Shown: positions 1 through 64,000 of the stretch, in pieces
How the letters are laid out: each line of letters opens with the position of its first letter
Position numbering within the stretch: the stretch's first letter is position 1
Source: Alphaproteobacteria bacterium
GTDB taxonomy: Bacteria; Pseudomonadota; Alphaproteobacteria; JAQWUY01
Reading direction: 5' to 3'
Length of the DNA: 64,000 bases
NCBI GenBank assembly: GCA_029250225.1
Contig: JAQWUY010000031.1
Coordinates: forward strand, 87,705-151,704
Position numbers and translations under genes: made by a program
The notes under the pieces: model-generated
Told to the model about the DNA's origin: nothing
The model's database searches: none
The model's input: only the letters and a program-made list of their open reading frames with translations

Positions 1-815
1 ATAAATAAATGAACTTTTGCGTCAAAAATACTGGATAATTCTTGTCTAGCTAACTTACCTATTTGTTTAATTTTTTCCCCTTTTTTACCAAGTAAAATAG
101 AGCGGTGATTTTCTTTTTCAACAAATATCACTTGATTTAATTTTATATCGCCATTTTTAAAGTTTTCCCAACTTTCGGTCTCAACTGTCAAAGAATATGG
201 TAATTCTTCGTGAATATTAAGAAATATCTTTTCTCTTGTTATTTCTGCTGATAATAAAGTATTAGGTACATTAGATACATCTTCTGGATCGTATATATAT
301 TCACCATTAGGTATATTTTGTTTTAACCATTCTATAAAACTATCAACACCGCTATTTGTTGTTGCAGAAATCATAAATACATCAGTAAATATGCCGTGCT
401 CCCATAAATTTTCAGTAATTGTTAATAATTTTTCTTTTTCTATTGTATCAATCTTGTTTAATAATAATACACATTTTTTATTTTGTTTTTTAATAGTTTC
501 TATAATAATTTCGTTATCTTTGTGCTTATGCTTTGATATATCCATTAATAAACAAACTATATCAACATCATCAATACTTGACCAAGCTGATGAAACCATA
601 GCTCTATCAAGTCTCTTTTTAGGTTGAAATATACCAGGAGTATCTACAATAACAACTTGTGTGTCATCGAACATAGCAACCCCTGTTATTCTAGTTCTTG
701 TTGTTTGAACTTTATGAGTTACAATACTAACTTTTGCTCCTACTAATAGATTGGTTAGTGTTGATTTACCAGCATTTGGTGCTCCTATGATGGCAATTGA
801 ACCACAATTTGTCAT
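1..815 (-). CDS. era: GTPase Era, 3' end truncated by window edge
   Basis: The minus-strand ATG at 813-815 overlaps the rnc stop in an ATGA arrangement. The translation begins MTNCGSIAIIGAPNAGKSTLTNLLVG (G1 P-loop), continues with DTPG, and ends with a KH-like C-terminus. The rnc-era pairing is conserved. The track's antisense ORF 391..627 is spurious. Confidence 0.85.
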   Translation of the reverse strand, partial: MTNCGSIAIIGAPNAGKSTLTNLLVGAKVSIVTHKVQTTRTRITGVAMFDDTQVVIVDTPGIFQPKKRLDRAMVSSAWSSIDDVDIVCLLMDISKHKHKDNEIIIETIKKQNKKCVLLLNKIDTIEKEKLLTITENLWEHGIFTDVFMISATTNSGVDSFIEWLKQNIPNGEYIYDPEDVSNVPNTLLSAEITREKIFLNIHEELPYSLTVETESWENFKNGDIKLNQVIFVEKENHRSILLGKKGEKIKQIGKLARQELSSIFDAKVHLF

Positions 816-1468
816 ATAATTTTGTTTCCTTTCATAAAATTATAGGCAGATTTTTGAGAGGCTTCTTTCTTAGATTTACCTTTTCCACTTACTGGCTCAA
901 ATCCTTTGATTTTTACATTTATTGTAAATTCTGGCGTATGGTCATTTCCTGAAATTTTAATAGCTTCATAAACCGGTAAGCCATATTTATTTTTTTGAGC
1001 CCATTCTTGCAATCTTGTTTTATAATCTTTTAAATCGTCTTCGTTTGTTTCTAGTAATGGTAATATGTGTTTTTTCACAAATGGTTTTACCGCTTCAAAA
1101 CCGCCATCGCGGAATAAAGCACCAATACAAGCCTCGACAATATCCGATAATATCTTAACATTTGATTGCATCTTATCTTTATTATCGCTTACTTTAATAT
1201 ACTTTCCGAAATCACAACTTATTGCAATTTGTGCTAATGTTTCAGCCCTTACAATGGCTGTATGTCTTCTTGCTAGTTCACCTTCTTCGGCCATTGGGAA
1301 TTTATCAAGTAATATATCTGCAACCACTAGACCTATTACACGGTCACCTATAAATTCAAGTCTTTCGTAACTTTCTTTTAACGATGAACAGGAACGGTGA
1401 GTAAACGCACGGATTAGCAATTCCTTGCGTTTAAATTTATACATAAGGTTTTTTTCTATTTCTTGCAT
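812..1468 (-). CDS. rnc: Ribonuclease III
   Basis: The 218-aa product carries the RNase III signature ERLEFIGD and a C-terminal dsRBD (KNKYGLPVYE). It lies between lepB and era, as in many bacteria. Confidence 0.9.
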   Translation of the reverse strand: MQEIEKNLMYKFKRKELLIRAFTHRSCSSLKESYERLEFIGDRVIGLVVADILLDKFPMAEEGELARRHTAIVRAETLAQIAISCDFGKYIKVSDNKDKMQSNVKILSDIVEACIGALFRDGGFEAVKPFVKKHILPLLETNEDDLKDYKTRLQEWAQKNKYGLPVYEAIKISGNDHTPEFTINVKIKGFEPVSGKGKSKKEASQKSAYNFMKGNKII

Positions 1469-2202
1469 TAATTAATCTTTTTCATAAATCTTTCGCTTCT
1501 AATATTTGAAAACCATTTCCAAAATTCATAAGAATTAGCATTTTCCAAAGAAAATAAAATATGTTTTGCCTTGCCGATTAAAGCATCAAATGGAACAAAA
1601 GCAACATCAGAAAAACGACTATCACTAGATTGATCTCGGTTATCACCTAACATAAAATAATGATTTTCAGGCACAGTATACGAACCTGTATTATCGGAAA
1701 ATGAGCTATCGCCACCAACTTCCCATATTTTATATGATTTGCCACTTGGTAGAGTTTCTAAGTATGTTTCTACTTTATAATCTTTATAATCACTATCCGC
1801 TAATCTTTTTCTTGGTAGTATTTTATCATTTATGTAAACTCTGCCATTTTCGATTTTTATCTCATCACCTGGTAAGCCTATTACTCGTTTGATATAATCT
1901 TGATCTTTGTCAATAACTCTAAAAACAACTATATCACCCCTTTTTGGATTATCTGACAAAACTCTTCCGAAATCAGGCAACCAATATCCTCCAAATGGAA
2001 AACTATAACGACTAAACCCATAAGTATATTTTGTTACATAAAAATAATCACCAACCATAAGATTTGGATACATAGAAGCGCTAGGAATTGTAAAAGGTTG
2101 TACTAGTAAAGACCTTATAGCCATAGCTATTAGTAATGCTTCTAAAATAGTTCTAATGTCTGATAATATACTTTTTTTATTCATTAGATTATTCCTTTTC
2201 AA
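1468..2202 (-). CDS. lepB: Signal peptidase I
   Basis: The 244-aa product has an N-terminal TM segment, an SMxP-type catalytic Ser region (IPSASMYPNL) and a GDNRDQSSDSR box. The lepB-rnc-era operon order is conserved. Confidence 0.9.
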   Translation of the reverse strand: MKRNNLMNKKSILSDIRTILEALLIAMAIRSLLVQPFTIPSASMYPNLMVGDYFYVTKYTYGFSRYSFPFGGYWLPDFGRVLSDNPKRGDIVVFRVIDKDQDYIKRVIGLPGDEIKIENGRVYINDKILPRKRLADSDYKDYKVETYLETLPSGKSYKIWEVGGDSSFSDNTGSYTVPENHYFMLGDNRDQSSDSRFSDVAFVPFDALIGKAKHILFSLENANSYEFWKWFSNIRSERFMKKIN

Positions 2203-2584
2203 TTATTACTACAGCAGAAACTAATCCAGCATCGTGAGTTATTGAAACAAAGATACGATAATTTTTACCGTCTGACAATAAGTTTAATTTATTCAATGCT
2301 CCATTTTTTAAGATTACAAAAGGCTTGCCATTTAAATCGCGCTTTAAAGATATACTTGATAGAGTGATATCATTGCTTATACCTGTTCCCATTGCTTTTG
2401 CTGTTGCTTCTTTTACAGCCCAAGCAGAGGCAATTGATGCATAATAATTTTTACCCTTTTTAGCTTTTGCATATGATATTTCATTGTTTGTGAAATATTT
2501 ATTTAAAAATTTATCACCAAATTTTTTTACACTATTTTCAATTCGCTTGATTGTAACAATATCATTACCTATTCCAATAATCAT
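2189..2584 (-). CDS. acpS: Holo-[acyl-carrier-protein] synthase
   Basis: The 131-aa product starts MIIGIGNDIVTIKRIE, the typical AcpS N-terminus, and has the right size. Confidence 0.85.
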   Translation of the reverse strand: MIIGIGNDIVTIKRIENSVKKFGDKFLNKYFTNNEISYAKAKKGKNYYASIASAWAVKEATAKAMGTGISNDITLSSISLKRDLNGKPFVILKNGALNKLNLLSDGKNYRIFVSITHDAGLVSAVVIIEKE

Positions 2585-2585
2585 A

Positions 2586-3200
2586 TTAATTTTTCTTTTT
2601 TCTGAATTTTCTTTTTTCTTTGTAATTTTTAACTAATATATAAATAGAAATAAAGAATGTAAACCAAACAATCGCAACCCAAGGCAATGAACCAATTATA
2701 AATATATAAAGTACATTAAATAAATCACTCCACATTTTTAAATAATCACTAACTGTATTAATGGCGGTGGAATAATCACTTAAAAACAATAAGTGCCAAC
2801 TATTAATTTCAGAAATCTTTTCAAGTGCAAAATTAAATAATTCACCAATATTATGAGCAGATGTATCTACGCCAACCATAAGTGAGCCGGTCGAATATAC
2901 TAAGGCCCAAATAAAAGGAAATGTTAAAGGATTACCAATAAATGTTCCTATTGCAGAGGCAATAATAGAACCTCGCAGTAGATATGCCATAATACCAGAT
3001 AAAATAAAATGTAAACCCAAAAAAGGAGTAAATGAAATTCCTGCTCCACAAGCAAATCCACAAGCAATTTTATATGGACTAGAATTCATTCTGCCTAATC
3101 TGTGACCTGTGTATTTCATTGATCTGTTAACACCAATGCGAGGATATATAAAATCCGATAATTTACGCCAAAAATTTTTTTCTTTTTTTCTTTTAAACAT
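2586..3200 (-). CDS. DUF2062-family inner-membrane protein
   Basis: The 204-aa product has a basic N-terminus and about 4 TM helices, and resembles the DUF2062 family. This identification is from recollection and was not searched. Confidence 0.55.
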   Translation of the reverse strand: MFKRKKEKNFWRKLSDFIYPRIGVNRSMKYTGHRLGRMNSSPYKIACGFACGAGISFTPFLGLHFILSGIMAYLLRGSIIASAIGTFIGNPLTFPFIWALVYSTGSLMVGVDTSAHNIGELFNFALEKISEINSWHLLFLSDYSTAINTVSDYLKMWSDLFNVLYIFIIGSLPWVAIVWFTFFISIYILVKNYKEKRKFRKKKN

Positions 3201-3201
3201 T

Positions 3202-5376
3202 TTAAACCCTAGAAACTGAATAGATATTTTTAATAATCCTAATAGATGTTATTAATTCTGTCAATTTTTCCAATTTTTTTACTTCTACATCGATATCAAC
3301 ATCCCAGAACTCTTCTGTTCTAGTTAAAACTTTTAAATCAACAATATTAATCCCTAAATTATTAATGGTGTTAGTAATTTCATTTAATGAACCAGTTGTG
3401 TTTGAAAATATTACATTAATTCTAGCCGTGAATTTTATATCATTTTTTTTGTCATCATCTATTTTTTGGTAGTCTTTCCAATAAACATCAATACTTTTTG
3501 CTTGTATATCTTCTTCTTTTTTAAGCTCTTGGCAGTTAATGTTATGAATACTAATACCTTGCCCTGTATATACGATTCCAACTATTTTATCACCAGGTAT
3601 AGCGTGACAACATTTAGGGAAACGAACATTCATACCATCTATTAAGCCACCTATCATACTAGCTTTCCCTTTTAATTCAGGAACAGAACTCTTTTTATTT
3701 ACTTGAATTTTATTAGTTTGCTTTTTATTTTTTAATTCTGGATATATAAAATGTAAGCTTTCTTTTAAGCTAATATTATTTTCGGCTAATTGAATATAAT
3801 AAGAATTTAAATCTTTACAATTATATTTTTTATATAAAGATTCTAAGTGCTCATCATTTAATTTTACACCCTCAGAATTAAATTCATTAAAAATCATATT
3901 TTTACCGGTTTCAATGTATTCATTGCTTTTTTTATTGCGAATGAAAGAACGGATTGCTGAACGAGCTTTCCCAGAAACCGCAAAAGACTTCCAAGATTCT
4001 TTTGGCTCAGCATTACTTTGTGTAATAATTTCAATTTGATCGCCGTTATTTAACTCTGTTCTAATTGGCATTACCTTACCATTAATTCTAGCCCCTACTG
4101 CTTTATCACCAACCCTTGAATGAACTGCATATGCAAAGTCAATAGTAGTTGCTCCCTTAGGTAAATTGTAGATATCGCCTTTTGGAGAAAAAACAAATAC
4201 ATTTTTTGAATACATTTCAATTTTTGTTTCTTTTAAAAATTCATCGAATTCACCAGAATTTTCAATTATTTCTAATAATTCTCTTAACCAACGATAACTT
4301 TTTCCCTCTTTACCTATATCAATTTTTTTATCAGATTTATAATTCCAGTGTGCCGCAACACCCATTTCAGAAAAATCATGCATTTCTTTTGTACGAATTT
4401 GTATTTCAATCCTTTGACCTAATGGCCCGATAATTCCGGTGTGTAATGATTGATAGTTATTATTTTTAGGAACCGAGATATAATCTTTAAACCTGCCGGG
4501 GATTGTTTTATATTTTGCGTGAACTAGACCAAGAACACGATAACAATCTTCGATATTTTCAAGAACTATACGAAAAGCAATTATATCTGATAATTGTTCA
4601 AAACCAACATGCTTATTTTTCATTTTTCGCCAAATTGAACTAGCGCTTTTCTTTCGCCCTTCAACTTTACAATCTATGCCGGCATCTGTAATTAGTTGCG
4701 ATAATTCAGAAATAATATTTTCAACGGCACTGTCACCATAATTTTTATAAATATCATTTAATCTTTTAGTGATTGAGGAATGTGCATCTGGATTTAAAAT
4801 GGAAAAGCATATATCTTCCATTTGTTCTTGCCAATCACGAATACCAATCCTAGCAACAAGTGGAATATAAATTTCCATAGTTTCCGTTGCTATGCGCATT
4901 CTTTTTTCATATTTTTCTATGTATTTAAGGGTTTTTATATTATGTAATCTATCTGATAATTTTACTAATAATACACGGATATCATCGCTCATTGCTAATA
5001 AAAGCTTACGGAAATTTTCACCTTGTTTTGTAATTTCTGTGCTATTTTCCAAAGCTTCAAGCTTTGTAACACCTGCAACTAAATTTGCAACATCAGTCCC
5101 AAATTGTTTTTCTATATCTTCTATTGTTACGCTTGTGTCTTCGACTGTGTCGTGTAATAATGCCGTTATAATGGTGTCTAAATCCATTTTTTTATCAGCA
5201 AGATTTTTTGCAACAGCGATACAATGAGAATAGTAAGGTTTACCACTATTTCTAGATTGGCCTTGATGTGCTTTCTCGCCCAATTTAAAGGCACGATACA
5301 AAACATCACTATCAAAGTTATTATTGTACGATTTTATTGTATTTTCGAGGGTTTTATATTCTTCTTCAAAATTCAA
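3202..5376 (-). CDS. rsh: Bifunctional (p)ppGpp synthetase/hydrolase (RelA/SpoT homologue)
   Basis: The 724-aa product has an HD hydrolase motif (HDTVEDT), a synthetase domain, TGS and ACT-like C-terminal regions. rpoZ lies immediately upstream, matching the conserved rpoZ-spoT arrangement. Confidence 0.9.
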   Translation of the reverse strand: MNFEEEYKTLENTIKSYNNNFDSDVLYRAFKLGEKAHQGQSRNSGKPYYSHCIAVAKNLADKKMDLDTIITALLHDTVEDTSVTIEDIEKQFGTDVANLVAGVTKLEALENSTEITKQGENFRKLLLAMSDDIRVLLVKLSDRLHNIKTLKYIEKYEKRMRIATETMEIYIPLVARIGIRDWQEQMEDICFSILNPDAHSSITKRLNDIYKNYGDSAVENIISELSQLITDAGIDCKVEGRKKSASSIWRKMKNKHVGFEQLSDIIAFRIVLENIEDCYRVLGLVHAKYKTIPGRFKDYISVPKNNNYQSLHTGIIGPLGQRIEIQIRTKEMHDFSEMGVAAHWNYKSDKKIDIGKEGKSYRWLRELLEIIENSGEFDEFLKETKIEMYSKNVFVFSPKGDIYNLPKGATTIDFAYAVHSRVGDKAVGARINGKVMPIRTELNNGDQIEIITQSNAEPKESWKSFAVSGKARSAIRSFIRNKKSNEYIETGKNMIFNEFNSEGVKLNDEHLESLYKKYNCKDLNSYYIQLAENNISLKESLHFIYPELKNKKQTNKIQVNKKSSVPELKGKASMIGGLIDGMNVRFPKCCHAIPGDKIVGIVYTGQGISIHNINCQELKKEEDIQAKSIDVYWKDYQKIDDDKKNDIKFTARINVIFSNTTGSLNEITNTINNLGINIVDLKVLTRTEEFWDVDIDVEVKKLEKLTELITSIRIIKNIYSVSRV

Positions 5377-5397
5377 ACGAATTACCCCTTTTTTGAA

Positions 5398-5847
5398 CTA
5401 GTCTACTAATTCAGCTTCAGCAACATCTTCAAAACCAGCAGAAGCCTCAGTTACATCATTACTATCAGCAATGATATTAGAAATTTCTTTATAATCATTA
5501 TCATCAGAAGTTAATTCATTATCATCAGGTACTTCATTTAAAACTGTTGCAGTTTCAACTTCATCAGGTGCATCAACAGTTTTAACTTCTTGATAAGATC
5601 GAATTAAAGCCTCGTTTAAATCGTTAGGAGCAATTTTACCATCTGCAATTTCACGCAATGCTATTACTGTATTTTTGTCGTTATTTCGTTCCACAAGCTC
5701 AGGTGCACCACCTGAAATTTGTCTAGCACGATGTGCAACCATTAATACTAAGTCAAAACGGTTGTCTACTTTTTTATCACAATCTTCAACAGTAACGCGA
5801 GCCATAACTAAATCCTTTTTATAATTAATTATAGTTAATATTATCAA
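5398..5847 (-). CDS. rpoZ: DNA-directed RNA polymerase subunit omega with acidic C-terminal extension
   Basis: The N-terminus ARVTVEDC...[12 protein letters not shown] is the omega core. The protein sits upstream of rsh. The C-terminal 60 aa are D/E-rich. Confidence 0.8.
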
Positions 5848-5892
5848 CTAATATATAGTAAGTCAATATAACTAACACATTTTTAAAATAAA

Positions 5893-6387
5893 TCAATGAT
5901 TAAAATTTTTAAATGTTCTTTGTTTGTTAATTTTCCATTCACGATCTTTTATACTATCTCGTTTATCAACATTTCTTTTGCCTCGGCCAATGCCTAGCAA
6001 CAACTTAACTAACCCCTTTTGATTGAAATACAATTTTAACGGGATTGCACTAAGGCCATCTTTTGAAATTTTAGATATTATTTTGTTAATTTCACGACGA
6101 TGTAAAAGTAATTTTCTTGGACGATTTTCTTTGTGAACTGATATTTTAGCATTATTTTTATATTCACTAATATGTAAATTAACTATTTCAAGTTCATTGT
6201 TTTCAGTAAATTGAGCGTGAGCATCGTCTAGTTTAACGCTACTTGTTCTTAATGACTTAACCTCACTACCTGAAAGGCATATGCCAGCTTCATAGGTTTC
6301 AATTATTTCATAATCGAATTTTGCTCTACGGTTATTAGCTATAATCTTTTCATTATCATTTTTATCATTAGATTTTTTTTTAGTCAT
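5893..6387 (-). CDS. smpB: SsrA-binding protein
   Basis: The 164-aa product carries the SmpB fold signature KIIANNRRAKFDYEI...GSEVKSL and ends in a basic tail. Confidence 0.9.
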   Translation of the reverse strand: MTKKKSNDKNDNEKIIANNRRAKFDYEIIETYEAGICLSGSEVKSLRTSSVKLDDAHAQFTENNELEIVNLHISEYKNNAKISVHKENRPRKLLLHRREINKIISKISKDGLSAIPLKLYFNQKGLVKLLLGIGRGKRNVDKRDSIKDREWKINKQRTFKNFNH

Positions 6388-6402
6388 AGTAACAAATTAT
6401 TC

Positions 6403-7293
6403 TTATATTAATTTAAGGTCACTTAGTATTTTATCAATTTTACTTTTTGTTTCATCAGATAATTGAACTAGCGGTAAGCGAACTTGCGGTGAATTTATAA
6501 TACCTAGCTTAAACATAGCATATTTTGCAGGTGATGGATTTGGTTCAGCAAACAATATATCGTGCAAAGGCATTAACTTTTGTTGTAATTGTTCAAATTC
6601 TTTCATCTGATTATTTAATGCATAATTATGTAATTCAGCCATTTGTTTTGGTATAACATTCGATGTTACAGATATTGTGCCAATAGAACCATTTGCATAA
6701 AAATCTGAATATAAACCATCATCGCCACACAAACTTATAAAATCATCATTTACAGCCTGTGATAATTCTTTGGTGAATTGTGGATCTCCGGTAGCATCTT
6801 TGACACCAATAAAAGCATCTGGTAAATCTTTTGTTAATCTAGCTATTGTTTCAACTTCCATTTTTACAACTGAACGCCCCGGTATATTGTAAATTATAAT
6901 AGGAATATCAACTTCTTGTGCTATTTCTTTAAAGTGTTGATACATACCTTCTTGATTTGGTTTGTTATAATAAGGCACTACAATTAAAGCTGCATCAACA
7001 CCTGCGTGTTTAGCATAAGTCGTAAGTTCAATAGCTTCACGAGTACTATTTGAGCCAGTTCCAGCAATAATTGGTAATTTACCTGATGCAAGGCTTATGG
7101 CCATATCAATTACTTGTTTATGTTCTGAATGTGAAAGTGTCGGACTTTCCCCAGTTGTTCCCATAGGTACAAGGCCGTGTGTTCCACTCTTGATATGCAT
7201 ATCTATCATTTTTTCAAAACTATTTTTGTCAAATTCACGATTGTCTAGCATTGGGGTTATTAACGCAGGTATTGAACCTTGTATTTTTACCAT
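6403..7293 (-). CDS. dapA: 4-hydroxy-tetrahydrodipicolinate synthase
   Basis: The 296-aa product has a DapA-like N-terminus (GSIPALITPM) and a GTTGE motif. Confidence 0.9.
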   Translation of the reverse strand: MVKIQGSIPALITPMLDNREFDKNSFEKMIDMHIKSGTHGLVPMGTTGESPTLSHSEHKQVIDMAISLASGKLPIIAGTGSNSTREAIELTTYAKHAGVDAALIVVPYYNKPNQEGMYQHFKEIAQEVDIPIIIYNIPGRSVVKMEVETIARLTKDLPDAFIGVKDATGDPQFTKELSQAVNDDFISLCGDDGLYSDFYANGSIGTISVTSNVIPKQMAELHNYALNNQMKEFEQLQQKLMPLHDILFAEPNPSPAKYAMFKLGIINSPQVRLPLVQLSDETKSKIDKILSDLKLI

Positions 7294-7447
7294 TAGAATT
7301 ACCTTTTCTTATTGTTGCTTTTAATAATTCATTATATTATAATCCTATATATTAAAAAAAACAAGCATTATAGGCTAAGAATTACAATAATAATTTAAGT
7401 TATTATTGATAAAATTACAAAATGACCAAGGCATAAACAATAAAGAT

Positions 7448-8449
7448 ATGAAACACTGTAAGAACAAAATTAAAAAAAACAAAACTGGTATTTTAATTGT
7501 AAATCTTGGAACTCCTGATTCACCGACAACGAAAGGAATTAAGGTTTACTTGAAGGAATTTTTGTCAGATGAAAGAGTAATTGAAACAAACAAATTTATT
7601 TGGCAAATAATCCTTAGGTTATTTATATTACCTTTTCGTTCGCCAAAGGTAGCAAAATCATATGCTAGCATCTGGGATAGAGATAAAAATGAAAGCCCTT
7701 TACTTGTTAATACCCGTAATCAAGCTGAAAAAATGCAAGCAAAATTGGGAATACCAACATATTTTGCTATGAGGTATGGTAATCCATCAATTGATAGTGT
7801 TATGCAAAAAATGAACGACGATGGAATTAAAGAAATACTTGTAATCCCATTATATCCACAATATTCATCAGCAACAACAGCAACAGTAGTTGATAAGGTT
7901 AATGAATGCCTTGGAAAAATGCGTCGCCAACCAACTATTCGCTATGCAAGGCCTTATTTTCAAAATAAAAAATATATAGAAGCATTAAATAATTCTATTA
8001 ATAATCACTTGCAAGATATTGATTTTAAACCAGAAAAAATAATATTAAGTTATCACGGCATACCTCGTCGATATCATAAAAAAGGTGATCCATATCCTTG
8101 TCATTGTAAAAAAACATCTAGACTACTTACACAGATATCACCACTTAACAAAGATATTTTTATAACAACTTTTCAGTCGATTTTTGGCAAACAAGAATGG
8201 GTAAAGCCATATACAAATGCAACATTAATTAAACTTGGGAAATCAGGTGTTAAAAATATATCAATAATAGCCCCTGCTTTTGCTAGTGATTGCCTTGAAA
8301 CCCTTGAAGAGATATGCGAAGAGTTAAAGGACGATTTTATAAATGCTGGGGGTGAAAATTTTTCTTATATACCTTGTCTTAATGATAGCGATGAAAGTAT
8401 CGATATGTTGTGTGATATTGCAAAAAATGAATTAAAAGGCTGGATATAA
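7448..8449 (+). CDS. hemH: Ferrochelatase
   Basis: The track ORF starts at a TTG at 7406. The first ATG, at 7448, gives MKHCKNKIKKNKTGILIVNLGTPDSP, the conserved ferrochelatase N-terminus. The product has the expected length and motifs (LYPQYS). Confidence 0.85.
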   Translation: MKHCKNKIKKNKTGILIVNLGTPDSPTTKGIKVYLKEFLSDERVIETNKFIWQIILRLFILPFRSPKVAKSYASIWDRDKNESPLLVNTRNQAEKMQAKLGIPTYFAMRYGNPSIDSVMQKMNDDGIKEILVIPLYPQYSSATTATVVDKVNECLGKMRRQPTIRYARPYFQNKKYIEALNNSINNHLQDIDFKPEKIILSYHGIPRRYHKKGDPYPCHCKKTSRLLTQISPLNKDIFITTFQSIFGKQEWVKPYTNATLIKLGKSGVKNISIIAPAFASDCLETLEEICEELKDDFINAGGENFSYIPCLNDSDESIDMLCDIAKNELKGWI

Positions 8450-8452
8450 AAA

Positions 8453-8477
8453 AGGAGTATTAGTTAATAATACTCCT
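8453..8477 (-). terminator. Hairpin (AGGAGTATTA-loop-TAATACTCCT) followed by a U-run on the minus strand
   Basis: A perfect 10-bp inverted repeat with a 5-nt loop. AAAAA at 8448-8452 supplies the U-tract for the minus-strand transcript of the 66-aa ORF. Confidence 0.45.
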
Positions 8478-8501
8478 GACTAATATTTAGTTAGTTTAAT
8501 T

Positions 8502-8702
8502 TTATTTATCTGATTTAACTTTATTATAAATACTCTTAGTAACTATATATAATGCAATAAAGCCTATTGCAGTCATTGCGATATGATCAATTTCCGTGAA
8601 AAAATGACCAGATAACAAGTCAGAAGATGTATGTAATTCACCTGAATGAGAAAAAGCAAAGCTAGGAATTGCAAGAGTTAGTAAAGATAGTAGTTTTTTC
8701 AT
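8502..8702 (-). CDS. Small hypothetical exported/membrane protein (66 aa)
   Basis: The ORF has an SD-like AAGGA about 8 nt upstream of its ATG. The product has a signal-peptide-like N-terminus, a His-rich segment (HSGELH..SGHFF..DH) and one TM helix. A hairpin terminator lies downstream at 8453-8477. No recognised family. Confidence 0.4.
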   Translation of the reverse strand: MKKLLSLLTLAIPSFAFSHSGELHTSSDLLSGHFFTEIDHIAMTAIGFIALYIVTKSIYNKVKSDK

Positions 8703-8798
8703 GTTTTTTCCTTTATTTTGTTTGTATTTTGCTTAACTAATAATTAAACTCAAATTTATACTAAATCAACATAATAAAAGAAGTAAAGATAAAAAATA

Positions 8799-9863
8799 AT
8801 GAAATACAATAAAATTCATAACACAAACTTAAAAGCGTCACTTTTATCATTAGGAACGATGACTTTTGGTGCACAAAATAATTTCCAAGAATCATCACAG
8901 ATGCTAGATATGGCCGTAGACAATGGTATAAACTTTATTGATACAGCTGAATTGTATCCATCACCAGCAGATGAGCATCATAATGCACACCATACAGAAA
9001 TGTTTATTGGTAAGTGGATAAAAACCAAAAAAATAAATCGTGATAATTTAGTTATTGTAAGTAAAGTTATGGGGCCAATGTCACAACTTATTGAACTAGA
9101 TAATCCTGCAAGGGTTTGTATTAATCCGTTAAGCGGAGAAACTATAAAATCTAGTGTTGATAAAATATTATCAAGATTAAATACAAATTACATAGATATT
9201 TTATTAGTGCATTGGCCTTTACGAAATTCTAATTTCTTTGGAAAATTAGGATATATTCATCAACAAGAAGATTTCGATGTTAATAAGCATATACAATCAA
9301 CTATTGAAACAATGAACGAATTAATAGAATCAGGAAAAATTAGGCATTACGGTGTATCAAATGAAACAGCTTGGGGCTTGATGAAATATATTCAAATTGC
9401 AGATAAAGAAAATTTACCTCGTCCTGTTGTATGTCAAAATCCTTATTCATTGTTAAATCGTTCGTATGAAGTTGGAATGGCTGAAATATCAATTCGCGAA
9501 AAAATCGGATTAATGGCTTATTCTGTAATAGGTGGTGGAATTTTAACAGGTAAACATATTAATGGTTTTGTAAAAAATTCACGCTATGATTTACGCCCCG
9601 ATTATTATAGTAGATACACCAACAAGGAAAGCCTTGATGCAACTAATGAATATGTAAGCCTAGCAAAAAAATACAACATCTGCCCTACTCAAATGGCTAT
9701 TAGTTTTGTAAATAAACAGCAATTCATATTATCAACGATTACAGGTTCGACAAAAACTAAACATTTGCAATCTTATATCGATAGTTTAAGTGCTGATTTA
9801 CCCAATGAATTACTAACTGAAATAGAGCAAATACATAGAAAATTCACCTATCCAGCTCCATAA
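8799..9863 (+). CDS. Aldo/keto reductase family NADP-dependent oxidoreductase (Tas-like)
   Basis: The 354-aa product has an AKR N-terminus (LGTMTFG, GINFIDTAELYP). It lies just upstream of tRNA-Glu. Confidence 0.8.
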   Translation: MKYNKIHNTNLKASLLSLGTMTFGAQNNFQESSQMLDMAVDNGINFIDTAELYPSPADEHHNAHHTEMFIGKWIKTKKINRDNLVIVSKVMGPMSQLIELDNPARVCINPLSGETIKSSVDKILSRLNTNYIDILLVHWPLRNSNFFGKLGYIHQQEDFDVNKHIQSTIETMNELIESGKIRHYGVSNETAWGLMKYIQIADKENLPRPVVCQNPYSLLNRSYEVGMAEISIREKIGLMAYSVIGGGILTGKHINGFVKNSRYDLRPDYYSRYTNKESLDATNEYVSLAKKYNICPTQMAISFVNKQQFILSTITGSTKTKHLQSYIDSLSADLPNELLTEIEQIHRKFTYPAP

Positions 9864-9885
9864 TAAAAAAAAATAAAAAAAGTAG

Positions 9886-9914
9886 TTGACTATAAGGCCG
9901 TAAAATAATATATA
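9886..9914 (+). promoter_or_regulatory. Sigma70-like promoter for tRNA-Glu (TTGACT-N17-TATATA)
   Basis: TTGACT at 9886-9891, a 17-nt spacer, then TATATA at 9909-9914. This lies about 30 nt upstream of the mature tRNA 5' end. Confidence 0.4.
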
Positions 9915-9944
9915 TGCGTAGTGTTCAGGCACCAACCGCATTAT

Positions 9945-10019
9945 GTCTCCTTCGTCTAGCGGTTAGGACGCCGCCCTTTCACGGCGGAAACAGGGGTTCA
10001 ATTCCCCTAGGAGATGCCA
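9945..10019 (+). tRNA. tRNA-Glu (anticodon UUC), CCA encoded
   Basis: Manual cloverleaf. Acceptor stem GTCTCCT/AGGAGAT, D-stem GTCT/GGAC, anticodon stem CCGCC/GGCGG with loop CTTTCAC (anticodon TTC), T-stem AGGGG/CCCCT with loop TTCAATT, discriminator G, then CCA. Total 75 nt. Confidence 0.9.
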
Positions 10020-10025
10020 ATGTTA

Positions 10026-10054
10026 AAAACACCCCGTTTCGGGGTGTTTTTTTT
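10026..10054. terminator. Bidirectional rho-independent terminator (CACCCCG-TTT-CGGGGTG flanked by A-run and T-run)
   Basis: A GC-rich 7-bp stem, then T8 on the plus strand after the tRNA. AAAAA before it gives a U-tract for the minus-strand orf104 transcript. Confidence 0.65.
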
Positions 10055-10076
10055 GTTTCACTGATAAGTCATATAA

Positions 10077-10129
10077 AAAACATAAATGATGCCTTAGCAA
10101 TCAATTATATTGATTTAAAAGCATATTTG
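10077..10129 (-). repeat. Direct repeat copy A: promoter/5'-end module of the T5orf172-family gene (about 53 bp, 93% identical to copy B)
   Basis: Copy A reads aaaacataaatgatgccttagcaatcaattatatTGatttaaaagcatatTtg. Copy B (10522-10574) reads ...atatCAatttaaaagcatatCtg. On the minus strand copy A carries TATAAT, an AAGG SD and the remnant codons GIIYV, then diverges. Confidence 0.8.
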
Positions 10130-10444
10130 CTATAATGGTCTACTTGACAAATCTGCTATTTTTATATCTCCTTGTGAGGTTTCTTTGTAAGTGATTAATG
10201 CAATTATTCTATTTTCTCTAAGTTTTTCTAAATTATCTTTAAGATAATTTTCTATGAGTGGTTTTATTTTCTCAAATATATCTTTTGAGTTTTCTTTTTG
10301 CCATGATTCTTGTTCTATATAATCACTTGCTATATTTAAATCTATATCTCTATTGAAAATTTTACCATCTTCTTCTACTTTAAAACTAATTGCAACACCA
10401 TCATTATCTCTTTCTAGTTCTTTTATAAATTCTATTTTAATCAT
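10130..10444 (-). CDS. Hypothetical acidic protein (104 aa), orphan
   Basis: The ATG at 10444 is preceded by AAGGAG with a 7-nt spacer. An open frame of 104 codons is unlikely by chance in 30%-GC DNA. The product is rich in D/E, with no motif I recognise. It sits exactly between repeat copies A and B. Confidence 0.55.
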   Translation of the reverse strand: MIKIEFIKELERDNDGVAISFKVEEDGKIFNRDIDLNIASDYIEQESWQKENSKDIFEKIKPLIENYLKDNLEKLRENRIIALITYKETSQGDIKIADLSSRPL

Positions 10445-10493
10445 TTTGACTCCTTATTATAATTTTTAATATATCTTAGTAGATATGTTGCAC

Positions 10494-10574
10494 AATCCTA
10501 TCTGGCATAGAAAGATTTGTCAAAACATAAATGATGCCTTAGCAATCAATTATATCAATTTAAAAGCATATCTG
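10494..10574 (-). pseudogene. Direct repeat copy B: promoter (extended -10 TGATATAAT) plus 5'-terminal 17-codon remnant of a T5orf172 paralogue
   Basis: On the minus strand the sequence reads TTGATATAATTGATTGCTAAGGCATCATTTATGTTTTGACAAATCTTTCTATGCCAGATAGGATT. It encodes (stop)-GIIYVLTNLSMPDR and then diverges. It is about 90% identical to 11227-11277, the real gene start, which encodes MSKGIIYVLTNPSMPDW. The start codon is lost, ATG becoming GAT. Confidence 0.75.
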
Positions 10575-10644
10575 TTCACATAATCATTAAGATAAATGTA
10601 AATTATTAAAAAATTGTAGGAATTAGCAAAATAAAAAAAGTGTT

Positions 10645-11280
10645 TTATTCTGATTCTAGTCTTATTCTCATACGATGTAAATTAACTTCATCACCAACTC
10701 TCCAATAGCTGGCTGGCTGAAAAGATTTCCAATTATAACCTAATTCATTTAATACTATCGATGTTGCATCTTTAAACTTCATTTTTTTATCTCTGAAAGA
10801 TAAAATATTTTTTTTGTTATCTAGAATTTTTGCTGTTATTGATTCATCTTTTGTAAATTTTATTTCATCACCAACATTAAGGCCGACAATGGAAAAATGA
10901 AACCTTTCCCTTTGTTTATTCTTTTTTTCCTGTTCTTTTATTTCTTTTACGGTTTCTTGGTCTATATTTGTTTTTAATTCAACAACTTCACCATCATAAC
11001 TATCTATAAGCTTGACAACCTGATCTAGGCAATCTTTTTTTATAAATTCTTTTGAGCCTGCTTTTAAGCCAAGACTACCATATGCATCAAAAACTGCACT
11101 TTCTTTTTTCTTACAATCATTAACCTCTTTGGCATAATAAAAATCAAAAGGAAGGGGAACACCTGTTGGCCTTGATAACTCTTTTATTCTTTTATTAACA
11201 TCTGCTCTTTTTGTAATTCCTACTTTAATCCAATCTGGCATAGAAGGATTTGTTAAAACATAAATGATGCCTTTGCTCAT
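10645..11280 (-). CDS. Stand-alone GIY-YIG-like (T5orf172/MUG113-type) domain protein with a DUF4357-like C-terminal module
   Basis: The 211-aa product has the N-terminus GIIYVLTNPSMPDWIKVGIT...NKRIKELS...GVPLPFDFYYAKEV, matching the T5orf172 pattern GxxYVLxNxxxPxxxKVGxTxxxxxxRxxxL...GVPxPF. The C-terminal 80 aa (FHFSIVGLNVGDEIKF...ATSIVLNELGYNWKSFQPASYWRVGDEVNLHRMR) resemble the small module commonly fused to T5orf172. It starts 6 bp after the gatB stop, on the same strand. Confidence 0.7.
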   Translation of the reverse strand: MSKGIIYVLTNPSMPDWIKVGITKRADVNKRIKELSRPTGVPLPFDFYYAKEVNDCKKKESAVFDAYGSLGLKAGSKEFIKKDCLDQVVKLIDSYDGEVVELKTNIDQETVKEIKEQEKKNKQRERFHFSIVGLNVGDEIKFTKDESITAKILDNKKNILSFRDKKMKFKDATSIVLNELGYNWKSFQPASYWRVGDEVNLHRMRIRLESE

Positions 11281-11286
11281 TAGAAC

Positions 11287-12741
11287 CTACTTCAATTTTT
11301 GTGCTAGTAGTTTATTAACCATAGCGGGATTAGCTTTGCCGGCTGTTTTTTGCATAACTTGACCAACGAACCACCCTATTAGTTTCGGGTTTTCTTTGAC
11401 TTTTGCTACTTGATTTGGGTTTTCAGTGATTACAGTATCAATAATGCCTTCAATTGCACCAGTATCTGTAATTTGCTTTAATCCCTTTTCCTCGACAATA
11501 ACAGCGGGTTTTTTACTAGTTTTAAACATATCAGCAAAAACTTCTTTGGCAATTTTACCTGAAATAGTATTATCTTCTATCAAGCTAATTAATTCGGCTA
11601 GGTCTTGTGCTTTTACAGGGCAATCATTTATATCTAGCTCTGCTTTTTTTAATGCACCGAATAATTCAGAAACAACCCAGTTAGCTGCTAGTTTTTTGTT
11701 TTTAACACCGCTTGCTACTTTTTCAAAATATGAGGCATTTTTTTTGTTTGCAACCAAAACAGCACCATCATAACTAGATAATCCGAATTCATTAATAAAT
11801 CTTTCTTTCTTCGTATCTGGTAATTCAGGCAAACTATCTTTACATTCATTGATAAATTCATCATCAATAACCACTGGTAATAAATCAGGGTCTGGGAAAT
11901 ATCTATAATCGTGAGCATCTTCTTTGCTACGCATTGTACGAGTTTCGCCTTTTTCAGCATCAAAGAGTCTTGTTTCTTGGTCAATTACTCCGCCATTTTC
12001 AAGAATTTCAACCTGACGAGTAGCTTCAACCATTATAGCTTGCTTGATAAATCTTACAGAGTTAATATTTTTGCACTCAGTCCTTGTTCCTAAGTTTTTA
12101 TCACCAACACGACGAACAGAAACATTTACATCAGCACGCATTGAACCCCTTGCCATAATACCATCACAAGAATCAATATATTGTACAATTGTTTGTATTT
12201 TTGTGAAGTAAGCTCCGGCTTCTTCTGCTGAGCGAATATCGGGATTTGATACAATTTCCATCAATCCAACTCCTGAACGGTTTAAATCAATAAATGATTT
12301 TTCTGGGTGTTGGTCGTGAATTGATTTACCCGCATCTTGTTCAATATGTAATCTTTCAATACCTATTTCTTTTGTTGTGCCATCTTGTAAGTCAATTGTA
12401 ACGACACCCTCACCAACTGTTGGTTGGTCTGCTTGTGAAATCTGATAACCTTGTGGTAAATCTGCATAAAAATAGTTTTTACGAGCAAATACGGATTTTT
12501 TATTGATTTTAGCACCTAGTGCTAATCCAGTTCTTACAGCTTGCCTTACACATTCTTTATTAACCACTGGCAACATACCTGGAAAAGCTGAATCTACAAA
12601 ACTTACATTTTCGTTTGGTTGTGCACCAAATGATGCAGGTGAACAAGACATTAATTTTGATTGTGAAATAATTTGTGCGTGGACTTCCAATCCAATTACC
12701 ATTTCCCAATCACCTGTTGTTCCTTTTATTATAGCAGTCAT
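11287..12741 (-). CDS. gatB: Glu-tRNA(Gln)/Asp-tRNA(Asn) amidotransferase subunit B
   Basis: The 484-aa product has the GatB N-terminus [13 protein letters not shown] and a YqeY-like C-terminus. Confidence 0.95.
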
Positions 12742-12754
12742 TGTTAATTATTCC

Positions 12755-14206
12755 TTATATATTTGGTGTTGCATCAAATTTTGCTTGCTTTTCTAGGGCA
12801 TAGCTTGCTTTTAAAACAGTTTCTTCATCGAATGCTTTACCTATTATTTGTAATCCCAGAGGTAAGCCACTATCACTAAGTCCAACCGGCACAGACATTC
12901 CAGGTAAACCAGCCATATTTAAAGTTACACTAAATACATCATTTAAATACATTTTTACCGGATCTTCTTGATTTTCACCAATTTTAAAGGCCGGACTTGG
13001 TGTAATTGGTGTTAATAATGCATCAACAGATTCAAACGCTTTTTTAAAGTCATTTGCAACCAAGCGACGAACCTTTTGTGCTTTAATATAATAAGCATCA
13101 TAAAAACCAGCCGACAATACATAAGTACCCATTAATATACGGCGTTTTACTTCCTCGCCAAAACCTTCTGATCTTGTAAGTTCGTACATTTCATCTAATT
13201 CTTTGCCACTAACTCTATGGCCGTAACGAACTCCGTCGTATCTTGATAAGTTACTAGATGCTTCTGCACAAGCTATTATATAATATGCAGGTAAGGCATA
13301 TTTTGTATGTGGTAGTGAAACATCTACAATTTCAGCCCCAGCTTCGACAAGCATTTTTTTACCATTATCCCATATTTTAGCAATTTCTTGTGGCATATCA
13401 TCAATATAATATTCCTTTGGAATACCTATTTTTAGCCCTTTTACATCGCCTGTTAATACAGCTTCAAAATCTGGCACTGGAATATTTGCCGATGTAGAAT
13501 CTTTTTCATCGTGTCCAGACATATTGGATAACATAATAGCACAATCACGCACATCTTTACCTATCGGCCCGACTTGGTCAAGACTTGATGCATAAGCAAC
13601 AACTCCCCAACGAGAACAGCGCCCATAAGTTGGACGAATTCCAGCAACACCACAAAAAGCCGAAGGTTGACGAATTGAACCACCAGTATCAGTTCCTGTA
13701 CTAGCAATAGCAGATCTTGCCGAAACAGCACAAGCCGAACCACTAGAAGAACCACCAGCAACTAAGTCATTTCCCCAAGGGTTTTTTGTTCCACCGTAAA
13801 ATGAGCTTTGTCCATTTGAACCCATTGCAAATTGATCTAAGTTTAATTTACCTAATGATATACAGCCACTTTCAGCAAGTTTTTGTGATACAGTTGATTC
13901 ATAATCTGGTGTAAAATTATCGAGCATTTTTGAACCTGCTGTTGTTTTTACGCCTTTTGTACATAATAAATCTTTGTGTGCAATTGGCATACCTTCCATA
14001 GGTCGCATATTACCACTAGCGATATTATTATCGGCAATTTTTGCCTGAGATAATGCATTATCGGTTGTTTTTGTAATATAAGCATTAAGATTATCAGTTT
14101 TTTCCATTTGATTTATATATGATGTTGTTAATTCAACAGCACTAAAATCTTTGTTCTTTAACCCAGTTGTTGCCTGAGATATTGTAAGTTTAGTTAAATC
14201 AGTCAT
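12755..14206 (-). CDS. gatA: Glu-tRNA(Gln) amidotransferase subunit A
   Basis: The 483-aa product carries the amidase signature GGSSSGSA. Confidence 0.95.
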
Positions 14207-14493
14207 TATTCCACCACCTTCGGAACGGTAAAGAAGTTCATAGTATCATCGGTTGCATTATTTACAATAGTTTCAGGATAACCACCGTCTTTTATTTCGT
14301 CATTGCGTAAAACCTGAACTCCATCAAGTGGATTTGCCATAGGTTCAACATTATCTGTATTTAATTCATTTAATTGTTCCATAAAACCTAGAACTTTTTG
14401 AATATCATTTGTGTATTGTTCAAGTTGTTTATCATCGATACGAATACGAGATAATTTAGCTACTTTTTTAACATCATCATTACTGAAAGACAT
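14206..14493 (-). CDS. gatC: Glu-tRNA(Gln) amidotransferase subunit C
   Basis: The 95-aa product starts [17 protein letters not shown]. Its stop overlaps the gatA start in an ATGA arrangement. Confidence 0.9.
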
Positions 14494-14614
14494 AATTTAC
14501 CTTTTCTGATTTAAAATTGAAAAATTTTGATAGTGATATATATAGCAAAATATAAGTAATATTAAAATAAAAAACTTGTAATATTAATGAATTTATTTTA
14601 TTACAATAGTTAAT

Positions 14615-15088
14615 ATGATAACTGAAACACAAAATATAATAAAATTATTAAAGCCTGGACAACGAATAATGGGAATTGATTTGGGCGAAAAAACAATAGG
14701 AGTGTCTGTCTCAGACCCTGCTTTTAGAGTGGCAAGTCCTATAAAAACAATAAGACGAAAAAAATTCAAAACTGATATTATTGAAATAAAAAATGTAGTC
14801 CACGATTATAATATCGGGGCAATAATATTAGGGTTTCCATTAAATATGGATGGTAGTAAATCAAAAAGATGTCAATCAACAAAACAATTTGCTTTAAACT
14901 TATCTTATAATGGAATTGATATTCCAATGGCATTTTTTGATGAAAGATTATCAACTGTAGCTGTTGAAAAAATATTAATTAATGAAGCTGATATGAGTCG
15001 TGAAAAAAGGAGTAAATCCGTAGATAAAATGGCGTCTTCGTTTATTTTACAAGGCGCATTGGAATACTTACAAAATATTGAACATTAG
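14615..15088 (+). CDS. ruvX: Putative pre-16S rRNA nuclease / Holliday-junction resolvase-like YqgF
   Basis: The 157-aa product has a GIDLGEKTIGVSVSD RNase H-like N-terminal motif. The start could instead be the internal ATG at 14669. Confidence 0.8.
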   Translation: MITETQNIIKLLKPGQRIMGIDLGEKTIGVSVSDPAFRVASPIKTIRRKKFKTDIIEIKNVVHDYNIGAIILGFPLNMDGSKSKRCQSTKQFALNLSYNGIDIPMAFFDERLSTVAVEKILINEADMSREKRSKSVDKMASSFILQGALEYLQNIEH

Positions 15089-15101
15089 GGAGGTTCATTG
15101 T

Positions 15102-16034
15102 ATGACTACACTTAAAAATAAAAGTATAATTGACATAGAAGATTTATCAATAGAGGAAGTTAATTCTATACTAGATTTAGCTGAAACTTATTCCAAACAA
15201 AACCGACAAAGAAATGTACCTTATAATAAATTACAGGGGCTAGGCCTTATTAATGTGTTTTTTGAAAACTCTACTCGCACTTTAATGAGTTTTGAGCTAG
15301 CTGGTAAAAAATTAGGTATGCATACAGTTAATATGAGTGTTTCTAACTCTTCATTACAAAAAGGCGAAACTCTAAGGGATACTATCAAGACTCTAGAATC
15401 TATGTTAGCTGATGTGATAGTGATAAGACATAGTCAAAATGGTGTCATAAAAATGATTGATGATATGGTTGATTGTTGTGTTATCAATGCTGGTAATGGT
15501 ACAAATTCACACCCAACACAAGCATTACTTGATGCACTTAGTATTCGCAATAAGTTAGGAACTTTAAAAGGTATTAAAGTTGCAATTTGTGGTGACATTA
15601 GGCATTCAAGAGTTGCTCGTTCTAATATAAAATTAATTAAAATGTTAGGCGGAGATGTAAATATTATCGCTCCAAAAGAATTGATACCATCTGGTATAGA
15701 TAATTGGGGAGTTAGCGTATTTAATGATATGGACGAGGGAATTAAAAATTGCGATGTTATTATGATGCTTCGATTACAAATGGAAAGAATGCAAGAAACA
15801 AAAATTTCAGATAAACAGGCATATCATAAGTTATATGGTTTAAATCACGAAAGACTAGAAAATGCAAAAAAGGATGTGTTAGTAATGCACCCAGGCCCTA
15901 TTAATCGTGGCGTGGAAATATCTGCTGAACTTGCAGATGATGCTGAAAGAACATTGATTAATTATCAAGTTGAAATGGGTGTTGCTGTGAGAATGGCTTG
16001 TTTAGATTTATTGACAACTAAAAAACAAAAGTAG
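15102..16034 (+). CDS. pyrB: Aspartate carbamoyltransferase catalytic subunit
   Basis: The track ORF starts at 15078. The ATG at 15102 is preceded by GGGAGG at 15087-15092. The product carries STRTL and HPxQ motifs. Confidence 0.9.
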   Translation: MTTLKNKSIIDIEDLSIEEVNSILDLAETYSKQNRQRNVPYNKLQGLGLINVFFENSTRTLMSFELAGKKLGMHTVNMSVSNSSLQKGETLRDTIKTLESMLADVIVIRHSQNGVIKMIDDMVDCCVINAGNGTNSHPTQALLDALSIRNKLGTLKGIKVAICGDIRHSRVARSNIKLIKMLGGDVNIIAPKELIPSGIDNWGVSVFNDMDEGIKNCDVIMMLRLQMERMQETKISDKQAYHKLYGLNHERLENAKKDVLVMHPGPINRGVEISAELADDAERTLINYQVEMGVAVRMACLDLLTTKKQK

Positions 16035-16041
16035 GTAAGCT

Positions 16042-16620
16042 ATGGAATACTTATTAATTGGATATTTATTAGGGTCAATTCCTTTCGGATTATTATTATG
16101 TTTTTTATTTGGTTATGGCGATATTCGTAAAATCGGCTCTGGTAACATCGGGGCAACAAATGTTCTAAGAACTGGTAATAAATTTTTGGCACTAATTACT
16201 TTAATACTAGATATTTCAAAAGGTGGAATAGCTGTATTAATAGCAAAAAAGTTCGCAATGGAAAACAACATAGCTGTTTATGCTGGGTTATTTGCAATTA
16301 TTGGTCATAATTTTCCGTTGTGGTTAAAATTTAAAGGTGGCAAAGGAATTGCAACAACTATTGGTACTATCGTCGTTATTTCACCTATAATAGGAAGTAT
16401 TGTCATATCAATATGGGTTTTAGTTGCGTTTATGTTTAAATACTCGTCTCTTGCTGGTATGCTTTCATTGATAAGCGCCCCTATCATAGCAATAATATTT
16501 AAATTAAATCATTTAATTTTACCTTTTTCAATTATTACTGTTATGGCTTTAATAAAACATAGAAAAAACATAGTACAACTTATAAATGGCACAGAACCTA
16601 AGATAAAGATAAAGAAATAA
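16042..16620 (+). CDS. plsY: Glycerol-3-phosphate acyltransferase PlsY
   Basis: The 192-aa multi-TM product has GSGNIGATNVLRTG. Confidence 0.85.
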   Translation: MEYLLIGYLLGSIPFGLLLCFLFGYGDIRKIGSGNIGATNVLRTGNKFLALITLILDISKGGIAVLIAKKFAMENNIAVYAGLFAIIGHNFPLWLKFKGGKGIATTIGTIVVISPIIGSIVISIWVLVAFMFKYSSLAGMLSLISAPIIAIIFKLNHLILPFSIITVMALIKHRKNIVQLINGTEPKIKIKK

Positions 16621-16621
16621 T

Positions 16622-17734
16622 ATGAAAAATACAGAAAGAGTTGCTAGGTTACAACTGTATCGCACTAAAAATATAGGAAGTGTAACATACAACAAGCTTA
16701 TGGCAAGATTTGGTTGCGCAACAGGCGCACTTGAAAATTTACAAGAAATAAATAAACGATATAGAAAAAATATATCACCGCCTAAAATTAGCGAAATTAA
16801 CAAAGAATTTGAAACAGCTGAAAACACAAATGTAAAAATATTGATTTCAGGCGATGAAGATTTTCCATATATGTTAACCACTTATAATTCCTTACCACCT
16901 ATTATATTTGCTAAGGGAAATATTGAATTACTTAATAAAAGATCTTTTTCTATCGTCGGAGCTAGAAATTCTAGTCCAATGGCAAGTCGCTATGCTTATA
17001 GGTATGCTGAAATTTTAGGTAATTTTGGCTTAACAATAGTTTCTGGACTAGCAAGGGGAATTGATACACAAGCTCATCTTGGTTCACTGTCAACCGGCAC
17101 AATAGCAGTTATGGGAAATTGTGTTAATACACCCTATCCAAAAGAAAATGCAAAGCTTTACGAAGATATTATATCTGTTGGTTGTGTAATAAGTGAAATG
17201 CCAATTGGAACAAAACCAAATGCAAAACTATTCCCTGCAAGGAATCGTATTATTGCTGGATTGTCGTTGGGAACATTAGTTGTGGAAGCTGAAATAAAAT
17301 CAGGTTCATTAATAACTGCAAAAATGGCAAATGATATGGGGCGAGATGTGTTTGCAATCCCTGCTCACCCAACAGATAGTCGCGGGCGGGGCTGTAACAA
17401 GATAATAAAAGATGGCACTGCTTCGTTAGTCGAAGTTCCAGATGATGTAATAAATCAATTATCTGTATTTAATAATAATTTAAATTATAATCCAATAAAT
17501 AATAATATATTTACTCCTGATGATTTTGTTCCAAAACTAGAAGAGAGTGAAATTAATAAAGTTCATCAGGATATAATAAAATTATTAACCCATCATCCTA
17601 TGGATGTTGATGAAATAATAAGGCAAATAGATATTCCTGCTAAAATAGTTAGAACTGTGTTGCTTGAACTAGAATTAGTTGAAATTATATCGTATACAAC
17701 AAGTGGTCTTGTTCAATTATTGCCATCACGATAA
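16622..17734 (+). CDS. dprA: DNA processing protein A (Smf)
   Basis: The 370-aa product has a Rossmann-like DprA domain (IVGARNSSP, GIDT..H) and a C-terminal winged-helix region. Confidence 0.85.
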   Translation: MKNTERVARLQLYRTKNIGSVTYNKLMARFGCATGALENLQEINKRYRKNISPPKISEINKEFETAENTNVKILISGDEDFPYMLTTYNSLPPIIFAKGNIELLNKRSFSIVGARNSSPMASRYAYRYAEILGNFGLTIVSGLARGIDTQAHLGSLSTGTIAVMGNCVNTPYPKENAKLYEDIISVGCVISEMPIGTKPNAKLFPARNRIIAGLSLGTLVVEAEIKSGSLITAKMANDMGRDVFAIPAHPTDSRGRGCNKIIKDGTASLVEVPDDVINQLSVFNNNLNYNPINNNIFTPDDFVPKLEESEINKVHQDIIKLLTHHPMDVDEIIRQIDIPAKIVRTVLLELELVEIISYTTSGLVQLLPSR

Positions 17735-17745
17735 ATTGAAAACAC

Positions 17746-17772
17746 TTGACAAAGTTGTAAAATATTTATAAT
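17746..17772 (+). promoter_or_regulatory. Candidate sigma70 promoter for topA (TTGACA-N15-TATAAT)
   Basis: Consensus hexamers at 17746-17751 and 17767-17772. The spacer is 15 nt, which is short. The site lies about 38 nt upstream of the topA ATG. Confidence 0.35.
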
Positions 17773-17809
17773 TACAAAGAAAAAACAAATACGAAATGGA
17801 AAAAATTTA

Positions 17810-20371
17810 ATGGCAAAAAATGTCGTAATAGTTGAATCACCAGCAAAAGCAAAAACAATAAATAAATACCTTGGTAGTGATTATGTTGTAATAGCTTCAT
17901 ACGGACATATTCGTGACTTACCATCAAAAGATAATGCTATTGATGTTGATAATGATTTTGCTATGGAATGGGCAATGTCTAGTAACGGCAAAAAACGAAT
18001 GGCCGAAATTAAAGATAAGTTAAAAAATGCCGAAAACCTTATACTTGCTCCTGACCCTGACCGCGAAGGAGAAGCAATAGCATGGCATATTGCCGAAGAA
18101 TTAGAATCAAAAAATTTATTAAAAAATAAATCTGTTCAAAGAGTTACATTTAATGAAATAACCAAAAATGCAATTTTACTAGCATTCAAAAATCCAAGAA
18201 ACATTGATATGGACTTAGTTGGCGCTTATCTAGCGCGTCGCGCCCTTGATAGATTAGTTGGTTTCACATTATCCCCTGTTTTATGGCGAAAGTTACCAGG
18301 TTCAAAATCTGCCGGCCGTGTTCAATCTGCTGCATTAAGGTTAATTTGTGAACGCGAAGCTGAAATTGAAATCTTTAAACCCAAAGAATATTGGACATTA
18401 TCTGTTCCTTTCAAAGAAGATAACATAGATTTTTCCGCTCGTTTATATGAATTAAATGGTGTAAAACAAGAAAAATTTTCAATAACTAACGAACAAGAAG
18501 CTCAAAAAGCAAGTGATGTTATTGGAAACGGTGACTTTAAAGTTATTGATATTAAAGAAAAAACAACAAAAAGAAACCCGTATGCTCCTTTTACAACATC
18601 AACAATGCAACAAGAAGCATCGAAAAAACTATACTTTTCTCCTGCTAAAACAATGCAGATTGCACAAAAATTATATGAAGGTGCAAATATTAATGGCGAA
18701 CAAACAGGTTTAATAACATATATGCGTACAGATGGTATTACAATATCAAATGATGCAATTGGCAACATTCGTAATACTATTTCATCAGTTTATGGAAATG
18801 ATTTTTTACCCGAAAAACCTAGAATTTATAAATCAAAAGTTAAAAATGCCCAAGAGGCTCACGAAGCAATTCGTCCAACAAATATTTCAATAACTCCAAA
18901 AAGTGTTAAAAATACATTAGATAGAGATGAATTTGCATTATATGAATTAATATGGAAGAGAACTGTTGCTTGTCAAATGAAGTCGGCAGTTATTAATCAA
19001 ACGAGTATTGATTTTGAAAATGAGAATAATACAGCTAAACTTCGTGCAAATGGATCAGTGATTAAATTCCAAGGTTTCCTTTATGCTTATGAAGCAGAAA
19101 TTGATGAAGATAGCAAAAAAGAAGAAGACAAAAAACTACCTGAATTAAATAAAGGGCAATTGTTGAAACCTACCGGTGAAGTTGAGCAAAAACAATCATA
19201 TACTAGTCCTCCACCAAGATATAGTGAAGCAACAATTATCAAAACAATGGAAGAGCTGGGTATTGGTAGACCATCAACTTATACTTCTATATTAAAGGTA
19301 TTACAAGAACGCGAATATGTAGATCTTGAAAAACGCCGTTTCTATGCAAACGACCGTGGGCGAATAGTAACAACATTTTTAAGTTTATACTTTAATGATT
19401 ACTTTAATTATGACTTTACAGCTCAATTAGAAGAAAAACTTGATGATATCGCCGATGGTGAAGCAAAATGGATAAATGTATTATCAGATTTTTGGAAAAG
19501 CTTTTCTGCAATAACCACTTCAACAATGGATATAAACCCAGCTGACATTAGGAAAGAAATCGATAAACATTTAGGTTCACACTTCTTCCCAACCGAAGAA
19601 AGTCGTAATTGTCCACAGTGTAAAGAAAACTCATTGATGTTAAATTTTGGTAAGTTTGGAGCATATATAGCTTGTAAAAACTATCCTGAATGTAACTTAT
19701 CTAAGCCACTAGAAGCACCGAATGAAGCAAATAATGAAACCTACCCTAAATTATTGGGGCAAATAGGCGAAGATAATTTAACTTTAAAACAAGGGCCATA
19801 TGGTTTTTATATTGAACTAGAAACAGAACCAAAAGTAAAACGAGCTCAATTACCTAAAAACATTTCACCAGAGGAATTATCTTTGGATACGGCAATAAAA
19901 TTAATATCATTACCGCGAGAAATAGGTATATATCCAGAAACAAATGAAATGATTACTGGTGCAATTGGTCGATTTGGTCCATATTTAAAAATTGGAAGTG
20001 ATTTTATATCATTACCAAAAGAAGAAGATATATTAGAAATTGGAATAAACAAAGCTGTTGAAATTGTTGCAGAAGGATTAGAGAAGAAAAAACAAAATAA
20101 ACCTAAAAGCCTTGGTATCCACCCTGAACTAGAAACAGAAATAACTGTTCAATCTGGAAAATATGGCCCATATGTTAAATGTGGAAAAACTAACGCCCCT
20201 CTTCCTAAAAACACTGATATTGAAGATGTTACATTAGAACAGGCAATAGATGCAATAAATAAGCAACTGGAAAAAAAACCAGTTAAAAAGGCAAAGGCTA
20301 AAAAAGCCAAAGCAAAAAAGACTAAGTCTAAAACAGCAAAGTCTAAAACAAAAGCGAAAAAATCTAGTTAA
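17810..20371 (+). CDS. topA: DNA topoisomerase I
   Basis: The 853-aa product has a Toprim N-terminus (VVIVESPAKAKTI), the active-site Tyr region (TYMRTDG), C-terminal Zn-ribbon remnants and a K/A-rich tail. Confidence 0.95.
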   Translation: MAKNVVIVESPAKAKTINKYLGSDYVVIASYGHIRDLPSKDNAIDVDNDFAMEWAMSSNGKKRMAEIKDKLKNAENLILAPDPDREGEAIAWHIAEELESKNLLKNKSVQRVTFNEITKNAILLAFKNPRNIDMDLVGAYLARRALDRLVGFTLSPVLWRKLPGSKSAGRVQSAALRLICEREAEIEIFKPKEYWTLSVPFKEDNIDFSARLYELNGVKQEKFSITNEQEAQKASDVIGNGDFKVIDIKEKTTKRNPYAPFTTSTMQQEASKKLYFSPAKTMQIAQKLYEGANINGEQTGLITYMRTDGITISNDAIGNIRNTISSVYGNDFLPEKPRIYKSKVKNAQEAHEAIRPTNISITPKSVKNTLDRDEFALYELIWKRTVACQMKSAVINQTSIDFENENNTAKLRANGSVIKFQGFLYAYEAEIDEDSKKEEDKKLPELNKGQLLKPTGEVEQKQSYTSPPPRYSEATIIKTMEELGIGRPSTYTSILKVLQEREYVDLEKRRFYANDRGRIVTTFLSLYFNDYFNYDFTAQLEEKLDDIADGEAKWINVLSDFWKSFSAITTSTMDINPADIRKEIDKHLGSHFFPTEESRNCPQCKENSLMLNFGKFGAYIACKNYPECNLSKPLEAPNEANNETYPKLLGQIGEDNLTLKQGPYGFYIELETEPKVKRAQLPKNISPEELSLDTAIKLISLPREIGIYPETNEMITGAIGRFGPYLKIGSDFISLPKEEDILEIGINKAVEIVAEGLEKKKQNKPKSLGIHPELETEITVQSGKYGPYVKCGKTNAPLPKNTDIEDVTLEQAIDAINKQLEKKPVKKAKAKKAKAKKTKSKTAKSKTKAKKSS

Positions 20372-22551
20372 TGAATAAAAAACTACCTAACAAAGAAAAA
20401 ATACTTGAATACCTAAATAATGGTGGGTTATTCAGGAAAAAAGAGATGGCCGAAAAACTTGGCGTACCGAAAAATTGCAGAGCAGATTTCCGCAGATTTT
20501 TACAGGCTATGGAAAGAAACGGGGAAATTCCAAACAATAAAAAAACAGATAATAAAAAACCATCAACCCGAGATGATGCTAAATCTATCGGTGTATTTAA
20601 AGTATGTAAAATAGATGATGATGGCGAAATATTATGTATTCCAGATGAAAGCACTGATAATGATGTAATTCCTGAAATATATGTACAAGGTAAGCCTGCT
20701 CCGAAAATAGGTGATAAAATATTAGGGCGAATATCAAAACAGAGTGAAAATGTTTATTCCTGTACAGTTATCAAAATATTGACTAACAGCCAAAAAAATA
20801 TTATTGGGGTTTTAGAAAAAACTCAAAAAGGTTTCAATTTAATTAGTAGTGATAAAAAAGATCGTAATATATATTTTGTAGAAAGAGATGATGCACAAGA
20901 TTCTCAAGACAAAGATATGGTTATTGCTATGCCTAAAAGAGGTAAATCTAAATTACAAAAAAATGCGGTAGTAGTAGAAAAAATTGGTTCAATAAATGAA
21001 GCTAAATGTTTTTCTATGTTATCAATAGTAAAGCACAATATACCAAATGTATTTGATAAAAAAATCATTGATGAAACACAAAAAATGACTGTGCCAAATC
21101 TTGATAAAAGAACAGATTTAAGAACAATTCCACTTGTAACAATCGACGGTGCAGACGCACGAGATTTTGATGATGCTGTTTATGCTGAACCTACTAATAA
21201 TGGATTTAAAATATTAGTAGCTATTGCTGATGTAGCTCATTATGTTAAAAATAATTCCGAATTGGATAAAGAAGCATTAAAACGAGGTAATTCTGTATAT
21301 TTCCCTGATCTTGTTGTTCCGATGCTACCTGAAAAACTTAGTAATGATTTATGTTCACTTGTTCCTAACCAAGATAGAGCTTGTATGGCGGTATGGATTG
21401 ATATTAATGATAATGGTGAAATAATAAATTATAAATTCATTCGCGGTTTAATGAAATCGCATGCTCGTTTAACTTATGAACAGGCTCAGAATGCTTGTGA
21501 GGGTAATTTATGCGATACAACTCAAAATATAAAACAACAGATAGATAATTTATATAATGCATATAAATTATTATCCAAAGCCCGCAAAAAAAGAAATACA
21601 TTAGAACTAGATATTCCAGAAAATCAAGTTATTATGGATAAAAATAGTAATATTATTGATATCTTGCCAAGAACAAGGCTAGATAGTCATAAAATGATAG
21701 AAGAATTTATGATTTCTGCTAATATTGTATCAGCAGTTGCATTACAAGAAAAAAATCAAAATCATATAATGTACAGAGTACACGATTTGCCACCAAAAGA
21801 TAAAATAGAAGCTTTTAATACTGCATTACAAGAATTTAATATGAAATTACCAATAGATGGTGCTATTACCCCAAAGCATTTTTCTACTATAATAAATAAA
21901 ACAAAAGATACTGAACACTCTACTTTTATATCAGACATTATATTAAGATGCCAATCTCAGGCAGTTTATAGCCCTGAAAATCTTGGACATTTTGGACTAG
22001 CATTAAAAAATTATTGTCATTTTACTAGCCCAATTCGTAGATACAGTGATTTGTTAGTTCACCGTGCTTTAATTGATGCATATAACCTTGGTAATGACGG
22101 ATTAAAACGAGAACAAAAAGAAAAATTTGAAGAAATTGCGGAAAATATTTCCAATACAGAACGAACAGCACAAAAAGCAGAACGCGAAACTATGGATAAA
22201 TATTTATCTTTGTTTATGCAAGATAAGGTTGGATCAATATTTAATGCAAAAGTAAGCGGTGTAAACGATTTTGCAATGTTTATAAAGTTAATAGAAACAG
22301 GCGCCGAAGGTATAATGTTCCTGAAAAATATTCGTGGTGATTATTATATCCACGATAGTAAAAACCATTGTATTATTGGACGAAAAACTAAAACCAGATA
22401 CCGAATGGGTGATTTAATAAATGTTAAATTGCAACAAGTATCACCAATAAAAGGTGGGCTAGAATTTTCACTAGTACAAAAAGAAAAAAAGAATAATTTT
22501 TTTAAAAAAGAAAAAATGAAAAAATATAGTAAAAATAAAAATAAAAAATAA
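20371..22551 (+). CDS. rnr: Ribonuclease R
   Basis: The 726-aa product has an RNB domain, an S1-like C-terminus and a basic tail. Its start overlaps the topA stop (TAATG). Confidence 0.9.
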   Translation: MNKKLPNKEKILEYLNNGGLFRKKEMAEKLGVPKNCRADFRRFLQAMERNGEIPNNKKTDNKKPSTRDDAKSIGVFKVCKIDDDGEILCIPDESTDNDVIPEIYVQGKPAPKIGDKILGRISKQSENVYSCTVIKILTNSQKNIIGVLEKTQKGFNLISSDKKDRNIYFVERDDAQDSQDKDMVIAMPKRGKSKLQKNAVVVEKIGSINEAKCFSMLSIVKHNIPNVFDKKIIDETQKMTVPNLDKRTDLRTIPLVTIDGADARDFDDAVYAEPTNNGFKILVAIADVAHYVKNNSELDKEALKRGNSVYFPDLVVPMLPEKLSNDLCSLVPNQDRACMAVWIDINDNGEIINYKFIRGLMKSHARLTYEQAQNACEGNLCDTTQNIKQQIDNLYNAYKLLSKARKKRNTLELDIPENQVIMDKNSNIIDILPRTRLDSHKMIEEFMISANIVSAVALQEKNQNHIMYRVHDLPPKDKIEAFNTALQEFNMKLPIDGAITPKHFSTIINKTKDTEHSTFISDIILRCQSQAVYSPENLGHFGLALKNYCHFTSPIRRYSDLLVHRALIDAYNLGNDGLKREQKEKFEEIAENISNTERTAQKAERETMDKYLSLFMQDKVGSIFNAKVSGVNDFAMFIKLIETGAEGIMFLKNIRGDYYIHDSKNHCIIGRKTKTRYRMGDLINVKLQQVSPIKGGLEFSLVQKEKKNNFFKKEKMKKYSKNKNKK

Positions 22552-22624
22552 TAAAAATACTTGACTTTATAATATTTTAGAGTATTTTTAGAAGCAAATA
22601 TATTAAATAAAAAAGGATTGGAAA

Positions 22625-22792
22625 ATGGCTAAACCTACTACTTTACAAATTAAATTAGTTTCAAGTGCTGGAACTGGACACTTTTATGTTACAAATAAGA
22701 ATCCTCGCACATTAACTGAAAAAATGGAAAAAATGAAATACGACCCTCGTGTTCGTAAACATGTTTTATACAAAGAACAAAAAATTAAATAA
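22625..22792 (+). CDS. rpmG: 50S ribosomal protein L33
   Basis: The 55-aa ORF is absent from the six-frame track. It reads [55 protein letters not shown], a classic L33. Confidence 0.85.
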
Positions 22793-22813
22793 TTTTTTTA
22801 ATTATTTAAACTT

Positions 22814-22849
22814 AAAAGCCAATACCTTAATTTAAAGTATTGGCTTTTT
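22814..22849. terminator. Bidirectional rho-independent terminator between rpmG and eno
   Basis: An AAAAGCCAATAC / GTATTGGCTTTT 12-bp stem with an 11-nt loop, flanked by an A-run and a T-run. Confidence 0.6.
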
Positions 22850-22874
22850 GATTCACAATATATTGTTTATTAAA

Positions 22875-24152
<1,278 letters not shown>

Positions 24153-24986
24153 CTATAACTTAATTGGGTTTTGTTTTGCTATGTTATCCAATTCACACAT
24201 AGTTTTAAGAATTGATTTTAAATCTTTTATATTTACCATATTTGAACCATCAGATGGTGCATTATCCGGATCTTCGTGGGTTTCCATAAATATACCTGCA
24301 ACCCCTACACTTATTGCACAACGAGCAAGTACAGGCACGAATTCCCTTTGTCCACCAGATGAACCGCCCTGTCCACCTGGTTGTTGAACAGAATGAGTTG
24401 CATCAAATATAATAGGTTTTTTAATTTCTTGTTCCATAATAGGAATTGCACGAAAATCACTAACTAGTGTGTTGTATCCAAAAGAAGTTCCTCTTTCACA
24501 TACCATTACATTTTCATTGCCGGATTGTGTAATTTTGTTAACAACATTTTTCATATCCCAAGGGGCAAGAAATTGTCCTTTTTTTACATTAATCGGTAAT
24601 CCAGTTTTACTAGCAGATACTAATAAATCAGTTTGACGGCATAAAAACGCAGGAATTTGTAGACAATCAACAACTTTTGCAACTTCTTCGCATTGCACTT
24701 TTTCGTGAATATCAGTAATTACAGGCACAGAAAGAGTTTTTTTAATTTTTTCAAATACTTGCATTGTTTTTTCAATTCCCAGTCCTCTTTGTCCTGACAA
24801 TGAAGTTCGATTTGCTTTATCAAAAGATGATTTATAAACAAATCCTATTCCTAGTTCATTTGTTATTTCTTTGATTTGTTCACAAATTTCAATAGCATGA
24901 GATTCACTTTCTAATTGGCAAGGCCCAGCAATAAGAGAAAACTTTTTATCATTATCAAATTCAACTTTACCAACAAAAACACTCAT
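24153..24986 (-). CDS. kdsA: 3-deoxy-8-phosphooctulonate synthase
   Basis: The 277-aa product resembles the KDO8P synthase family (LIAGPCQLES). Confidence 0.9.
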   Translation of the reverse strand: MSVFVGKVEFDNDKKFSLIAGPCQLESESHAIEICEQIKEITNELGIGFVYKSSFDKANRTSLSGQRGLGIEKTMQVFEKIKKTLSVPVITDIHEKVQCEEVAKVVDCLQIPAFLCRQTDLLVSASKTGLPINVKKGQFLAPWDMKNVVNKITQSGNENVMVCERGTSFGYNTLVSDFRAIPIMEQEIKKPIIFDATHSVQQPGGQGGSSGGQREFVPVLARCAISVGVAGIFMETHEDPDNAPSDGSNMVNIKDLKSILKTMCELDNIAKQNPIKL

Positions 24987-24992
24987 AACAAA

Positions 24993-26642
<1,650 letters not shown>

Positions 26643-26693
26643 TTAATTTAAAATTACTACTACAAAGTATAAAAATTTTATTACACTTTTCAA

Positions 26694-27002
26694 TTATTCA
26701 GCAAGTGGAATTTCACCATCTGTTTGCTCAACAGGTTGGTTTACTTTTTCCAAAATGTTTGAAGAAATTGACTTATTACTTATAGAGGCCATTATTAATG
26801 CTGTTACCATAAATATTACGGCTAATACAGCAGTAATTCTTGTAAGTGCATTTGCTGTGCCTTTGGTCGAGAAAACACCCGCGCTCGGATCTCCTCCTCC
26901 GCCAAGTCCACTTAAAGCTCCGCCTTCTGATTTTTGTAGTAATATAATACCAACTAAGCTAATAGCTGAGATAACATGAACTACTAATATAACTTTTTCC
27001 AT
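26694..27002 (-). CDS. secG: Preprotein translocase subunit SecG
   Basis: The 102-aa product has two TM segments and a Gly-rich loop (LSGLGGGGD). Confidence 0.85.
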   Translation of the reverse strand: MEKVILVVHVISAISLVGIILLQKSEGGALSGLGGGGDPSAGVFSTKGTANALTRITAVLAVIFMVTALIMASISNKSISSNILEKVNQPVEQTDGEIPLAE

Positions 27003-27068
27003 AGTAAATCCTTATTTTTAAAACCTTGAATTATTAATATACAATTTTCATAAAAAAAACAATATAAA

Positions 27069-27836
27069 TTATAAAGATTTTATTATTTTTACAAAATCCT
27101 CTGTTATTAAAGATGCACCCCCTACTAGTGCGCCATCTACATTATTTAAACCGAGTATTTCAGCCCCGTTTTTAGCATTAACTGAACCGCCGTATAAAAT
27201 CCTAACAGAGTTTGCAAATTCCTCTCCTCTTGATTGTGATATATACTTTCTTAGTGATGAATGTATATTTTCTATGTCATCGATGCTAGGAGTTCGCCCT
27301 GTGCCAATAGCCCACACTGGTTCATATGCAATTACAACACTGTTTACATCAATATCACTAGGTGTAGATTTTTCAAACTGTTCAGAAATAACTTTAAGAG
27401 TATCTCCGCTTTGATTTTGTTCATCTGTTTCACCAATACATATAACTGCTTGCAATCCATTTTTAATGGCTATTTTGGCTTTCTTGCATATTTCTTCGTT
27501 TGTTTCTTTATGAATACTACGCCTTTCGCTGTGACCTAATATAACAATATTGCCCCCTACATCAGAAACTAATTCAGCAGAAACATCACCTGTAAAGGCG
27601 CCTTTTTCATTGTCAGATATATTTTGCACACCTACATTAAAAGATTTATTGTCTGGTAATTCATCTGCTAGTCCATATATTAAGCCAAGGTGAGTAAAAG
27701 GTGGGAATATCGCAACTTCAACATCCTTTTCTTTTATCGCTTCGTTTATTTTATTAACATAGATTTGCTCAGGAAAATCATCGTTATCTTTTAAAATGTT
27801 CATTTTCCAGTTACCTGCAATCATAGGAGTTCGCAT
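27069..27836 (-). CDS. tpiA: Triosephosphate isomerase
   Basis: The 255-aa product has IAGNWKMN, ILGHSERR and AYEPVWAIGTG. Confidence 0.9.
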   Translation of the reverse strand: MRTPMIAGNWKMNILKDNDDFPEQIYVNKINEAIKEKDVEVAIFPPFTHLGLIYGLADELPDNKSFNVGVQNISDNEKGAFTGDVSAELVSDVGGNIVILGHSERRSIHKETNEEICKKAKIAIKNGLQAVICIGETDEQNQSGDTLKVISEQFEKSTPSDIDVNSVVIAYEPVWAIGTGRTPSIDDIENIHSSLRKYISQSRGEEFANSVRILYGGSVNAKNGAEILGLNNVDGALVGGASLITEDFVKIIKSL

Positions 27837-27950
27837 ATTTTTATAGACCTTTCTTTAAAATAATCTTGCACTTTTTATTGTATAAACCTATTATATATCA
27901 TATTTTTTAATACTAAAACATTTATTTAAATAATTTTGGAGCAATATATA

Positions 27951-29762
27951 ATGAAAAAGTTTCGTCAACTATCGAGCAATCTTTTCGCAAAAGTTATGCT
28001 AATTTTAATTGTAATAAGTTTTATTGTAGTTGGTGGCATTTCAAGTACAAGATCAATTAAAAAATCAATTGCAAGTGTTGATGGAAATGAGATATCAGCA
28101 TCTGATATTGCATCAAAATACAGAAGAAAAATAAATCAATTAGGTTTAAATAAATATTCTGGCGATGAACTAAGACGATTTGGAATAGTTGAACAAATAC
28201 TTGAACAACAGATAAATTTAAAATCTAAGACTGTTCATAATAGTGAATTAGGATTAAGTGTAAGTGATGATTTTGTTGCCAAGCAATTAAAAAACATTAA
28301 AGTTTTTCAAACTTTAAATAAATTTGATGAGAATAAATTTAAAAGAATACTTGCCTTTAATAATATATCTGTTGATGATTTCTTAAATGATTATAAAAAT
28401 GAATTAATAAATAATAAATACGACAGTTCTCTAAAAAGTTTTGTTTTTACACCAAAACATATTATAAAAACACTTGCTAGATATAATTCTCAGACAAGAG
28501 ATATAATAAAAGCACAATTAATGTACAAAGATGTAAGAATAAAAAATCCAAGCAACAAAAAATTACAAGATTATTATAATACTAATAAATCAAAATTTGA
28601 AGTTGGTGAAAAAAGAGATATATCAGTTTTAAATATTAGTACTGATTCAATTGTTAAAAAAATATCTGATAAACAAGCTAAGAAAACATATAACAATAAT
28701 AAAGAACAATTTTCTACACCAGAAAAAAGAAGTTTTTATTCTATTAGCGCAACAGAACAACAATTAAGTAAATTAAAACAAGAATTCATAAAAACAAAAG
28801 ATATAAAAAAGGCAATAAAGACGGTATTAAATGAAGACCCAAATAAACTCTTAACTAAACTTGCCAGTGTAAAAGATATCGACAATAAAACAAAAAATAT
28901 TATCTTTAAAATAAATAAGAATAAATTATCTAACCCTACTAACCTAGGATTTGGTAAAGTTGTCTTTTTTGTAACCGATATTCAAGCCGGAAGCACAAAA
29001 ACATTTAATGAAGTAAAGGACAAAATCAAATCACAACTAGCACAAGAAAGAATGTTAGACATCGCAACAGAAGTAGAAGATTTAATATCTGAAGGTCTAG
29101 AAATAAATCAAATATCTCGCAAAATAGGATTCGAAATAATAAAAATCAACAAGATGCCTATTGAGGGAATTAAAAGTCAATCATTCACTCAAAATACAAC
29201 ATTTAGACAAACAGTTTTAAAAAAAGAAGCTAACGAGTTAACTGATTTAATTGAAATGAACGATAATAACTTTGCAATAGCAGTGGTAAATAAAATATAT
29301 GAAAAGAATATTCCTAGTTTTAACAAAATTAAAAATATCGTAAAAAATAGATACATAAAAGAGCAAAAAATAATAACAGCAAAAAATAAGTTAAAAGAAT
29401 TAATCACATTAAGCTCATTCAAAGAGTTTAATAAAAAATCAAAAGAAAATGGCTTTAAAACTAATAATATAAACAAACTATCATTAGAAAAATCTATTTC
29501 TAACCCAATAAATATTATTGCATTTCAAGGTAACCAAAATACAGTAAAAACAAAAAGTGATGATAAAGGTGTATATGCAATCTATATTAGAAAAATTAAT
29601 GTGCCAAAACAAGCAAAACAAAACCTATTAAAAAAAGTAAAAAATGATGTCATTAATATAATGGATAATAACCTATTTAACTCAATATCTTCTTATATAA
29701 AAGAAAACCAAGATATTGAAAAAGATAGCGATTTAATAAAAGCAATATATGAAAGAAATTAA
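27951..29762 (+). CDS. PpiD/SurA-N-like periplasmic chaperone (peptidyl-prolyl isomerase D family)
   Basis: The track ORF begins at a TTG at 27936. The ATG at 27951 is preceded by GGAG at 27938-27941. The product has an N-terminal TM anchor and a long K/N-rich periplasmic body. The family assignment is by architecture only. Confidence 0.55.
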   Translation: MKKFRQLSSNLFAKVMLILIVISFIVVGGISSTRSIKKSIASVDGNEISASDIASKYRRKINQLGLNKYSGDELRRFGIVEQILEQQINLKSKTVHNSELGLSVSDDFVAKQLKNIKVFQTLNKFDENKFKRILAFNNISVDDFLNDYKNELINNKYDSSLKSFVFTPKHIIKTLARYNSQTRDIIKAQLMYKDVRIKNPSNKKLQDYYNTNKSKFEVGEKRDISVLNISTDSIVKKISDKQAKKTYNNNKEQFSTPEKRSFYSISATEQQLSKLKQEFIKTKDIKKAIKTVLNEDPNKLLTKLASVKDIDNKTKNIIFKINKNKLSNPTNLGFGKVVFFVTDIQAGSTKTFNEVKDKIKSQLAQERMLDIATEVEDLISEGLEINQISRKIGFEIIKINKMPIEGIKSQSFTQNTTFRQTVLKKEANELTDLIEMNDNNFAIAVVNKIYEKNIPSFNKIKNIVKNRYIKEQKIITAKNKLKELITLSSFKEFNKKSKENGFKTNNINKLSLEKSISNPINIIAFQGNQNTVKTKSDDKGVYAIYIRKINVPKQAKQNLLKKVKNDVINIMDNNLFNSISSYIKENQDIEKDSDLIKAIYERN

Positions 29763-29815
29763 AAACCTTTTGGTGTGTTAGTAAATAAGTACCATCTAAG
29801 TTAGTAACTTTACAC

Positions 29816-29844
29816 TTGACTCTCAATAAGAACAGTGATAGAAC
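29816..29844 (+). promoter_or_regulatory. lexA promoter region with alphaproteobacterial LexA (SOS) box GAAC-N7-GAAC
   Basis: TTGACT at 29816-29821 is followed by GAACAGTGATAGAAC at 29830-29844. The box lies about 48 nt upstream of the lexA ATG, and an SD AAGGA sits at 29877-29881. Confidence 0.6.
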
Positions 29845-29891
29845 AAAGGTGAAACAAATTGTAAATATTACTAATTTAAAAGGATATCAAG

Positions 29892-30584
29892 ATGCTTACA
29901 CCAAGACAAAGTCAAATATTAAATTTAATAATTTCAAGTATTGAAAAAAACGGGATATGCCCATCCTTTGAAGAAATGAAAAATCAAATAGGTGTTAAAT
30001 CTAAATCAGGTATTCACGCAATTCTATCTGCCTTAGAAGAACGCAAATATATTCGCAAACTACCTAACAAGGCTCGTGCGGTGGAAGTTTTAAAATTTCC
30101 CAATGGTAAGCAATATAACCAAACCTTTACTGGTCAAAATACATTACAAAACCAACAAGAAAGTATAACTTATCCTAATCAGATGAGTATGCAAAATGAG
30201 AACACAGAAGTTCCACTACTTGGGAAAATTGCCGCAGGTACACCTATTGAAGCAATATCAGAAAAAAATTATATGATTGAGTTTCCAAATATGATGTTGT
30301 CAAAAGGCATAGAGCATTATGCATTAGAAATTGAAGGTGATTCAATGATAGAAGCTGGAATTTTTGACGGTGATACAGTTTTAATTGAAAAATGTCAAAC
30401 TGCAAGAGATGGAAATATAATTGTTGCATTGGTAAATCGCGAGGAAGCGACATTAAAAACCTTAATCCGTAAAGATAATAAAATTCACTTGCAACCAGAA
30501 AATAGTAAATACGAAACACAAATATATTCACCTGAACAGGTTGAAATACAGGGTCGTTTAGTAGGATTATTGAGAAAATATTAA
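29892..30584 (+). CDS. lexA: LexA repressor
   Basis: The 230-aa product has an N-terminal winged HTH, a Q/N-rich linker, and a C-terminal S24 peptidase with GDSM (Ser) and a Lys in ATLKTL. Confidence 0.9.
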   Translation: MLTPRQSQILNLIISSIEKNGICPSFEEMKNQIGVKSKSGIHAILSALEERKYIRKLPNKARAVEVLKFPNGKQYNQTFTGQNTLQNQQESITYPNQMSMQNENTEVPLLGKIAAGTPIEAISEKNYMIEFPNMMLSKGIEHYALEIEGDSMIEAGIFDGDTVLIEKCQTARDGNIIVALVNREEATLKTLIRKDNKIHLQPENSKYETQIYSPEQVEIQGRLVGLLRKY

Positions 30585-32446
30585 TTATTTACACTAATTG
30601 TATAATCTTTGTTTATTTGATAGCCCCTACGATTAGTATACATATCTGTGATATCGATACTTGGTATATGACAAGATTTTATTAATGTATTAGGGGCTAT
30701 TACAATTTTGGCATTTTGATTACATTTATATTTCTTGTTGTTAGTTATTATAACTCCTTTTACTTTACAAGTTTCAGAATTACATATTTTATCATTTTTA
30801 AATCTCAACCCTGTTTGTCTGTATACAGCATTTGATAAAAATGAACTAATTTTTTTATTAACTACATAATGATTTCCATCTTTTATTAATATAGTATTTT
30901 TGTTTACTACAAATATTAATGGTTTATTATTTGGTATAATTGATATAATGATGCCGACAATAAGTAATAAAGATGACAATCTTAATAAAAATTTATTTTT
31001 TTCTAACTTTGCAATTACAAATGTTAAAATCATCATTAAGAATATTATCAAGCCGTAAACTGAAAACTTAGGTAGATAAAAACTACTATAATCGAGATTT
31101 GTTATAAATTCTGCCCAGTGTAATAGAATATTTAAACCAATAGCGGATATTTTTATAAATAGTGGTGTACCAAAAATAATCATTTCAAAAACACTTAACA
31201 GTAAAAAAGGTGCAATAAAGAATGTCATTAATGGGATTGCTATAACATTTGCAATAACACTATAAAGTGAGAACATTCCAAAATGGTATATAATAAACGG
31301 AGAAGTTACTATTTGCACTATAAGAGATGACATTATAACACCTGTAAAAAATCCTTTTATACCTTTCATCTTAACTTTATAAATCTGGAAAAATCCAACT
31401 AGTGAGAAAACAGCGATAAAAGATAAATGAAAACTTGGTGAATAAATACTTTCAGGCATAATAACAGATATAAAACTAGCAACCAATGCAACAGAGCGGA
31501 TATTTAAAACCTGCCTATTAAATAACAAAGCAAAAATTACTATAAATGCCATTATAAAAGCTCTTATTGTCGGTATTGGATAATCGGCAAGACCTGCATA
31601 TAAAAAAGCAACAATTAGGCTAGCAATTCCACATATATTTTTAATTGAATATTTTGTAGTATGATTAAAAAATAAAATAATTAGTAAAAATCTTAACAAA
31701 AAGTATACTGAACCTATTACTAATCCTATATGTAATCCTGAAATTGCTAACAAATGAGCAAGCCCGCTTACCCTTAAATTATTTAAGTTTTGTTTGTCGA
31801 TGCCAGACCTATTTCCGGTAATAAGAGCTGATGCAACACTTGCTGTCTCGCTTGGAATATTTTTATATAAATAGTTGGTTATTTTATTTACTAATTTAAT
31901 ATCTTTTTTCTTTTGTATTATATCAACCTGTAATATTTTCCCATAGCCTATAATTTGCTTATATCTTGCATATTTAGAAAAATCAAAAGCCCCTTTTATT
32001 ATTGGCTTAGACGGAGGAAATACAAATGCTTTTGTCTTTATTTTATCACCGACATTAAATACTTTATTCGTGCTTAATTGTATTTTTCCTGTATAACCAT
32101 CAATCTTATGAATTATTACCCTATGTTTTTTATTACCGTAACTGAATTTTTCAACAACGCCGGTAATATTATAAATACCCTTAGATAAATTAGTTAACTC
32201 CGGCTTAATATAATTTCTTGTAAGCATTGCTATCATACCTAATGAAATAAACAAGAATATATAGCTTATTAGGCGAAATTCATCATTTTTATGACTTAAT
32301 AAACAGGATAAAATAAATAATGGAAACATAAGTAATCCATAATAAATATCATTATAAATAAAGTTAATACCAATAAAAATAAGAATTGGAACAAACACAA
32401 TAAAGTGTTTATGAATTAAAAATATATTTCTAAATATGTTTTGCAT
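30581..32446 (-). CDS. comEC: ComEC/Rec2-family DNA internalisation channel protein (no metallo-beta-lactamase domain)
   Basis: The 621-aa product is polytopic, with a competence-domain motif (GLAHLLAISGLHIG). The C-terminal 150 aa lack any HxHxDH motif. Confidence 0.75.
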   Translation of the reverse strand: MQNIFRNIFLIHKHFIVFVPILIFIGINFIYNDIYYGLLMFPLFILSCLLSHKNDEFRLISYIFLFISLGMIAMLTRNYIKPELTNLSKGIYNITGVVEKFSYGNKKHRVIIHKIDGYTGKIQLSTNKVFNVGDKIKTKAFVFPPSKPIIKGAFDFSKYARYKQIIGYGKILQVDIIQKKKDIKLVNKITNYLYKNIPSETASVASALITGNRSGIDKQNLNNLRVSGLAHLLAISGLHIGLVIGSVYFLLRFLLIILFFNHTTKYSIKNICGIASLIVAFLYAGLADYPIPTIRAFIMAFIVIFALLFNRQVLNIRSVALVASFISVIMPESIYSPSFHLSFIAVFSLVGFFQIYKVKMKGIKGFFTGVIMSSLIVQIVTSPFIIYHFGMFSLYSVIANVIAIPLMTFFIAPFLLLSVFEMIIFGTPLFIKISAIGLNILLHWAEFITNLDYSSFYLPKFSVYGLIIFLMMILTFVIAKLEKNKFLLRLSSLLLIVGIIISIIPNNKPLIFVVNKNTILIKDGNHYVVNKKISSFLSNAVYRQTGLRFKNDKICNSETCKVKGVIITNNKKYKCNQNAKIVIAPNTLIKSCHIPSIDITDMYTNRRGYQINKDYTISVNN

Positions 32447-32542
32447 AATAAAATGTATATTACATTATTTTGATATTATTTCACTTGTTTTTTATACAAC
32501 TTATTGTTATGTTTTGCTAAACAAAATATACAAGGATAAAAT

Positions 32543-33943
32543 ATGTCAATAAATGTTCGTTTTGCCCCTTCACCAACTGGTTATTTACATATTGGTGGAG
32601 CTAGAACCGCCCTATTTAACTACTTATTTGCAAAACATAATAAGGGAAATTTCCTTGTTAGGATAGAAGATACCGACAAAGCTCGTTCTACACAAGAAGC
32701 TGTAAATGCAATAAAACAAGGTCTTGACTGGCTCGGCCTATCCCCTGATAGTGAATATATATTCCAATCAGATAATATTGAAAAGCATAAAGAAGTAGTT
32801 AAAAAACTACTTGATAGTGGTAAAGCTTATTATTGCTATACTACCCCAGAAGAATTATCACAAATGCGAGAAGAAGCACAAAAACAAGGGATTCAGTTTA
32901 AATACCCTCATATTTGGCGTGATAGCAAAGAAACACCTCCAAAAGATGTTAAACCCGTTGTAAGAATTAAACTTCCTAAAACTGGTGAAACCGTTATCAA
33001 TGACTTGGTGCAAGGACAAGTAACAGTTGCGAATGAACAACTTGATGATTTTATATTACTTCGCAGTGATGGTAGTCCAACATATATGTTATCCGTTGTT
33101 GTTGATGATATTGATATGAACATATCACACATAATTCGTGGTGATGACCATTTGAATAATGCATTTCGTCAATACCACTTATTCAAAGCTATTGGTGTTG
33201 ATATTCCAAAATTTGCACATATTCCACTTATCTACGGCGAAGATGGGAAAAAATTATCAAAAAGACACGGAGCATTAGGGGTTGAACAATATCAAAAAAT
33301 GGGTTACCTAGCTGATGCTTTAAAAAATTATTTATGTAGATTGGGCTGGTCACACGGTGATAATGAAATTTTTACACAACAACAAGCTATTGAATGGTTT
33401 GATCTAAAAAATGTAGGTAAAAGCCCTTCTAGAATGGATTTTAAAAAGCTTGAAAATCTAAATGCTAGTTATATCAAACAAATGGATAATCAAGAATTAT
33501 TAAATATTATTATTCCTATGTTTGGAAAAATTGATGATATCGCAATAAAAAGAATAGAAAAAGGAATTGATAGTATTAAATCAAGAGCAACTACTGTGAA
33601 TGATTTCACAACACTATGTGATTTTTATGTGAATCGTCCATCTTTTCCGCTATCTGATGAAAAAACACAGAAATTGATAAAACAAAACAGTCCTGATATT
33701 CTTGAAAATGTTGCTAATGTTATCAAAGATATTGATGAATGGAGTGAACAAAACATTGAAAATACTATAAAATTATTTATAGAAAAAAATAATTTTAAAT
33801 TTGCAGAAGTTGCCCAACCAATTCGTGCGACTATTTCTGGCACTACAAAAAGCCCCGGAATATTCGAGATTATTAATATATTAGGTAAGCAAGAAACAAT
33901 TGAAAGGTTAACTAAATTGTCAAAAAATAAGACAGATTCTTGA
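32543..33943 (+). CDS. gltX: Glutamyl-tRNA synthetase
   Basis: The 466-aa product has HIGG (the HIGH motif) and KLSKRHG (the KMSKS motif). Confidence 0.9.
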   Translation: MSINVRFAPSPTGYLHIGGARTALFNYLFAKHNKGNFLVRIEDTDKARSTQEAVNAIKQGLDWLGLSPDSEYIFQSDNIEKHKEVVKKLLDSGKAYYCYTTPEELSQMREEAQKQGIQFKYPHIWRDSKETPPKDVKPVVRIKLPKTGETVINDLVQGQVTVANEQLDDFILLRSDGSPTYMLSVVVDDIDMNISHIIRGDDHLNNAFRQYHLFKAIGVDIPKFAHIPLIYGEDGKKLSKRHGALGVEQYQKMGYLADALKNYLCRLGWSHGDNEIFTQQQAIEWFDLKNVGKSPSRMDFKKLENLNASYIKQMDNQELLNIIIPMFGKIDDIAIKRIEKGIDSIKSRATTVNDFTTLCDFYVNRPSFPLSDEKTQKLIKQNSPDILENVANVIKDIDEWSEQNIENTIKLFIEKNNFKFAEVAQPIRATISGTTKSPGIFEIINILGKQETIERLTKLSKNKTDS

Positions 33944-34010
33944 TAATTTTTTTCAAATATTTTACAATAATCACATTAATAAAAAATAATTTTGCATAGG
34001 GAAGATAAAA

Positions 34011-35306
34011 ATGAGTAAAAAAACAATCACATTAACAGATAACCAAACCGGAGAAAAATACGATTTTCCAATCCTAGAAGGTACAACGGGCCCTGATGTA
34101 ATCGATATTCGTAAATTATATAATAAAACAGGTATGTTTACTTATGACCCTGGTTTTACTTCTACTGCATCTTGTGAAAGTAAAATTACATACATTGATG
34201 GAAACAAGGGAACATTACTGCATTATGGTTATACAATACAAGATTTAACAGAAAATTGTTCTTATATGGAAGTTTGTTATTTACTATTAAATGGTGAACT
34301 ACCTAATAAATCAGAACTAGAAGAATTTGTAAAATATTTTACAAACCATACAATGGTACACGACCAAATGAATTTATTCTTCCGCGGTTTCCGTCGTGAT
34401 GCTCACCCTATGGCTATTCTAATTGGTTCCGTCGGAGCATTGTCAGCATTTTACCATCAAGATATTGATGTATTTGATCCAGAGCAACGTAAAAAATCAG
34501 CAATGCGTATTTTTTCAAAAATACCAACACTAGCAGCAATGGCATATAAATATTCAATCGGACAACCTTTTGTTTATCCAAGAAACGATCTAAATTATGC
34601 TGAAAATTTCTTGCATATGATGTTCTCTGTTCCAACAGAAGAATATAAAGTAAACCCTGTTGTAGCATCAGCTTTAGACAAAGTGTTTATATTACACGCC
34701 GACCACGAACAAAATGCTTCTACTTCTACTGTTCGTACTTCTGCATCTAGTGAAGCGAATCCTTTTGCTTGTATATCATCAGGAATTGCCTCTTTATGGG
34801 GGCCTGCGCATGGTGGTGCAAACGAAGCTGTTCTTAGTATGTTAAAAGAAATTAAAACAACTAGTAATATTAATAGATATATTAAAAAAGCAAAAGATAA
34901 ATCAGATCCATTTAGATTAATGGGATTCGGACATAGAGTATATAAAAATACAGATCCAAGAGCTTCTGTGTTAAAGAAATCAGCACACGATGTTCTAGAA
35001 ATACTAGGTAAAAAAGATGACCCATTATTTAAATTAGCATTGGAATTAGAAGAAATTGCACTAAATGATGAATATTTCATAAGAAGAAAATTATTCCCTA
35101 ATGTAGATTTTTATTCTGGAATTATTTTATCTGCGATAGGATTACCAACTTCTATGTTTACGGTTTTATTTGCCGTTGGTCGTACAGTTGGGTGGGTAAG
35201 TCAGTGGGTGGAAATGATGGAATCTCCAGAATTAAAAATTGCTCGTCCGAGACAATTATTCAAAGGGAAATACGATAAAAAAGTAAAACCGATAGATAAA
35301 AGATAA
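34011..35306 (+). CDS. gltA: Citrate synthase (type II)
   Basis: The 431-aa product has GFGHRVYK and the other citrate synthase signatures. Confidence 0.95.
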
Positions 35307-35337
35307 AAAATAAATAATAAAAGATATTAAAAAGAAA

Positions 35338-36465
35338 TTAAATTTTTATAATATCTTTTATTCTTTTGTATATAGATTTACCATATTCACCGTCTGGTGA
35401 TTTTAGAAGTTTGAAAATTTTCTTAAATTCTTTCTTTTGTTCTATACCGCCACTAGAAAGAATTTTATTAACTGCATTTGCAATTTTTGTAGGATTAGCT
35501 TTATCTCTAACAAATTCAGGTACAATCTTTTTATGTCCAAGAACTATATTAGGTAAAGATGCATAAGGGGGATAATAAAAAAGTCTCATAATTAATTCTG
35601 ATATTATACTAGTATTATACGCCACTACCATTGGCACACCTAGTATGGCAAGCTCCAAGGTAACCGTACCTATTGTAGCAATCGCACAATCACAATGTTG
35701 TAATGCATCATTTTTTTCATCTTGCTCAATAATATTATATTTTAAACCGCTTTTTTCTAGTTCTTCTTTTATTTTATCTTTTTGACTTTTTACAACAGGA
35801 GCGAATACATGGATATTTGAGCCAAGTTTTTTTATCGCTTTAATATACATATCTAAACAATATTTTATTTCACCACTTCTTGAACCTGCTAATAAAGCAA
35901 TTAATTTGTCATTTTTATTAACATTATATTTTTTACGTAAATCAATTTTTGGTTTATCTGGTTTTTTATCGCAAGAAGGATGACCAACAAAATAGGTTTT
36001 AACACCTTTAAATAATTTTTGTTCAAATGGAAAAATACACATAATACTATCAAATAACCTAGCGTATAATTTAGCTCTGCGTTTTCTTGATGCCCATACA
36101 GATGGAGCAACAACTTGCATTTTATGTGAATCTAAATCTTGTATACCTTGTGTGATACGGCGAGAAAAACTTTGTGCATCAATTGTAATTACAATATCTG
36201 GTTTTTTTTGTTTTATATCATCAACGGTCATTTGTATTCTAGATTTTAAAAAGTTATATCTTGTTAGAATATCAACAGCTCCCATTACTGCCAAATCATT
36301 ATAATCAAAAAGACTTTTTAAACCAAATTCCGACATTCTTTCGCCTCCGATACCGGATATTTCAACTTCGTCTTTTTTAAAATTCTTCAATATTTCAGCA
36401 CCTAGTAAGTCACCAGAAGCCTCACCAGCAATAATATAAATATGTTTTTTATTATTTTTTGCCAT
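35338..36465 (-). CDS. lpxB: Lipid-A-disaccharide synthase
   Basis: The 375-aa product has an LpxB-like N-terminus (IYIIAGEASGD). Confidence 0.85.
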   Translation of the reverse strand: MAKNNKKHIYIIAGEASGDLLGAEILKNFKKDEVEISGIGGERMSEFGLKSLFDYNDLAVMGAVDILTRYNFLKSRIQMTVDDIKQKKPDIVITIDAQSFSRRITQGIQDLDSHKMQVVAPSVWASRKRRAKLYARLFDSIMCIFPFEQKLFKGVKTYFVGHPSCDKKPDKPKIDLRKKYNVNKNDKLIALLAGSRSGEIKYCLDMYIKAIKKLGSNIHVFAPVVKSQKDKIKEELEKSGLKYNIIEQDEKNDALQHCDCAIATIGTVTLELAILGVPMVVAYNTSIISELIMRLFYYPPYASLPNIVLGHKKIVPEFVRDKANPTKIANAVNKILSSGGIEQKKEFKKIFKLLKSPDGEYGKSIYKRIKDIIKI

Positions 36466-37271
36466 TAAATCACAGTTATAAAAATATTTAAAGAATTAGC
36501 TTTTTCAATTACTTTATCTTTATTTAGTATAATTGTCCCTTTACTAAAAATAGAAATACCACAAAAACCATTTTCAGCAATATTTTCAACAGTTTTAACA
36601 CCTATTACCGGTAAATCTGCTAAGTTAGTTTGATCATCTTTTTTACCTTTGATTAACACAGGCTTTCCAAAGGATTTTTTAAAATTTCCAGCCCTTTTTA
36701 TCATTGCATCTGTACCTTCTATTGCTTCAATAGCTACTACTGTATTATTTTGTACAGCAATAGATTGCCCTATATCATAAATAGATAAATGCTTTAATAT
36801 CTTTTTTCCCAATTGAATATCATTCAAATTATGTTCATCAGGCTGTGAAGTTGTTAATATTCCAACAGGTAAAACTTGTTTACCTAACACATTTTCAATG
36901 CCTATAACTTCAAAGCCTTTTGAGTTGATAAATTCAATAGTGGTTCTAAGTACTTTATCATCACCACCCATATCAGACATTATCATATGTACCAATTGTT
37001 TGGTTTCTTCATCTTGTGGTGTAAAATTATTTACATCTAGTTTGCCTACACCACCAGCCATTACAACTTTCGTAACATTATTTTTACGAAAATATTCTAA
37101 TATCTTACCAAAATGTTCAAGTGATTCATTTATATGATCAGCTTTAACGCCGGCCGTTTCAAAGAATCCTTTAATACCAACAACAAAAGGATTATTAATT
37201 TTTTCTATTAATACTTTGGGTAAATCCCCGTCCCCTGCTATTATGCCAATATTTTCGTTAATCATCGTCAC
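36465..37271 (-). CDS. lpxI: UDP-2,3-diacylglucosamine hydrolase LpxI (DUF1009)
   Basis: The 268-aa product lies between lpxA and lpxB, as in Caulobacter-type clusters. It has a GIIAGDGDLP N-terminus. The family call rests on position and size. Confidence 0.65.
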   Translation of the reverse strand: MTMINENIGIIAGDGDLPKVLIEKINNPFVVGIKGFFETAGVKADHINESLEHFGKILEYFRKNNVTKVVMAGGVGKLDVNNFTPQDEETKQLVHMIMSDMGGDDKVLRTTIEFINSKGFEVIGIENVLGKQVLPVGILTTSQPDEHNLNDIQLGKKILKHLSIYDIGQSIAVQNNTVVAIEAIEGTDAMIKRAGNFKKSFGKPVLIKGKKDDQTNLADLPVIGVKTVENIAENGFCGISIFSKGTIILNKDKVIEKANSLNIFITVI

Positions 37272-38038
37272 CTTGTAAATCCGAGTTTACTTTCCCCTTG
37301 AATAAAATTACCTATTTCTTTTACATATTCATTATCTGATAACAGAAATTTTTCTCCTAAATCATTGATAATGTTTTTACTATCTTTTATTTCATTAATT
37401 GCTTTAGTTATTGCTAGGATATCTCTTTTTTTCATACCCATTCTTTTTAAACCAACAAAATTAGGCCCACGCATATAACCTAGTTGAGTTATTAATGAAA
37501 AAGGAATTATATCTTTTTTTACACCAACCATACCACCAATCATAACATTTCTGCCTACTCTTGTATGGTGATGCATAACAGAATGACCCCCGACAATAAC
37601 ATTATTATGTAAATTACAATGACCACCCAGTACAACAGCAGATGCAATAATAACATTATTAGCAATCACACAATCGTGACCAATGTGAACATTTGACATA
37701 ACTAAGCAATTATCACTAATCTTGGTTAGGCAATTATCTTTTTTTGTTCCACGATTAATTGATACAAATTCACGAATATCGGAATTCTCTCCTATTTCTA
37801 GGAATGTTTCATCTTCATTATTAAATGATACATCTTGTGGATCACCACCAAGTGAGGATTGCGAAGATATTTTTGTTCCATTGCCAATTTTAGTATTACA
37901 ATGAATTACAGTACCGGCTTTTATGGATACATTATCGCCAATTTCTACATTTTTACCAATAATGACATAAGGGTCTATTGTTACATTTTTACCTATTTTT
38001 GTATTTTTATCGATTATTGCAGTTTTATGAATATTCAT
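37268..38038 (-). CDS. lpxA: Acyl-ACP--UDP-N-acetylglucosamine O-acyltransferase
   Basis: The 256-aa product has left-handed beta-helix hexapeptide repeats and the conserved HIGHDC region. Confidence 0.85.
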   Translation of the reverse strand: MNIHKTAIIDKNTKIGKNVTIDPYVIIGKNVEIGDNVSIKAGTVIHCNTKIGNGTKISSQSSLGGDPQDVSFNNEDETFLEIGENSDIREFVSINRGTKKDNCLTKISDNCLVMSNVHIGHDCVIANNVIIASAVVLGGHCNLHNNVIVGGHSVMHHHTRVGRNVMIGGMVGVKKDIIPFSLITQLGYMRGPNFVGLKRMGMKKRDILAITKAINEIKDSKNIINDLGEKFLLSDNEYVKEIGNFIQGESKLGFTR

Positions 38039-38049
38039 TTTTTTTAACC

Positions 38050-38526
38050 TTATTTATCTGTCAAGCAAGCTGTAAATACTGCTTCTGTACAAATATCTTC
38101 ACCAACTAATACACGACCTGAAAACTTCCATATCCCACCACGAGATTTTATTTTTTTAGTCTCAATTCTCAAACAGTCACCAGGCACAACAGGTTTTCTA
38201 AATTTAACCTCGTCAATAGACATAAAATAAATAACCTTGTTATCCAAATCAATACCTTTTTTACTTTCCGGTATCAATGTCATCAAAGAGGCAACTTGTG
38301 CCATAGACTCAACTAGCATAACTCCGGGCATAATTGGGTGTCCAGGGAAATGTCCTTGAAATTGTGGCTCATTATATGTTACATTCTTTATTCCCACACA
38401 ACTCTTATAATCATCTATTTCTATGATCTTATCTACTAATAAAAAAGGGTATCTATGTGGTAATAGATTCATTATATCAACTAAGCTCATTATTTCTTTA
38501 CTCATTTCCATCTCCATTAACATCAA
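38050..38526 (-). CDS. fabZ: 3-hydroxyacyl-ACP dehydratase FabZ
   Basis: LLPHRYPFLLVDKI is the FabZ hot-dog signature. The true start is probably an internal Met near 38505-38511. The ORF overlaps the skp 3' end. Confidence 0.85.
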   Translation of the reverse strand: MMLMEMEMSKEIMSLVDIMNLLPHRYPFLLVDKIIEIDDYKSCVGIKNVTYNEPQFQGHFPGHPIMPGVMLVESMAQVASLMTLIPESKKGIDLDNKVIYFMSIDEVKFRKPVVPGDCLRIETKKIKSRGGIWKFSGRVLVGEDICTEAVFTACLTDK

Positions 38527-39070
38527 TTAGTAATTTCAAATTCATTTTTTCTTTATTTAGTATTTCTATTACTTTATCTGTAATATCAACTCTATTATTT
38601 AAGTATACTACATAAGAGTTAAAAGAAACACTATTTGTATTTATAACTATATCTAATTTTTCATTTTTAGCTATTTTATTGATTATTTTTGTTATTTTAC
38701 CCTGTATTTGTCCTTTTATATTTATATATTTTATATCCATCTGTTTTTTTTGATACTGAACATATTTTTGTAATTTTATGTTTTTTTCTTTAAAATCTTT
38801 TTCTAATACAGAAATTTTATTAGTATCTTGCTTATTATCTCGCATTTTTTTTATTTTAAACCATATTTTTTCAATGTCTTTTTCTTTTTTTGTAACAATA
38901 TCCCTTACTTTAATAGAATGTTGTTCAATTTTTTTCACAAAGTTATTCCATGTACTGAAATTATTAAAAACTTTGTCTGCATTGATATATGCTATATTTA
39001 CTTTTGCAGAAGCAAAACTACAAAAAGAAGTAAAAAGCATTATAAAAAGTATATAAAATATTTTTTTCAT
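38498..39070 (-). CDS. skp: OmpH/Skp-family periplasmic chaperone
   Basis: The 190-aa product has a signal peptide and a coiled-coil K/E-rich body. It lies immediately downstream of bamA. Confidence 0.7.
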   Translation of the reverse strand: MKKIFYILFIMLFTSFCSFASAKVNIAYINADKVFNNFSTWNNFVKKIEQHSIKVRDIVTKKEKDIEKIWFKIKKMRDNKQDTNKISVLEKDFKEKNIKLQKYVQYQKKQMDIKYINIKGQIQGKITKIINKIAKNEKLDIVINTNSVSFNSYVVYLNNRVDITDKVIEILNKEKMNLKLLIDVNGDGNE

Positions 39071-41389
39071 TTAATAATTTATTCCAAATCCTACAATAAA
39101 TTGAAATCCTGCACTCTTGTCAGTTGGCGCCTTTTTAATAGGCCTAGAAACTGTAAATCTCATCGGTCCAATTGGACTTTCCCATTTAACTCCCAAGCCA
39201 ATTGTTTGACGAACTTCATTTTCACCTACAACCGGTTGTGGTGTCGATACTTGAGTACCACTATCGTCTGTTGTAGTAACATCTGCTTGCACTGGTGTGC
39301 CTGTAAGTTTTGCAATATTATAAAAAGCATTACCTTTCACACCCATAGAAGCAGGAAGACCAATTGGAAAATCTAATTCCACAGAACCTGTAAGTCGTGT
39401 TGTTCCACCTAACAAACTACCGCTAGTTTGATCCATTGGACCAACCTTATCAAAACCTATAATATAATCTGAATTTAAGTATAATCTATCATTAAGTCTT
39501 AAATTTTCATAATTCATAATTCTAGTTGCCGTACCAAATAATATTAAATTCACTCTTTCATCAACAGGGTAATAGTAAGAACCTCTTAAAGAAACATAAG
39601 AATGTCTATACTTAGTAGCCATTGATTTAATATATGTCGTAAGACTAACTGTATAACCTGAACTAGGATCTAAAACATCATCAACATCAGTATAACTTAG
39701 TTTTTGGGATACAGTGTGCCCTCTTGTTCTTCCTTGCTCACCTAGTACAGACGATGAAGCATTAGTTCCAACTTTATATAGATTAAAATCATGGAATGAA
39801 TACCCAATAGTTTGAGCCCATTTTTCATTAAAATCATACGAAAAAGATGTTGAAAATGAGTTTGAAGTAGCTTTATATGACTGTTTTTCTGTATAGTCGA
39901 AAATTGAACGAGATACAGAAAAAGTAGAAGAAACATTATACCCCATAAAATAAGGTTCTGTGAAGCTTATATTTCCCGACAAGCTTTTTCCATTTTTTGT
40001 GAAAGCAGAAGATAATTTTTGCCCTCGTCCTAGAAAATTGTCTTCTGAAATGGAAGCTCTAAATATAACACCATTAGCAGATGAATAACCAGCACCAAGT
40101 CCAGCACTACCTGTCGTTTTTTCATTCACATCTATATATATTATTACTTTATTAGATGATGCACCTTCAGCAAAACTTAGTTTTACACCTGAAAAGTATC
40201 CTAATTGCTCAATATTTTCCTCAGACGAACGAATAAGTACTGGATTAAATGGGTCACCTTCAACTAATAATATCTTTTTACGTATTACACGGTCAAGAGT
40301 TCTAGTATTTCCACGAATAACTATTTTTTCAATAAAAACTTTTCTATTTGTTTTCATTTTAAAGTTAACATCCATATATCGTTGGCCATCTTTTGTATAT
40401 TTTTTAAATTCAGGTTCTAATGTAACAAATGCAACACCTTGTTTTGCTAATTCTTCTGAAATATTGTATATTATTTTACTGAATCCGCCAGCATAAACAT
40501 ATCCTGATTTATCAGCACCTGTTAATAATTTATTTACTTTATTTTTATTAATTCCTGGTTTCCAACCGGTTATGTAAAGCTTGCCTAGCTTATATCTTTG
40601 TCCTTCATTTATTTTATATGTAAGAAAGAAATCTTTTTTATTTTTCGACAATTCAGCATTAACTGATATAACTTCGATATCTGAATAACCACGATTGGTG
40701 TAAAATTGTCTCAAACTTTGCTTGTCAACATCCGTTCTAGCTTTATCGTATATGTCATCGTCTGATAGAAAACGCCACAAAACATCTTCACTTGATAAAA
40801 TATGACCTTTTAAAGTGGTATCGCTATATGCTTTATTACCAATAAAACTAATTTTTTTAATTGTTGCAATTTCCCCTTCTTCTATATTAAAGATCAAATC
40901 CAATCTGTTATTTGTTTTAATTTCTTTTTCAAAATTTATCTTAGCAGAATAGTATCCTCTAGCTTTATAATACTGTCTGATATTTTCAATAGCTAATCTC
41001 TCACTTCTTTTTGAATAAACACTACGAATTTTAATACCAACGACATTTAGTAATTCAGAAGACTTAGCAGCTTTATTCCCCTTAAATATAAAATTATTAA
41101 AAATTGGATTTTCAACAACCTTAATTGTTAATATCCCATTATTAAATTTGACATTAACATCTTTAAAACTACCAGTATTATAAAGTTCTTGTATTATCTC
41201 TTTTTCTTCTTCTTTACCAATTTCATCACCCTCACGATAAGAAATGCTGGCTTCAACAGCAACAGAAGATACACGATTATTACCTAATATTCTTATTTTC
41301 TTTATCAATTGTTCTGCAAAAACTATATTTGTAGAAATTAAGACAACAAACACAACTGATAATATCTTTACGATAATACTTCTAAACAT
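39071..41389 (-). CDS. bamA: Outer-membrane protein assembly factor BamA
   Basis: The 772-aa product has a signal peptide, POTRA repeats and a C-terminal beta-barrel ending in a terminal aromatic (…GFGINY). Confidence 0.9.
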   Translation of the reverse strand: MFRSIIVKILSVVFVVLISTNIVFAEQLIKKIRILGNNRVSSVAVEASISYREGDEIGKEEEKEIIQELYNTGSFKDVNVKFNNGILTIKVVENPIFNNFIFKGNKAAKSSELLNVVGIKIRSVYSKRSERLAIENIRQYYKARGYYSAKINFEKEIKTNNRLDLIFNIEEGEIATIKKISFIGNKAYSDTTLKGHILSSEDVLWRFLSDDDIYDKARTDVDKQSLRQFYTNRGYSDIEVISVNAELSKNKKDFFLTYKINEGQRYKLGKLYITGWKPGINKNKVNKLLTGADKSGYVYAGGFSKIIYNISEELAKQGVAFVTLEPEFKKYTKDGQRYMDVNFKMKTNRKVFIEKIVIRGNTRTLDRVIRKKILLVEGDPFNPVLIRSSEENIEQLGYFSGVKLSFAEGASSNKVIIYIDVNEKTTGSAGLGAGYSSANGVIFRASISEDNFLGRGQKLSSAFTKNGKSLSGNISFTEPYFMGYNVSSTFSVSRSIFDYTEKQSYKATSNSFSTSFSYDFNEKWAQTIGYSFHDFNLYKVGTNASSSVLGEQGRTRGHTVSQKLSYTDVDDVLDPSSGYTVSLTTYIKSMATKYRHSYVSLRGSYYYPVDERVNLILFGTATRIMNYENLRLNDRLYLNSDYIIGFDKVGPMDQTSGSLLGGTTRLTGSVELDFPIGLPASMGVKGNAFYNIAKLTGTPVQADVTTTDDSGTQVSTPQPVVGENEVRQTIGLGVKWESPIGPMRFTVSRPIKKAPTDKSAGFQFIVGFGINY

Positions 41390-41497
41390 ATTTTTTCCTA
41401 GCTTTGATATATTTTATTAATTAATTTTTTAAACATAGTACAAAAAGTATTATGCTATGTCTAGTTTTTTATAGTTATTATTTTCATTTTTTTTAAA

Positions 41498-42550
41498 TTA
41501 TATAATCCCTAAATCTAACGCCAAAATAAAAAAGAATAAAATTAACATAAGTAATACTGATATTAACATTATTGGGTTAATCAATTTATCTGGTAATGGG
41601 CGACGTATTACAAACTCAACCATCAACAAGACTAGTCTGCCACCATCTAATATAGGTAAGGGTATCATATTTAAAACACCTAAATTAATTGATAACAAGG
41701 CCATAAAATGTAGGAAATAAATAATTCCCATATCAATAGATTGACCTGAAATATTTGCTATCTTTATCGGCCCGCCAACATTTTCAGGGTTTATACCATT
41801 TTGAAATGTATCAATAATCCCATTATAAACTGTAACCATTGCTCTTAAAGATATTGCATTAGCAATTTTAAAGGATTCAACAAGACCTACTTTTTTATAT
41901 AAAAGTTGATGTGATGACACCCCTATTCTATATACAATCTCATCTTTATTATTAGTGTAAGCTTTTGGTGTGACAAATAATTTTAACTCTTCATTGTTCC
42001 TATTTATTATAAGCTTTATTTTATTACTTCCTGATTTTTGAATAATATTATACATATCGTAAAAACTATTAACTTTATATTTTTTATCATCTAAAACAAT
42101 AGATGTTATAATATCACCTGTTTTTAAACCTGATTTTTGGGCAGGACTATCAACAACAATTTTATTAATACCTACTTTATTATAATTAGGAATGTATGCT
42201 TTACCCCATATAATTGACGAACTTAAAAATATAAGCCAGCCGAATAATATAGAAAAGGCGGGACCAGCAAGAACCATAATCATTCTTTGCCATATAGGTC
42301 GAGATTCAAAGGAGCCAACAATATCTTTATTTGTTTTGCCTTCTAAAAGTTTTATATATCCACCAATTGGAATTAAAGCCAAACGCCAAATAGTGCCTTT
42401 TTTATCACGGCGAGAGATAATTTCAGGCCCCATACCAATAGAAAATACTTCTACTTTCATTTTGAATAATCTAGCAAATAAAAAATGTCCTAGTTCGTGA
42501 AAAAAAACTAAAACTAGTATAACAACAATAAAAGATAGTAATTGATTCAT
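41498..42550 (-). CDS. rseP: RIP zinc metalloprotease RseP
   Basis: The 350-aa product has HELGH (the HExxH motif) in TM1, a PDZ domain and a C-terminal LDGG motif. Confidence 0.85.
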   Translation of the reverse strand: MNQLLSFIVVILVLVFFHELGHFLFARLFKMKVEVFSIGMGPEIISRRDKKGTIWRLALIPIGGYIKLLEGKTNKDIVGSFESRPIWQRMIMVLAGPAFSILFGWLIFLSSSIIWGKAYIPNYNKVGINKIVVDSPAQKSGLKTGDIITSIVLDDKKYKVNSFYDMYNIIQKSGSNKIKLIINRNNEELKLFVTPKAYTNNKDEIVYRIGVSSHQLLYKKVGLVESFKIANAISLRAMVTVYNGIIDTFQNGINPENVGGPIKIANISGQSIDMGIIYFLHFMALLSINLGVLNMIPLPILDGGRLVLLMVEFVIRRPLPDKLINPIMLISVLLMLILFFFILALDLGII

Positions 42551-42551
42551 T

Positions 42552-43712
42552 TTAACTATTTCCTATATTTATACTTTTAACATATTCTTTTGTTTTTGTA
42601 ATTGTTTCATTATGTAATTCATTAAATTCTTGTAAATCATTGGGTGTTTTTGAATTAATAATAGATAACATACTTTCAACAATTTCAGAAATATTACCAA
42701 ATAATATATTACCTTTTATAAATTGTTCTACCGCCAATTCATTAGATGCGTTTAAAATTGTGGGCTTTCCATTACCATCTTCCATTGAATTTTTACATAA
42801 TTGTAAAGCAGGAAATTTTTTCAAGTCTGGTTTTTCAAATGTTAAATTATTCATTTCATAAAAATTTAATGTGTTTACACCGCTATATATTCGTTTAGGA
42901 TAAGAAAGAGCGTATGCAATTGGAGTTTTCATATCTGGATAACCCATTTGAGCAAGTGTTGAACCATCTTTCATAGAAACCATAGAATGTATAATTGACT
43001 GACGATGAATAACAACATCAACATCTTTTACTTTTACATCAAATAAATAACAAGCTTCTATTACTTCTAGCCCTTTATTCATAAGCCCTGCACTATCTAT
43101 TGTAACCTTTTGCCCCATACTCCAATTCGGGTGTTTCAATGCATCTTGTAATTTTGCTGTTTTTATAAAATTTATATCTTTATCAACAAATGCACCGCCG
43201 GAAGCTGTTAAAATAATTTTTTCTAAACCTGATTTTTGCTGTTTTGAATAAACTTGAAATATAGCTGAATGTTCACTATCAATAGGAATTATTTTTACTT
43301 TGTGCTTGTTTGCAAGTTTCATTATCATATCACCGGCACAAACTAGACTTTCTTTATTAGCAAGAGCAATATCATTGCCAGATTTAATTGCATTATAAAC
43401 TGGGGATAACCCACTAGAACCTGTAATTGCCCCGACAACCAAATCAACATTATCACTAGCAATCATATCAATTTTAGTTTCATCAAATACATCAATTCCT
43501 GTACCATCAAGATTTGATTTAACTTTATCTATGTGCAAATTATTGATAGCAACAGACTTTGGTTTAAATTTTAATGCTTGTTCTATTAATAAATCAGCAT
43601 TATTACCAGCTACTAAGTGTTCAACTTTAAAAAGTTCAATATTAGATGCAATAACATCAAGTGTTTGTGTGCCAATAGAACCAGTGGAACCTAATATAGT
43701 AATTTTTTTCAT
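42552..43712 (-). CDS. dxr: 1-deoxy-D-xylulose 5-phosphate reductoisomerase
   Basis: The 386-aa product has ITILGSTGSIGTQTLDV, an NADPH-binding N-terminus. Confidence 0.9.
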   Translation of the reverse strand: MKKITILGSTGSIGTQTLDVIASNIELFKVEHLVAGNNADLLIEQALKFKPKSVAINNLHIDKVKSNLDGTGIDVFDETKIDMIASDNVDLVVGAITGSSGLSPVYNAIKSGNDIALANKESLVCAGDMIMKLANKHKVKIIPIDSEHSAIFQVYSKQQKSGLEKIILTASGGAFVDKDINFIKTAKLQDALKHPNWSMGQKVTIDSAGLMNKGLEVIEACYLFDVKVKDVDVVIHRQSIIHSMVSMKDGSTLAQMGYPDMKTPIAYALSYPKRIYSGVNTLNFYEMNNLTFEKPDLKKFPALQLCKNSMEDGNGKPTILNASNELAVEQFIKGNILFGNISEIVESMLSIINSKTPNDLQEFNELHNETITKTKEYVKSINIGNS

Positions 43713-44497
43713 TAAGCACCGAAATAATAAATTAAAATTGGAAAAGGTATAAATGCAAGAACCATTATTAATCCATCTAAACGATCAAACATACCACCGT
43801 GTCCAGGCAAGATAGACCCTGAATCTTTCACATCAACCCTTCTTTTCATAAATGATTGATACAAGTCACCTATTTGAGCAACCGTAGATAATATTATACC
43901 GACAAGAAAAACAAAAAAGTCATAGTTATAACCTGCTATCAAATATGTAAATATCAAACTACCAATTAAAATTCCGCCCAAAAATCCAGATACAGTTTTA
44001 CCAGGACTTATCTTAGGAGCTAACTTTTTACCGCCAACAATTCTACCTACTATATATGCACCAATATCGACAAATATTACAGTAAGCCAAATTGTTGTAA
44101 TGGGATGCCACCATACTTTAGTAATAGTATTAAAAGAATAAAAAACACTCATTGTAGCGACTGATAAGTAAACTATTCCTGTGGTTAATGCTATTTTTAT
44201 ATTATTAAAAATCAAATGAGTTATTATTAACAATGGTAGTATAAAACTTAAAACAGGATATATTATAAGATGCTGGCTCATTATTAAAATAAATAATACA
44301 AACACAAAGGAATAAATCTTTGGCCAAATCCCATCTAATTTACATAGCTTTGCCCATTCATAAGCACAAATTGCCATAAGTAAGATGAATAATGCCATAA
44401 ACCCATTAGCACCACCAAAATGTCCAGAAAGTATAACAATAGCGATAAAAATAATACCTATTATTAATCTTTTATTAATATCTGCAAAATTTCCCAT
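43712..44497 (-). CDS. cdsA: Phosphatidate cytidylyltransferase
   Basis: The 261-aa product is polytopic and has a C-terminal CTP-transferase signature (GHGGMFDRLD). Confidence 0.85.
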   Translation of the reverse strand: MGNFADINKRLIIGIIFIAIVILSGHFGGANGFMALFILLMAICAYEWAKLCKLDGIWPKIYSFVFVLFILIMSQHLIIYPVLSFILPLLIITHLIFNNIKIALTTGIVYLSVATMSVFYSFNTITKVWWHPITTIWLTVIFVDIGAYIVGRIVGGKKLAPKISPGKTVSGFLGGILIGSLIFTYLIAGYNYDFFVFLVGIILSTVAQIGDLYQSFMKRRVDVKDSGSILPGHGGMFDRLDGLIMVLAFIPFPILIYYFGA

Positions 44498-44507
44498 AAC
44501 ATTAACC

Positions 44508-45194
44508 TTATTTTATTAATCCACCAAAATTACGAACGCGATTATAATACAACTCTATTGAATTGTTAAAATCTTCTTCTGAAAAATCAGGCCAAGAAAC
44601 ATCTAAGAAAATTAATTCAGAATAAACCGATTGCCAAGATAAAAAATTACTTAATCTGTATTCACCAGCAGTACGAATAATTAAATCAGGATCTGGATAT
44701 TTACTTGTATCAAGGCTATTTGATATATTATCTTCGTTTATATCTTCGTTATTATTAATCAGTGCATTCACTGACCTTATAATTTCATCTCGTCCGCCAT
44801 AATTTAATGCTAATATCAGTACTATCCCATCACATTCAGCTGTTATATCTTTTGACTGCATTATAGCATTTTGTACATCATCAGAAAACTTTGATACATC
44901 CCCAATAGTATCAAGGCGAACATTATTTTTCTTTAATTGTTTTGCTTCTTTGGGTAGGAATCTTTTAAGTAATCGCATAAGGCCATCAACTTCTTCTTGG
45001 GGACGCTTCCAATTTTCAGTTGAAAAAGAATAAAGTGTAATAAACTTAACGCCGTGCTTGCTAGCATATTTTACAACATTATGTATATTATCTGCGCCAC
45101 GACGGTGCCCTTCAAGTCTAGGCATAGAACGGGATTCAGCCCAACGGCCATTCCCATCCATAATAATACCTATATGATTACATTTTTTTGTCAA
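44508..45194 (-). CDS. uppS: Undecaprenyl diphosphate synthase
   Basis: The 228-aa product has HIGIIMDGNGRWA and YSFSTENWKRP. Confidence 0.9.
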   Translation of the reverse strand: MTKKCNHIGIIMDGNGRWAESRSMPRLEGHRRGADNIHNVVKYASKHGVKFITLYSFSTENWKRPQEEVDGLMRLLKRFLPKEAKQLKKNNVRLDTIGDVSKFSDDVQNAIMQSKDITAECDGIVLILALNYGGRDEIIRSVNALINNNEDINEDNISNSLDTSKYPDPDLIIRTAGEYRLSNFLSWQSVYSELIFLDVSWPDFSEEDFNNSIELYYNRVRNFGGLIK

Positions 45195-45211
45195 AAATAT
45201 TTTATCGATGC

Positions 45212-45757
45212 TTATATTTGCATCAATTCCTTTTCTTTTTCTGATAATGCTATATCAATTAATTTAATATGCTCATCAGTAATTTTTTGTATTTCATCGC
45301 TCTCTCGGCGTTCTTCATCTTCTGGTAATTCAGATTTTTTTATTGAATTCATAGTATCACGGCGAATATTACGCACAGAAACCCTTGCTTGTTCTGCATA
45401 TTGTGAAGCAACTTTTGCAATATCTTTACGGCGTTCTTCTGTTAACTCTGGAACAGCAATACGAATTATATTACCTTCACTAACAGGGTTCAAACCAAGG
45501 TCAGATTCACGGATTGCTTTTTCTACACTTGCAACTAGATTTGAATCCCAAACAGAAACACTTAACAATCTAGATTCTGGTATAGAAACAGAACCCACGG
45601 CATTCATAGGTGTCATTGCACCGTAACAATCAACTGTAATACCATCTAACATACTTGGATGAGCACGACCTGTCCTTAATCCAGAAAATTCTTTTTTAAG
45701 ATTTTCAACAGAACCATTCATACGACTTTTAGCATCTTTTTTAACTGCTTGTACCAT
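45212..45757 (-). CDS. frr: Ribosome recycling factor
   Basis: The 181-aa product resembles the RRF family. The uppS-frr-pyrH-tsf-rpsB order is conserved. Confidence 0.9.
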   Translation of the reverse strand: MVQAVKKDAKSRMNGSVENLKKEFSGLRTGRAHPSMLDGITVDCYGAMTPMNAVGSVSIPESRLLSVSVWDSNLVASVEKAIRESDLGLNPVSEGNIIRIAVPELTEERRKDIAKVASQYAEQARVSVRNIRRDTMNSIKKSELPEDEERRESDEIQKITDEHIKLIDIALSEKEKELMQI

Positions 45758-45826
45758 TTTAAACTCCTATTAATAAATAATTTATAAATTTATATCATAT
45801 ATCAAAAAATAATTAAATATTTTTTA

Positions 45827-46534
45827 TTAAATAACCTTACTAAAATCACCATCACCATTTAATACTTTGGCAAATTCTTTTTCCTTGTGAATTGAAAAAA
45901 CAACGATTGGAATATTTTTTTCTTTGGCCAAGGTAACAGCTGATAAATCCATAACTCTTAAATCTTTTGAAATAACATCTAAATATGATAATTCATCAAA
46001 TTTTTTCGCATCTTTGTTAATTTTTGGATCACTATCATAAACACCATCAACATTTGTTCCTTTGAAAATAGCATCACAATCCATTTCTGAAGCTCTTAAT
46101 GCCGCGGCTGTATCTGTTGTGAAAAAAGGATTACCCGTTCCACCAGCAAATATTACTACTCGCCCTTTTTCCATATGCCTTACAGCACGACGACGAATAT
46201 ATGGTTCACATACTGTTTGCATAGGAATAGCAGATAATACACGAGTATTAATGCCTTGTTCTTCTAAGGCTGACTGCATACCAAGAGCATTCATCACAGT
46301 TGCTAACATTCCCATATAATCAGCAGTTGTTCGTTCCATACCATTAGCAGCCCCAGATAATCCACGAAATATATTACCACCTCCAATTACAAGGCAAATC
46401 TCAGTACCATTGCTAAAAGCTGATTTTACTTCACTGGCGATACGGCTTAACATACTTGGATCAAGGCCGTATTCTCTTTGTCCCATTAATGCTTCACCCG
46501 ATATTTTTAGAAGTACTCTTTTATATTTACTCAT
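45827..46534 (-). CDS. pyrH: UMP kinase
   Basis: The 235-aa product has the KISGEAL motif and a GGGNIFRG loop. Confidence 0.9.
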
Positions 46535-46650
46535 TTTTCTACCTTTTTATTAAAGAATTCAAACTATAAATTAATAACATAAATTATTATTATTTGCTAT
46601 ATGATTTTATTTTAAAAAACCATTATTATACAAAATTAAATTTTATAATA

Positions 46651-46690
46651 AAAACAAAAACCCAATGCTATAATGTAATAGCACTGGGTT
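46651..46690 (-). terminator. Rho-independent terminator downstream of tsf
   Basis: On the minus strand the sequence is CCCAGTGCTA-loop-TAGCATTGGG (9 of 10 bp paired), followed by TTTTTGTTTTT. Confidence 0.5.
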
Positions 46691-46719
46691 TAAAAATAAA
46701 AATCAATTAAAATAATTTT

Positions 46720-47637
46720 TTATGATTTATTTATAGTTTCAGCAACTTCGTCAGCAAAGTTTTCTTCTTTCTTTTCGATACCTTCACCAAGAACATAGTT
46801 AATAAATCCTTTTATTTTGATTTCAGCACCGATTTCTTTTGATTTTTCTTCAATAAGCTTAGAAATTTTTGTTTCACCATCAACAATAAATACTTGATGT
46901 TCTAAAACAATCTCTTCTTTAAACTTTCTCATTCTTCCTTCTATCATTTTTTCAACAATCGCAGGAGGCTTTCCTTCTGCTAATGCTTGTTCAGTCAAGA
47001 AGTTCTTTTCTGCTTCAATTATAGCTGGGTCAATATCAGCATCAGTATTAAATTGAGGCTTAGCTGCGGCAACATGCATAGCAATTTGTTTACCCAATTC
47101 ATTAAGTTTTTCAGTATCACCCGTTGACTCAAGAGCAACTAATGCAACAATTTTACCTAAGTTATCAGCAAAAGCAGAGTGAACATAAGATACAACAACA
47201 CCATTATCAACAGACAATCTAGCAGAACGACGGAAATTTTGATTTTCACCAATAACAGCAATGTTATCAATAATAGCATCTTTTACAGAGTTACCATTTA
47301 ACATTTTAGCTTCTAGTATAGAATCTTGGTCATTATCAATAGCTATTTTTGCAACTTCTAAAACAAAATTTTGAAAAATTTCATTTCTTGCAACAAAATC
47401 TGTTTCAGAATTAACCTCAACAACAGCACCTTTTTTCCCATCAATTGCAACACCAACTATACCTTCTGAAGCTATACGAGAAGATTTTTTAGAGGCACTT
47501 GCCAATCCTTTTTTTCTTAACTCGTAAACAGCTAAATCAACATCACCATTTGTTTCAACAAGAGCTTTCTTGCATTCCATAAAACCAGCCCCAGTTCTTT
47601 CACGAAGCTCTTTTACTAATTCAGCAGTAATAGACAT
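46720..47637 (-). CDS. tsf: Elongation factor Ts
   Basis: The track ORF begins at a TTG at 47655. The ATG at 47637 is preceded by AAAGGAA. The product reads MSITAELVKELRERTGAGFMECKKAL. Confidence 0.9.
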   Translation of the reverse strand: MSITAELVKELRERTGAGFMECKKALVETNGDVDLAVYELRKKGLASASKKSSRIASEGIVGVAIDGKKGAVVEVNSETDFVARNEIFQNFVLEVAKIAIDNDQDSILEAKMLNGNSVKDAIIDNIAVIGENQNFRRSARLSVDNGVVVSYVHSAFADNLGKIVALVALESTGDTEKLNELGKQIAMHVAAAKPQFNTDADIDPAIIEAEKNFLTEQALAEGKPPAIVEKMIEGRMRKFKEEIVLEHQVFIVDGETKISKLIEEKSKEIGAEIKIKGFINYVLGEGIEKKEENFADEVAETINKS

Positions 47638-47670
47638 AACATTATTCCTTTTCAATTAAATAGATTATTC

Positions 47671-48492
47671 TTATTTTTCATTTTCTGTTTCAACTGAAAC
47701 TTCAGTTTCAGCAACAGCTTCAGATTCTACATCTGATTTTTCTTCAGAAACAATATCTTCTTTTGGATCGCTTGAGTCACCTAAATCAGAACCGCTAATA
47801 GAGATAGACTTAGCTAAACCTTCTAGAATAGCTCCACAGAATAAATCATTATAAAATTTCAAAGCACGAATAGCATCATCATTACCTGGTATTGGATAAG
47901 AAATGTTATCTGGGTTTGAATTAGAATCAACGATAGCAAATACAGGTATACCTAAAACATTAGCTTCTGCCACTGCCAATTCATCTTTGTTTGTATCAAA
48001 TATGATAATAGCATCAGGTGCTTTACCCATATCTTTGATACCACCAAGAGTTCTTTCTAATTTTGCTTTTTCTTTTTCAAGCATTAAAGTTTCTTTTTTA
48101 GTTAGACCAGAAATACCTTCTTCAAAAGTTTTTTCCAAATCTTTCAATCTTCTGATTGAATTTGAAACTGTTTTCCAATTTGTTAACATACCACCCAACC
48201 AACGACTGTTAACGAAGTACTGACCAGTTTTTTCAGCAGATTCTTTAACTAGTTCTTGAGCTTGGTTTTTTGTACCTACAAATAAGATACGACCATTGTT
48301 TGAAGATATATCGTGCAATGCTTGCATTGCATTACCCAACATAGGATAAGTTTCGTCTAAGTTAATAATATGAATGCCATTTCTTTCACCAAAAATGAAT
48401 GGTTTCATCTTTGGGTTCCAACGACGAGTTGAATGACCAAAATGTACACCAGCTTCTAATAACTGACGCATAGTAAATGCAGGAATTCCCAT
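47671..48492 (-). CDS. rpsB: 30S ribosomal protein S2
   Basis: The track ORF is extended by 38 codons with no homology. The ATG at 48492 is preceded by AAGGAG and gives MGIPAFTMRQLLEAGVHFGH, the canonical S2 N-terminus. Confidence 0.9.
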   Translation of the reverse strand: MGIPAFTMRQLLEAGVHFGHSTRRWNPKMKPFIFGERNGIHIINLDETYPMLGNAMQALHDISSNNGRILFVGTKNQAQELVKESAEKTGQYFVNSRWLGGMLTNWKTVSNSIRRLKDLEKTFEEGISGLTKKETLMLEKEKAKLERTLGGIKDMGKAPDAIIIFDTNKDELAVAEANVLGIPVFAIVDSNSNPDNISYPIPGNDDAIRALKFYNDLFCGAILEGLAKSISISGSDLGDSSDPKEDIVSEEKSDVESEAVAETEVSVETENEK

Positions 48493-48691
48493 AATTTTTC
48501 TCCTTATATTATTCGGTTTAATCCTCTGCCAAAATAATAGTAAACTAAGACACTTAGTAAACCACCGAAATGGAAAATAAATTGTATAGAACAATAAATC
48601 ACCCAATAATTGGCTTGTGTATTTCCCAATACAGTTGTATCGAGATGGTTCTAAATAACATTTTTATTATGAAAAAACAAGTAAAAAATTG

Positions 48692-51600
48692 CTATATTTG
48701 CTGTACTTCGTTAATATTTTCACAACTATTTATAGAATCAATTATTTTCTTATTTATTTTATAACGGCCTTTTAAGCGCATTTCAACAATACAGTCGCTG
48801 TTATCAAGGATTAAATTGATAATCCCCATACCTTTTCCACAGCCATCAATAATTTCTTTTAGTTGTTGTATTGACTTAGAATTACTAAGATAAATCTGCA
48901 AACCATCGGCTGTCATAGCAAGTTCATTGTCCAATGAATTCATAACATTTCCAATCAACCTAACATCTTTATCACCGTTATTATCACGCACACTCTTGGA
49001 ACAATTAACAACTACAAATTCACCTGTTTTTAAATGAGAGCGAACTCTTTGTATAGCTTCCTCAAAAAACAAGACTGAGTAAGAACTAGAAGCATCAGCC
49101 ATATCGACAATAGCCATTGACTTACCTTTTTGAGTTTTAAGAAACCTTGTTGACATTACTACACCAGCTAGGCGAACACTATCACCTCGTACTTTATTCT
49201 TTAAAATATCACCAAATTGAACAACACCTAATCTTGACCATTTATCTTTATACATAGACAATGGATGTGCTGATAAGTAAAAACCAACCGCCTTATATTC
49301 TTCATTTATTTTTTCTAATGCACTAAAATCAGCTGATTGCTCTAATCTAGGCTTGCTCATTTCCACATCTTTACTGCCGAATAAATTGTCCTGAGGGCTG
49401 TTTTGCTCTTGTTGAACAGATTGACTATATTTTAACAATTCCTCTACATTATTTAAAAGTTCTTTTCGGTTTTTATGTAGTGAATCAAAAGCACCAGAAA
49501 CAATTAAATTTTCAACCATTCTTTTATTCAATGATTGGTAAGGCACTCTTACAAAAAAATCATATATATCTGTGAAAGGCTTGTTATTTCTTGATTTTAC
49601 AATATCAAACACCGCTCCTTCACCGATATTTTTTAACCCAGATAGTGAATACCTAATTGCAGGCTTACCTTCAAAATTTTCTACACTAAATTTGTCAAAC
49701 GAGTTATTTACATCAGGTAACAATAATTTAATATCATTTAATTCCAAATCTTCTTTGTACACAGATAACTTATCCGTATTATGTATATCATATGTCATTA
49801 ATGCACACATAAATTCAGTTGGATATTTTGCTTTTAACCAAGCTGTTTGATAAGCAATTAATGCATATGCTGCGGCGTGTGATTTATTAAACCCATATCC
49901 GGCGAAAGCATTAATTTGATCAAATATTTCATCACATAATTTTTCATCTACTTGATTGTGATTTTTCGCACCATCTTTAAATATTTGGCGTTGTTTATCC
50001 ATTTCTGATTGGATTTTCTTACCCATAGCGCGACGCAATAAATCAGCTCCGGCCAATGTATATCCAGCAAGATTTTGCGCCATTTGCATTACTTGTTCTT
50101 GATACACTGGTATACCAAAGGTTTCTTTTAATACTGGTTCAAGAATTGGGTGTAAATACTTTGGCTGTTTTTCCCCGTGTTTACAAGCAACATATGTTGG
50201 AATATTATCCATCGGACCCGGACGATACAAAGAAACAACCGCTATAATGTCTTCTAGCCTATCTGGCCTCATCTGCATTAAAACTTTTCGCATACCTTGG
50301 CTTTCCAGTTGGAATACACCAACAGTATTTCCTTTTGCCATTAATTCATATGCCTGTGCATCATCAATTTCAATTTCATCAATATTAATTTTTTTATCAT
50401 TTTTGCGATTTTTATTAATTAAATCAACAGCCATCTGCACAATAGTTAAAGTCTTTAATCCCAAGAAATCAAATTTTACTAAACCTGCTTGCTCAACAAA
50501 TTTCATATTAAATTGAGTTGCCGGCATATCAGATTTTGAATCCTGATACAAAGGAACAAGTTTATGCAATGGTCTGTCGCCAATTACAACACCGGCAGCG
50601 TGTGTTGAAGCGTGACGATAAAGACCTTCTAACTTTAATGCTAAATTAACTAAATGTTCAACTGTTGGGTCTTGCTCAACTTCTTGCTGTAACGGTAATT
50701 CACTTTTTAATGCCTGCTCTAATGTTACTGGTTTAGCTGGATTATTGGGAATTAACTTACATATCCTATCTACTTGTCCATAAGGAACTGATAAAACTCT
50801 ACCCACATCTCTTACAACAGCGCGAGCCTGCAACTTACCAAATGTAATAATCTGAGCAACTTTATCACGGCCATACTGTTTCTGAACATAAGATATAACC
50901 TCTTCACGGCGGTCTTGGCAAAAATCTATATCAAAATCAGGCATTGAAACCCTTTCAGGGTTTAAAAACCTTTCAAAGAGCAAGCCAAATCTAATCGGAT
51001 CTAGATTTGTAATATTTAATGCCCAAGCAACAATAGAGCCAGCACCCGAACCTCGTCCAGGGCCAACAGGAATATTATTTTTTTTCGTCCAACCAATGAA
51101 ATCAGCTACAATCAGAAAATAACCACCAAAGCCCATATCATTAATGATTTTTAACTCGTATTCCATTCTATCCATATATTTTTTTATTGTTTCTGATTTA
51201 ATTTTTTCGTCCATAAATTCAGAAATACCAAATGATTGTAGCCTTTTATTAAGACCTGACTTAGTTAGATCATATAAAGCTATTTTTTCACTACGACCAT
51301 CAAGGTATGGGTATTCTGGCAATAACGGTTTAATAAAGTTGGCTTTATAATAACATCTTTTTGCTATTTCAAGCGTGTTAGTTATTGCCTCTGGCAAATC
51401 AGAAAACAATTTATTCATTTCATCAGCTGATTTAAAGTATAAATCAGGGTTAGTCTTTCTTCGTTCAGATTGCCCAACAACTAAACCCTGTGAAATACAA
51501 AGTAAAGCATCGTGTGCAGATGCCATATCCGCATCTAACATAAATACATTGTTTGTCGCAACAATAGGAATATTTTTAGAAAAAGCATAATCCAACATTT

Positions 51601-52159
51601 TATTTTCAATATTTACATCATAACCGTTATAACGATTTAATTCTATGTACAGTCGATCTGAAAATATTTGATGTAATTTATTTAAATATTCTATTGCCTT
51701 ATCATTTTGACCAATTGAAAATAAACGATTTGCGCTACCTTCATCGCCACCTGTTAAGCATATCAAACCGTCTGATAATTTAGCAATTTCTTCGATTGTA
51801 CTTTGTACAAGAGTATTAGAATTATTAATATAAGTATTACTGATAATTTCCATCAAATTCATATAACCTATTTCATTTTTTGCCAATAAAACAATTACAT
51901 CTGGGGTATAATTAACAGTATAGTTATCAGCATCAGCAGGTGTAATTGACAATTGCAATCCGTGAATTGGTTGAATTCCTGAGGAAGAAGATAGAGATGA
52001 AAATTCTAAGGCGCCAAACATATTGTTTGTATCAGTTAATGCGATAGCAGGCATATTATTTTGTTTTGCAAAATCAACTAACTTATTCATTTTTATAGCA
52101 CCTTCTGCTAATGAATAAGATGAGTGTGTTCGCAAATGAATAAATTTAGAATCAAACAT
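48692..52159 (-). CDS. dnaE: DNA polymerase III alpha subunit
   Basis: The 1155-aa product has a PHP N-terminus (IHLRTHSSYSLAEG), a polymerase core and an OB-fold C-terminus. Confidence 0.95.
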   Translation of the reverse strand: MFDSKFIHLRTHSSYSLAEGAIKMNKLVDFAKQNNMPAIALTDTNNMFGALEFSSLSSSSGIQPIHGLQLSITPADADNYTVNYTPDVIVLLAKNEIGYMNLMEIISNTYINNSNTLVQSTIEEIAKLSDGLICLTGGDEGSANRLFSIGQNDKAIEYLNKLHQIFSDRLYIELNRYNGYDVNIENKMLDYAFSKNIPIVATNNVFMLDADMASAHDALLCISQGLVVGQSERRKTNPDLYFKSADEMNKLFSDLPEAITNTLEIAKRCYYKANFIKPLLPEYPYLDGRSEKIALYDLTKSGLNKRLQSFGISEFMDEKIKSETIKKYMDRMEYELKIINDMGFGGYFLIVADFIGWTKKNNIPVGPGRGSGAGSIVAWALNITNLDPIRFGLLFERFLNPERVSMPDFDIDFCQDRREEVISYVQKQYGRDKVAQIITFGKLQARAVVRDVGRVLSVPYGQVDRICKLIPNNPAKPVTLEQALKSELPLQQEVEQDPTVEHLVNLALKLEGLYRHASTHAAGVVIGDRPLHKLVPLYQDSKSDMPATQFNMKFVEQAGLVKFDFLGLKTLTIVQMAVDLINKNRKNDKKINIDEIEIDDAQAYELMAKGNTVGVFQLESQGMRKVLMQMRPDRLEDIIAVVSLYRPGPMDNIPTYVACKHGEKQPKYLHPILEPVLKETFGIPVYQEQVMQMAQNLAGYTLAGADLLRRAMGKKIQSEMDKQRQIFKDGAKNHNQVDEKLCDEIFDQINAFAGYGFNKSHAAAYALIAYQTAWLKAKYPTEFMCALMTYDIHNTDKLSVYKEDLELNDIKLLLPDVNNSFDKFSVENFEGKPAIRYSLSGLKNIGEGAVFDIVKSRNNKPFTDIYDFFVRVPYQSLNKRMVENLIVSGAFDSLHKNRKELLNNVEELLKYSQSVQQEQNSPQDNLFGSKDVEMSKPRLEQSADFSALEKINEEYKAVGFYLSAHPLSMYKDKWSRLGVVQFGDILKNKVRGDSVRLAGVVMSTRFLKTQKGKSMAIVDMADASSSYSVLFFEEAIQRVRSHLKTGEFVVVNCSKSVRDNNGDKDVRLIGNVMNSLDNELAMTADGLQIYLSNSKSIQQLKEIIDGCGKGMGIINLILDNSDCIVEMRLKGRYKINKKIIDSINSCENINEVQQI

Positions 52160-52182
52160 AATAGAATAATTTTATCATATTA

Positions 52183-53055
52183 TTAAATAATTTTCTTTTG
52201 TTTTTTAATTTTGCCCAATCCTTTTTCTGCAAAATCACAAACTTCATTAACCCAGTCTTTTGTATCATATAATTCCATATGACGGCGATCTTTAAATGTA
52301 ATGTGCTTCTTGGGTGTGTTCGCAACTTCATATAATTCAACACTGTGATTAAATGGTGTTACCGCATCCTTTTGCGCACCGCCAATCAAAACTGGTATAT
52401 TTACTTTTTTAAGGTTTTTTGCATTATCAAATTCATAACCAACAAATATTTTTATTACAGGAAAAATATAATAAAAAAATCCTATTATTTTTTTTGCACC
52501 GATTACAAACATTCTGTACATATTATAAAATGGAACTTCCATAACTAATCCACGACACTTATCATTTGATGATGCTATTTTCGATGCTACCGCACAACCG
52601 AAACTTTCCCCATATAACACAATATCTTTTTTCTTAATTCTTAATTCAGAAACAACCCAATTTAAAATATGATGCCCGTCAGAAATTATAATTTTTTCAA
52701 CAGGTTTTTTATTTTTAGAACCATTATAAAAATAACTTGAAGCAACAACACCATAGCCCTTTTTAATATATTCATTATATCGTGAACTTCGCCAACCTAA
52801 TGAATCAGAACGACCGTGAAAATAAACTATTGTTGGTTTTCCAGCCTTAGGCTTTTTATACCAAAGTAAAACATCCGCGTCATAACTAGAAGAAGTTAAA
52901 AACTTATAATTCATATCTATACCGAAATTACTAGGAATATCATTACTGTGATAAAAGTTAAATGCGTGCTTATAGCCAAATAAATACATATAAATGTTAA
53001 GAATTAACCAAATAAATAATACTGTAAAAACTATATATAATATATATTCCATCAT
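52183..53055 (-). CDS. Alpha/beta-hydrolase fold protein (serine hydrolase, GESFG nucleophile elbow) with N-terminal TM anchor
   Basis: The 290-aa product has a GxSxG motif (GESFG) and one N-terminal TM helix. Its specific function is unknown. Confidence 0.6.
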   Translation of the reverse strand: MMEYILYIVFTVLFIWLILNIYMYLFGYKHAFNFYHSNDIPSNFGIDMNYKFLTSSSYDADVLLWYKKPKAGKPTIVYFHGRSDSLGWRSSRYNEYIKKGYGVVASSYFYNGSKNKKPVEKIIISDGHHILNWVVSELRIKKKDIVLYGESFGCAVASKIASSNDKCRGLVMEVPFYNMYRMFVIGAKKIIGFFYYIFPVIKIFVGYEFDNAKNLKKVNIPVLIGGAQKDAVTPFNHSVELYEVANTPKKHITFKDRRHMELYDTKDWVNEVCDFAEKGLGKIKKQKKII

Positions 53056-53058
53056 ACT

Positions 53059-55290
53059 TTAATCAAATTTATTATTTCGCGGGAAACCAACAGGAGGCAT
53101 TTTACCAACAGACGCCCTTTTCCCGATCCAAGTTGTAATATCTTCTTCTTTACGAATTCTATTTTTACCAGATGCCCAAGATAAACCATCTTGTGAATTA
53201 AATACTTTTAAATCAACTAGTTTTGCATCACGGTATTTTTGCAACTGAACACCTCGTCCCCTAGACATTTCAGGCAATTCATCAATTCCAAAAATTAATA
53301 ATTTGCGATTCGTACCCACAACAGCAATCTTATCACCATCAGCAGGTTTCATAATGTATGCTTTAACATTGCCCGAAACGGATAATATTTGTTTACCATT
53401 TTTTGTTTGTGCAACAATGTTATTTTCATTTATGATAAAACCACGCCCATCAGTTGAAGCAACAATTAATTTTCCTTCTTCTCTGAATATTCGCATATTG
53501 ATAATGGATTCACTACCATAATCAATTAATAAGTTTAATGGTTCACCGTTACCGCGACCACTTGGTAATTTATCACAACCCAATGTATATACTTTACCCG
53601 AAGATGACATAACTAGTAATTTATCTGTTGTTTGTGCCTTTAAAACAAAACCTTCTTTATCACCTTCTTTATACTTTATTTCAGTTTTATCAGATACATG
53701 CCCTTTTAATCCACGAACCCAACCATTTTTTGAACAAACTATTGTAATAGGTTCTTTTTCAATCATAGATTCAAGTGGAATGTCAATATCTACTGGATTT
53801 TCATCAATTATTGTACGACGATTACCAATTTCATTTTTATCACCGTATTCTTTTTTTGTTTGTTTAATTTCATCAGATATAAAATTCCAACGACTATCTT
53901 TATTATTAAGTAATAATTTTAAATTTGCTAATTCTTCACTAAGTCTTTTATGTTCTTCTTTTATTTCAAATTCTTCTAATTTTCTTAATGAGCGAAGTCG
54001 CATATTTAAAATAGCATCCGCCTGAATATCTGTTAATTTAAATTTAGACATTAACATATTCTTGGAATCATCGTGCTCACGAATAATATGAATAACTTTG
54101 TCTAAATTAATATATGCAATAAGATAACCTTCTAGTATTTCAAGGCGTTTTTCAATTTGCACCTTACGATAATTAGTTTTTCGCACTAATATTTCGTGAC
54201 GATGATCTAGGTATTCTTGTAAAACCTCACGAATATTTAATACTTTTGGCACAGTGCCTTTTTCAGAAAGAACATTCATATTCAATGAAAATCTTGTTTC
54301 AAGATCAGTACTTCTAAATAATGCCATCATTAATGTTTCAGGATTAACATTACGATTCTTAGGTTCTAGTACTATGCGAATATCTTCGGCACTTTCATCT
54401 ATTACATCAGATAAAAATGGTATTTTACGAATTTCTATTATTTCAGCTATTTTTTCAATTAACTTTGATTTTTGTACTTGATAAGGAATTTCAGTTATTA
54501 CAATTTGCCATAATCCGTTTCCTAATTCTTCTTTTTCCCACTTGGCACGAACACGCATTGAACCACGCCCCGAAGAATAAGCTTGAACGATAGTTTTTTT
54601 GTCTTCGCTTAAAACACCCCCAGTTGGAAAATCAGGGCCAGAAATAAATTCCATAATTTTTTCAAACCCAGCATTTGGATGTTTGATTAAGTGTAATAAC
54701 CCATCACACAATTCACCAACATTATGCGGTGGAATATTAGTTGCCATACCAACAGCAATACCAGAAGAGCCATTAGCAAGTAAATTAGGAACATAAGAAG
54801 GCAATATTACAGGTTCTGCACCTTCACCATCATAAGTTTCACGAAAATCAACGGTATCTTGGTCAATGTTTCTTAGCATTTGACTAGCAAAATGCGTAAG
54901 GCGAGCCTCTGTATAACGCATTGCGGCGGCGTTATCACCATCAATATTACCGAAATTACCTTGTCCATCAACTAATGGGTAACGAACTGAAAATTCTTGA
55001 CTTAAACGAACCATAGCTTCGTAAATTGAGCTATCACCGTGGGGGTGATATTTACCTATTACATCCCCAACAATACGAGAACATTTTTTAAAACCATGTT
55101 CAGGATTAAGCTTTAATTCCAACATTGCATATAAAATTCGACGATGCACTGGCTTTAAACCATCGCGCACATCAGGAAGTGAACGAGAAGTAATAGTTGA
55201 CAAGGCATAAGACAAATAACGCTCTGACAGAGCTTCTTTTAGGGGTAATTCGTGCAATACTTTTGCATATTCTTTGGATATCTTGTTCAT
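53059..55290 (-). CDS. parC: DNA topoisomerase IV subunit A
   Basis: The 743-aa product has a GyrA/ParC N-terminal breakage-reunion domain ([14 protein letters not shown], active-site Tyr in AAMRYTE). Its length fits ParC rather than GyrA. Confidence 0.8.
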
Positions 55291-55360
55291 ATTATTTAAT
55301 ATACTTATTATAGTAAAAAAAACAAGATATAAATTATATTAAAATATTGTATTTTATAAA

Positions 55361-56095
55361 TTATGCATTTTTATCGAACCGATTAAAAAACCAATCAGAT
55401 AGTCTTTTCCTTGGTTCAGTCATATTTTCTTTGTTATAATCAGAAATTACACTTTTAAGAAAGAAATCTGACATTTTCATTGCCTCATAATATTCAAGGC
55501 ATTTATTTTCCAACAATGAATTATCAACTAAAAATTTAGGTAAAGGTAACAATTTTGCTTTATACAACTGTCCCATTTCACGGCTTACGGCTCTGCCTGA
55601 TTTAGGTGAAACATAACATAAGTCATTACTGCCCCCACCGGCACAACTAGAAAAATCTAGGGCTATACCCATTTCAGCTAGTATTGATATTTCCCATTTA
55701 CAATATGAACTAGCCCAATAATCACTGTTTAGCGTTGTAAAAAAACTTTCTAGAACTGAAAAAACAGTGTCGTGATTTTGTCCATACATTAAACTAGCAT
55801 CAACAATACTAATTGCACTTTTAAAGGCAAGTAACTTACCAGAATGATTTAAAACTTGTGAACTATTATTTTTTATTGGTTCAATCTTAAAATATCCAAG
55901 ATGTTCTTCACTTTTTGTTTTATATTCTGCTTGTACAGTAGAACCAATTTCTAAAAATGGGCGCATTCTTTTTGAAAATGCACCCTTAACACAACCATTT
56001 ATTTTACCGTGTTTTTCACTTAACAAACAACAAATAGCATCATATTCACCTAATTTACTTAATCTTAGAACAATGCCTTTGTCTTTCCAATTCAT
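55361..56095 (-). CDS. recO: DNA repair protein RecO
   Basis: The 244-aa product has an OB-fold N-terminus (WKDKGIVLRLSKLGEYD) and a Cys-containing central region. Confidence 0.8.
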   Translation of the reverse strand: MNWKDKGIVLRLSKLGEYDAICCLLSEKHGKINGCVKGAFSKRMRPFLEIGSTVQAEYKTKSEEHLGYFKIEPIKNNSSQVLNHSGKLLAFKSAISIVDASLMYGQNHDTVFSVLESFFTTLNSDYWASSYCKWEISILAEMGIALDFSSCAGGGSNDLCYVSPKSGRAVSREMGQLYKAKLLPLPKFLVDNSLLENKCLEYYEAMKMSDFFLKSVISDYNKENMTEPRKRLSDWFFNRFDKNA

Positions 56096-57777
56096 TATAC
56101 GGTGACCCTTGCTAAGTGTATTTTTACTTGTGATTTTTTACCTGTTTTCTTTTCGATATAACGACGAGTTGCAATACGGACATTTTCCTTTACAGTATTA
56201 TCACTAATCACCTCTTTGTCAGATAATTTCAAAATCGAATCTTCTATCGTCTCCGTTAACTTTTCTCGCTCATTATCACAAGCCATAGCAATGCCTTCAA
56301 GTGTGGTATTCGGACTAGCAAGTAATGAACCGTGGTCATCAAGCACAACACTAACAACAACCAATCCACCATATGATATTTTACGGCGTTGCCTTACAGC
56401 AGAACTATCAATAGCTGTTATTTTGTTTCCATCAAGAACCATTTCCCCAGTATATACTTGATCAATAATAAAACTTTCTTTTTTGTTAATTAGCAATACA
56501 TCACCGTTATTTAATATACATGTTTTTTTAATTCCAACATCTTTTGCAAGTTGGGCGTGTCTAGATAAATGCAGAGATTCACCGTGCATAGGTATACATA
56601 ATTGTGGTTTTAACATTTTATATAACTCGCGCATTTCTTCCCTAGCACCGTGACCAGAGGCGTGAACCATTGCATCTGACGGAGTAATTATATGAACACC
56701 TTTTTCAACCAACATATTTTGCACTGTTGCTATTGATATTTCGTTTCCAGGTATCGAACGAGCAGAAAATATAACATTATCATTTTTACCAAATTTTATG
56801 TGTCTATGATCACCTCTAGCAATTCTTGCAAGTCCAGCTCTTGATTCACCTTGCGAACCAGTACATATATACAATAAATCTTTTTTGTTACAATCAACAA
56901 CATCTTCTGGTTCATAAAATTCAGGTAAGTTTTGTAAATATCCATTATTCCTAGCACATTCAATAACTCTGAATAAACTTCTACCAACTAGTACAATTTT
57001 ACGATTACACTTTATACCGGCATCTATTATACTTGAAATCCTTGCAACATTAGAAGCAAAACAAGTAACAGCAACACCGCCACTAATAGCTTTAATAGTT
57101 TCGTAAATACCTTGTTTGATATCGCCTTCTGACTCAGAGCAGAATTTTGACATTACATTGGTAGAATCCCCTATTAATGCTAATAAACCTTCTTGTCCGA
57201 TTTCATTTAATCGATCCTTATTTACACAATGTCCAACAACTGGCTTCTCGTCTATTTTCCAATCACCTGTGTGAAAGATATTTCCAACACTAGTTTTAAT
57301 TAACAAAGCCTGTGGCTCTGGTATTGAATGAGTCATTTCAACGAACTCTAACTCAAAATCACCAACTTTAAACTTATCTCCTGTTTTTAATACATTTAGT
57401 TTTTTACTAGAAAAGCCACCATCTTTTAGCTTATGTTTAATCATATCAGAGGTAAATCCAGTCGCATAAATAGGACAATCCACTTTATCGTACATATAAG
57501 ATAATGCCCCTATATGATCTTCGTGAGCGTGAGTAATAACCATACCTAATATATCTTCTTTTCTTTCTTCTAGAAATTTAGGATCAGCAAATGTAATGTC
57601 AATCCCTGGAATATTATCGCCAGCAAATCCAATGCCATAATCAACGATTAGCCATTTACCGCGGTGTCCATAAACATACATATTAGAACCAATGGAGCCA
57701 ATACCGCCTAGTGATAAAAATAAAACTTCATCATCACCTGGAATCCCAGTATTTTCATAGTTTTTAATTTTATTCAT
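56095..57777 (-). CDS. rnj: Ribonuclease J (metallo-beta-lactamase/beta-CASP)
   Basis: The 560-aa product has THAHEDHIG, a beta-CASP region and an RNase J-like C-terminal domain. Confidence 0.85.
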   Translation of the reverse strand: MNKIKNYENTGIPGDDEVLFLSLGGIGSIGSNMYVYGHRGKWLIVDYGIGFAGDNIPGIDITFADPKFLEERKEDILGMVITHAHEDHIGALSYMYDKVDCPIYATGFTSDMIKHKLKDGGFSSKKLNVLKTGDKFKVGDFELEFVEMTHSIPEPQALLIKTSVGNIFHTGDWKIDEKPVVGHCVNKDRLNEIGQEGLLALIGDSTNVMSKFCSESEGDIKQGIYETIKAISGGVAVTCFASNVARISSIIDAGIKCNRKIVLVGRSLFRVIECARNNGYLQNLPEFYEPEDVVDCNKKDLLYICTGSQGESRAGLARIARGDHRHIKFGKNDNVIFSARSIPGNEISIATVQNMLVEKGVHIITPSDAMVHASGHGAREEMRELYKMLKPQLCIPMHGESLHLSRHAQLAKDVGIKKTCILNNGDVLLINKKESFIIDQVYTGEMVLDGNKITAIDSSAVRQRRKISYGGLVVVSVVLDDHGSLLASPNTTLEGIAMACDNEREKLTETIEDSILKLSDKEVISDNTVKENVRIATRRYIEKKTGKKSQVKIHLARVTV

Positions 57778-58532
57778 TATATTTTTTTATTCCTTTCAAA
57801 TAAAATGTATAAACCGTCGAGAGCAAGATTTTTTTCGACATAACTTATTTTTTTTGTATATTTTGAATACAATTGTGCTAAGCCACCAGTTGCAATTACA
57901 GTAAATTCAAAGTCAAATTCGGATTCGATTTGATTAATCATACCATTAATCATATTTAAATACCCCCAAAAAATACCAGATTGCATACATTCAACAGTAT
58001 TACCACATATTACTTTGCTAGTTGGTTCTATTTTTATATCAGGTAAAGCAGAAGCTTTTGCAACTAGCGATTCCAAAGACAAATTAACACCAGGAGCAAT
58101 TGAAGTTCCACAAAACACATTATTTTTTGTAAATACATCAAATGTTGTTGCTGTACCAAAATCAATAATTAATAAATTATCATTGTATTTTTTAATACCA
58201 CCAATTCCATTTAAAACAATATCTGCCCCAACTTCTTTGGCATTAACCTTTGAAGTATCCATTATGATATCTTCAACTTCATTATAAAAAACAACGGGAA
58301 TATTAGAATATTTATTTTTTAATTCCTGCAATATATTAGTAATATTACTAACAACGGAACCGACACATATTCCTTGTATATTAGAAATTTTATTATCATC
58401 GAAAGATAATAATAATTTATCATAAGAAAGATTGTTACTATTAATACGCCAAGATTTAACACAGGCGCCATTTTCGTAAGCACCGATAGTTAAGTTGGTA
58501 TTACCAACATCAATACAAATAATCAAAACCAA
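57777..58532 (-). CDS. coaX: Type III pantothenate kinase
   Basis: The 251-aa product starts ICIDVGNTNLTIG and ends GGLA, the CoaX signatures. Confidence 0.85.
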   Translation of the reverse strand: MVLIICIDVGNTNLTIGAYENGACVKSWRINSNNLSYDKLLLSFDDNKISNIQGICVGSVVSNITNILQELKNKYSNIPVVFYNEVEDIIMDTSKVNAKEVGADIVLNGIGGIKKYNDNLLIIDFGTATTFDVFTKNNVFCGTSIAPGVNLSLESLVAKASALPDIKIEPTSKVICGNTVECMQSGIFWGYLNMINGMINQIESEFDFEFTVIATGGLAQLYSKYTKKISYVEKNLALDGLYILFERNKKI

Positions 58533-59275
58533 ACCTCACCAGCATTAATAGTTTTTTCACCTTTATCTGTCAACAATATTATACCTCCATAGTTATCGAC
58601 ATCAACAAATCTACCTATTATTTTATTATTATGTTGATTAATTGTTATTATTTCCCCGATTCCAATAGCACGACTTTTCCAAATATCTAATATAGAGTCA
58701 AATCCTTGTTTTTGCCAAGAATTATACCATTCATTAAATCTTGCTATTATTAAATCTACAACCTCTTGTTTATCCACATTAACCCCTAAATCCATTAATG
58801 AACAAGTCTTGTATTCTGAAAGTTGTGGAGATTGCTTAATATTAAAACCAATACCAATAGATAGTTGATTATCGTTTAACTCAATTAAACAACCACATAT
58901 TTTTGACTTGTTAACCAAGATATCATTAGGCCATTTTACTTTAACACTATGCTTTTCACTTATTAAATTACTAACAACATCACTTATTACCAATGCCATA
59001 ACAAAAGATAATTGCGAATATTTACTTGAATCACCATTAGTTGGGATAACTATATTCATAAATAAATTGCCGTCAAAACACTGCCAAACCCTGCCCTGAC
59101 GACCACGACCTTTATTTTGCTTGTTCGCTATTACAACAAAAGGATATTTAATAGATTTAAAAAAATCTTGCTTTACGATATCAGCACTACTAGATAATTC
59201 ATCATAATGATAAATATCAAATCCATTATTGTTATATATGGGAACAATAGTTTTATTATAATTCATTTTAACCAA
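58523..59275 (-). CDS. birA: Biotin--[acetyl-CoA-carboxylase] ligase (class I, no HTH)
   Basis: The 250-aa product has GRGRQGRVW and KWPNDIL motifs. Confidence 0.8.
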   Translation of the reverse strand: MVKMNYNKTIVPIYNNNGFDIYHYDELSSSADIVKQDFFKSIKYPFVVIANKQNKGRGRQGRVWQCFDGNLFMNIVIPTNGDSSKYSQLSFVMALVISDVVSNLISEKHSVKVKWPNDILVNKSKICGCLIELNDNQLSIGIGFNIKQSPQLSEYKTCSLMDLGVNVDKQEVVDLIIARFNEWYNSWQKQGFDSILDIWKSRAIGIGEIITINQHNNKIIGRFVDVDNYGGIILLTDKGEKTINAGEVWF

Positions 59276-60746
59276 TACTATTAGACATCTTTATAATTAA
59301 ATCAACTAGACCAAGCGAAAAGAACAAGAAAAATACAGAGATTAAGAAAGCAAAACGACTAACCATTCTAACACCGTATTCAGGTTTATTTGAAAATAAA
59401 TATGATATTATTACATCATTTTCATTATTTTTAGATGGTGTGTACATTTCTCTTAACAACCTCAAAGACCAGATACATTGGAATATACCTATAATAATTA
59501 AAATTATCAATAAATAAGAAAACTCCCACCTTAATATAGCGCCCATAATAGACATTTTACCAATAAATATAATAAAAGGCGGTATTCCTGAATATGACAG
59601 TGCAGACAATCCGTAAACTATGGAATACATTCCGTTTATACTACCTATATTTTTAAGTTGAGATATATCTCGCAACTCTTTGTTATCTATATATAAATTA
59701 TGGCCATAACCAACGAAAGATACATATGAAACAACATAACCTATTAAATAAATTAACATTGCCGGTATACTGTTATTTGTTGGTATGCCCAATGATAAAA
59801 ATAAAAATCCAATATGTGATATTGAACAATAGCTAATTATTTTTCCAATTTCTGTTTCTAGCAGTGTACCAAGAGTACCAATAACAATTGAGCAAACACC
59901 TATCAATAACACAAATTCTTTCCACATATGTGACATACTAGGAAAAGCAACGACTAACAATCTAGAAAGTGCCATAATCACAGCAAAAACTACAACTATT
60001 CGCACAAACATTACAACACATTGAGGTATAGAACCTAACCTTATCATTAAGGATGTAAATGGAAATGCACCGCAAATAGACATAATAGATAAAACAATAG
60101 TAACGATCCCTACTAATAACGCTGGGTAAGAAGAAGTATTTAGTGAAACCCAATCAGCAAGGTCATTATAAAATAGATTGCCTGTAATTGAATAAATATA
60201 TGCAATTCCGAACAATAATAATACAAAGCTTAATAATTGCATAAATATAAATATTCCATAAACACGGTAATAGCTGTTATATCCAATAGCAAATAGTAAA
60301 ACCATAAATGATGTACAAATACTTATCATAGAAAATCCAAGTAATAAGTAAATCAGACTATATGAACTAATAACTATAAAGCAACCAACTGTTGCTATCA
60401 TTGCGAGCGGATAATAAAGAAATCTTGATAAATCCTTATTATCTTCGTTGTTATTATTAAATAATATACTGGTTAATGATAATAAAAGTATAAATATCTT
60501 ACCCGCATACGAATACAAATCAACTACATACGCACCATTTAAAAACATTTTAGTTGGCAAATTAGAATCAAAAAAGTAAATCATAATAAAAATTGGAATT
60601 AGATAAGACCAAACAACGAATTTTCTTATTCTAAAAATGAACTTATCAGAACTATAACTAATAAAAGCATAAACAGAAATAAATAAAGATGATAAAATCA
60701 AACAAATATCACCGAATATATATTTACTATTTAAAATAAAATCCAT
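59268..60746 (-). CDS. nuoN: NADH-quinone oxidoreductase subunit N
   Basis: The 492-aa product is a polytopic antiporter-like protein, third in the L-M-N run. Confidence 0.85.
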   Translation of the reverse strand: MDFILNSKYIFGDICLILSSLFISVYAFISYSSDKFIFRIRKFVVWSYLIPIFIMIYFFDSNLPTKMFLNGAYVVDLYSYAGKIFILLLSLTSILFNNNNEDNKDLSRFLYYPLAMIATVGCFIVISSYSLIYLLLGFSMISICTSFMVLLFAIGYNSYYRVYGIFIFMQLLSFVLLLFGIAYIYSITGNLFYNDLADWVSLNTSSYPALLVGIVTIVLSIMSICGAFPFTSLMIRLGSIPQCVVMFVRIVVVFAVIMALSRLLVVAFPSMSHMWKEFVLLIGVCSIVIGTLGTLLETEIGKIISYCSISHIGFLFLSLGIPTNNSIPAMLIYLIGYVVSYVSFVGYGHNLYIDNKELRDISQLKNIGSINGMYSIVYGLSALSYSGIPPFIIFIGKMSIMGAILRWEFSYLLIILIIIGIFQCIWSLRLLREMYTPSKNNENDVIISYLFSNKPEYGVRMVSRFAFLISVFFLFFSLGLVDLIIKMSNSIG

Positions 60747-60747
60747 T

Positions 60748-62223
60748 TTAAGCCCCTACTTCCTTAAATACAGATACTAATGGCAATATTATATTTTCTA
60801 TTGGATTAATTATAGTATTAGGAATTATGCCGATTAAGATAACAAACAAACAAATAAATACAATAAATAATATAGATTGAATATTTAAGGTATATTGCTC
60901 AGAATTATCCTTTTTTGACCAAAACACTTTACTATGCATTCTCATAACTATGTATGAAACAACAACTAACAATAAAATTATGTATAATCCATAAACAAAA
61001 GAGTGCTCAAATGTAGATGTCATTAATAACATTAAACTAACAAATCCAGTTGTAAAGGGTATACCTATAATACTAGATAAGGTGAATAAGTGAAAATATG
61101 ATAAAATAGGCATTTTATAATAATATCCATGTAATTTATCTAAATATAATTCATCTTCTTTTGTTTCAATTATTATATAAACCACAAGTAATGAAACTAT
61201 AAATATAGAACTTGTTAAACTGTAAAATATACCAGATATCAATGACTTAGAGCTTATGATGAATAAACTAAATAAAGATATATTAACGCACACCATCGAT
61301 ATGCAACCTATTTTTTTAATTATATATTTCTCTTTCACAGATAGTAACAGCGCATAAAGGCTTGATATAATCGCGATAAATACAATGATTTTTGAATAAC
61401 CATAAGATATATAAGGAAACAGTGAAATATTTATTTTAAATATAGCATATATACCAAGCTTTGATAAAATAGAGGAAACAAACATTATTACTAAAATATT
61501 TGAACTTTTTAATATATTCAAATACCAACTTTGGAAAGGTAATATTGGTAAACGAATTGCAAAACCAATAAATAATAGCCACCAAATTAATTTAGTATTA
61601 CTATTTACAAACTTCAAGGTTGATAATTCCGGAAGGTAGCCTGTACCAGTCCTAAATACTATTATCAGAATAGCCGGCAAGATAATCATTGCACTAAACA
61701 TTGAAACCAGTGCATATTTAAATGCATTTTCTTTCTCTTGCTGATCTGCTTTTAATCCAATAATCATAAATAAAGGTATTAATGTGGCTTCAAAAAACAG
61801 GAAGAATAGCATAAGATTCTGTGATGCAAATGCACCTATTGTAGTCCCTTCTAGCAATAGTAAGAAAATGTAGAAAAACTTAGATTTATCACTTTCATAA
61901 TAAAAGTTAAATATAGTAATTACAAAACAAATAAACGCTGTCAATACAATGAATAATATATTTATATTATCAACCCCAACAACATAATTTATAAAGAAGT
62001 TTGGTAAGATATCTATTCTTTCTTCCATCTGAACACTTGTTGTTTCGGGATTTACTTTAAAGAACAACAATAGTGAAAATAAAAATGTAATAAATGTAGT
62101 AAATAATGATGTATGCTTAGAATTTCTCTCGATTATTGATTTATCACCACCAACCATAGTCATAGCTAGGCCACCCAGTATAGGAGAAAATATTACCAAA
62201 GATACGAAAGGCCATATATACAT
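60748..62223 (-). CDS. nuoM: NADH-quinone oxidoreductase subunit M
   Basis: The 491-aa product is a polytopic antiporter-like protein. Confidence 0.85.
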   Translation of the reverse strand: MYIWPFVSLVIFSPILGGLAMTMVGGDKSIIERNSKHTSLFTTFITFLFSLLLFFKVNPETTSVQMEERIDILPNFFINYVVGVDNINILFIVLTAFICFVITIFNFYYESDKSKFFYIFLLLLEGTTIGAFASQNLMLFFLFFEATLIPLFMIIGLKADQQEKENAFKYALVSMFSAMIILPAILIIVFRTGTGYLPELSTLKFVNSNTKLIWWLLFIGFAIRLPILPFQSWYLNILKSSNILVIMFVSSILSKLGIYAIFKINISLFPYISYGYSKIIVFIAIISSLYALLLSVKEKYIIKKIGCISMVCVNISLFSLFIISSKSLISGIFYSLTSSIFIVSLLVVYIIIETKEDELYLDKLHGYYYKMPILSYFHLFTLSSIIGIPFTTGFVSLMLLMTSTFEHSFVYGLYIILLLVVVSYIVMRMHSKVFWSKKDNSEQYTLNIQSILFIVFICLFVILIGIIPNTIINPIENIILPLVSVFKEVGA

Positions 62224-63948
62224 TTAATTAATTCCTATCGATAACAACATAATAATTATAGCAAAAATAAAAAATGACACTGTAACAGATAAAATAATAT
62301 TTAAGCTAAAAACAAAATTCAAACAAATTGTAATATAATTAGCAATTTTTAAACAAATATTTTTAATAAACAATGACAACTCAGGTTTCTCGTATAATTT
62401 TAAAAAATTACTAATTCTAACAAAAGGAGATGCGAATAATATATATACACTATCAAAAATATAAAAATTATTATTCATCAAAGTATTATCGGTTACAAGA
62501 CTTAAATATTTTTGCTTTTTAGTAGTATTCGCAAATCCTAATAACAATCCTAAAATATTAATTAATATTGAAAAAAACAATTCAAATCTTATAAAAGAAT
62601 CAGGGTCATTATCCTGAATATTTATATTGAAGAATATTTTTTGAGCAATCCAACCAGATGATACCAACATAATAGAGAAAAATATTAAACTAAATAATGC
62701 ATAACGACTTGTGCTATTCATATGGGCTTTTACTAATTCATCTTCGTGTTCATCACCATAAAAAACCAAACCCCATATTCGACCAAACACCATTGCTAAA
62801 GTAAATTTCGCAACAAGTGAAAATACAATTAACCACCATAATAATTCTTTGTTTTCAATTAAAACATTAGAAAACAACCAAGCTCTAGCAAAAAAACCAG
62901 AAAATGGTGGAATACATAAAATTGCCAATATAGTAATAAGAAACATAAAGAATACTTCTGGTATTGATTTGGCTAGACCACCCATTTTTGTCATATCACG
63001 CTCACTTGATAATGAATAACTTACAGAGCCGGCTATTAAAAACAATGCTACGACAGCTATAAATTGAACAATGCTGAATAACAGAGCATATTCAACAGCA
63101 GATATAGCAAAGCCGAATAAAACAAAGCTAGAAATGGTAGAATAAATATAACCTAACGAATTAAATATATTTTTTTTATTCATAGCAACCAAAGAAGAAA
63201 ATATCGCACTAATGATACTTATTAAAGCTATCATCAATCTTCCTTGTTGTGAAATGTCTATAATTGCCATTATATGGAACAATATATAACTAGTTGTTAT
63301 TAATAAAACACCAAACAACAAAGCATTTACACAAGATACATTTTTTGAAATACCATCGATCCAAAAATTAAATGGCATAATTGAGAATGAACAAAATAAA
63401 GAAATAATAAAGAAATATATCATTATATCATTAGAACCCAAACCCAATAAAATAGAATTTTGCTCTAAGCCTATACTTGATAAAATATTACCAAGCTCAA
63501 TACTAGCAATAAACAAAATAACACTTGAAAAATTAAGTGTGAAAAATACCAGAGAATTGTTTTTTAATTCTTTATTATTATTACAATCCAACCCACTTAA
63601 CACTAATAAAGAAAATATTATACCAAGCCAAGAAAATATTATTTGCCCAATATATGAGCTAGCTAATAATATTTGAACAAAAAATAGTAATAAGCATAAC
63701 AACCCAATTATTCTATTGAATTCTTTTTTTACCTTAAAGTCATTCAAAGAATAAGATACAACTAATATAAAGACAATATAAACTAGGGATGATATGTACG
63801 AAGAGATAGGAACCCATTCAACACCGAACTTAATATTAAAATCAACCATAGAGAGCCAATTAAACAAAATGTTATTGGATACATCAATAAAATCTAGTGA
63901 TATCCCAAAAGAAATAAAAGCCCCTAAACTTAATAGAATAATAGTCAT
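62224..63948 (-). CDS. nuoL: NADH-quinone oxidoreductase subunit L
   Basis: The 574-aa product is polytopic, with a long C-terminal region, and is first in the L-M-N run. The upstream gene continues beyond the window edge. Confidence 0.85.
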   Translation of the reverse strand: MTIILLSLGAFISFGISLDFIDVSNNILFNWLSMVDFNIKFGVEWVPISSYISSLVYIVFILVVSYSLNDFKVKKEFNRIIGLLCLLLFFVQILLASSYIGQIIFSWLGIIFSLLVLSGLDCNNNKELKNNSLVFFTLNFSSVILFIASIELGNILSSIGLEQNSILLGLGSNDIMIYFFIISLFCSFSIMPFNFWIDGISKNVSCVNALLFGVLLITTSYILFHIMAIIDISQQGRLMIALISIISAIFSSLVAMNKKNIFNSLGYIYSTISSFVLFGFAISAVEYALLFSIVQFIAVVALFLIAGSVSYSLSSERDMTKMGGLAKSIPEVFFMFLITILAILCIPPFSGFFARAWLFSNVLIENKELLWWLIVFSLVAKFTLAMVFGRIWGLVFYGDEHEDELVKAHMNSTSRYALFSLIFFSIMLVSSGWIAQKIFFNINIQDNDPDSFIRFELFFSILINILGLLLGFANTTKKQKYLSLVTDNTLMNNNFYIFDSVYILFASPFVRISNFLKLYEKPELSLFIKNICLKIANYITICLNFVFSLNIILSVTVSFFIFAIIIMLLSIGIN

Positions 63949-64000
63949 TAAATAATTTGTATTTTTATTAAAATTTCTTAATAAAAATAATAAAATTATA

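What the first reader, a model, noticed from the sequence alone, without database searches (positions are those of the whole stretch)
10020..11286. Small accessory islet wedged between tRNA-Glu and gatB in an otherwise housekeeping-only region
Within 64 kb of tightly packed core genes, the only non-core stretch lies next to tRNA-Glu(UUC). A tRNA 3' flank is a classic insertion hotspot. The stretch contains a bidirectional terminator, two long direct repeats, a 104-aa orphan ORF, and an intact T5orf172-type GIY-YIG-like gene fused head-to-tail to the gatCAB operon with a 6-bp gap. No integrase or transposase is present. This is either a very old, pared-down insertion or a locally duplicated gene family. 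Stand-alone T5orf172 proteins are largely uncharacterised, and they recur in phage and defence-island contexts. That is why an intact copy retained in a reduced genome is worth a look.
Basis: partly seen in the sequence, partly recalled or inferred. Interest (0 to 1): 0.6.

Follow-up and report, generated by a model that had tools for sequence, protein, structure and literature searches.

The report
Strain-variable nuclease islet behind gatB
Between gatB and tRNA-Glu, an AT-rich marine alphaproteobacterium carries two small gene cassettes, a predicted restriction-type DNA nuclease and a fast-evolving orphan protein, that come and go between near-identical strains by recombination at short direct repeats copied from the nuclease gene's own start.

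Summary

The stretch is accessory. The closest other species (L001) has only 184 bp between gatB and tRNA-Glu. Metagenome contigs 98-100% identical in the flanks show three states: nuclease + orf104, nuclease only and orf104 only. The breakpoints lie exactly in the repeats (733-bp and 445-bp indels).

The repeats are copies of the nuclease gene's first ~50 nt (R), with or without a 36-nt upstream element (U). They are not tRNA att sites, and there is no integrase.

The 211-aa protein has an N-terminal T5orf172/GIY-YIG domain and a C-terminal RAMA-fold DNA-binding domain, not DUF4357. It matches PADLOC candidate PDC-S57 over its full length (E 3e-49) and is under purifying selection (dN/dS 0.1-0.3). 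Its most likely role is a solitary, modification-sensing restriction-type endonuclease read through from gatCAB. A homing-endonuclease-like selfish gene is the main rival.

orf104 is lineage-restricted, keeps its frame through in-frame indels, and shows 0 synonymous against 21 nonsynonymous variants. Its function is unknown.

Overall this is a new member of a known but uncharacterised family, in an unusual integrase-free cassette arrangement.

The parts
9945..10019 (+). tRNA-Glu(UUC). It is convergent with the islet and forms its right-hand boundary.
   Evidence: ARAGORN; Rfam tRNA 62.3 bits. No second copy of its 3' end anywhere in the window.
10025..10051 (.). G+C-rich hairpin terminator shared by tRNA-Glu (+) and, by inference, by the gatCAB-islet transcript (-).
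   Evidence: Terminator scan, + strand: 12-bp stem, 6 GC pairs. On the - strand the stem is followed by TTTTTAAC (sequence). It is conserved in all strain variants (alignments A1 and A2).
10077..10129 (-). Repeat copy 3. It comprises the 36-nt element U (10094-10129), which starts directly after the orf104 stop, plus R'' (10077-10093), the first 17 nt of the shared GGCATCATTTATGTTTT segment of the nuclease gene's 5' end.
   Evidence: the repeat finder D2, 94% identical to 10522-10574; pattern searches; U-to-U alignment P=0 in 2000 shuffles.
10130..10444 (-). orf104, a lineage-restricted 104-aa protein with its own AAGGAG ribosome-binding site. It is fast-evolving and of unknown function.
10077..10521 (-). 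Cassette 2, a 445-bp presence/absence unit carrying orf104. Because it is flanked by repeats, it can equally be drawn as 10130-10574.
   Evidence: Missing exactly, leaving one repeat copy, in L081, L082, L083, L084 and L088, and by matching spacing (335-nt gap, single U match) in L109 and L110. gatB is 100% identical to the window in L081, L082, L084 and L088, and the reductase gene is 100% identical in L081, L082 and L088.
10494..10574 (-). Repeat copy 2. It comprises U (10539-10574), which carries a sigma-70-like promoter match (TGAACA, 18 nt, TG-n-TATAAT), plus R' (10494-10538). R' is a start-less copy of nuclease codons 4-18; a TAA stop immediately precedes it in frame.
   Evidence: the repeat finder D1 and D2; promoter scan 10578->10549; tblastn YVLTNPSMPDWI against YVLTNLSMPDRI; frame read from the sequence.
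10645..11280 (-). Gene for the 211-aa T5orf172-RAMA nuclease (PADLOC candidate family PDC-S57). It starts 6 nt after gatB, with no terminator between the two genes.
   Evidence: PF10544 E 2e-12. PDLC05041 E 2.9e-49 covering profile positions 4-206 of 212. Y7, K19, G21, T23, R31, E60 and E78 are invariant across 31-32 homologues. dN/dS 0.1-0.3, and 0.19 against a 68%-identical copy. AF2 model pLDDT 84.8.
11005..11271 (-). N-terminal T5orf172 / GIY-YIG-like nuclease domain (aa 4-92).
10666..10908 (-). C-terminal RAMA-fold DNA-binding domain (about aa 125-205).
11227..11276 (-). Repeat copy 1 (R). This is the native 5' end of the nuclease CDS (codons 2-18, including the GIY motif) and is 92% identical to R'.
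   Evidence: the repeat finder D1; pattern search.
10494..11226 (-). Cassette 1, a 733-bp presence/absence unit made of the nuclease gene body, a 70-nt spacer, U and R'. It can equally be drawn as 10544-11276.
   Evidence: L097 and L099 have gatB, 109 nt, then orf100. This is exactly the spacing predicted for an R x R' recombinant. The junction sequence CCAGATTGGATAGTGCAAC cannot be produced by path-switching in a k-mer graph of an L098-type genome (sequence reasoning on alignment A2).
11287..12741 (-). gatB, the last gene of gatCAB. It forms the left-hand boundary and is the presumed source of transcription for the nuclease gene.
   Evidence: ORF list; GatB_N and GatB_Yqey domains in the identical loci.

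Best explanation
The 1.27-kb interval is a strain-variable accessory islet. It sits at the 3' end of the gatCAB transcription unit of an uncultured, 30%-GC marine alphaproteobacterium and consists of two independently gained or lost cassettes.

Cassette 1 encodes a solitary two-domain endonuclease. The N-terminal T5orf172 (GIY-YIG-type) domain is the catalytic part, and the C-terminal RAMA-fold domain binds DNA. This is the architecture of PADLOC candidate PDC-S57. I infer that the RAMA domain positions the nuclease on DNA, possibly according to its adenine-methylation state, and that the GIY-YIG-type site cuts it. That would make it a stand-alone restriction-type (type IV-like) defence nuclease. 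It appears to be made by read-through or translational coupling from gatB, because it has no promoter or terminator of its own.

Cassette 2 encodes a lineage-restricted 104-aa protein with its own ribosome-binding site and a promoter-like element (U). It evolves almost entirely by amino-acid replacements, and its role is unknown.

The cassettes turn over by recombination between 50-80-nt direct repeats. These repeats are copies of the nuclease gene's own first ~50 nt (R), with or without U. Deletion between repeats is the simplest route to loss. Homologous exchange between strains is the simplest route to regain and allele swapping.

Shown here: the anatomy, the three states within the species plus the empty site in a sister species, breakpoints inside the repeats, purifying selection on the nuclease, replacement-biased change in orf104, and the domain and fold assignments.

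Inferred: nuclease activity, modification sensing, a defence role, co-transcription, and the direction and enzymology of the recombination events.

The confidence of 0.55 is for the whole statement. The structural and population part alone I would put at about 0.85-0.9, and the defence-nuclease function at about 0.5.
For: Accessory status:
- L001 (gatB 84% aa identity) has gatB, 184 bp, then tRNA-Glu, with no trace of R or U.

Three states in one species (flanks 98-100% identical):
- Both genes present: the window, L093, L098, L101, L085 and L090.
- Nuclease only: L081-84, L088, L109 and L110.
- orf only: L097 and L099.
- The indels are exactly 445 and 733 bp, which equals the repeat spacings found.
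- The repeats undergo concerted change: R and R' of L093 share the AACGAATCC variant.

Domain assignment:
- PF10544 and a full-length PDC-S57 match.
- Catalytic-type residues Y7, R31 and E78 are invariant.
- Fold matches to GIY-YIG nucleases and to the RAMA domains of CcrM and MPND.
- RAMA fused to T5orf172 nucleases is described as a restriction-enzyme architecture (PMC4738411).
- GIY-YIG-RAMA fusions have been proposed as untested type IV enzymes (PMC11037411).

Solitary occurrence without a methyltransferase fits a modification-dependent enzyme:
- No MTase-motif ORF exists in the 64-kb window.
- Homologues sit alone among housekeeping genes.
- Other homologues lie next to defence-type genes: an Eco57I-like MTase in L002, a BsuBI R-M system on a Sphingomonas plasmid, and HigBA in L114.

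Selection:
- Nuclease dN/dS is 0.1-0.3.
- orf104 has 0 synonymous against 21 nonsynonymous variants.

Expression:
- No terminator-like site was found between gatB and the hairpin at 10025-10051.
Against: - No experiment exists for any PDC-S57 or T5orf172-RAMA protein. No paper in the searched library mentions PDC-S57.
- The window protein itself does not reach the Pfam RAMA model. The assignment rests on fold and on aligned homologues.
- Methyl-adenine preference was not confirmed even for the solved MPND RAMA domain (PMC11037411).
- The immediate neighbours here are housekeeping genes, not a defence island.
- Presence/absence next to an essential gene, a nuclease-plus-DNA-binding architecture and a related copy at another locus are also the signatures of homing endonuclease genes (PMC10448857).
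- The origin of the R' and R'' copies and of U is unexplained. U occurs nowhere else in the data searched.
- The evidence for diversifying selection on orf104 rests on few alleles (P about 0.03).
Confidence: 0.55

Rival explanations
1. Cassette 1 is a free-standing homing-endonuclease-like selfish gene. The nuclease would cut the nuclease-less allele (gatB-R-orf104 junction) in cells that receive DNA. Repair from a nuclease-bearing copy would then spread the gene. R' and R'' would be relics of earlier invasion and decay cycles.
For: - T5orf172 genes are the dominant putative homing endonuclease genes of ICP1-like phages. Their listed signatures are variable presence between near-identical isolates, a position next to essential genes, and a nuclease plus a DNA-binding domain (PMC10448857). 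All three are met here.
- A 68%-identical copy sits 4 nt after lepA in another organism.
- Other homologues abut housekeeping genes at gaps of 0-13 nt.
- 5' fragments of the gene lie downstream of it.
Against: - All ~20 recovered copies are intact. dN/dS is 0.1-0.3 even against the copy at another locus, which is unlike decaying homing endonuclease genes.
- Homing does not create 50-nt direct repeats.
- The best profile match is to a defence candidate.
- RAMA-nuclease fusions are linked to R-M systems.
- Homing in a cellular chromosome needs frequent DNA uptake, which was not shown.
Confidence: 0.25
2. The nuclease and orf104 form one two-gene system (nuclease plus inhibitor, immunity or specificity partner). 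The fast evolution of orf104 would then reflect an arms race linked to the nuclease.
For: - The two genes are adjacent on the same strand and share repeats.
- orf104 variants are nearly all nonsynonymous.
- orf104 is directly followed by U plus the start of a nuclease gene copy, as if it once sat upstream of one.
Against: - Each gene occurs without the other in natural strains: nuclease only in seven or more contigs, orf only in two.
- orf104 has no relatives next to any other family member examined.
- orf104 has no recognisable fold.
Confidence: 0.07
3. The islet is the remnant of a tRNA-targeting integrative element.
For: - The islet abuts the 3' end of tRNA-Glu.
- In L002 the same interval holds a 4.6-kb insert.
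Against: - No integrase is present.
- There is no repeat of the tRNA 3' end.
- The repeats derive from the nuclease gene, and the indel breakpoints lie in them.
- The L002 scar is a duplicated gatB 3' end.
Confidence: 0.05
4. It is an integron-like, site-specific cassette array in which the U|R junction acts as the recombination site.
For: - Each unit starts with R and ends with U.
- Units are lost precisely.
- L085 ends with a long-form R' after its second repeat, hinting at a further unit.
Against: - No recombinase gene lies nearby.
- The repeats do not fold into attC-like hairpins (z-scores +0.7 to -1.6).
- The nuclease gene would lack a start codon in any position but the first (sequence).
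- U was found at no other locus.
- The L085 contig end may be an assembly loop.
Confidence: 0.05
5. The presence/absence states are metagenome assembly artefacts caused by the repeats.
For: - Several contigs end inside or at the repeats (L085, L089, L090).
- I recall that Logan contigs are built with short k-mers. This is from my own knowledge and was not checked here.
Against: - The same junctions recur in independent samples and assemblers. These include contigs whose names suggest k=119 or k=141 (my reading of the k119_/k141_ names), longer than the repeats, and JGI contigs of 37-42 kb.
- The L097 and L099 junction contains a sequence combination that is absent from genomes carrying both cassettes.
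Confidence: 0.03

Closest known systems
PADLOC phage-defence candidate PDC-S57 (single-gene candidate; models PDLC05041 and PDLC05043)
   Same: Full-length profile match (E 2.9e-49, positions 4-206 of 212), with the same ~210-aa two-domain layout. The L002 homologue in the same interval also matches (E 3.5e-66).
   Different: PDC-S57 is only a computational candidate with no published test. Here the gene sits among housekeeping genes at the end of the gatCAB operon rather than in a recognisable defence island.
RAMA-domain nuclease fusions (Iyer, Zhang & Aravind 2016, PMC4738411) and the GIY-YIG-RAMA fusions flagged by Helbrecht et al. 2024 (PMC11037411)
   Same: T5orf172/GIY-YIG nuclease joined to a RAMA-fold domain. 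These fusions are proposed as restriction endonucleases that read adenine methylation.
   Different: The window protein does not itself reach the Pfam RAMA model. No methyltransferase lies nearby. The proposed m6A reading is unproven even for the solved MPND RAMA domain.
T5orf172 homing endonuclease genes of ICP1-like phages (Barth, Dunham & Seed 2023, PMC10448857)
   Same: Same nuclease domain. Also shared are presence/absence between near-identical genomes, a position directly beside an essential gene, and a nuclease-plus-DNA-binding-domain layout.
   Different: This one is cellular and chromosomal, not phage-borne. Its DNA-binding domain is RAMA. All copies are intact and under purifying selection. 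It is flanked by direct repeats of its own 5' end. In phage records only the N-terminal domain matches.
PD-Lambda-1 and PD-T4-3 (validated defence proteins with T5orf172 / GIY-YIG domains)
   Different: Only the nuclease domain is shared. The overall architecture and size differ.
Orphan-cassette arrays downstream of polymorphic toxin genes (CDI/Rhs), compared from my own knowledge
   Same: A full-length gene is followed by short fragments homologous to itself, and these flank unrelated small fast-evolving ORFs. Recombination at the fragments reshuffles the locus.
   Different: Here the fragments copy the 5' end of the gene, not a pre-toxin 3' region. Recombination deletes the nuclease rather than swapping its tip. 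There is no toxin/immunity evidence.

Membership tests
T5orf172 domain (Pfam PF10544, GIY-YIG superfamily) | Profile match above the curated cut-off | tested here: met
   48 bits against a cut-off of 20, E 2e-12, aa 4-92. All 31 aligned homologues also match.
T5orf172 domain (Pfam PF10544, GIY-YIG superfamily) | Conserved GIY-type Tyr, catalytic Arg and metal-binding Glu | tested here: met
   Y7, R31 and E78 are invariant in 31-32 sequences. Their catalytic roles are inferred from established GIY-YIG knowledge and from the Glu dependence cited in PMC10448857.
T5orf172 domain (Pfam PF10544, GIY-YIG superfamily) | GIY-YIG alpha/beta fold | tested here: met
T5orf172 domain (Pfam PF10544, GIY-YIG superfamily) | Endonuclease activity | not testable with these tools
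   Needs biochemistry.
RAMA domain (Pfam PF18755) | Profile match | tested here: inconclusive
   The window protein has no match at E<=10. Six of 31 full-length homologues match, best E 6.8e-6. A profile of the C-terminal domain finds no solved structure by sequence.
RAMA domain (Pfam PF18755) | Fold of solved RAMA domains | tested here: met
RAMA domain (Pfam PF18755) | Discrimination of N6-methyladenine in DNA | not testable with these tools
   Only proposed in the literature, and not confirmed for MPND.
PADLOC PDC-S57 | Full-length match to the family model | tested here: met
   PDLC05041 E 2.9e-49 and PDLC05043 E 1.5e-33.
PADLOC PDC-S57 | Defence-island neighbourhood | tested here: not met
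   The neighbours are gatCAB, tRNA-Glu, an aldo-keto reductase gene and hemH. Some relatives do lie beside an MTase, an R-M system or HigBA; others sit among housekeeping genes.
PADLOC PDC-S57 | Anti-phage activity | not testable with these tools
   No publication found.
Free-standing homing endonuclease gene | Presence/absence at one site between near-identical genomes, beside an essential gene | tested here: met
   L097 and L099 against L098, with flanks 98% identical to the window; the site lies directly after gatB.
Free-standing homing endonuclease gene | Cleavage of the gene-less allele and biased gene conversion | not testable with these tools
   Needs an experiment.
Free-standing homing endonuclease gene | Frequent degenerate (frameshifted or truncated) copies | tested here: inconclusive
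   All full copies are intact. Only the 17-45-nt 5' fragments R' and R'' exist.
tRNA-targeting integrative island | Integrase gene and a direct repeat of the tRNA 3' end | tested here: not met
   No such ORF. The tRNA 3' end occurs only once.
Integron cassette array | IntI-type integrase and hairpin-forming attC sites | tested here: not met
   No recombinase ORF in the ORF listing of window 8000-16000. The repeats fold no better than shuffles.
Type II restriction-modification system | Adjacent cognate DNA methyltransferase | tested here: not met
   No long ORF with a credible (D/N/S)PP(Y/F/W) motif in 64 kb. This feature is met only in L002, which has an Eco57I-like MTase (E 1e-120).

The most novel reading that the evidence does not exclude
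The locus could be an integrase-free cassette-exchange site. In this reading the nuclease gene's own 5' segment (R), together with U, acts as a portable homology or recombination site. Breaks made by the T5orf172-RAMA nuclease at or near these repeats would drive gain, loss and allele swapping of neighbouring cassettes such as the diversifying orf104. That would be a self-targeting, homing-like mechanism for local gene turnover in a streamlined genome.
Probability: 0.1. Interest if true: 0.8.

Novelty: new variant of a known kind. Interest (0 to 1): 0.5.

Why it matters
T5orf172-RAMA proteins form a large family: about 960 clusters at 50% identity score E<=1e-30. The family is listed only as a defence candidate, and no member has been tested.

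This locus offers a clean natural experiment. Near-identical strains differ only by the nuclease cassette or by the orf104 cassette, and the breakpoints are defined to the nucleotide. That makes three questions directly testable:
- whether the protein is a modification-sensing restriction enzyme or a selfish homing gene;
- how single defence-type genes are kept and exchanged in streamlined marine genomes that lack integrases;
- what a small protein evolving almost purely by amino-acid replacement is doing next to the nuclease.

If the ordinary reading holds, this is one more accessory defence gene with a tidy population-genetic record.

Tried and rejected
- tRNA att site: the tRNA 3' end is unique in the window.
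- attC-like structure of the repeats: folding z-scores are not significant.
- Known RNA families in the islet: only the tRNA passes.
- U as a dispersed repeat: it occurs only at this locus in the window and in JGI metagenomes.
- U as a decayed copy of the gatB 3' end, as seen in L002: no significant similarity.
- orf104 as a decayed nuclease gene body: no colinear DNA similarity and no protein similarity.
- orf104 homology to the 104-aa ORF upstream of the P0012 homologue: none; that ORF looks like a membrane protein from its sequence.
- orf104 function from families or fold: nothing informative.
- Sequence search of solved structures, with the whole-family profile and with the C-terminal-domain profile: no meaningful hit.
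- Cognate methyltransferase in the window: none found.
It was rerun without that row.
- Exact look-up of the window's orf104 protein: not on record.
Full report
**1. What is in the sequence**

The features, read on the minus strand (the direction of gatCAB), come in this order:

| Feature | Coordinates | Note |
|---|---|---|
| gatB stop | 11287 | |
| Gap | 6 nt | |
| 211-aa ORF | 11280->10645 | |
| AT-rich spacer | 70 nt | |
| Repeat U+R' | 10574->10494 | 81 nt |
| Leader | 49 nt | contains AAGGAG |
| orf104 | 10444->10130 | |
| Repeat U+R'' | 10129->10077 | 53 nt |
| Linker | 25 nt | |
| G+C hairpin | 10051->10025 | |
| tRNA-Glu(UUC) | 9945-10019 | convergent |

- The first ~50 nt of the 211-aa gene (R, 11276->11227) are 92% identical to R'. 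That segment covers codons 2-18 and includes the GIY motif.
- U (36 nt) is shared only by the two downstream copies.
- R' lacks a start codon. A TAA stop immediately precedes it in frame.
- None of these matches is expected by chance, with 0 in 100 shuffles.
The window has 30.4% G+C and the islet 27%.

**2. Accessory or core**

- A gatB-anchored scan of one genome per species found the closest relative, L001 (gatB 84% aa identity). It has only 184 bp, with two terminators, between gatB and tRNA-Glu, and no trace of R or U.
- L002 (gatB 79% aa identity) has a 4.6-kb insert in the same interval. It holds luxS, a 218-aa homologue of the nuclease, an Eco57I-like adenine methyltransferase and recQ.
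- Just after gatB, L002 carries a duplicated copy of the gatB 3' end.
- The interval is thus a recurrent site of gene turnover, and the scar lies on the gatB side.

**3. Variation within the species**

Exact-protein look-ups and one DNA pattern scan returned about 25 contigs from many samples. Alignments A1 and A2 and BLAST of the flanks show three states among genomes 98-100% identical in gatB and the reductase gene.

- Both genes present: the window, L093, L098, L101, L085 and L090.
- Nuclease only: L081-84, L088, L109 and L110. The aligned contigs (L081-84, L088) lack exactly 445 bp and keep one U+R'' copy. L109 and L110 show the same spacing and a single U match. L081, L082 and L088 are 100% identical to the window in both flanking genes. 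L084 is 100% identical in gatB, and its contig ends before the reductase gene.
- orf only: L097 and L099. gatB is followed after 109 nt by the orf, which is the spacing predicted for an R x R' recombinant (733 bp lost).

Further points:
- L085 and L090 share a 100% identical gatB with the window but carry an orf allele with a different 3' end.
- R and R' change in concert within genomes. In L093 both carry AACGAATCC.
- The junctions recur across samples and assemblers. Several contig names suggest k-mers longer than the repeats.
- The L097 junction combines variants in a way that path-switching in a two-cassette genome cannot produce.
- I therefore reject an assembly artefact.
- The direction of each event (loss by repeat-mediated deletion, or gain by recombination) cannot be read from these data.

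**4. The 211-aa protein**

- Pfam T5orf172 matches aa 4-92 (E 2e-12). DUF4357 is absent.
- PADLOC PDC-S57 matches over the full length (E 2.9e-49).
- Across 31-32 homologues, Y7, K19, G21, T23, R31, E60 and E78 are invariant.
- The AlphaFold model (pLDDT 84.8) has two domains.
- Six of the 31 homologues reach Pfam RAMA, but the window protein does not.
- RAMA fused to T5orf172 nucleases was described as a restriction-enzyme architecture in 2016 (PMC4738411).
- GIY-YIG-RAMA fusions were flagged in 2024 as untested candidate type IV enzymes (PMC11037411).
- No paper in the searched library mentions PDC-S57.
- The family is large, with 957 clusters at E<=1e-30.
- Full-length members occur on chromosomes, a few plasmids and about a dozen (pro)viral contigs. 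Isolated phage genomes share only the nuclease domain.
- Contexts are mostly solitary and among housekeeping genes. Gaps to the neighbouring genes are 0-13 nt in the two tightest cases.
- A 68%-identical copy lies 4 nt after lepA in another organism.
- Some members lie beside an MTase, an R-M system or HigBA.
- dN/dS is 0.1-0.3 within the species and 0.19 against the lepA-linked copy. The protein is therefore functional.

**5. orf104**

- Only four relatives were found (79-100% identity), and every contig retrieved for them is this locus.
- No family or informative fold was found.
- An open 104-codon frame in 24%-G+C DNA, a strong ribosome-binding site and in-frame indels between alleles (6 and 12 nt) argue that it is translated.
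- Pairwise dN/dS is 1.1-10. It is 3-10 among the four alleles that align end to end.
- In 74 well-aligned codons, 21 distinct variants are all nonsynonymous (codon positions 11/9/1). Random placement predicts 2.9 synonymous changes (P = 0.03).
- This suggests diversifying selection, but the sample is small.
- orf104 shows no similarity to the nuclease gene body.

**6. How it most likely works**

- Shown: the anatomy, the polymorphism, the domain and fold assignments, and the selection regimes.
- Inferred: the nuclease gene has no promoter or terminator of its own and is expressed from gatCAB. The whole unit ends at the hairpin shared with tRNA-Glu.
- Inferred: the RAMA domain binds DNA and the GIY-YIG-type site cuts it. 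Because the gene is usually solitary, a modification-dependent (type IV-like) defence role is the best fit.
- The main rival is a homing-endonuclease-like selfish gene. Every published genomic signature of such genes is met, but intact copies under purifying selection and the defence-family match count against it.
- tRNA-directed integration is not supported, because there is no integrase and no att repeat. An integron-like system is not supported either, because there is no recombinase and no hairpin.
- The origin of U and of the R' and R'' copies remains unexplained. U is not a dispersed element and is not derived from gatB.

**7. Verdict**

- The islet is real and accessory, and it is evolutionarily active rather than old and pared down.
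- Its nuclease is a new member of a known, uncharacterised candidate-defence family.
- The arrangement is an unusual variant: two cassettes bracketed by copies of the nuclease gene's own 5' end, with three cassette states segregating in one species and the empty site in a sister species.
- It is of moderate interest.

Noticed in passing
L002:7408-7519: The last ~32 nt of gatB (…VNQLLAKKL*) are duplicated twice in degenerate form just downstream of the gatB stop and directly upstream of luxS. This looks like an insertion scar on the gatB side of the same interval.
   Followed up: partly
L002:7534-12050: In this related genome the gatB/tRNA-Glu interval holds luxS, a 218-aa T5orf172-RAMA homologue (PDC-S57, E 3.5e-66), a 497-aa Eco57I-like adenine MTase 30 nt further on, and recQ on the other strand. 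The nuclease and MTase could form an R-M-like pair.
   Followed up: partly
L085:3100-3183 (and L090 end): After the second U+R copy, the L085 contig continues with GACAAATCTT. That is the long form of R', not the terminator flank. It indicates either a third cassette or an assembly loop at the repeat.
   Followed up: no
L085:2838-3140, L090:1944-2246: An orf104 allele sits in a background whose gatB is 100% identical to the window. Its 3' end is entirely different, and the reading frame runs into U (…NYYDRDSYDYLLN*). The C-terminus next to U is a hot spot of change.
   Followed up: partly
L093:5165-5260 and 5930-5990 (alignment A2, columns 76-90 and 806-820): R and R' of the same genome share private variants: AACGAATCC in L093, and AACAAATCC in both copies of L098. 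In the window they differ. This is evidence for gene conversion between the repeats.
   Followed up: partly
window 10077-10098 vs L093/L097/L098/L101 (alignment A2, columns 1233-1260): The third repeat copy is GGCATCATTTATGTTTT in the window-type strains but GGCAACTTTTATGCYTTT in the others. R'' was therefore recently homogenised to R' in the window lineage.
   Followed up: no
L102:5690-6615; L111:3955-5621: Homologues of the nuclease in other marine bacteria overlap or abut housekeeping genes. One overlaps a small membrane ORF by 4 nt, and another overlaps a DeoC-family gene by 1 nt. The pattern recurs: a single gene wedged into an operon.
   Followed up: partly
P0051, P0053, P0087, P0153: Some family members are 400-980 aa long with 3-5 matched stretches. 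This suggests tandem repeats of the RAMA-like C-terminal domain or fused duplicates.
   Followed up: no
window 1-64000: GANTC (the CcrM site) occurs 89 times. A rough hand calculation from base composition gives about 175, so the site may be under-represented. It was not tested against shuffles.
   Followed up: no
window 8502-8702 (-): A 66-aa ORF with an N-terminal signal-like segment and a C-terminal hydrophobic segment lies between hemH and the reductase gene. It is conserved in all strain contigs and, more distantly, in L001 (65 aa). It has no Pfam family.
   Followed up: no
L097:5898-5970: In the nuclease-less state, the retained start of the gene leaves a 23-codon ORF (MSKGIIYVLTNPSMPDWIVQHIY*) just upstream of orf100. 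It could act as a leader peptide or be a mere relic.
   Followed up: no

Follow-up and report, generated by a model that had tools for sequence, protein, structure and literature searches.

The variable region behind the gatCAB operon

In the window, by which we mean the whole 64-kb stretch of DNA that was analysed, a short variable region lies directly behind the gatCAB operon (Table 1). Coordinates are positions in the whole stretch, and the coding strand at this locus is the minus strand. Read along that strand, the order is gatA, gatB, a T5orf172 gene, a 70-nucleotide spacer (sp), repeat B, a 49-nucleotide leader, an orphan gene (orf104), repeat A and a hairpin terminator. Beyond the hairpin, a tRNA-Glu gene and an aldo-keto reductase (AKR) gene are found on the other strand. 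The variable region starts 6 nucleotides past the stop codon of gatB and has tRNA-Glu as its fixed right-hand limit; the gene order is unchanged across all related contigs. The genes found up to about 5 kb away on both sides are those of a plsY-type acyltransferase, OTCase, ruvX, gatCAB, the aldo-keto reductase, ferrochelatase, dapA, smpB, rpoZ and relA/spoT.

Table 1. Positions of genes, repeats and removable modules at the locus, in the order of the coding strand
Feature	Position	Strand	Remarks
gatA	14206-12755	-
gatB	11287..12741	-	Pfam GatB_N 2.1e-114, GatB_Yqey 1.1e-51; final housekeeping gene of gatCAB
T5orf172 gene, 211 aa	10645..11280	-	starts 6 nt after gatB stop
Repeat C, true 5' coding end of T5orf172	11227..11276	-	x 11255-11276; y 11227-11254; 92% identity to 10494-10543
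733-bp module	10499..11231	-	T5orf172 body, spacer, U and one x-y copy; missing in orphan-only strains
Spacer (sp), 70 nt	10575..10644	-	3' of T5orf172 stop
Repeat B, putative recombination joint	10494..10574	-	U 10544-10574; start-less x 10522-10543; y 10494-10521
445-bp module	10111..10555	-	orphan gene and one repeat copy; missing in T5orf172-only strains; register arbitrary within repeat
Orphan-gene leader, 49 nt	10445..10493	-	holds AAGGAG Shine-Dalgarno site
orf104	10130..10444	-	lineage-restricted orphan gene
Repeat A	10077..10129	-	U 10099-10129; x-like patch 10077-10098
Hairpin with flanking A-run and T-run	10025..10051	.	12-pair stem, 6 GC pairs
tRNA-Glu(UUC)	9945..10019	+	ARAGORN; Rfam tRNA 62.3 bits; no overlap with repeats

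The first gene of the variable region matches Pfam T5orf172 above the gathering score and has a GIY-YIG-like fold, with an N-terminal GIY-YIG-type nuclease domain and a C-terminal SAND/CcrM-C-like DNA-binding domain. The gene evolves under purifying selection (pN/pS 0.1-0.6), it is intact in strains that lack orf104, and its N-terminus, GIIYVLTNPxMP, which is encoded by repeat C, is conserved throughout a family that is spread patchily over many phyla. The HMM of the PADLOC candidate PDC-S57 matches over its full length (2.9e-49, residues 2-208 on profile positions 4-206 of 212), which makes an anti-phage role of the copy here a candidate function only; no paper in the literature searched mentions PDC-S57. 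A relative with 68% identity lies 4 nucleotides behind lepA, and at 16 of 80 distant loci the start of the homologue is at most 15 nucleotides from an ORF on the same strand. Ten of these 16 ORFs were scanned, and nine of them had Pfam matches, namely to COX1, rpoD, a pyridine-nucleotide-disulphide oxidoreductase (lpd-like), the EPSP-synthase family, an HpcH/HpaI-type aldolase, hsdR (twice), a ResIII/SWI2-SNF2 helicase and thsB, with one ORF giving no match. Some PDC-S57 homologues thus lie directly 3' of hsdR or thsB, and the copy here lies among housekeeping genes. The first 40 nucleotides of our gene never recur at the 80 distant loci, where the best match (24/40) equals that of five control segments, and we therefore reject the idea that 5' stubs form throughout the T5orf172/PDC-S57 family. 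A 16-nucleotide inverted repeat around the T5orf172 body (10616-10631 and 11208-11223) was set aside, several such pairs being estimated to arise by chance in 3 kb of DNA with 30% GC.

The second gene, orf104, has a Shine-Dalgarno site of its own and is a true orphan. Just four 90% clusters were found among 5.8 billion proteins, all of them from this locus, and a profile search of 1.84 billion representatives returned only its own cluster; the contexts of an orf100 variant were reached through the ids of cluster members. No source sequence was found in the cluster, profile or IMG/VR searches. The structure model (pLDDT 85.5) predicts a three-stranded meander, helices and two further strands, and a fold search gave no informative match. 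The frame is open in 11 variants, in which all indels are in frame and the C-terminus differs between strains. Substitutions in orf104 are nearly all non-synonymous, a pattern that differs from that of T5orf172 (Fisher p = 0.003 or lower) and does not differ from neutrality. We also considered that orf104 might be a diverged T5orf172 body, and rejected this for lack of any protein similarity or collinear DNA similarity. A phage origin of orf104 or of the repeat was likewise dismissed, as IMG/VR gave no match and there was no PHROG match of note.

Three related repeats

Three segments suffice to describe the repeats: x, 22 nucleotides reading GC(A/T)AAGGCATCATTTATGTTTT; y, the 28 nucleotides of gene codons that follow; and U, 31 nucleotides that are absent from the gene. 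In these terms repeat C, the real gene start, is x-y, repeat B is U-x-y and repeat A is U-x. A repeat search found A (10077-10129) and B (10522-10574) to be identical at 50 of 53 positions (94%), with a fully identical run of 34 nucleotides, and 46 of 50 positions (92%) agree between B with its extension (10494-10543) and the gene start (11227-11276). These values agree well with the initial annotation, which had estimated about 93% and 90% and had placed the orphan ORF exactly between the two copies; indeed, repeat A adjoins the stop codon of orf104, and repeat B ends 49 nucleotides ahead of its ATG. The 34-nucleotide core, allowing up to 3 mismatches, occurs in the window as A and B only (0.00 expected from shuffles), and a 17-nucleotide core occurs as A, B and the gene start only (0.05 expected). 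The possibility of a widespread repeat unrelated to the gene, which had been raised as grounds for doubt, thus does not apply within the window, where blastn-short of the locus against the entire 64 kb revealed no additional copy. A DNA scan of GTDB species representatives for the repeat unit gave no match. The corresponding JGI scan gave none with a first pattern, and with a shorter one three loci, all of them this same locus. No second T5orf172 gene was found by tblastn over the window; a weak match at 35.7-36.0 kb was rejected as a paralogue, since it falls inside a 375-residue ORF (35338-36465) that looks lpxB-like by eye.

Other parts of the initial description had to be revised. The upstream sequence shared by A and B had been put at about 37 bp, compared to the 31 nucleotides of U, and the modules had been said to include a start codon, where in fact an in-frame TAA, followed by GGC, occupies the start-codon place. 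The translation given for the copy-B stub, GIIYVLTNLSMPDRIVQHIY between two stop codons, was correct. That the modules are copied from the T5orf172 gene holds true of the x-y part of B, which contains the first ~17 codons without their start. It does not hold for U, which appears to be ordinary 3' flank and is present as a single copy in three of the contigs described below (L015, L017 and the sister species, L108).

Small variants distinguish the copies and appear to have moved between them. B reads GCT, as A does, and the remainder of B is gene-like; the GCT variant is common to A and B and sets both apart from the gene. In the window's clone the x patch of A is identical to that of B, whereas copy A in most other strains is less gene-like (GCTAAGGCAACTTTTATGCC). 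The diverged form of the patch, x', reads AACTTTTATGCC in copy A of most strains. The TCAT and AACT variants of x sit in A or in B depending on the strain, with AACT in the B copy of L107 and TCAT in the A copy of the window, which argues for gene conversion among the copies, and the x patch of copy A looks gene-converted in this window. Furthermore, every B copy reads GATAGG, where the gene and the stubs of orphan-only strains read GATTGG. The junction sequences are ...CCAGATTGGATAGTGCAAC... in the orphan-only alleles and ...CCAGATAGGATTGTGCAAC... in B.

Because copy B contains hexamers of the form TGAACA-18-TATAAT with an upstream TG (10578..10549), U could be a functional promoter or regulatory module, with B driving orf104 and A driving a short transcript that ends at the hairpin beside tRNA-Glu. 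The stub holds a second promoter-like site, TTGACA-17-TAGGAT, and U is well conserved between strains. The stretch is AT-rich, however, and its count of promoter-like sites (13 vs 8.4 +/- 3.3) shows no enrichment; both the TG and the TTGACA are specific to strains. The extended -10 element of the initial annotation is thus present in the window, but its TG is polymorphic, the corresponding triplet being TTG, TCG or TCA depending on the strain. The orphan gene is also retained in L011, L013 and L014 with no U upstream, and a promoter function would leave the gene-derived x-y part unexplained. Rfam matched the tRNA as the sole family at the locus, with no hidden RNA element. We therefore regard a promoter role for U as improbable. 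No terminator was found between gatB and the hairpin 10025..10051, which is the sole terminator-like site from gatB to tRNA-Glu, and for this reason the whole stretch would most simply be transcribed by read-through from gatCAB up to that hairpin. From its sequence, the hairpin probably ends transcription coming from both directions. The repeats are not needed as promoters. A possible hairpin within x' (AAGGCA...TGCCTT) was considered as an ancestral terminator and rejected, the CC that would form its stem being missing in the outgroup lineage L107 and in L016.

Structural alleles in metagenomic contigs

The same proteins are encoded on contigs of an uncultured marine alphaproteobacterium, whose GatB is about 68% identical to that of Thalassospira and Aestuariispira. 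Five structures were found among them. The first (a), with T5orf172, B, the orphan gene and A, is that of the window and of L006, L007, L012 and L107. In the second (b), T5orf172 stands alone with a single U-x, and the locus is exactly 445 bp shorter (L001, L021-L023, L015 and L017). The third (c) has the orphan gene only and lacks exactly 733 bp compared with the window or L012 (L011 and L013). The fourth (d) carries a tandem pair of orphan genes, with x-y-leader ahead of each (L105 and L024), and in the fifth (e) the orphan gene follows yet another upstream sequence (L014).

The gaps in structures (b) and (c) are exact. L001 is identical to the window at 850 of 850 positions apart from a single 445-bp gap, which recurs in L021-L023, L015 and L017. 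The repeat copy that survives in L001 is a hybrid, with the crossover within the 34-nucleotide identical run. Likewise, L011 and L013 each differ from the window by a single 733-bp gap, and their junction runs gatB-ATG-x-y-leader, creating a 23-codon ORF that encodes MSKGIIYVLTNPSMPDWIVQHIY followed by a stop codon. The arrays with two orphan genes have a period of 413 bp, not 445 bp, and the tail of their first copy differs. The spacer is kept in every allele that bears T5orf172 and in the sister species, and the orphan leader is identical in the alleles that could be read through it (W, the window's locus, and L006, L007, L011-L013, L105 and L107). L014 retains the 3' part of the leader behind its different upstream sequence.

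Could these alleles be assembly artefacts caused by the repeats, with only the window's structure being real? Several contigs do end within a repeat (L002, L003, L004, L005 and L024), and a short contig, L106, has an odd inverted joint. However, the repeats (34-53 nucleotides) are shorter than the assembly k (k119 and k141 in contig names), and the same alleles were recovered in independent samples and by independent assemblers, from JGI, ENA and Logan as well as in one long-read contig, which makes an artefact unlikely. The gaps are also exact and the flanks collinear. Overall, we consider it extremely unlikely that the structural differences arose in assembly.

The flanks of these alleles are nearly invariant. 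Over 1200 nucleotides of gatB there are 0 differences among W, L001, L021, L022 and L024, and over 1100 nucleotides of tRNA and AKR there are 0-1 differences among W, L001, L021 and L023, a comparison that leaves out L022 and L024, which end short of the tRNA. Strains with these identical flanks hold 0, 1 or 2 copies of the orphan gene, which indicates that the rearrangements are recent and faster than point mutation. The most divergent lineage sampled, L107 (3.5% in gatB), has the full T5orf172-B-orphan-A architecture, and this suggests that the simpler alleles of the window's clone are derived deletions. L015 and L017, which have T5orf172 only and a diverged x', could be ancestral or could themselves be deletion products.

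More distant relatives bear on the origin of the repeats. In the sister species L108, whose GatB is 91% identical, gatB is followed by a frameshifted T5orf172 pseudogene and one sp-U-x' flank, and both the orphan gene and B are absent. A further relative, L109 (84% identical), has neither the nuclease gene nor U. The single sp-U-x' flank of L108, at a locus with no orphan gene, suggests that U-x' is the native 3' flank of the nuclease gene rather than a gene-derived copy. Indeed, the x' patch of the sister species is not significantly gene-like (score 10, p=0.31; 12/35 control windows equal that score), and the 22-nucleotide patch of L015 is borderline (p=0.05). B would then be the only novel joint of the locus, in which U meets, at the x/x' patch, a second copy of the first ~17 codons that has no start.

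The initial annotation had instead proposed a former array of at least three T5orf172 paralogues, in which U was the promoter region of each and the second and third bodies were lost or replaced, leaving A and B as stubs. In favour of this, B does consist of U and a true remnant of the gene's 5' end, the GCT shared by A and B is what a single duplication joint would leave, and tandem expansion is seen at this locus (L105). On the other hand, L015, L017 and the sister species have one U-x' directly after a single gene, the sister patch scores no better than controls, and the stubs lack a start codon. No intact T5orf172 gene preceded by U was found in the collections searchable by DNA. The array would also require more events, namely two duplications, one truncation and one replacement. 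At least three former paralogues are not needed where A can be the ancestral single flank, with an x' at chance level in the sister species, and we find such an array unlikely, though less so than a promoter role for U.

Proposed recombination between the repeats and its known parallels

We think it probable that the three repeats are both the scars of unequal recombination and its present substrates. According to this model, C would be the genuine 5' end of the GIY-YIG-type (T5orf172) nuclease gene. A would be the gene's original 3' flank, consisting of U and a short patch that resembles codons 2-9 by chance and has been partly gene-converted. B would be a joint made by an unequal exchange that was guided by the short similarity of x and x'. 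This origin of B is a reconstruction, against which it counts that neither an allele with two intact T5orf172 bodies nor a source of the orphan gene was found, and two routes can be envisaged. The 733-bp T5orf172 unit may have been duplicated in tandem, and a foreign 364-bp segment of leader and orphan gene would later have taken the place of the second body, which had no start codon. Alternatively, a T5orf172-only allele may have been joined to an orphan-only allele by a process like homology-facilitated illegitimate recombination, which has been proposed as a route of origin for T6SS effector-immunity and orphan-module loci (PMC5361080).

Once B was in place, a homologous exchange or a replication slip between C and B would delete the nuclease gene (733 bp), and an exchange between B and A would delete the orphan module (445 bp) or yield a second one, with gene conversion keeping A, B and C alike. 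With direct repeats spaced 445 and 733 bp apart, the mechanism would be RecA-mediated recombination or slippage, and repeats of such length and spacing are known substrates for both RecA-dependent recombination and slippage (PMC2884548, PMC7145654). All recombinants predicted for C/B and B/A exchange occur among the alleles found; these products were observed directly, and recombination or slippage is the process that we infer behind them. Two details do not fit the simplest form of the exchanges. The 413-bp period of the two-copy array and the different tail of its first copy argue against a simple reciprocal B x A product. Similarly, the TGG of the orphan-only stub, where B has AGG, argues against a plain C x B crossover, which would have to be resolved in the last ~5 nucleotides of homology. 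This TGG fits a template switch or slippage that followed complete copying of C, or an allele that is older and arose independently, and it is seen in one lineage only.

Direct-repeat-bounded variable segments of bacterial chromosomes (Touzain et al. 2010, PMC2884548; template switching, PMC7145654) are close parallels. Like the modules described here, they are sub-kilobase segments in a collinear region of the core genome with repeats at their base, their segment-less alleles keep one repeat, and they carry no mobile-element genes. At our locus the repeats are near-identical over at least ~30 nucleotides, the deletion alleles keep one hybrid repeat, and there are tandem expansions, with the caveat of the 413-bp period. 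Unlike those segments, the repeats here are long (50-53 nucleotides) and derive in part from the 5' end of the gene itself, the two modules share the middle repeat, and at least four structural states coexist, some of them with identical flanks.

The orphan-module arrays of Rhs, CDI and T6SS loci (Koskiniemi et al. 2014, PMC3967940; Kirchberger et al. 2017, PMC5361080) similarly have a start-less fragment of the main gene downstream, and recombination deletes the DNA in between. In those arrays the fragment is an internal conserved core, whereas at our locus it comes from the 5' end. A stop codon closes the stub 6 codons further on, with no alternative toxin domain, the recombinant encodes only a 23-residue peptide, and nothing marks orf104 as an immunity protein, T5orf172 being intact in strains without it. 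The free-standing T5orf172/GIY-YIG homing endonuclease genes of phages (Barth et al. 2023, PMC10448857) also combine a nuclease with a separate DNA-binding domain, lie beside conserved or essential genes (here gatB, and lepA in the 68%-identical relative), are present or absent among close relatives and are tied to recombination boundaries. As judged from sequence alone, our gene has this homing-type architecture in its domains, its conserved neighbour and its presence or absence. It differs in being a chromosomal gene of a free-living bacterium whose presence and absence is explained by repeat recombination without homing, and in having a SAND/CcrM-C-like C-terminal domain instead of the CapR-type zinc finger of the phage genes (PMC10448857).

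The likeness to integron cassette arrays, in which small promoter-less genes share one orientation, are separated by a recurring element and vary in number by strain, bears on a further alternative, namely that U-x-y is the site of a dedicated cassette system, moved by an integron- or Xer-like recombinase or by the T5orf172 nuclease, that places small cassettes behind gatB. The initial annotation had allowed for a cassette-like exchange, and its core stands close to the population pattern, in that the repeats delimit exchangeable units. Both modules start with y and end with U-x, an excised circle would hold one U-x-y, the modules are independently present, absent or doubled, and the adjacent gene encodes a nuclease with a DNA-binding domain. 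The AGG of all B copies, compared to the TGG of the nuclease-less allele, can even be read as target immunity. However, no integrase or other recombinase, intI included, was found within ~5 kb on each side, nor is there an attC-like hairpin: for neither strand is the predicted fold of U-x-y better than that of shuffled sequence (z +0.5), and the 7-bp palindrome in copy A is weak and strain-specific (z -1.7 to -1.8). The repeats are not a tRNA-derived att site, only two kinds of module have been seen, the 5' end of the gene does not recur at the 80 distant loci, and the crossover in L001 falls within the longest stretch of identity, where plain homology rather than a fixed site would place it. 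We consider a dedicated system very improbable, and an integron-like array was rejected for its missing integrase and attC-like hairpin. A tRNA-linked integrative island was rejected as well, the repeats lying beyond the terminator hairpin with no overlap with tRNA-Glu, and with no integrase. Just as improbable is a nuclease-driven cassette array without an integrase, in which U-x-y would be the recognition or break site of the T5orf172 nuclease. By initiating recombination where its 5' end recurs without a start codon, the nuclease would take up, rearrange and lose small genes downstream of an essential operon, and the T-to-A change in every B would protect the nuclease-bearing chromosome from self-cleavage.

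With recombination between the repeats as the preferred explanation, the locus is a well-documented case of ordinary, already known genome plasticity and no new kind of system. It is a clean natural case, in which repeats of 50 nucleotides let two small genes be lost or doubled singly within one wild population. Of the two removable genes, one is a nuclease listed by PADLOC as a defence candidate and the other is the orphan gene. Repeats that resemble promoter modules can be recombination joints, which is relevant to the annotation of AT-rich genomes. Furthermore, the locus could serve for estimating rates of recombination or slippage from read counts in an uncultured marine alphaproteobacterium.

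Variants of the orphan gene and its flanking repeats

The orphan gene orf104, which is restricted to this lineage and flanked by repeats A and B, is variable across strains. We found at least three distinct C-terminal tails, ending in …SQGDIKIADLSSRPL, …ENLPITEFLRRPL and …HINYYDRDSYDYLLN, and the ratio of non-synonymous to synonymous changes exceeds one, on small counts. No differences were seen in the leader among the alleles whose sequence was read across it. The gene is either diversifying or unconstrained. In one contig (L014), the 100-aa variant of the gene follows an unrelated AT-rich sequence, AAAATTAGTAAAATTTTTAAGATTAGTAATT..., which replaces the x-y stub derived from the T5orf172 5’ end, and homology to the other alleles begins only at ATATATTAAAAATTATAATAAGGAG; this upstream sequence was found neither in the window nor at any other locus.

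All B stubs, the start-less U-x-y copies, read CCAGATAGGAT in the window and at the equivalent positions of L006, L007, L012, L105 and L107, whereas the intact T5orf172 gene and the stubs of the nuclease-less alleles L011 and L013 read CCAGATTGGAT. This is one fixed difference close to the edge of homology, and a simple crossover between repeat C, the true gene start, and repeat B does not explain it. Three contigs (L002, L004 and L005) break off precisely where x ends or a few positions into y, which is where the A-type and B-type continuations part; such ends would be expected from a fork in the assembly graph if a single sample contained both structures. In a further contig of 603 bp (L106), an orphan-gene variant with U-x is fused to the reverse complement of the orf104 3’ end. 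The joint passes through a common ~11-nt GACAAATCT(G), and reflects either a genuine inversion at a microhomology or chimeric assembly of the contig.

Coordinates of the features described
Feature	Sequence	Positions	Strand
orf104	window	10130-10444	minus
CCAGATAGGAT in the B stub	window	10500-10503	
16-nt inverted repeat, two arms	window	10616-10631 / 11208-11223	
Low-GC stretches	window	28001-30000; 60001-64000	
Region upstream of the 100-aa orphan-gene variant	L014	1-76	
T5orf172 homologue behind lepA	L018	680-1400	
Orphan-gene variant fused to orf104 3’ end	L106	420-603	
Aldo-keto reductase remnant	L107	4300-4720	
T5orf172 pseudogene	L108	5461-6095	

T5orf172 decay and other structural features

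In the sister species (L108, GatB 91% identical), gatB is followed by a full-length T5orf172 pseudogene, which has lost 1 nt near codon 65 and is gene-called as two fragments of 71 and 45 aa. The gene is therefore decaying in that lineage, whereas purifying selection acts on it in the other. The T5orf172 body lies between the arms of an inverted repeat of 16 nt (88%), and one arm encodes the conserved KVGIT motif; we judged this repeat to be at chance level for DNA of 30% GC.

The long-read contig of the divergent strain L107 lacks nearly all of the aldo-keto reductase gene beside tRNA-Glu, retaining only its 3’ end ahead of ferrochelatase, which is a second structural polymorphism of the gatB/tRNA-Glu locus. 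Elsewhere in the window, two stretches have a GC content of 0.24-0.26, compared with ~0.30 in the rest, and may be further flexible regions.

Genes preceding T5orf172 homologues

The nearest non-conspecific homologue (68% identity), on a TARA metagenome contig, starts 4 nt past the stop of lepA (LepA_C, 1.5e-50), a gap resembling the 6 nt between gatB and T5orf172 in the window. Distant T5orf172/PDC-S57 homologues were compared at 80 genome loci (L025-L104); at 16 of these, no more than 15 nt separate the start of the homologue from an ORF on the same strand. Ten adjoining ORFs from these close-spaced loci were scanned against Pfam, and nine gave matches: COX1, rpoD, an lpd-like pyridine-nucleotide-disulphide oxidoreductase, an EPSP-synthase-family gene, an HpcH/HpaI-type aldolase, thsB, a ResIII/SWI2-SNF2 helicase and, in two cases, hsdR. 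The remaining ORF gave none. The neighbours include defence genes as well as housekeeping genes that are highly conserved, and this mixture suggests that the family is a habitual passenger behind other genes, at the 3’ ends of their transcription units.

Follow-up and report, generated by a model that had tools for sequence, protein, structure and literature searches.

A T5orf172-RAMA gene appended to gatCAB in an uncultured marine alphaproteobacterium, a candidate stand-alone defence-type endonuclease

The window, i.e., the whole stretch of 64,000 nucleotides analysed here, belongs according to its gatB to uncultured marine Alphaproteobacteria, the best species representative being 84% identical at the protein level. 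Its G+C content is 30%, and its housekeeping genes follow one another closely, with a median gap of 6 nt between co-oriented genes and 26 of 45 such gaps not longer than 10 nt. Directly behind the gatC-gatA-gatB operon lies the gene that is the subject of this report (Table 1), and its 211 codons run without interruption in the list of open reading frames, so that the intact reading frame described in the initial annotation is confirmed. The same annotation took the tight coupling to the operon as a sign of selection, which does not hold, since the spacing to gatB is just the median one for co-oriented genes of the window and is thus uninformative in this respect. The neighbours of the gene in the window are gatCAB, a tRNA-Glu, an aldo-keto reductase and a ferrochelatase, without any known defence system adjoining; a motif scan of the 64 kb gave no candidate for a DNA methylase, and the tRNA is the only RNA element that Rfam gives for the region. 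The hairpin directly after the tRNA-Glu is a perfect 12-bp palindrome flanked by an A-run and a T-run, and can therefore be regarded as a possible terminator for the tRNA as well as for the converging gatCAB-T5orf172 transcript. As it is the only terminator-like site after gatB on the minus strand, the T5orf172-RAMA gene can be assumed to lie within the gatCAB transcription unit.

Table 1. Positions of the features around the T5orf172-RAMA gene in the window
Feature	Positions	Strand	Remarks
tRNA-Glu(UUC)	9945..10019	+	Rfam; conserved, marks the right-hand end of the variable region; also adjoins the empty site in L019
Putative bidirectional terminator hairpin	10025..10051		sole terminator-like minus-strand site downstream of gatB
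Stub C	10077..10129	-	same 31-nt segment as in stub B, then 22 nt from the 5′ end of the gene
Acidic 104-residue ORF, strain-variable	10130..10444	-	within the 445-nt cassette
Stub B	10494..10574	-	31-nt promoter-like segment plus about 50 nt from gene codons 2-18, then the frame stops
T5orf172-RAMA gene	10645..11280	-	211 residues, two domains; intact, stop codon included
RAMA-fold domain, C-terminal	10648..10908	-	residues 125-211; predicted to bind DNA
Linker	10909..10980	-	residues 101-124; helical, charged, Lys/Glu-rich; helix at 108-122 in the model
T5orf172 nuclease domain, N-terminal	10981..11280	-	residues 1-100; GIY-YIG superfamily
Spacer GTTCTA	11281..11286	-	sequence; 6 nt from the gatB stop codon (TAG) to the ATG
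gatC-gatA-gatB operon	11287..14493	-	directly upstream; ORFs; Pfam GatC, Amidase and GatB on same-species contigs
gatB	11287..12741	-	ORF
gatA	12755..14206	-	ORF
gatC	14206..14493	-	ORF

The N-terminal domain matches Pfam T5orf172 (PF10544, GIY-YIG clan) at residues 4-92 with an E value of 2e-12 and 48 bits against a cut-off of 20, and more weakly MUG113 (E 4e-6), and hence the family assignment that had been made from the letters alone is borne out by profile search. All 33 aligned homologues match T5orf172 as well. No NCBIfam model matches the 211-residue protein, and a sequence search of PDB chains with the full-length and the C-domain profiles returned nothing meaningful. In the AF2 model of the whole protein, which has a mean pLDDT of 82, the N-terminal domain forms a three-stranded sheet with flanking helices that superposes on solved GIY-YIG domains, which shows at the level of the model that it has the fold of the GIY-YIG superfamily. 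The canonical catalytic set of this superfamily comprises the Tyr of GIY, the Tyr of YIG, an Arg and a His or Tyr in helix 1, a metal-binding Glu, and an Asn. Conservation was counted over 108 representatives, each from a distinct 50%-identity cluster and aligned to the window protein. Six residues, Tyr7, Lys19, Gly21, Arg31, Glu60, and Glu78, are conserved in 107-108 of them and all are kept in the window protein, Lys19 being the residue that replaces the Tyr of the YIG position across the whole T5orf172-RAMA family. The helix-1 His/Tyr position (35) is Leu in the window protein, and the active T5orf172 nuclease Odn likewise does without the canonical His or Tyr there (PMC8263062). Two near-invariant residues are replaced, namely His64 (99 of 108) by Phe and Arg71 (106 of 108) by Gly; Arg77 to Lys and Phe80 to Ile are conservative changes, and the frequent Asn73 is Lys. 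The same departures, including Phe64 and Gly71, are found in the 68%-identical relative P0002. The inspection of catalytic residues that had been proposed in the initial annotation thus gives a divided answer, in that Tyr, Lys, Arg, and both Glu are kept, whereas the loss of His64 and Arg71 makes the nuclease activity of the window protein uncertain. Topology favours Glu60, located in the helix after strand 3 of the model, as counterpart of Glu75 of I-TevI. However, a profile alignment of the N-terminal domain with the I-TevI catalytic domain was not significant, and therefore the mapping of residues onto canonical GIY-YIG enzymes follows from motifs and topology.

The linker between the two domains is the least conserved part of the 33-homologue alignment, has a dN/dS of 0.26, and its modelled helix reaches a pLDDT of 62-77. 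Behind it follows a basic C-terminal domain (pI 9.6), which had initially been compared with DUF4357. This comparison has to be given up, since DUF4357 (PF14267) is matched by none of the 33 homologues at E≤1 and the C-terminal 109 residues of the window protein, searched alone, match nothing in Pfam, including this model, at E≤10. Instead, the RAMA model (PF18755) is matched by seven of the 33 homologues, all of them below the curated cut-off (the best with 26.4 bits against 35.2, E 6.8e-6, residues 127-201), and the window protein itself has no Pfam RAMA match. The modelled C-terminal domain superposes on the RAMA domains of CcrM (PDB 6PBD) and MPND (PDB 7YDT) at a sequence identity of 6-14%, and these two are the only RAMA domains solved according to the MPND structure paper (PMC9963953). 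The model thus shows a RAMA fold, whereas by the Pfam threshold the domain is not a member of the RAMA family. Published results on what such domains recognise are in conflict: RAMA was proposed as a discriminator of 6mA by Iyer and colleagues (PMC4738411), whereas the contacts of the solved domains are with the DNA backbone and show no base specificity, and a preference for 6mA was not reproducible (PMC9963953). Within the domain, codons 167-168 of the window allele encode Met-Lys, owing to four clustered nucleotide changes, and the nine other alleles examined at this place (L001-L006, L179, and the P0001 cluster) all encode Ile-Gly.

In the species of the window, all ten contigs carry the gene intact and at the same site. 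Comparison within the species gives a dN/dS of 0.15-0.32 and comparison with the 68%-identical homologue one of 0.19, and among the parts of the gene the nuclease domain is the most constrained with 0.11, compared to 0.23-0.26 for the rest. The gene is therefore under purifying selection, and the earlier claim of selection for function stands on these grounds, i.e., ten of ten intact alleles and dN/dS values of 0.11-0.32. The GC3 of 0.18 is like that of the neighbouring genes and argues that the gene is not a recent arrival. There is no second full copy in the window and a single site per species. The next homologue is the 68%-identical one and all others share at most 38% identity. This next homologue, on a TARA Oceans contig (L007, 3-1383), starts 4 nt behind the lepA (EF4) stop codon and so repeats at another locus the layout of a gene appended to a conserved gene. 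In the closest relative, L019 (gatB 84%), the same order of gatB, tRNA-Glu, and aldo-keto reductase is found, and the gap between gatB and the tRNA is 184 nt long and contains two terminator hairpins, without a T5orf172 gene and without a stub. The gene is thus either an accessory insertion in the window lineage or was lost in L019. A different arrangement is present in L020 (gatB 79%; 5534-8230), where gatB is followed by luxS, a 30%-identical T5orf172-RAMA gene and, 30 nt downstream of the latter, an Eco57I-type N6-adenine methylase gene. Judged from this cluster, it looks as if such genes have landed behind gatB more than once. L020 is the one locus with a family member among 80 gatB loci of other species, and neither L019 nor the remaining 78 have one.

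Between the gene and the tRNA-Glu lie two stubs that had already been described as eroded paralogues and that are indeed short copies of the 5′ end of the gene. Stub B is 92-94% identical to the gene over 47-50 nt (local BLAST, E 7e-14) and contains the promoter-like sites TGAACA-18-TATAAT and TTGACA-17-TAGGAT; stub C, spaced from it by 445 nt, agrees with stub B in 94-96% of the positions of the repeated part, and no further copy of the 5′ end was found in the window. The 53-nt direct repeats bound a 445-nt cassette with an ORF of 104 residues (pI 4.8), which is preceded by AAGGAG after stub B. Within the same species the cassette is present in the window, L006, L259, and L262, and absent from L001, L003, L004, and L005. 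Homologues of the ORF were found in the same lineage only, with 79-100% identity. Between strains, 21.5 of 22 substitutions in the ORF are non-synonymous (Nd 21.5 vs. Sd 0.5), corresponding to dN/dS values of about 10 and 3, whereas the flanking genes have 0.05-0.32; its indels are in-frame and the frame stays open. With a binomial P of 0.01-0.07 the non-synonymous excess is suggestive. A diversity-generating retroelement acting on the ORF was considered and rejected, as there is no template repeat and the substitutions are mostly G>A and C>T instead of being adenine-specific; among the 54 listed long ORFs of the window, inspected without a Pfam run, there is also no obvious candidate for a reverse transcriptase. 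Likewise, integron-like or att-site stubs were rejected, because no integrase was found and there is a single tRNA, and the simplest explanation is a duplicated 5′ end whose leftovers bracket a unit that is acquired or lost when the repeats recombine. The stubs can best be understood as what is left of a duplicated 5′ end of the nuclease gene, and as now providing a leader and recombination repeats for the cassette. At the contig end of L006 a third stub copy of the longer B type (3126-3183) follows the small ORF, and hence the cassette may form arrays with at least two units.

The full-length protein matches the PADLOC model PDLC05041 of the candidate PDC-S57 with an E value of 2.9e-49 (residues 2-208 against 4-206 of 212) and a second PADLOC model, PDLC05043, with 1.5e-33. 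PDC systems are candidates whose genes were found inside BREX, DISARM or type I restriction-modification (R-M) loci (bioRxiv 10.1101/2024.01.29.577857). In the literature no mention of PDC-S57 by name was found, and NCBI labels the family as “GIY-YIG nuclease family protein.” An exhaustive profile search at E≤1e-30 gave 954 clusters at 50% identity, most of them with about 200-215 residues. A minority has extra repeats: P0051, P0052, P0053, P0088, and P0155 are 400-980 residues long with three to five matched stretches, which suggests that either the whole unit or the RAMA domain was duplicated in tandem. T5orf172 was listed by Iyer and colleagues among the nuclease domains that are fused to RAMA in R-M contexts (PMC4738411), and Helbrecht and colleagues, who characterised winged-helix-GIY-YIG fusions as Dam-dependent type IV enzymes, named “GIY-YIG-RAMA” fusions as likely type IV analogs or candidates (PMC11037411). 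Moreover, the T5orf172 nuclease Odn of phage ICP1 is active, and its activity is abolished by the exchange E180A (PMC8263062). The initial description of the family as functionally uncharacterised is therefore overstated with respect to the domain, its published fusions, and the PDC-S57 match, whereas it is right for the T5orf172-RAMA architecture itself. This architecture is already known and flagged in print, and the window gene adds one member to it and no new category.

Metagenomes and IMG/VR provided 91 distinct loci with a full-length family member, whose contexts were surveyed. In 58 of 68 loci the gene upstream has the same orientation, and 27 of 59 gaps between co-oriented genes do not exceed 30 nt. 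The 142 immediate neighbours are heterogeneous and comprise four PD-(D/E)XK proteins, three ResIII/HsdR proteins (two of them HsdR), single methylases, and otherwise housekeeping families. The methylases adjoining some homologues are of the EcoRI, D12, and Eco57I types, and in L195 the EcoRI-type enzyme is encoded by the gene next to the homologue. At least four of the 91 loci have a DNA methylase within three genes (motif filter, then Pfam), a lower bound due to the motif filter and short contigs. A copy on a Sphingomonas plasmid adjoins a complete BsuBI/PstI R-M system. Other homologues are located between DeoC, which is overlapped by 1 nt, and an aldehyde dehydrogenase, after PEPCK, beside a HigB/HTH pair, or after a small ORF adjoining LptD. 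A shared partner gene was considered for the homologue of the P0012 locus, which is also preceded by an ORF of 104 residues, and was rejected as this ORF is dissimilar to that of the window. About 20 IMG/VR contigs contain full-length copies. Among 50,697 phage isolates only matches to the N-terminal domain were found, and no record covers 80% of the protein. The neighbourhood check that had been suggested for the homologues thus revealed R-M genes beside some of them, whereas most lie among housekeeping genes with a methylase near 4 of 91, and defence islands are not the setting in the window or in most of the contexts examined.

Defence or a selfish element, the pair of functions considered in the initial annotation, has proved to be the right pair of candidates. 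We give a probability of about 45% to the reading that the protein is a stand-alone two-domain defence-type endonuclease of the T5orf172-RAMA family, corresponding to the PADLOC candidate PDC-S57. The RAMA domain would bind double-stranded DNA, mainly via the backbone, and might read adenine methylation or another modification. Held on DNA in this way, it would position the tethered T5orf172 nuclease for cutting nearby, so that incoming phage or plasmid DNA would be restricted by an enzyme of type IV (modification-dependent) or by one that spares its own genome in another way, and a cognate methylase would not be required. Co-transcription with gatCAB would result in low constitutive expression, and the exchanges of His64 for Phe and Arg71 for Gly may have weakened or altered catalysis in the window lineage. 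This reading is based on the match to PDC-S57, on the association of RAMA with R-M systems, on the R-M genes that occasionally adjoin family members, and on the mostly methylase-free cellular distribution, with the reader-plus-GIY-YIG type IV enzymes as precedent. The layout is like that of type IV enzymes, as a nuclease is combined with a reader domain and no methylase is found within three genes in 87 of the 91 family loci. Its weaknesses are the housekeeping neighbourhood, the conflicting data on RAMA and 6mA, and the substitutions of His64 and Arg71. Furthermore, Alphaproteobacteria normally methylate GANTC through CcrM, so that a general 6mA-dependent nuclease would attack the genome of its own host.

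Among the alternatives, the one that survives best, being itself unlikely, is a free-standing, homing-endonuclease-like selfish gene, which would cut a gatB-tRNA-Glu junction lacking the gene, be copied in during repair, and persist by riding on the essential operon. The T5orf172 genes of ICP1-like, T5-like, and other phages act as homing endonuclease genes beside essential genes (PMC10448857), and homologues of the window gene are found co-oriented just after conserved genes (gatB, lepA, DeoC, PEPCK) in many lineages. However, short gaps are normal in the streamlined window genome, and no full-length copy is present among the phage isolates mentioned above. An empty site with identical flanks exists in L019, a distant genome in this respect (gatB 84%), and duplicated 5′ fragments adjoin the gene, which would both fit homing, whereas signs of recent mobility are missing: all copies of the species occupy one site, the 68%-identical relative lies elsewhere, GC3 is host-like, and the only family member among the 80 gatB loci of other species is 30% identical. 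Homing would also need sequence specificity, for which RAMA domains are not known.

Somewhat more doubtful is a domesticated or attenuated derivative, which would have lost efficient cleavage and serve the host as a DNA-binding factor, e.g., as a nickase, in regulation or as an accessory to repair. In the window protein and the 68%-identical relative, Phe and Gly stand in place of His64 and Arg71, yet the N-terminal domain is the most constrained part of the protein, and CapR of the PLE satellite, a T5orf172 protein turned repressor, is a precedent. The location inside the gatCAB transcription unit and in a purely housekeeping region would be in agreement with such a role. On the other hand, none of the six invariant family residues is lost, the two glutamates and the GIY tyrosine among them, the patchy distribution and the absence from the closest relative speak against a core function, and no regulatory target or operator has been identified.

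The cassette leads to a further idea that we regard as improbable, namely that the nuclease with its Phe64 and Gly71, hard-wired into the gatCAB transcript, and the array of acidic-ORF cassettes together form a minimal conflict module. If so, the product of the 104-residue ORF would evolve fast and either modulate or inhibit the nuclease or serve as a decoy for the counter-defence of phages, and its promoter and leader would be recycled from the 5′ end of the nuclease gene itself. Least probable of all is that the protein belongs, as restriction subunit, to a type II R-M system whose methylase is encoded elsewhere in the genome or lost, for, despite the Eco57I-type methylase 30 nt from the L020 homologue, the EcoRI-type methylase next to that of L195, and the naming of RAMA for its association with R-M (PMC4738411), the motif scan of the window gave no methylase candidate, few family loci have one within three genes, the R-M system on the Sphingomonas plasmid has its own restriction enzyme, and an orphan restriction enzyme would be lethal if active.

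Whichever function applies, the T5orf172-RAMA fusion is common, with about 950 clusters at 50% identity, and has been pointed to twice in comparative-genomics papers. The window copy is a single-gene example from an uncultured, streamlined marine alphaproteobacterium and one data point on recognition by RAMA nucleases, and as a natural variant at two near-invariant positions of the nuclease domain it offers a ready-made comparison for biochemistry.

Compared with known systems, the protein is closest to PDC-S57, with which it shares the length of about 210 residues, the two-domain layout, and the full-length HMM match. However, PDC families were defined from genes within BREX, DISARM or type I R-M systems, whereas the window copy stands among housekeeping genes behind gatCAB, and the family has His64 and Arg71 where the window protein has Phe and Gly. 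The winged-helix-GIY-YIG type IV enzymes Ahi29725I and Apa233I (PMC11037411) are likewise small and stand-alone proteins in which a reader is combined with a nuclease of the GIY-YIG superfamily, and enzymes of this type and T5orf172-RAMA proteins alike usually have no adjacent methylase. In contrast to them, the reader of the window protein has a RAMA fold instead of a winged helix, the nuclease domain comes first, and it belongs to the T5orf172 branch. Odn (Gp88) of ICP1 and the T5orf172 homing genes share with it the T5orf172 domain, in which Arg and Glu are conserved and the canonical His or Tyr of helix 1 is missing, and the ICP1 proteins are also modular, with a nuclease and a DNA-binding domain, and encoded beside essential genes. 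Yet these are phage genes, and their DNA-binding domains are RepA_N or zinc fingers of the CapR/DUF723 type, which are sequence-specific, instead of RAMA. In CcrM and MPND, finally, the RAMA domain is attached to a methyltransferase and a deubiquitinase, respectively, whereas in the window protein it is attached to a nuclease.
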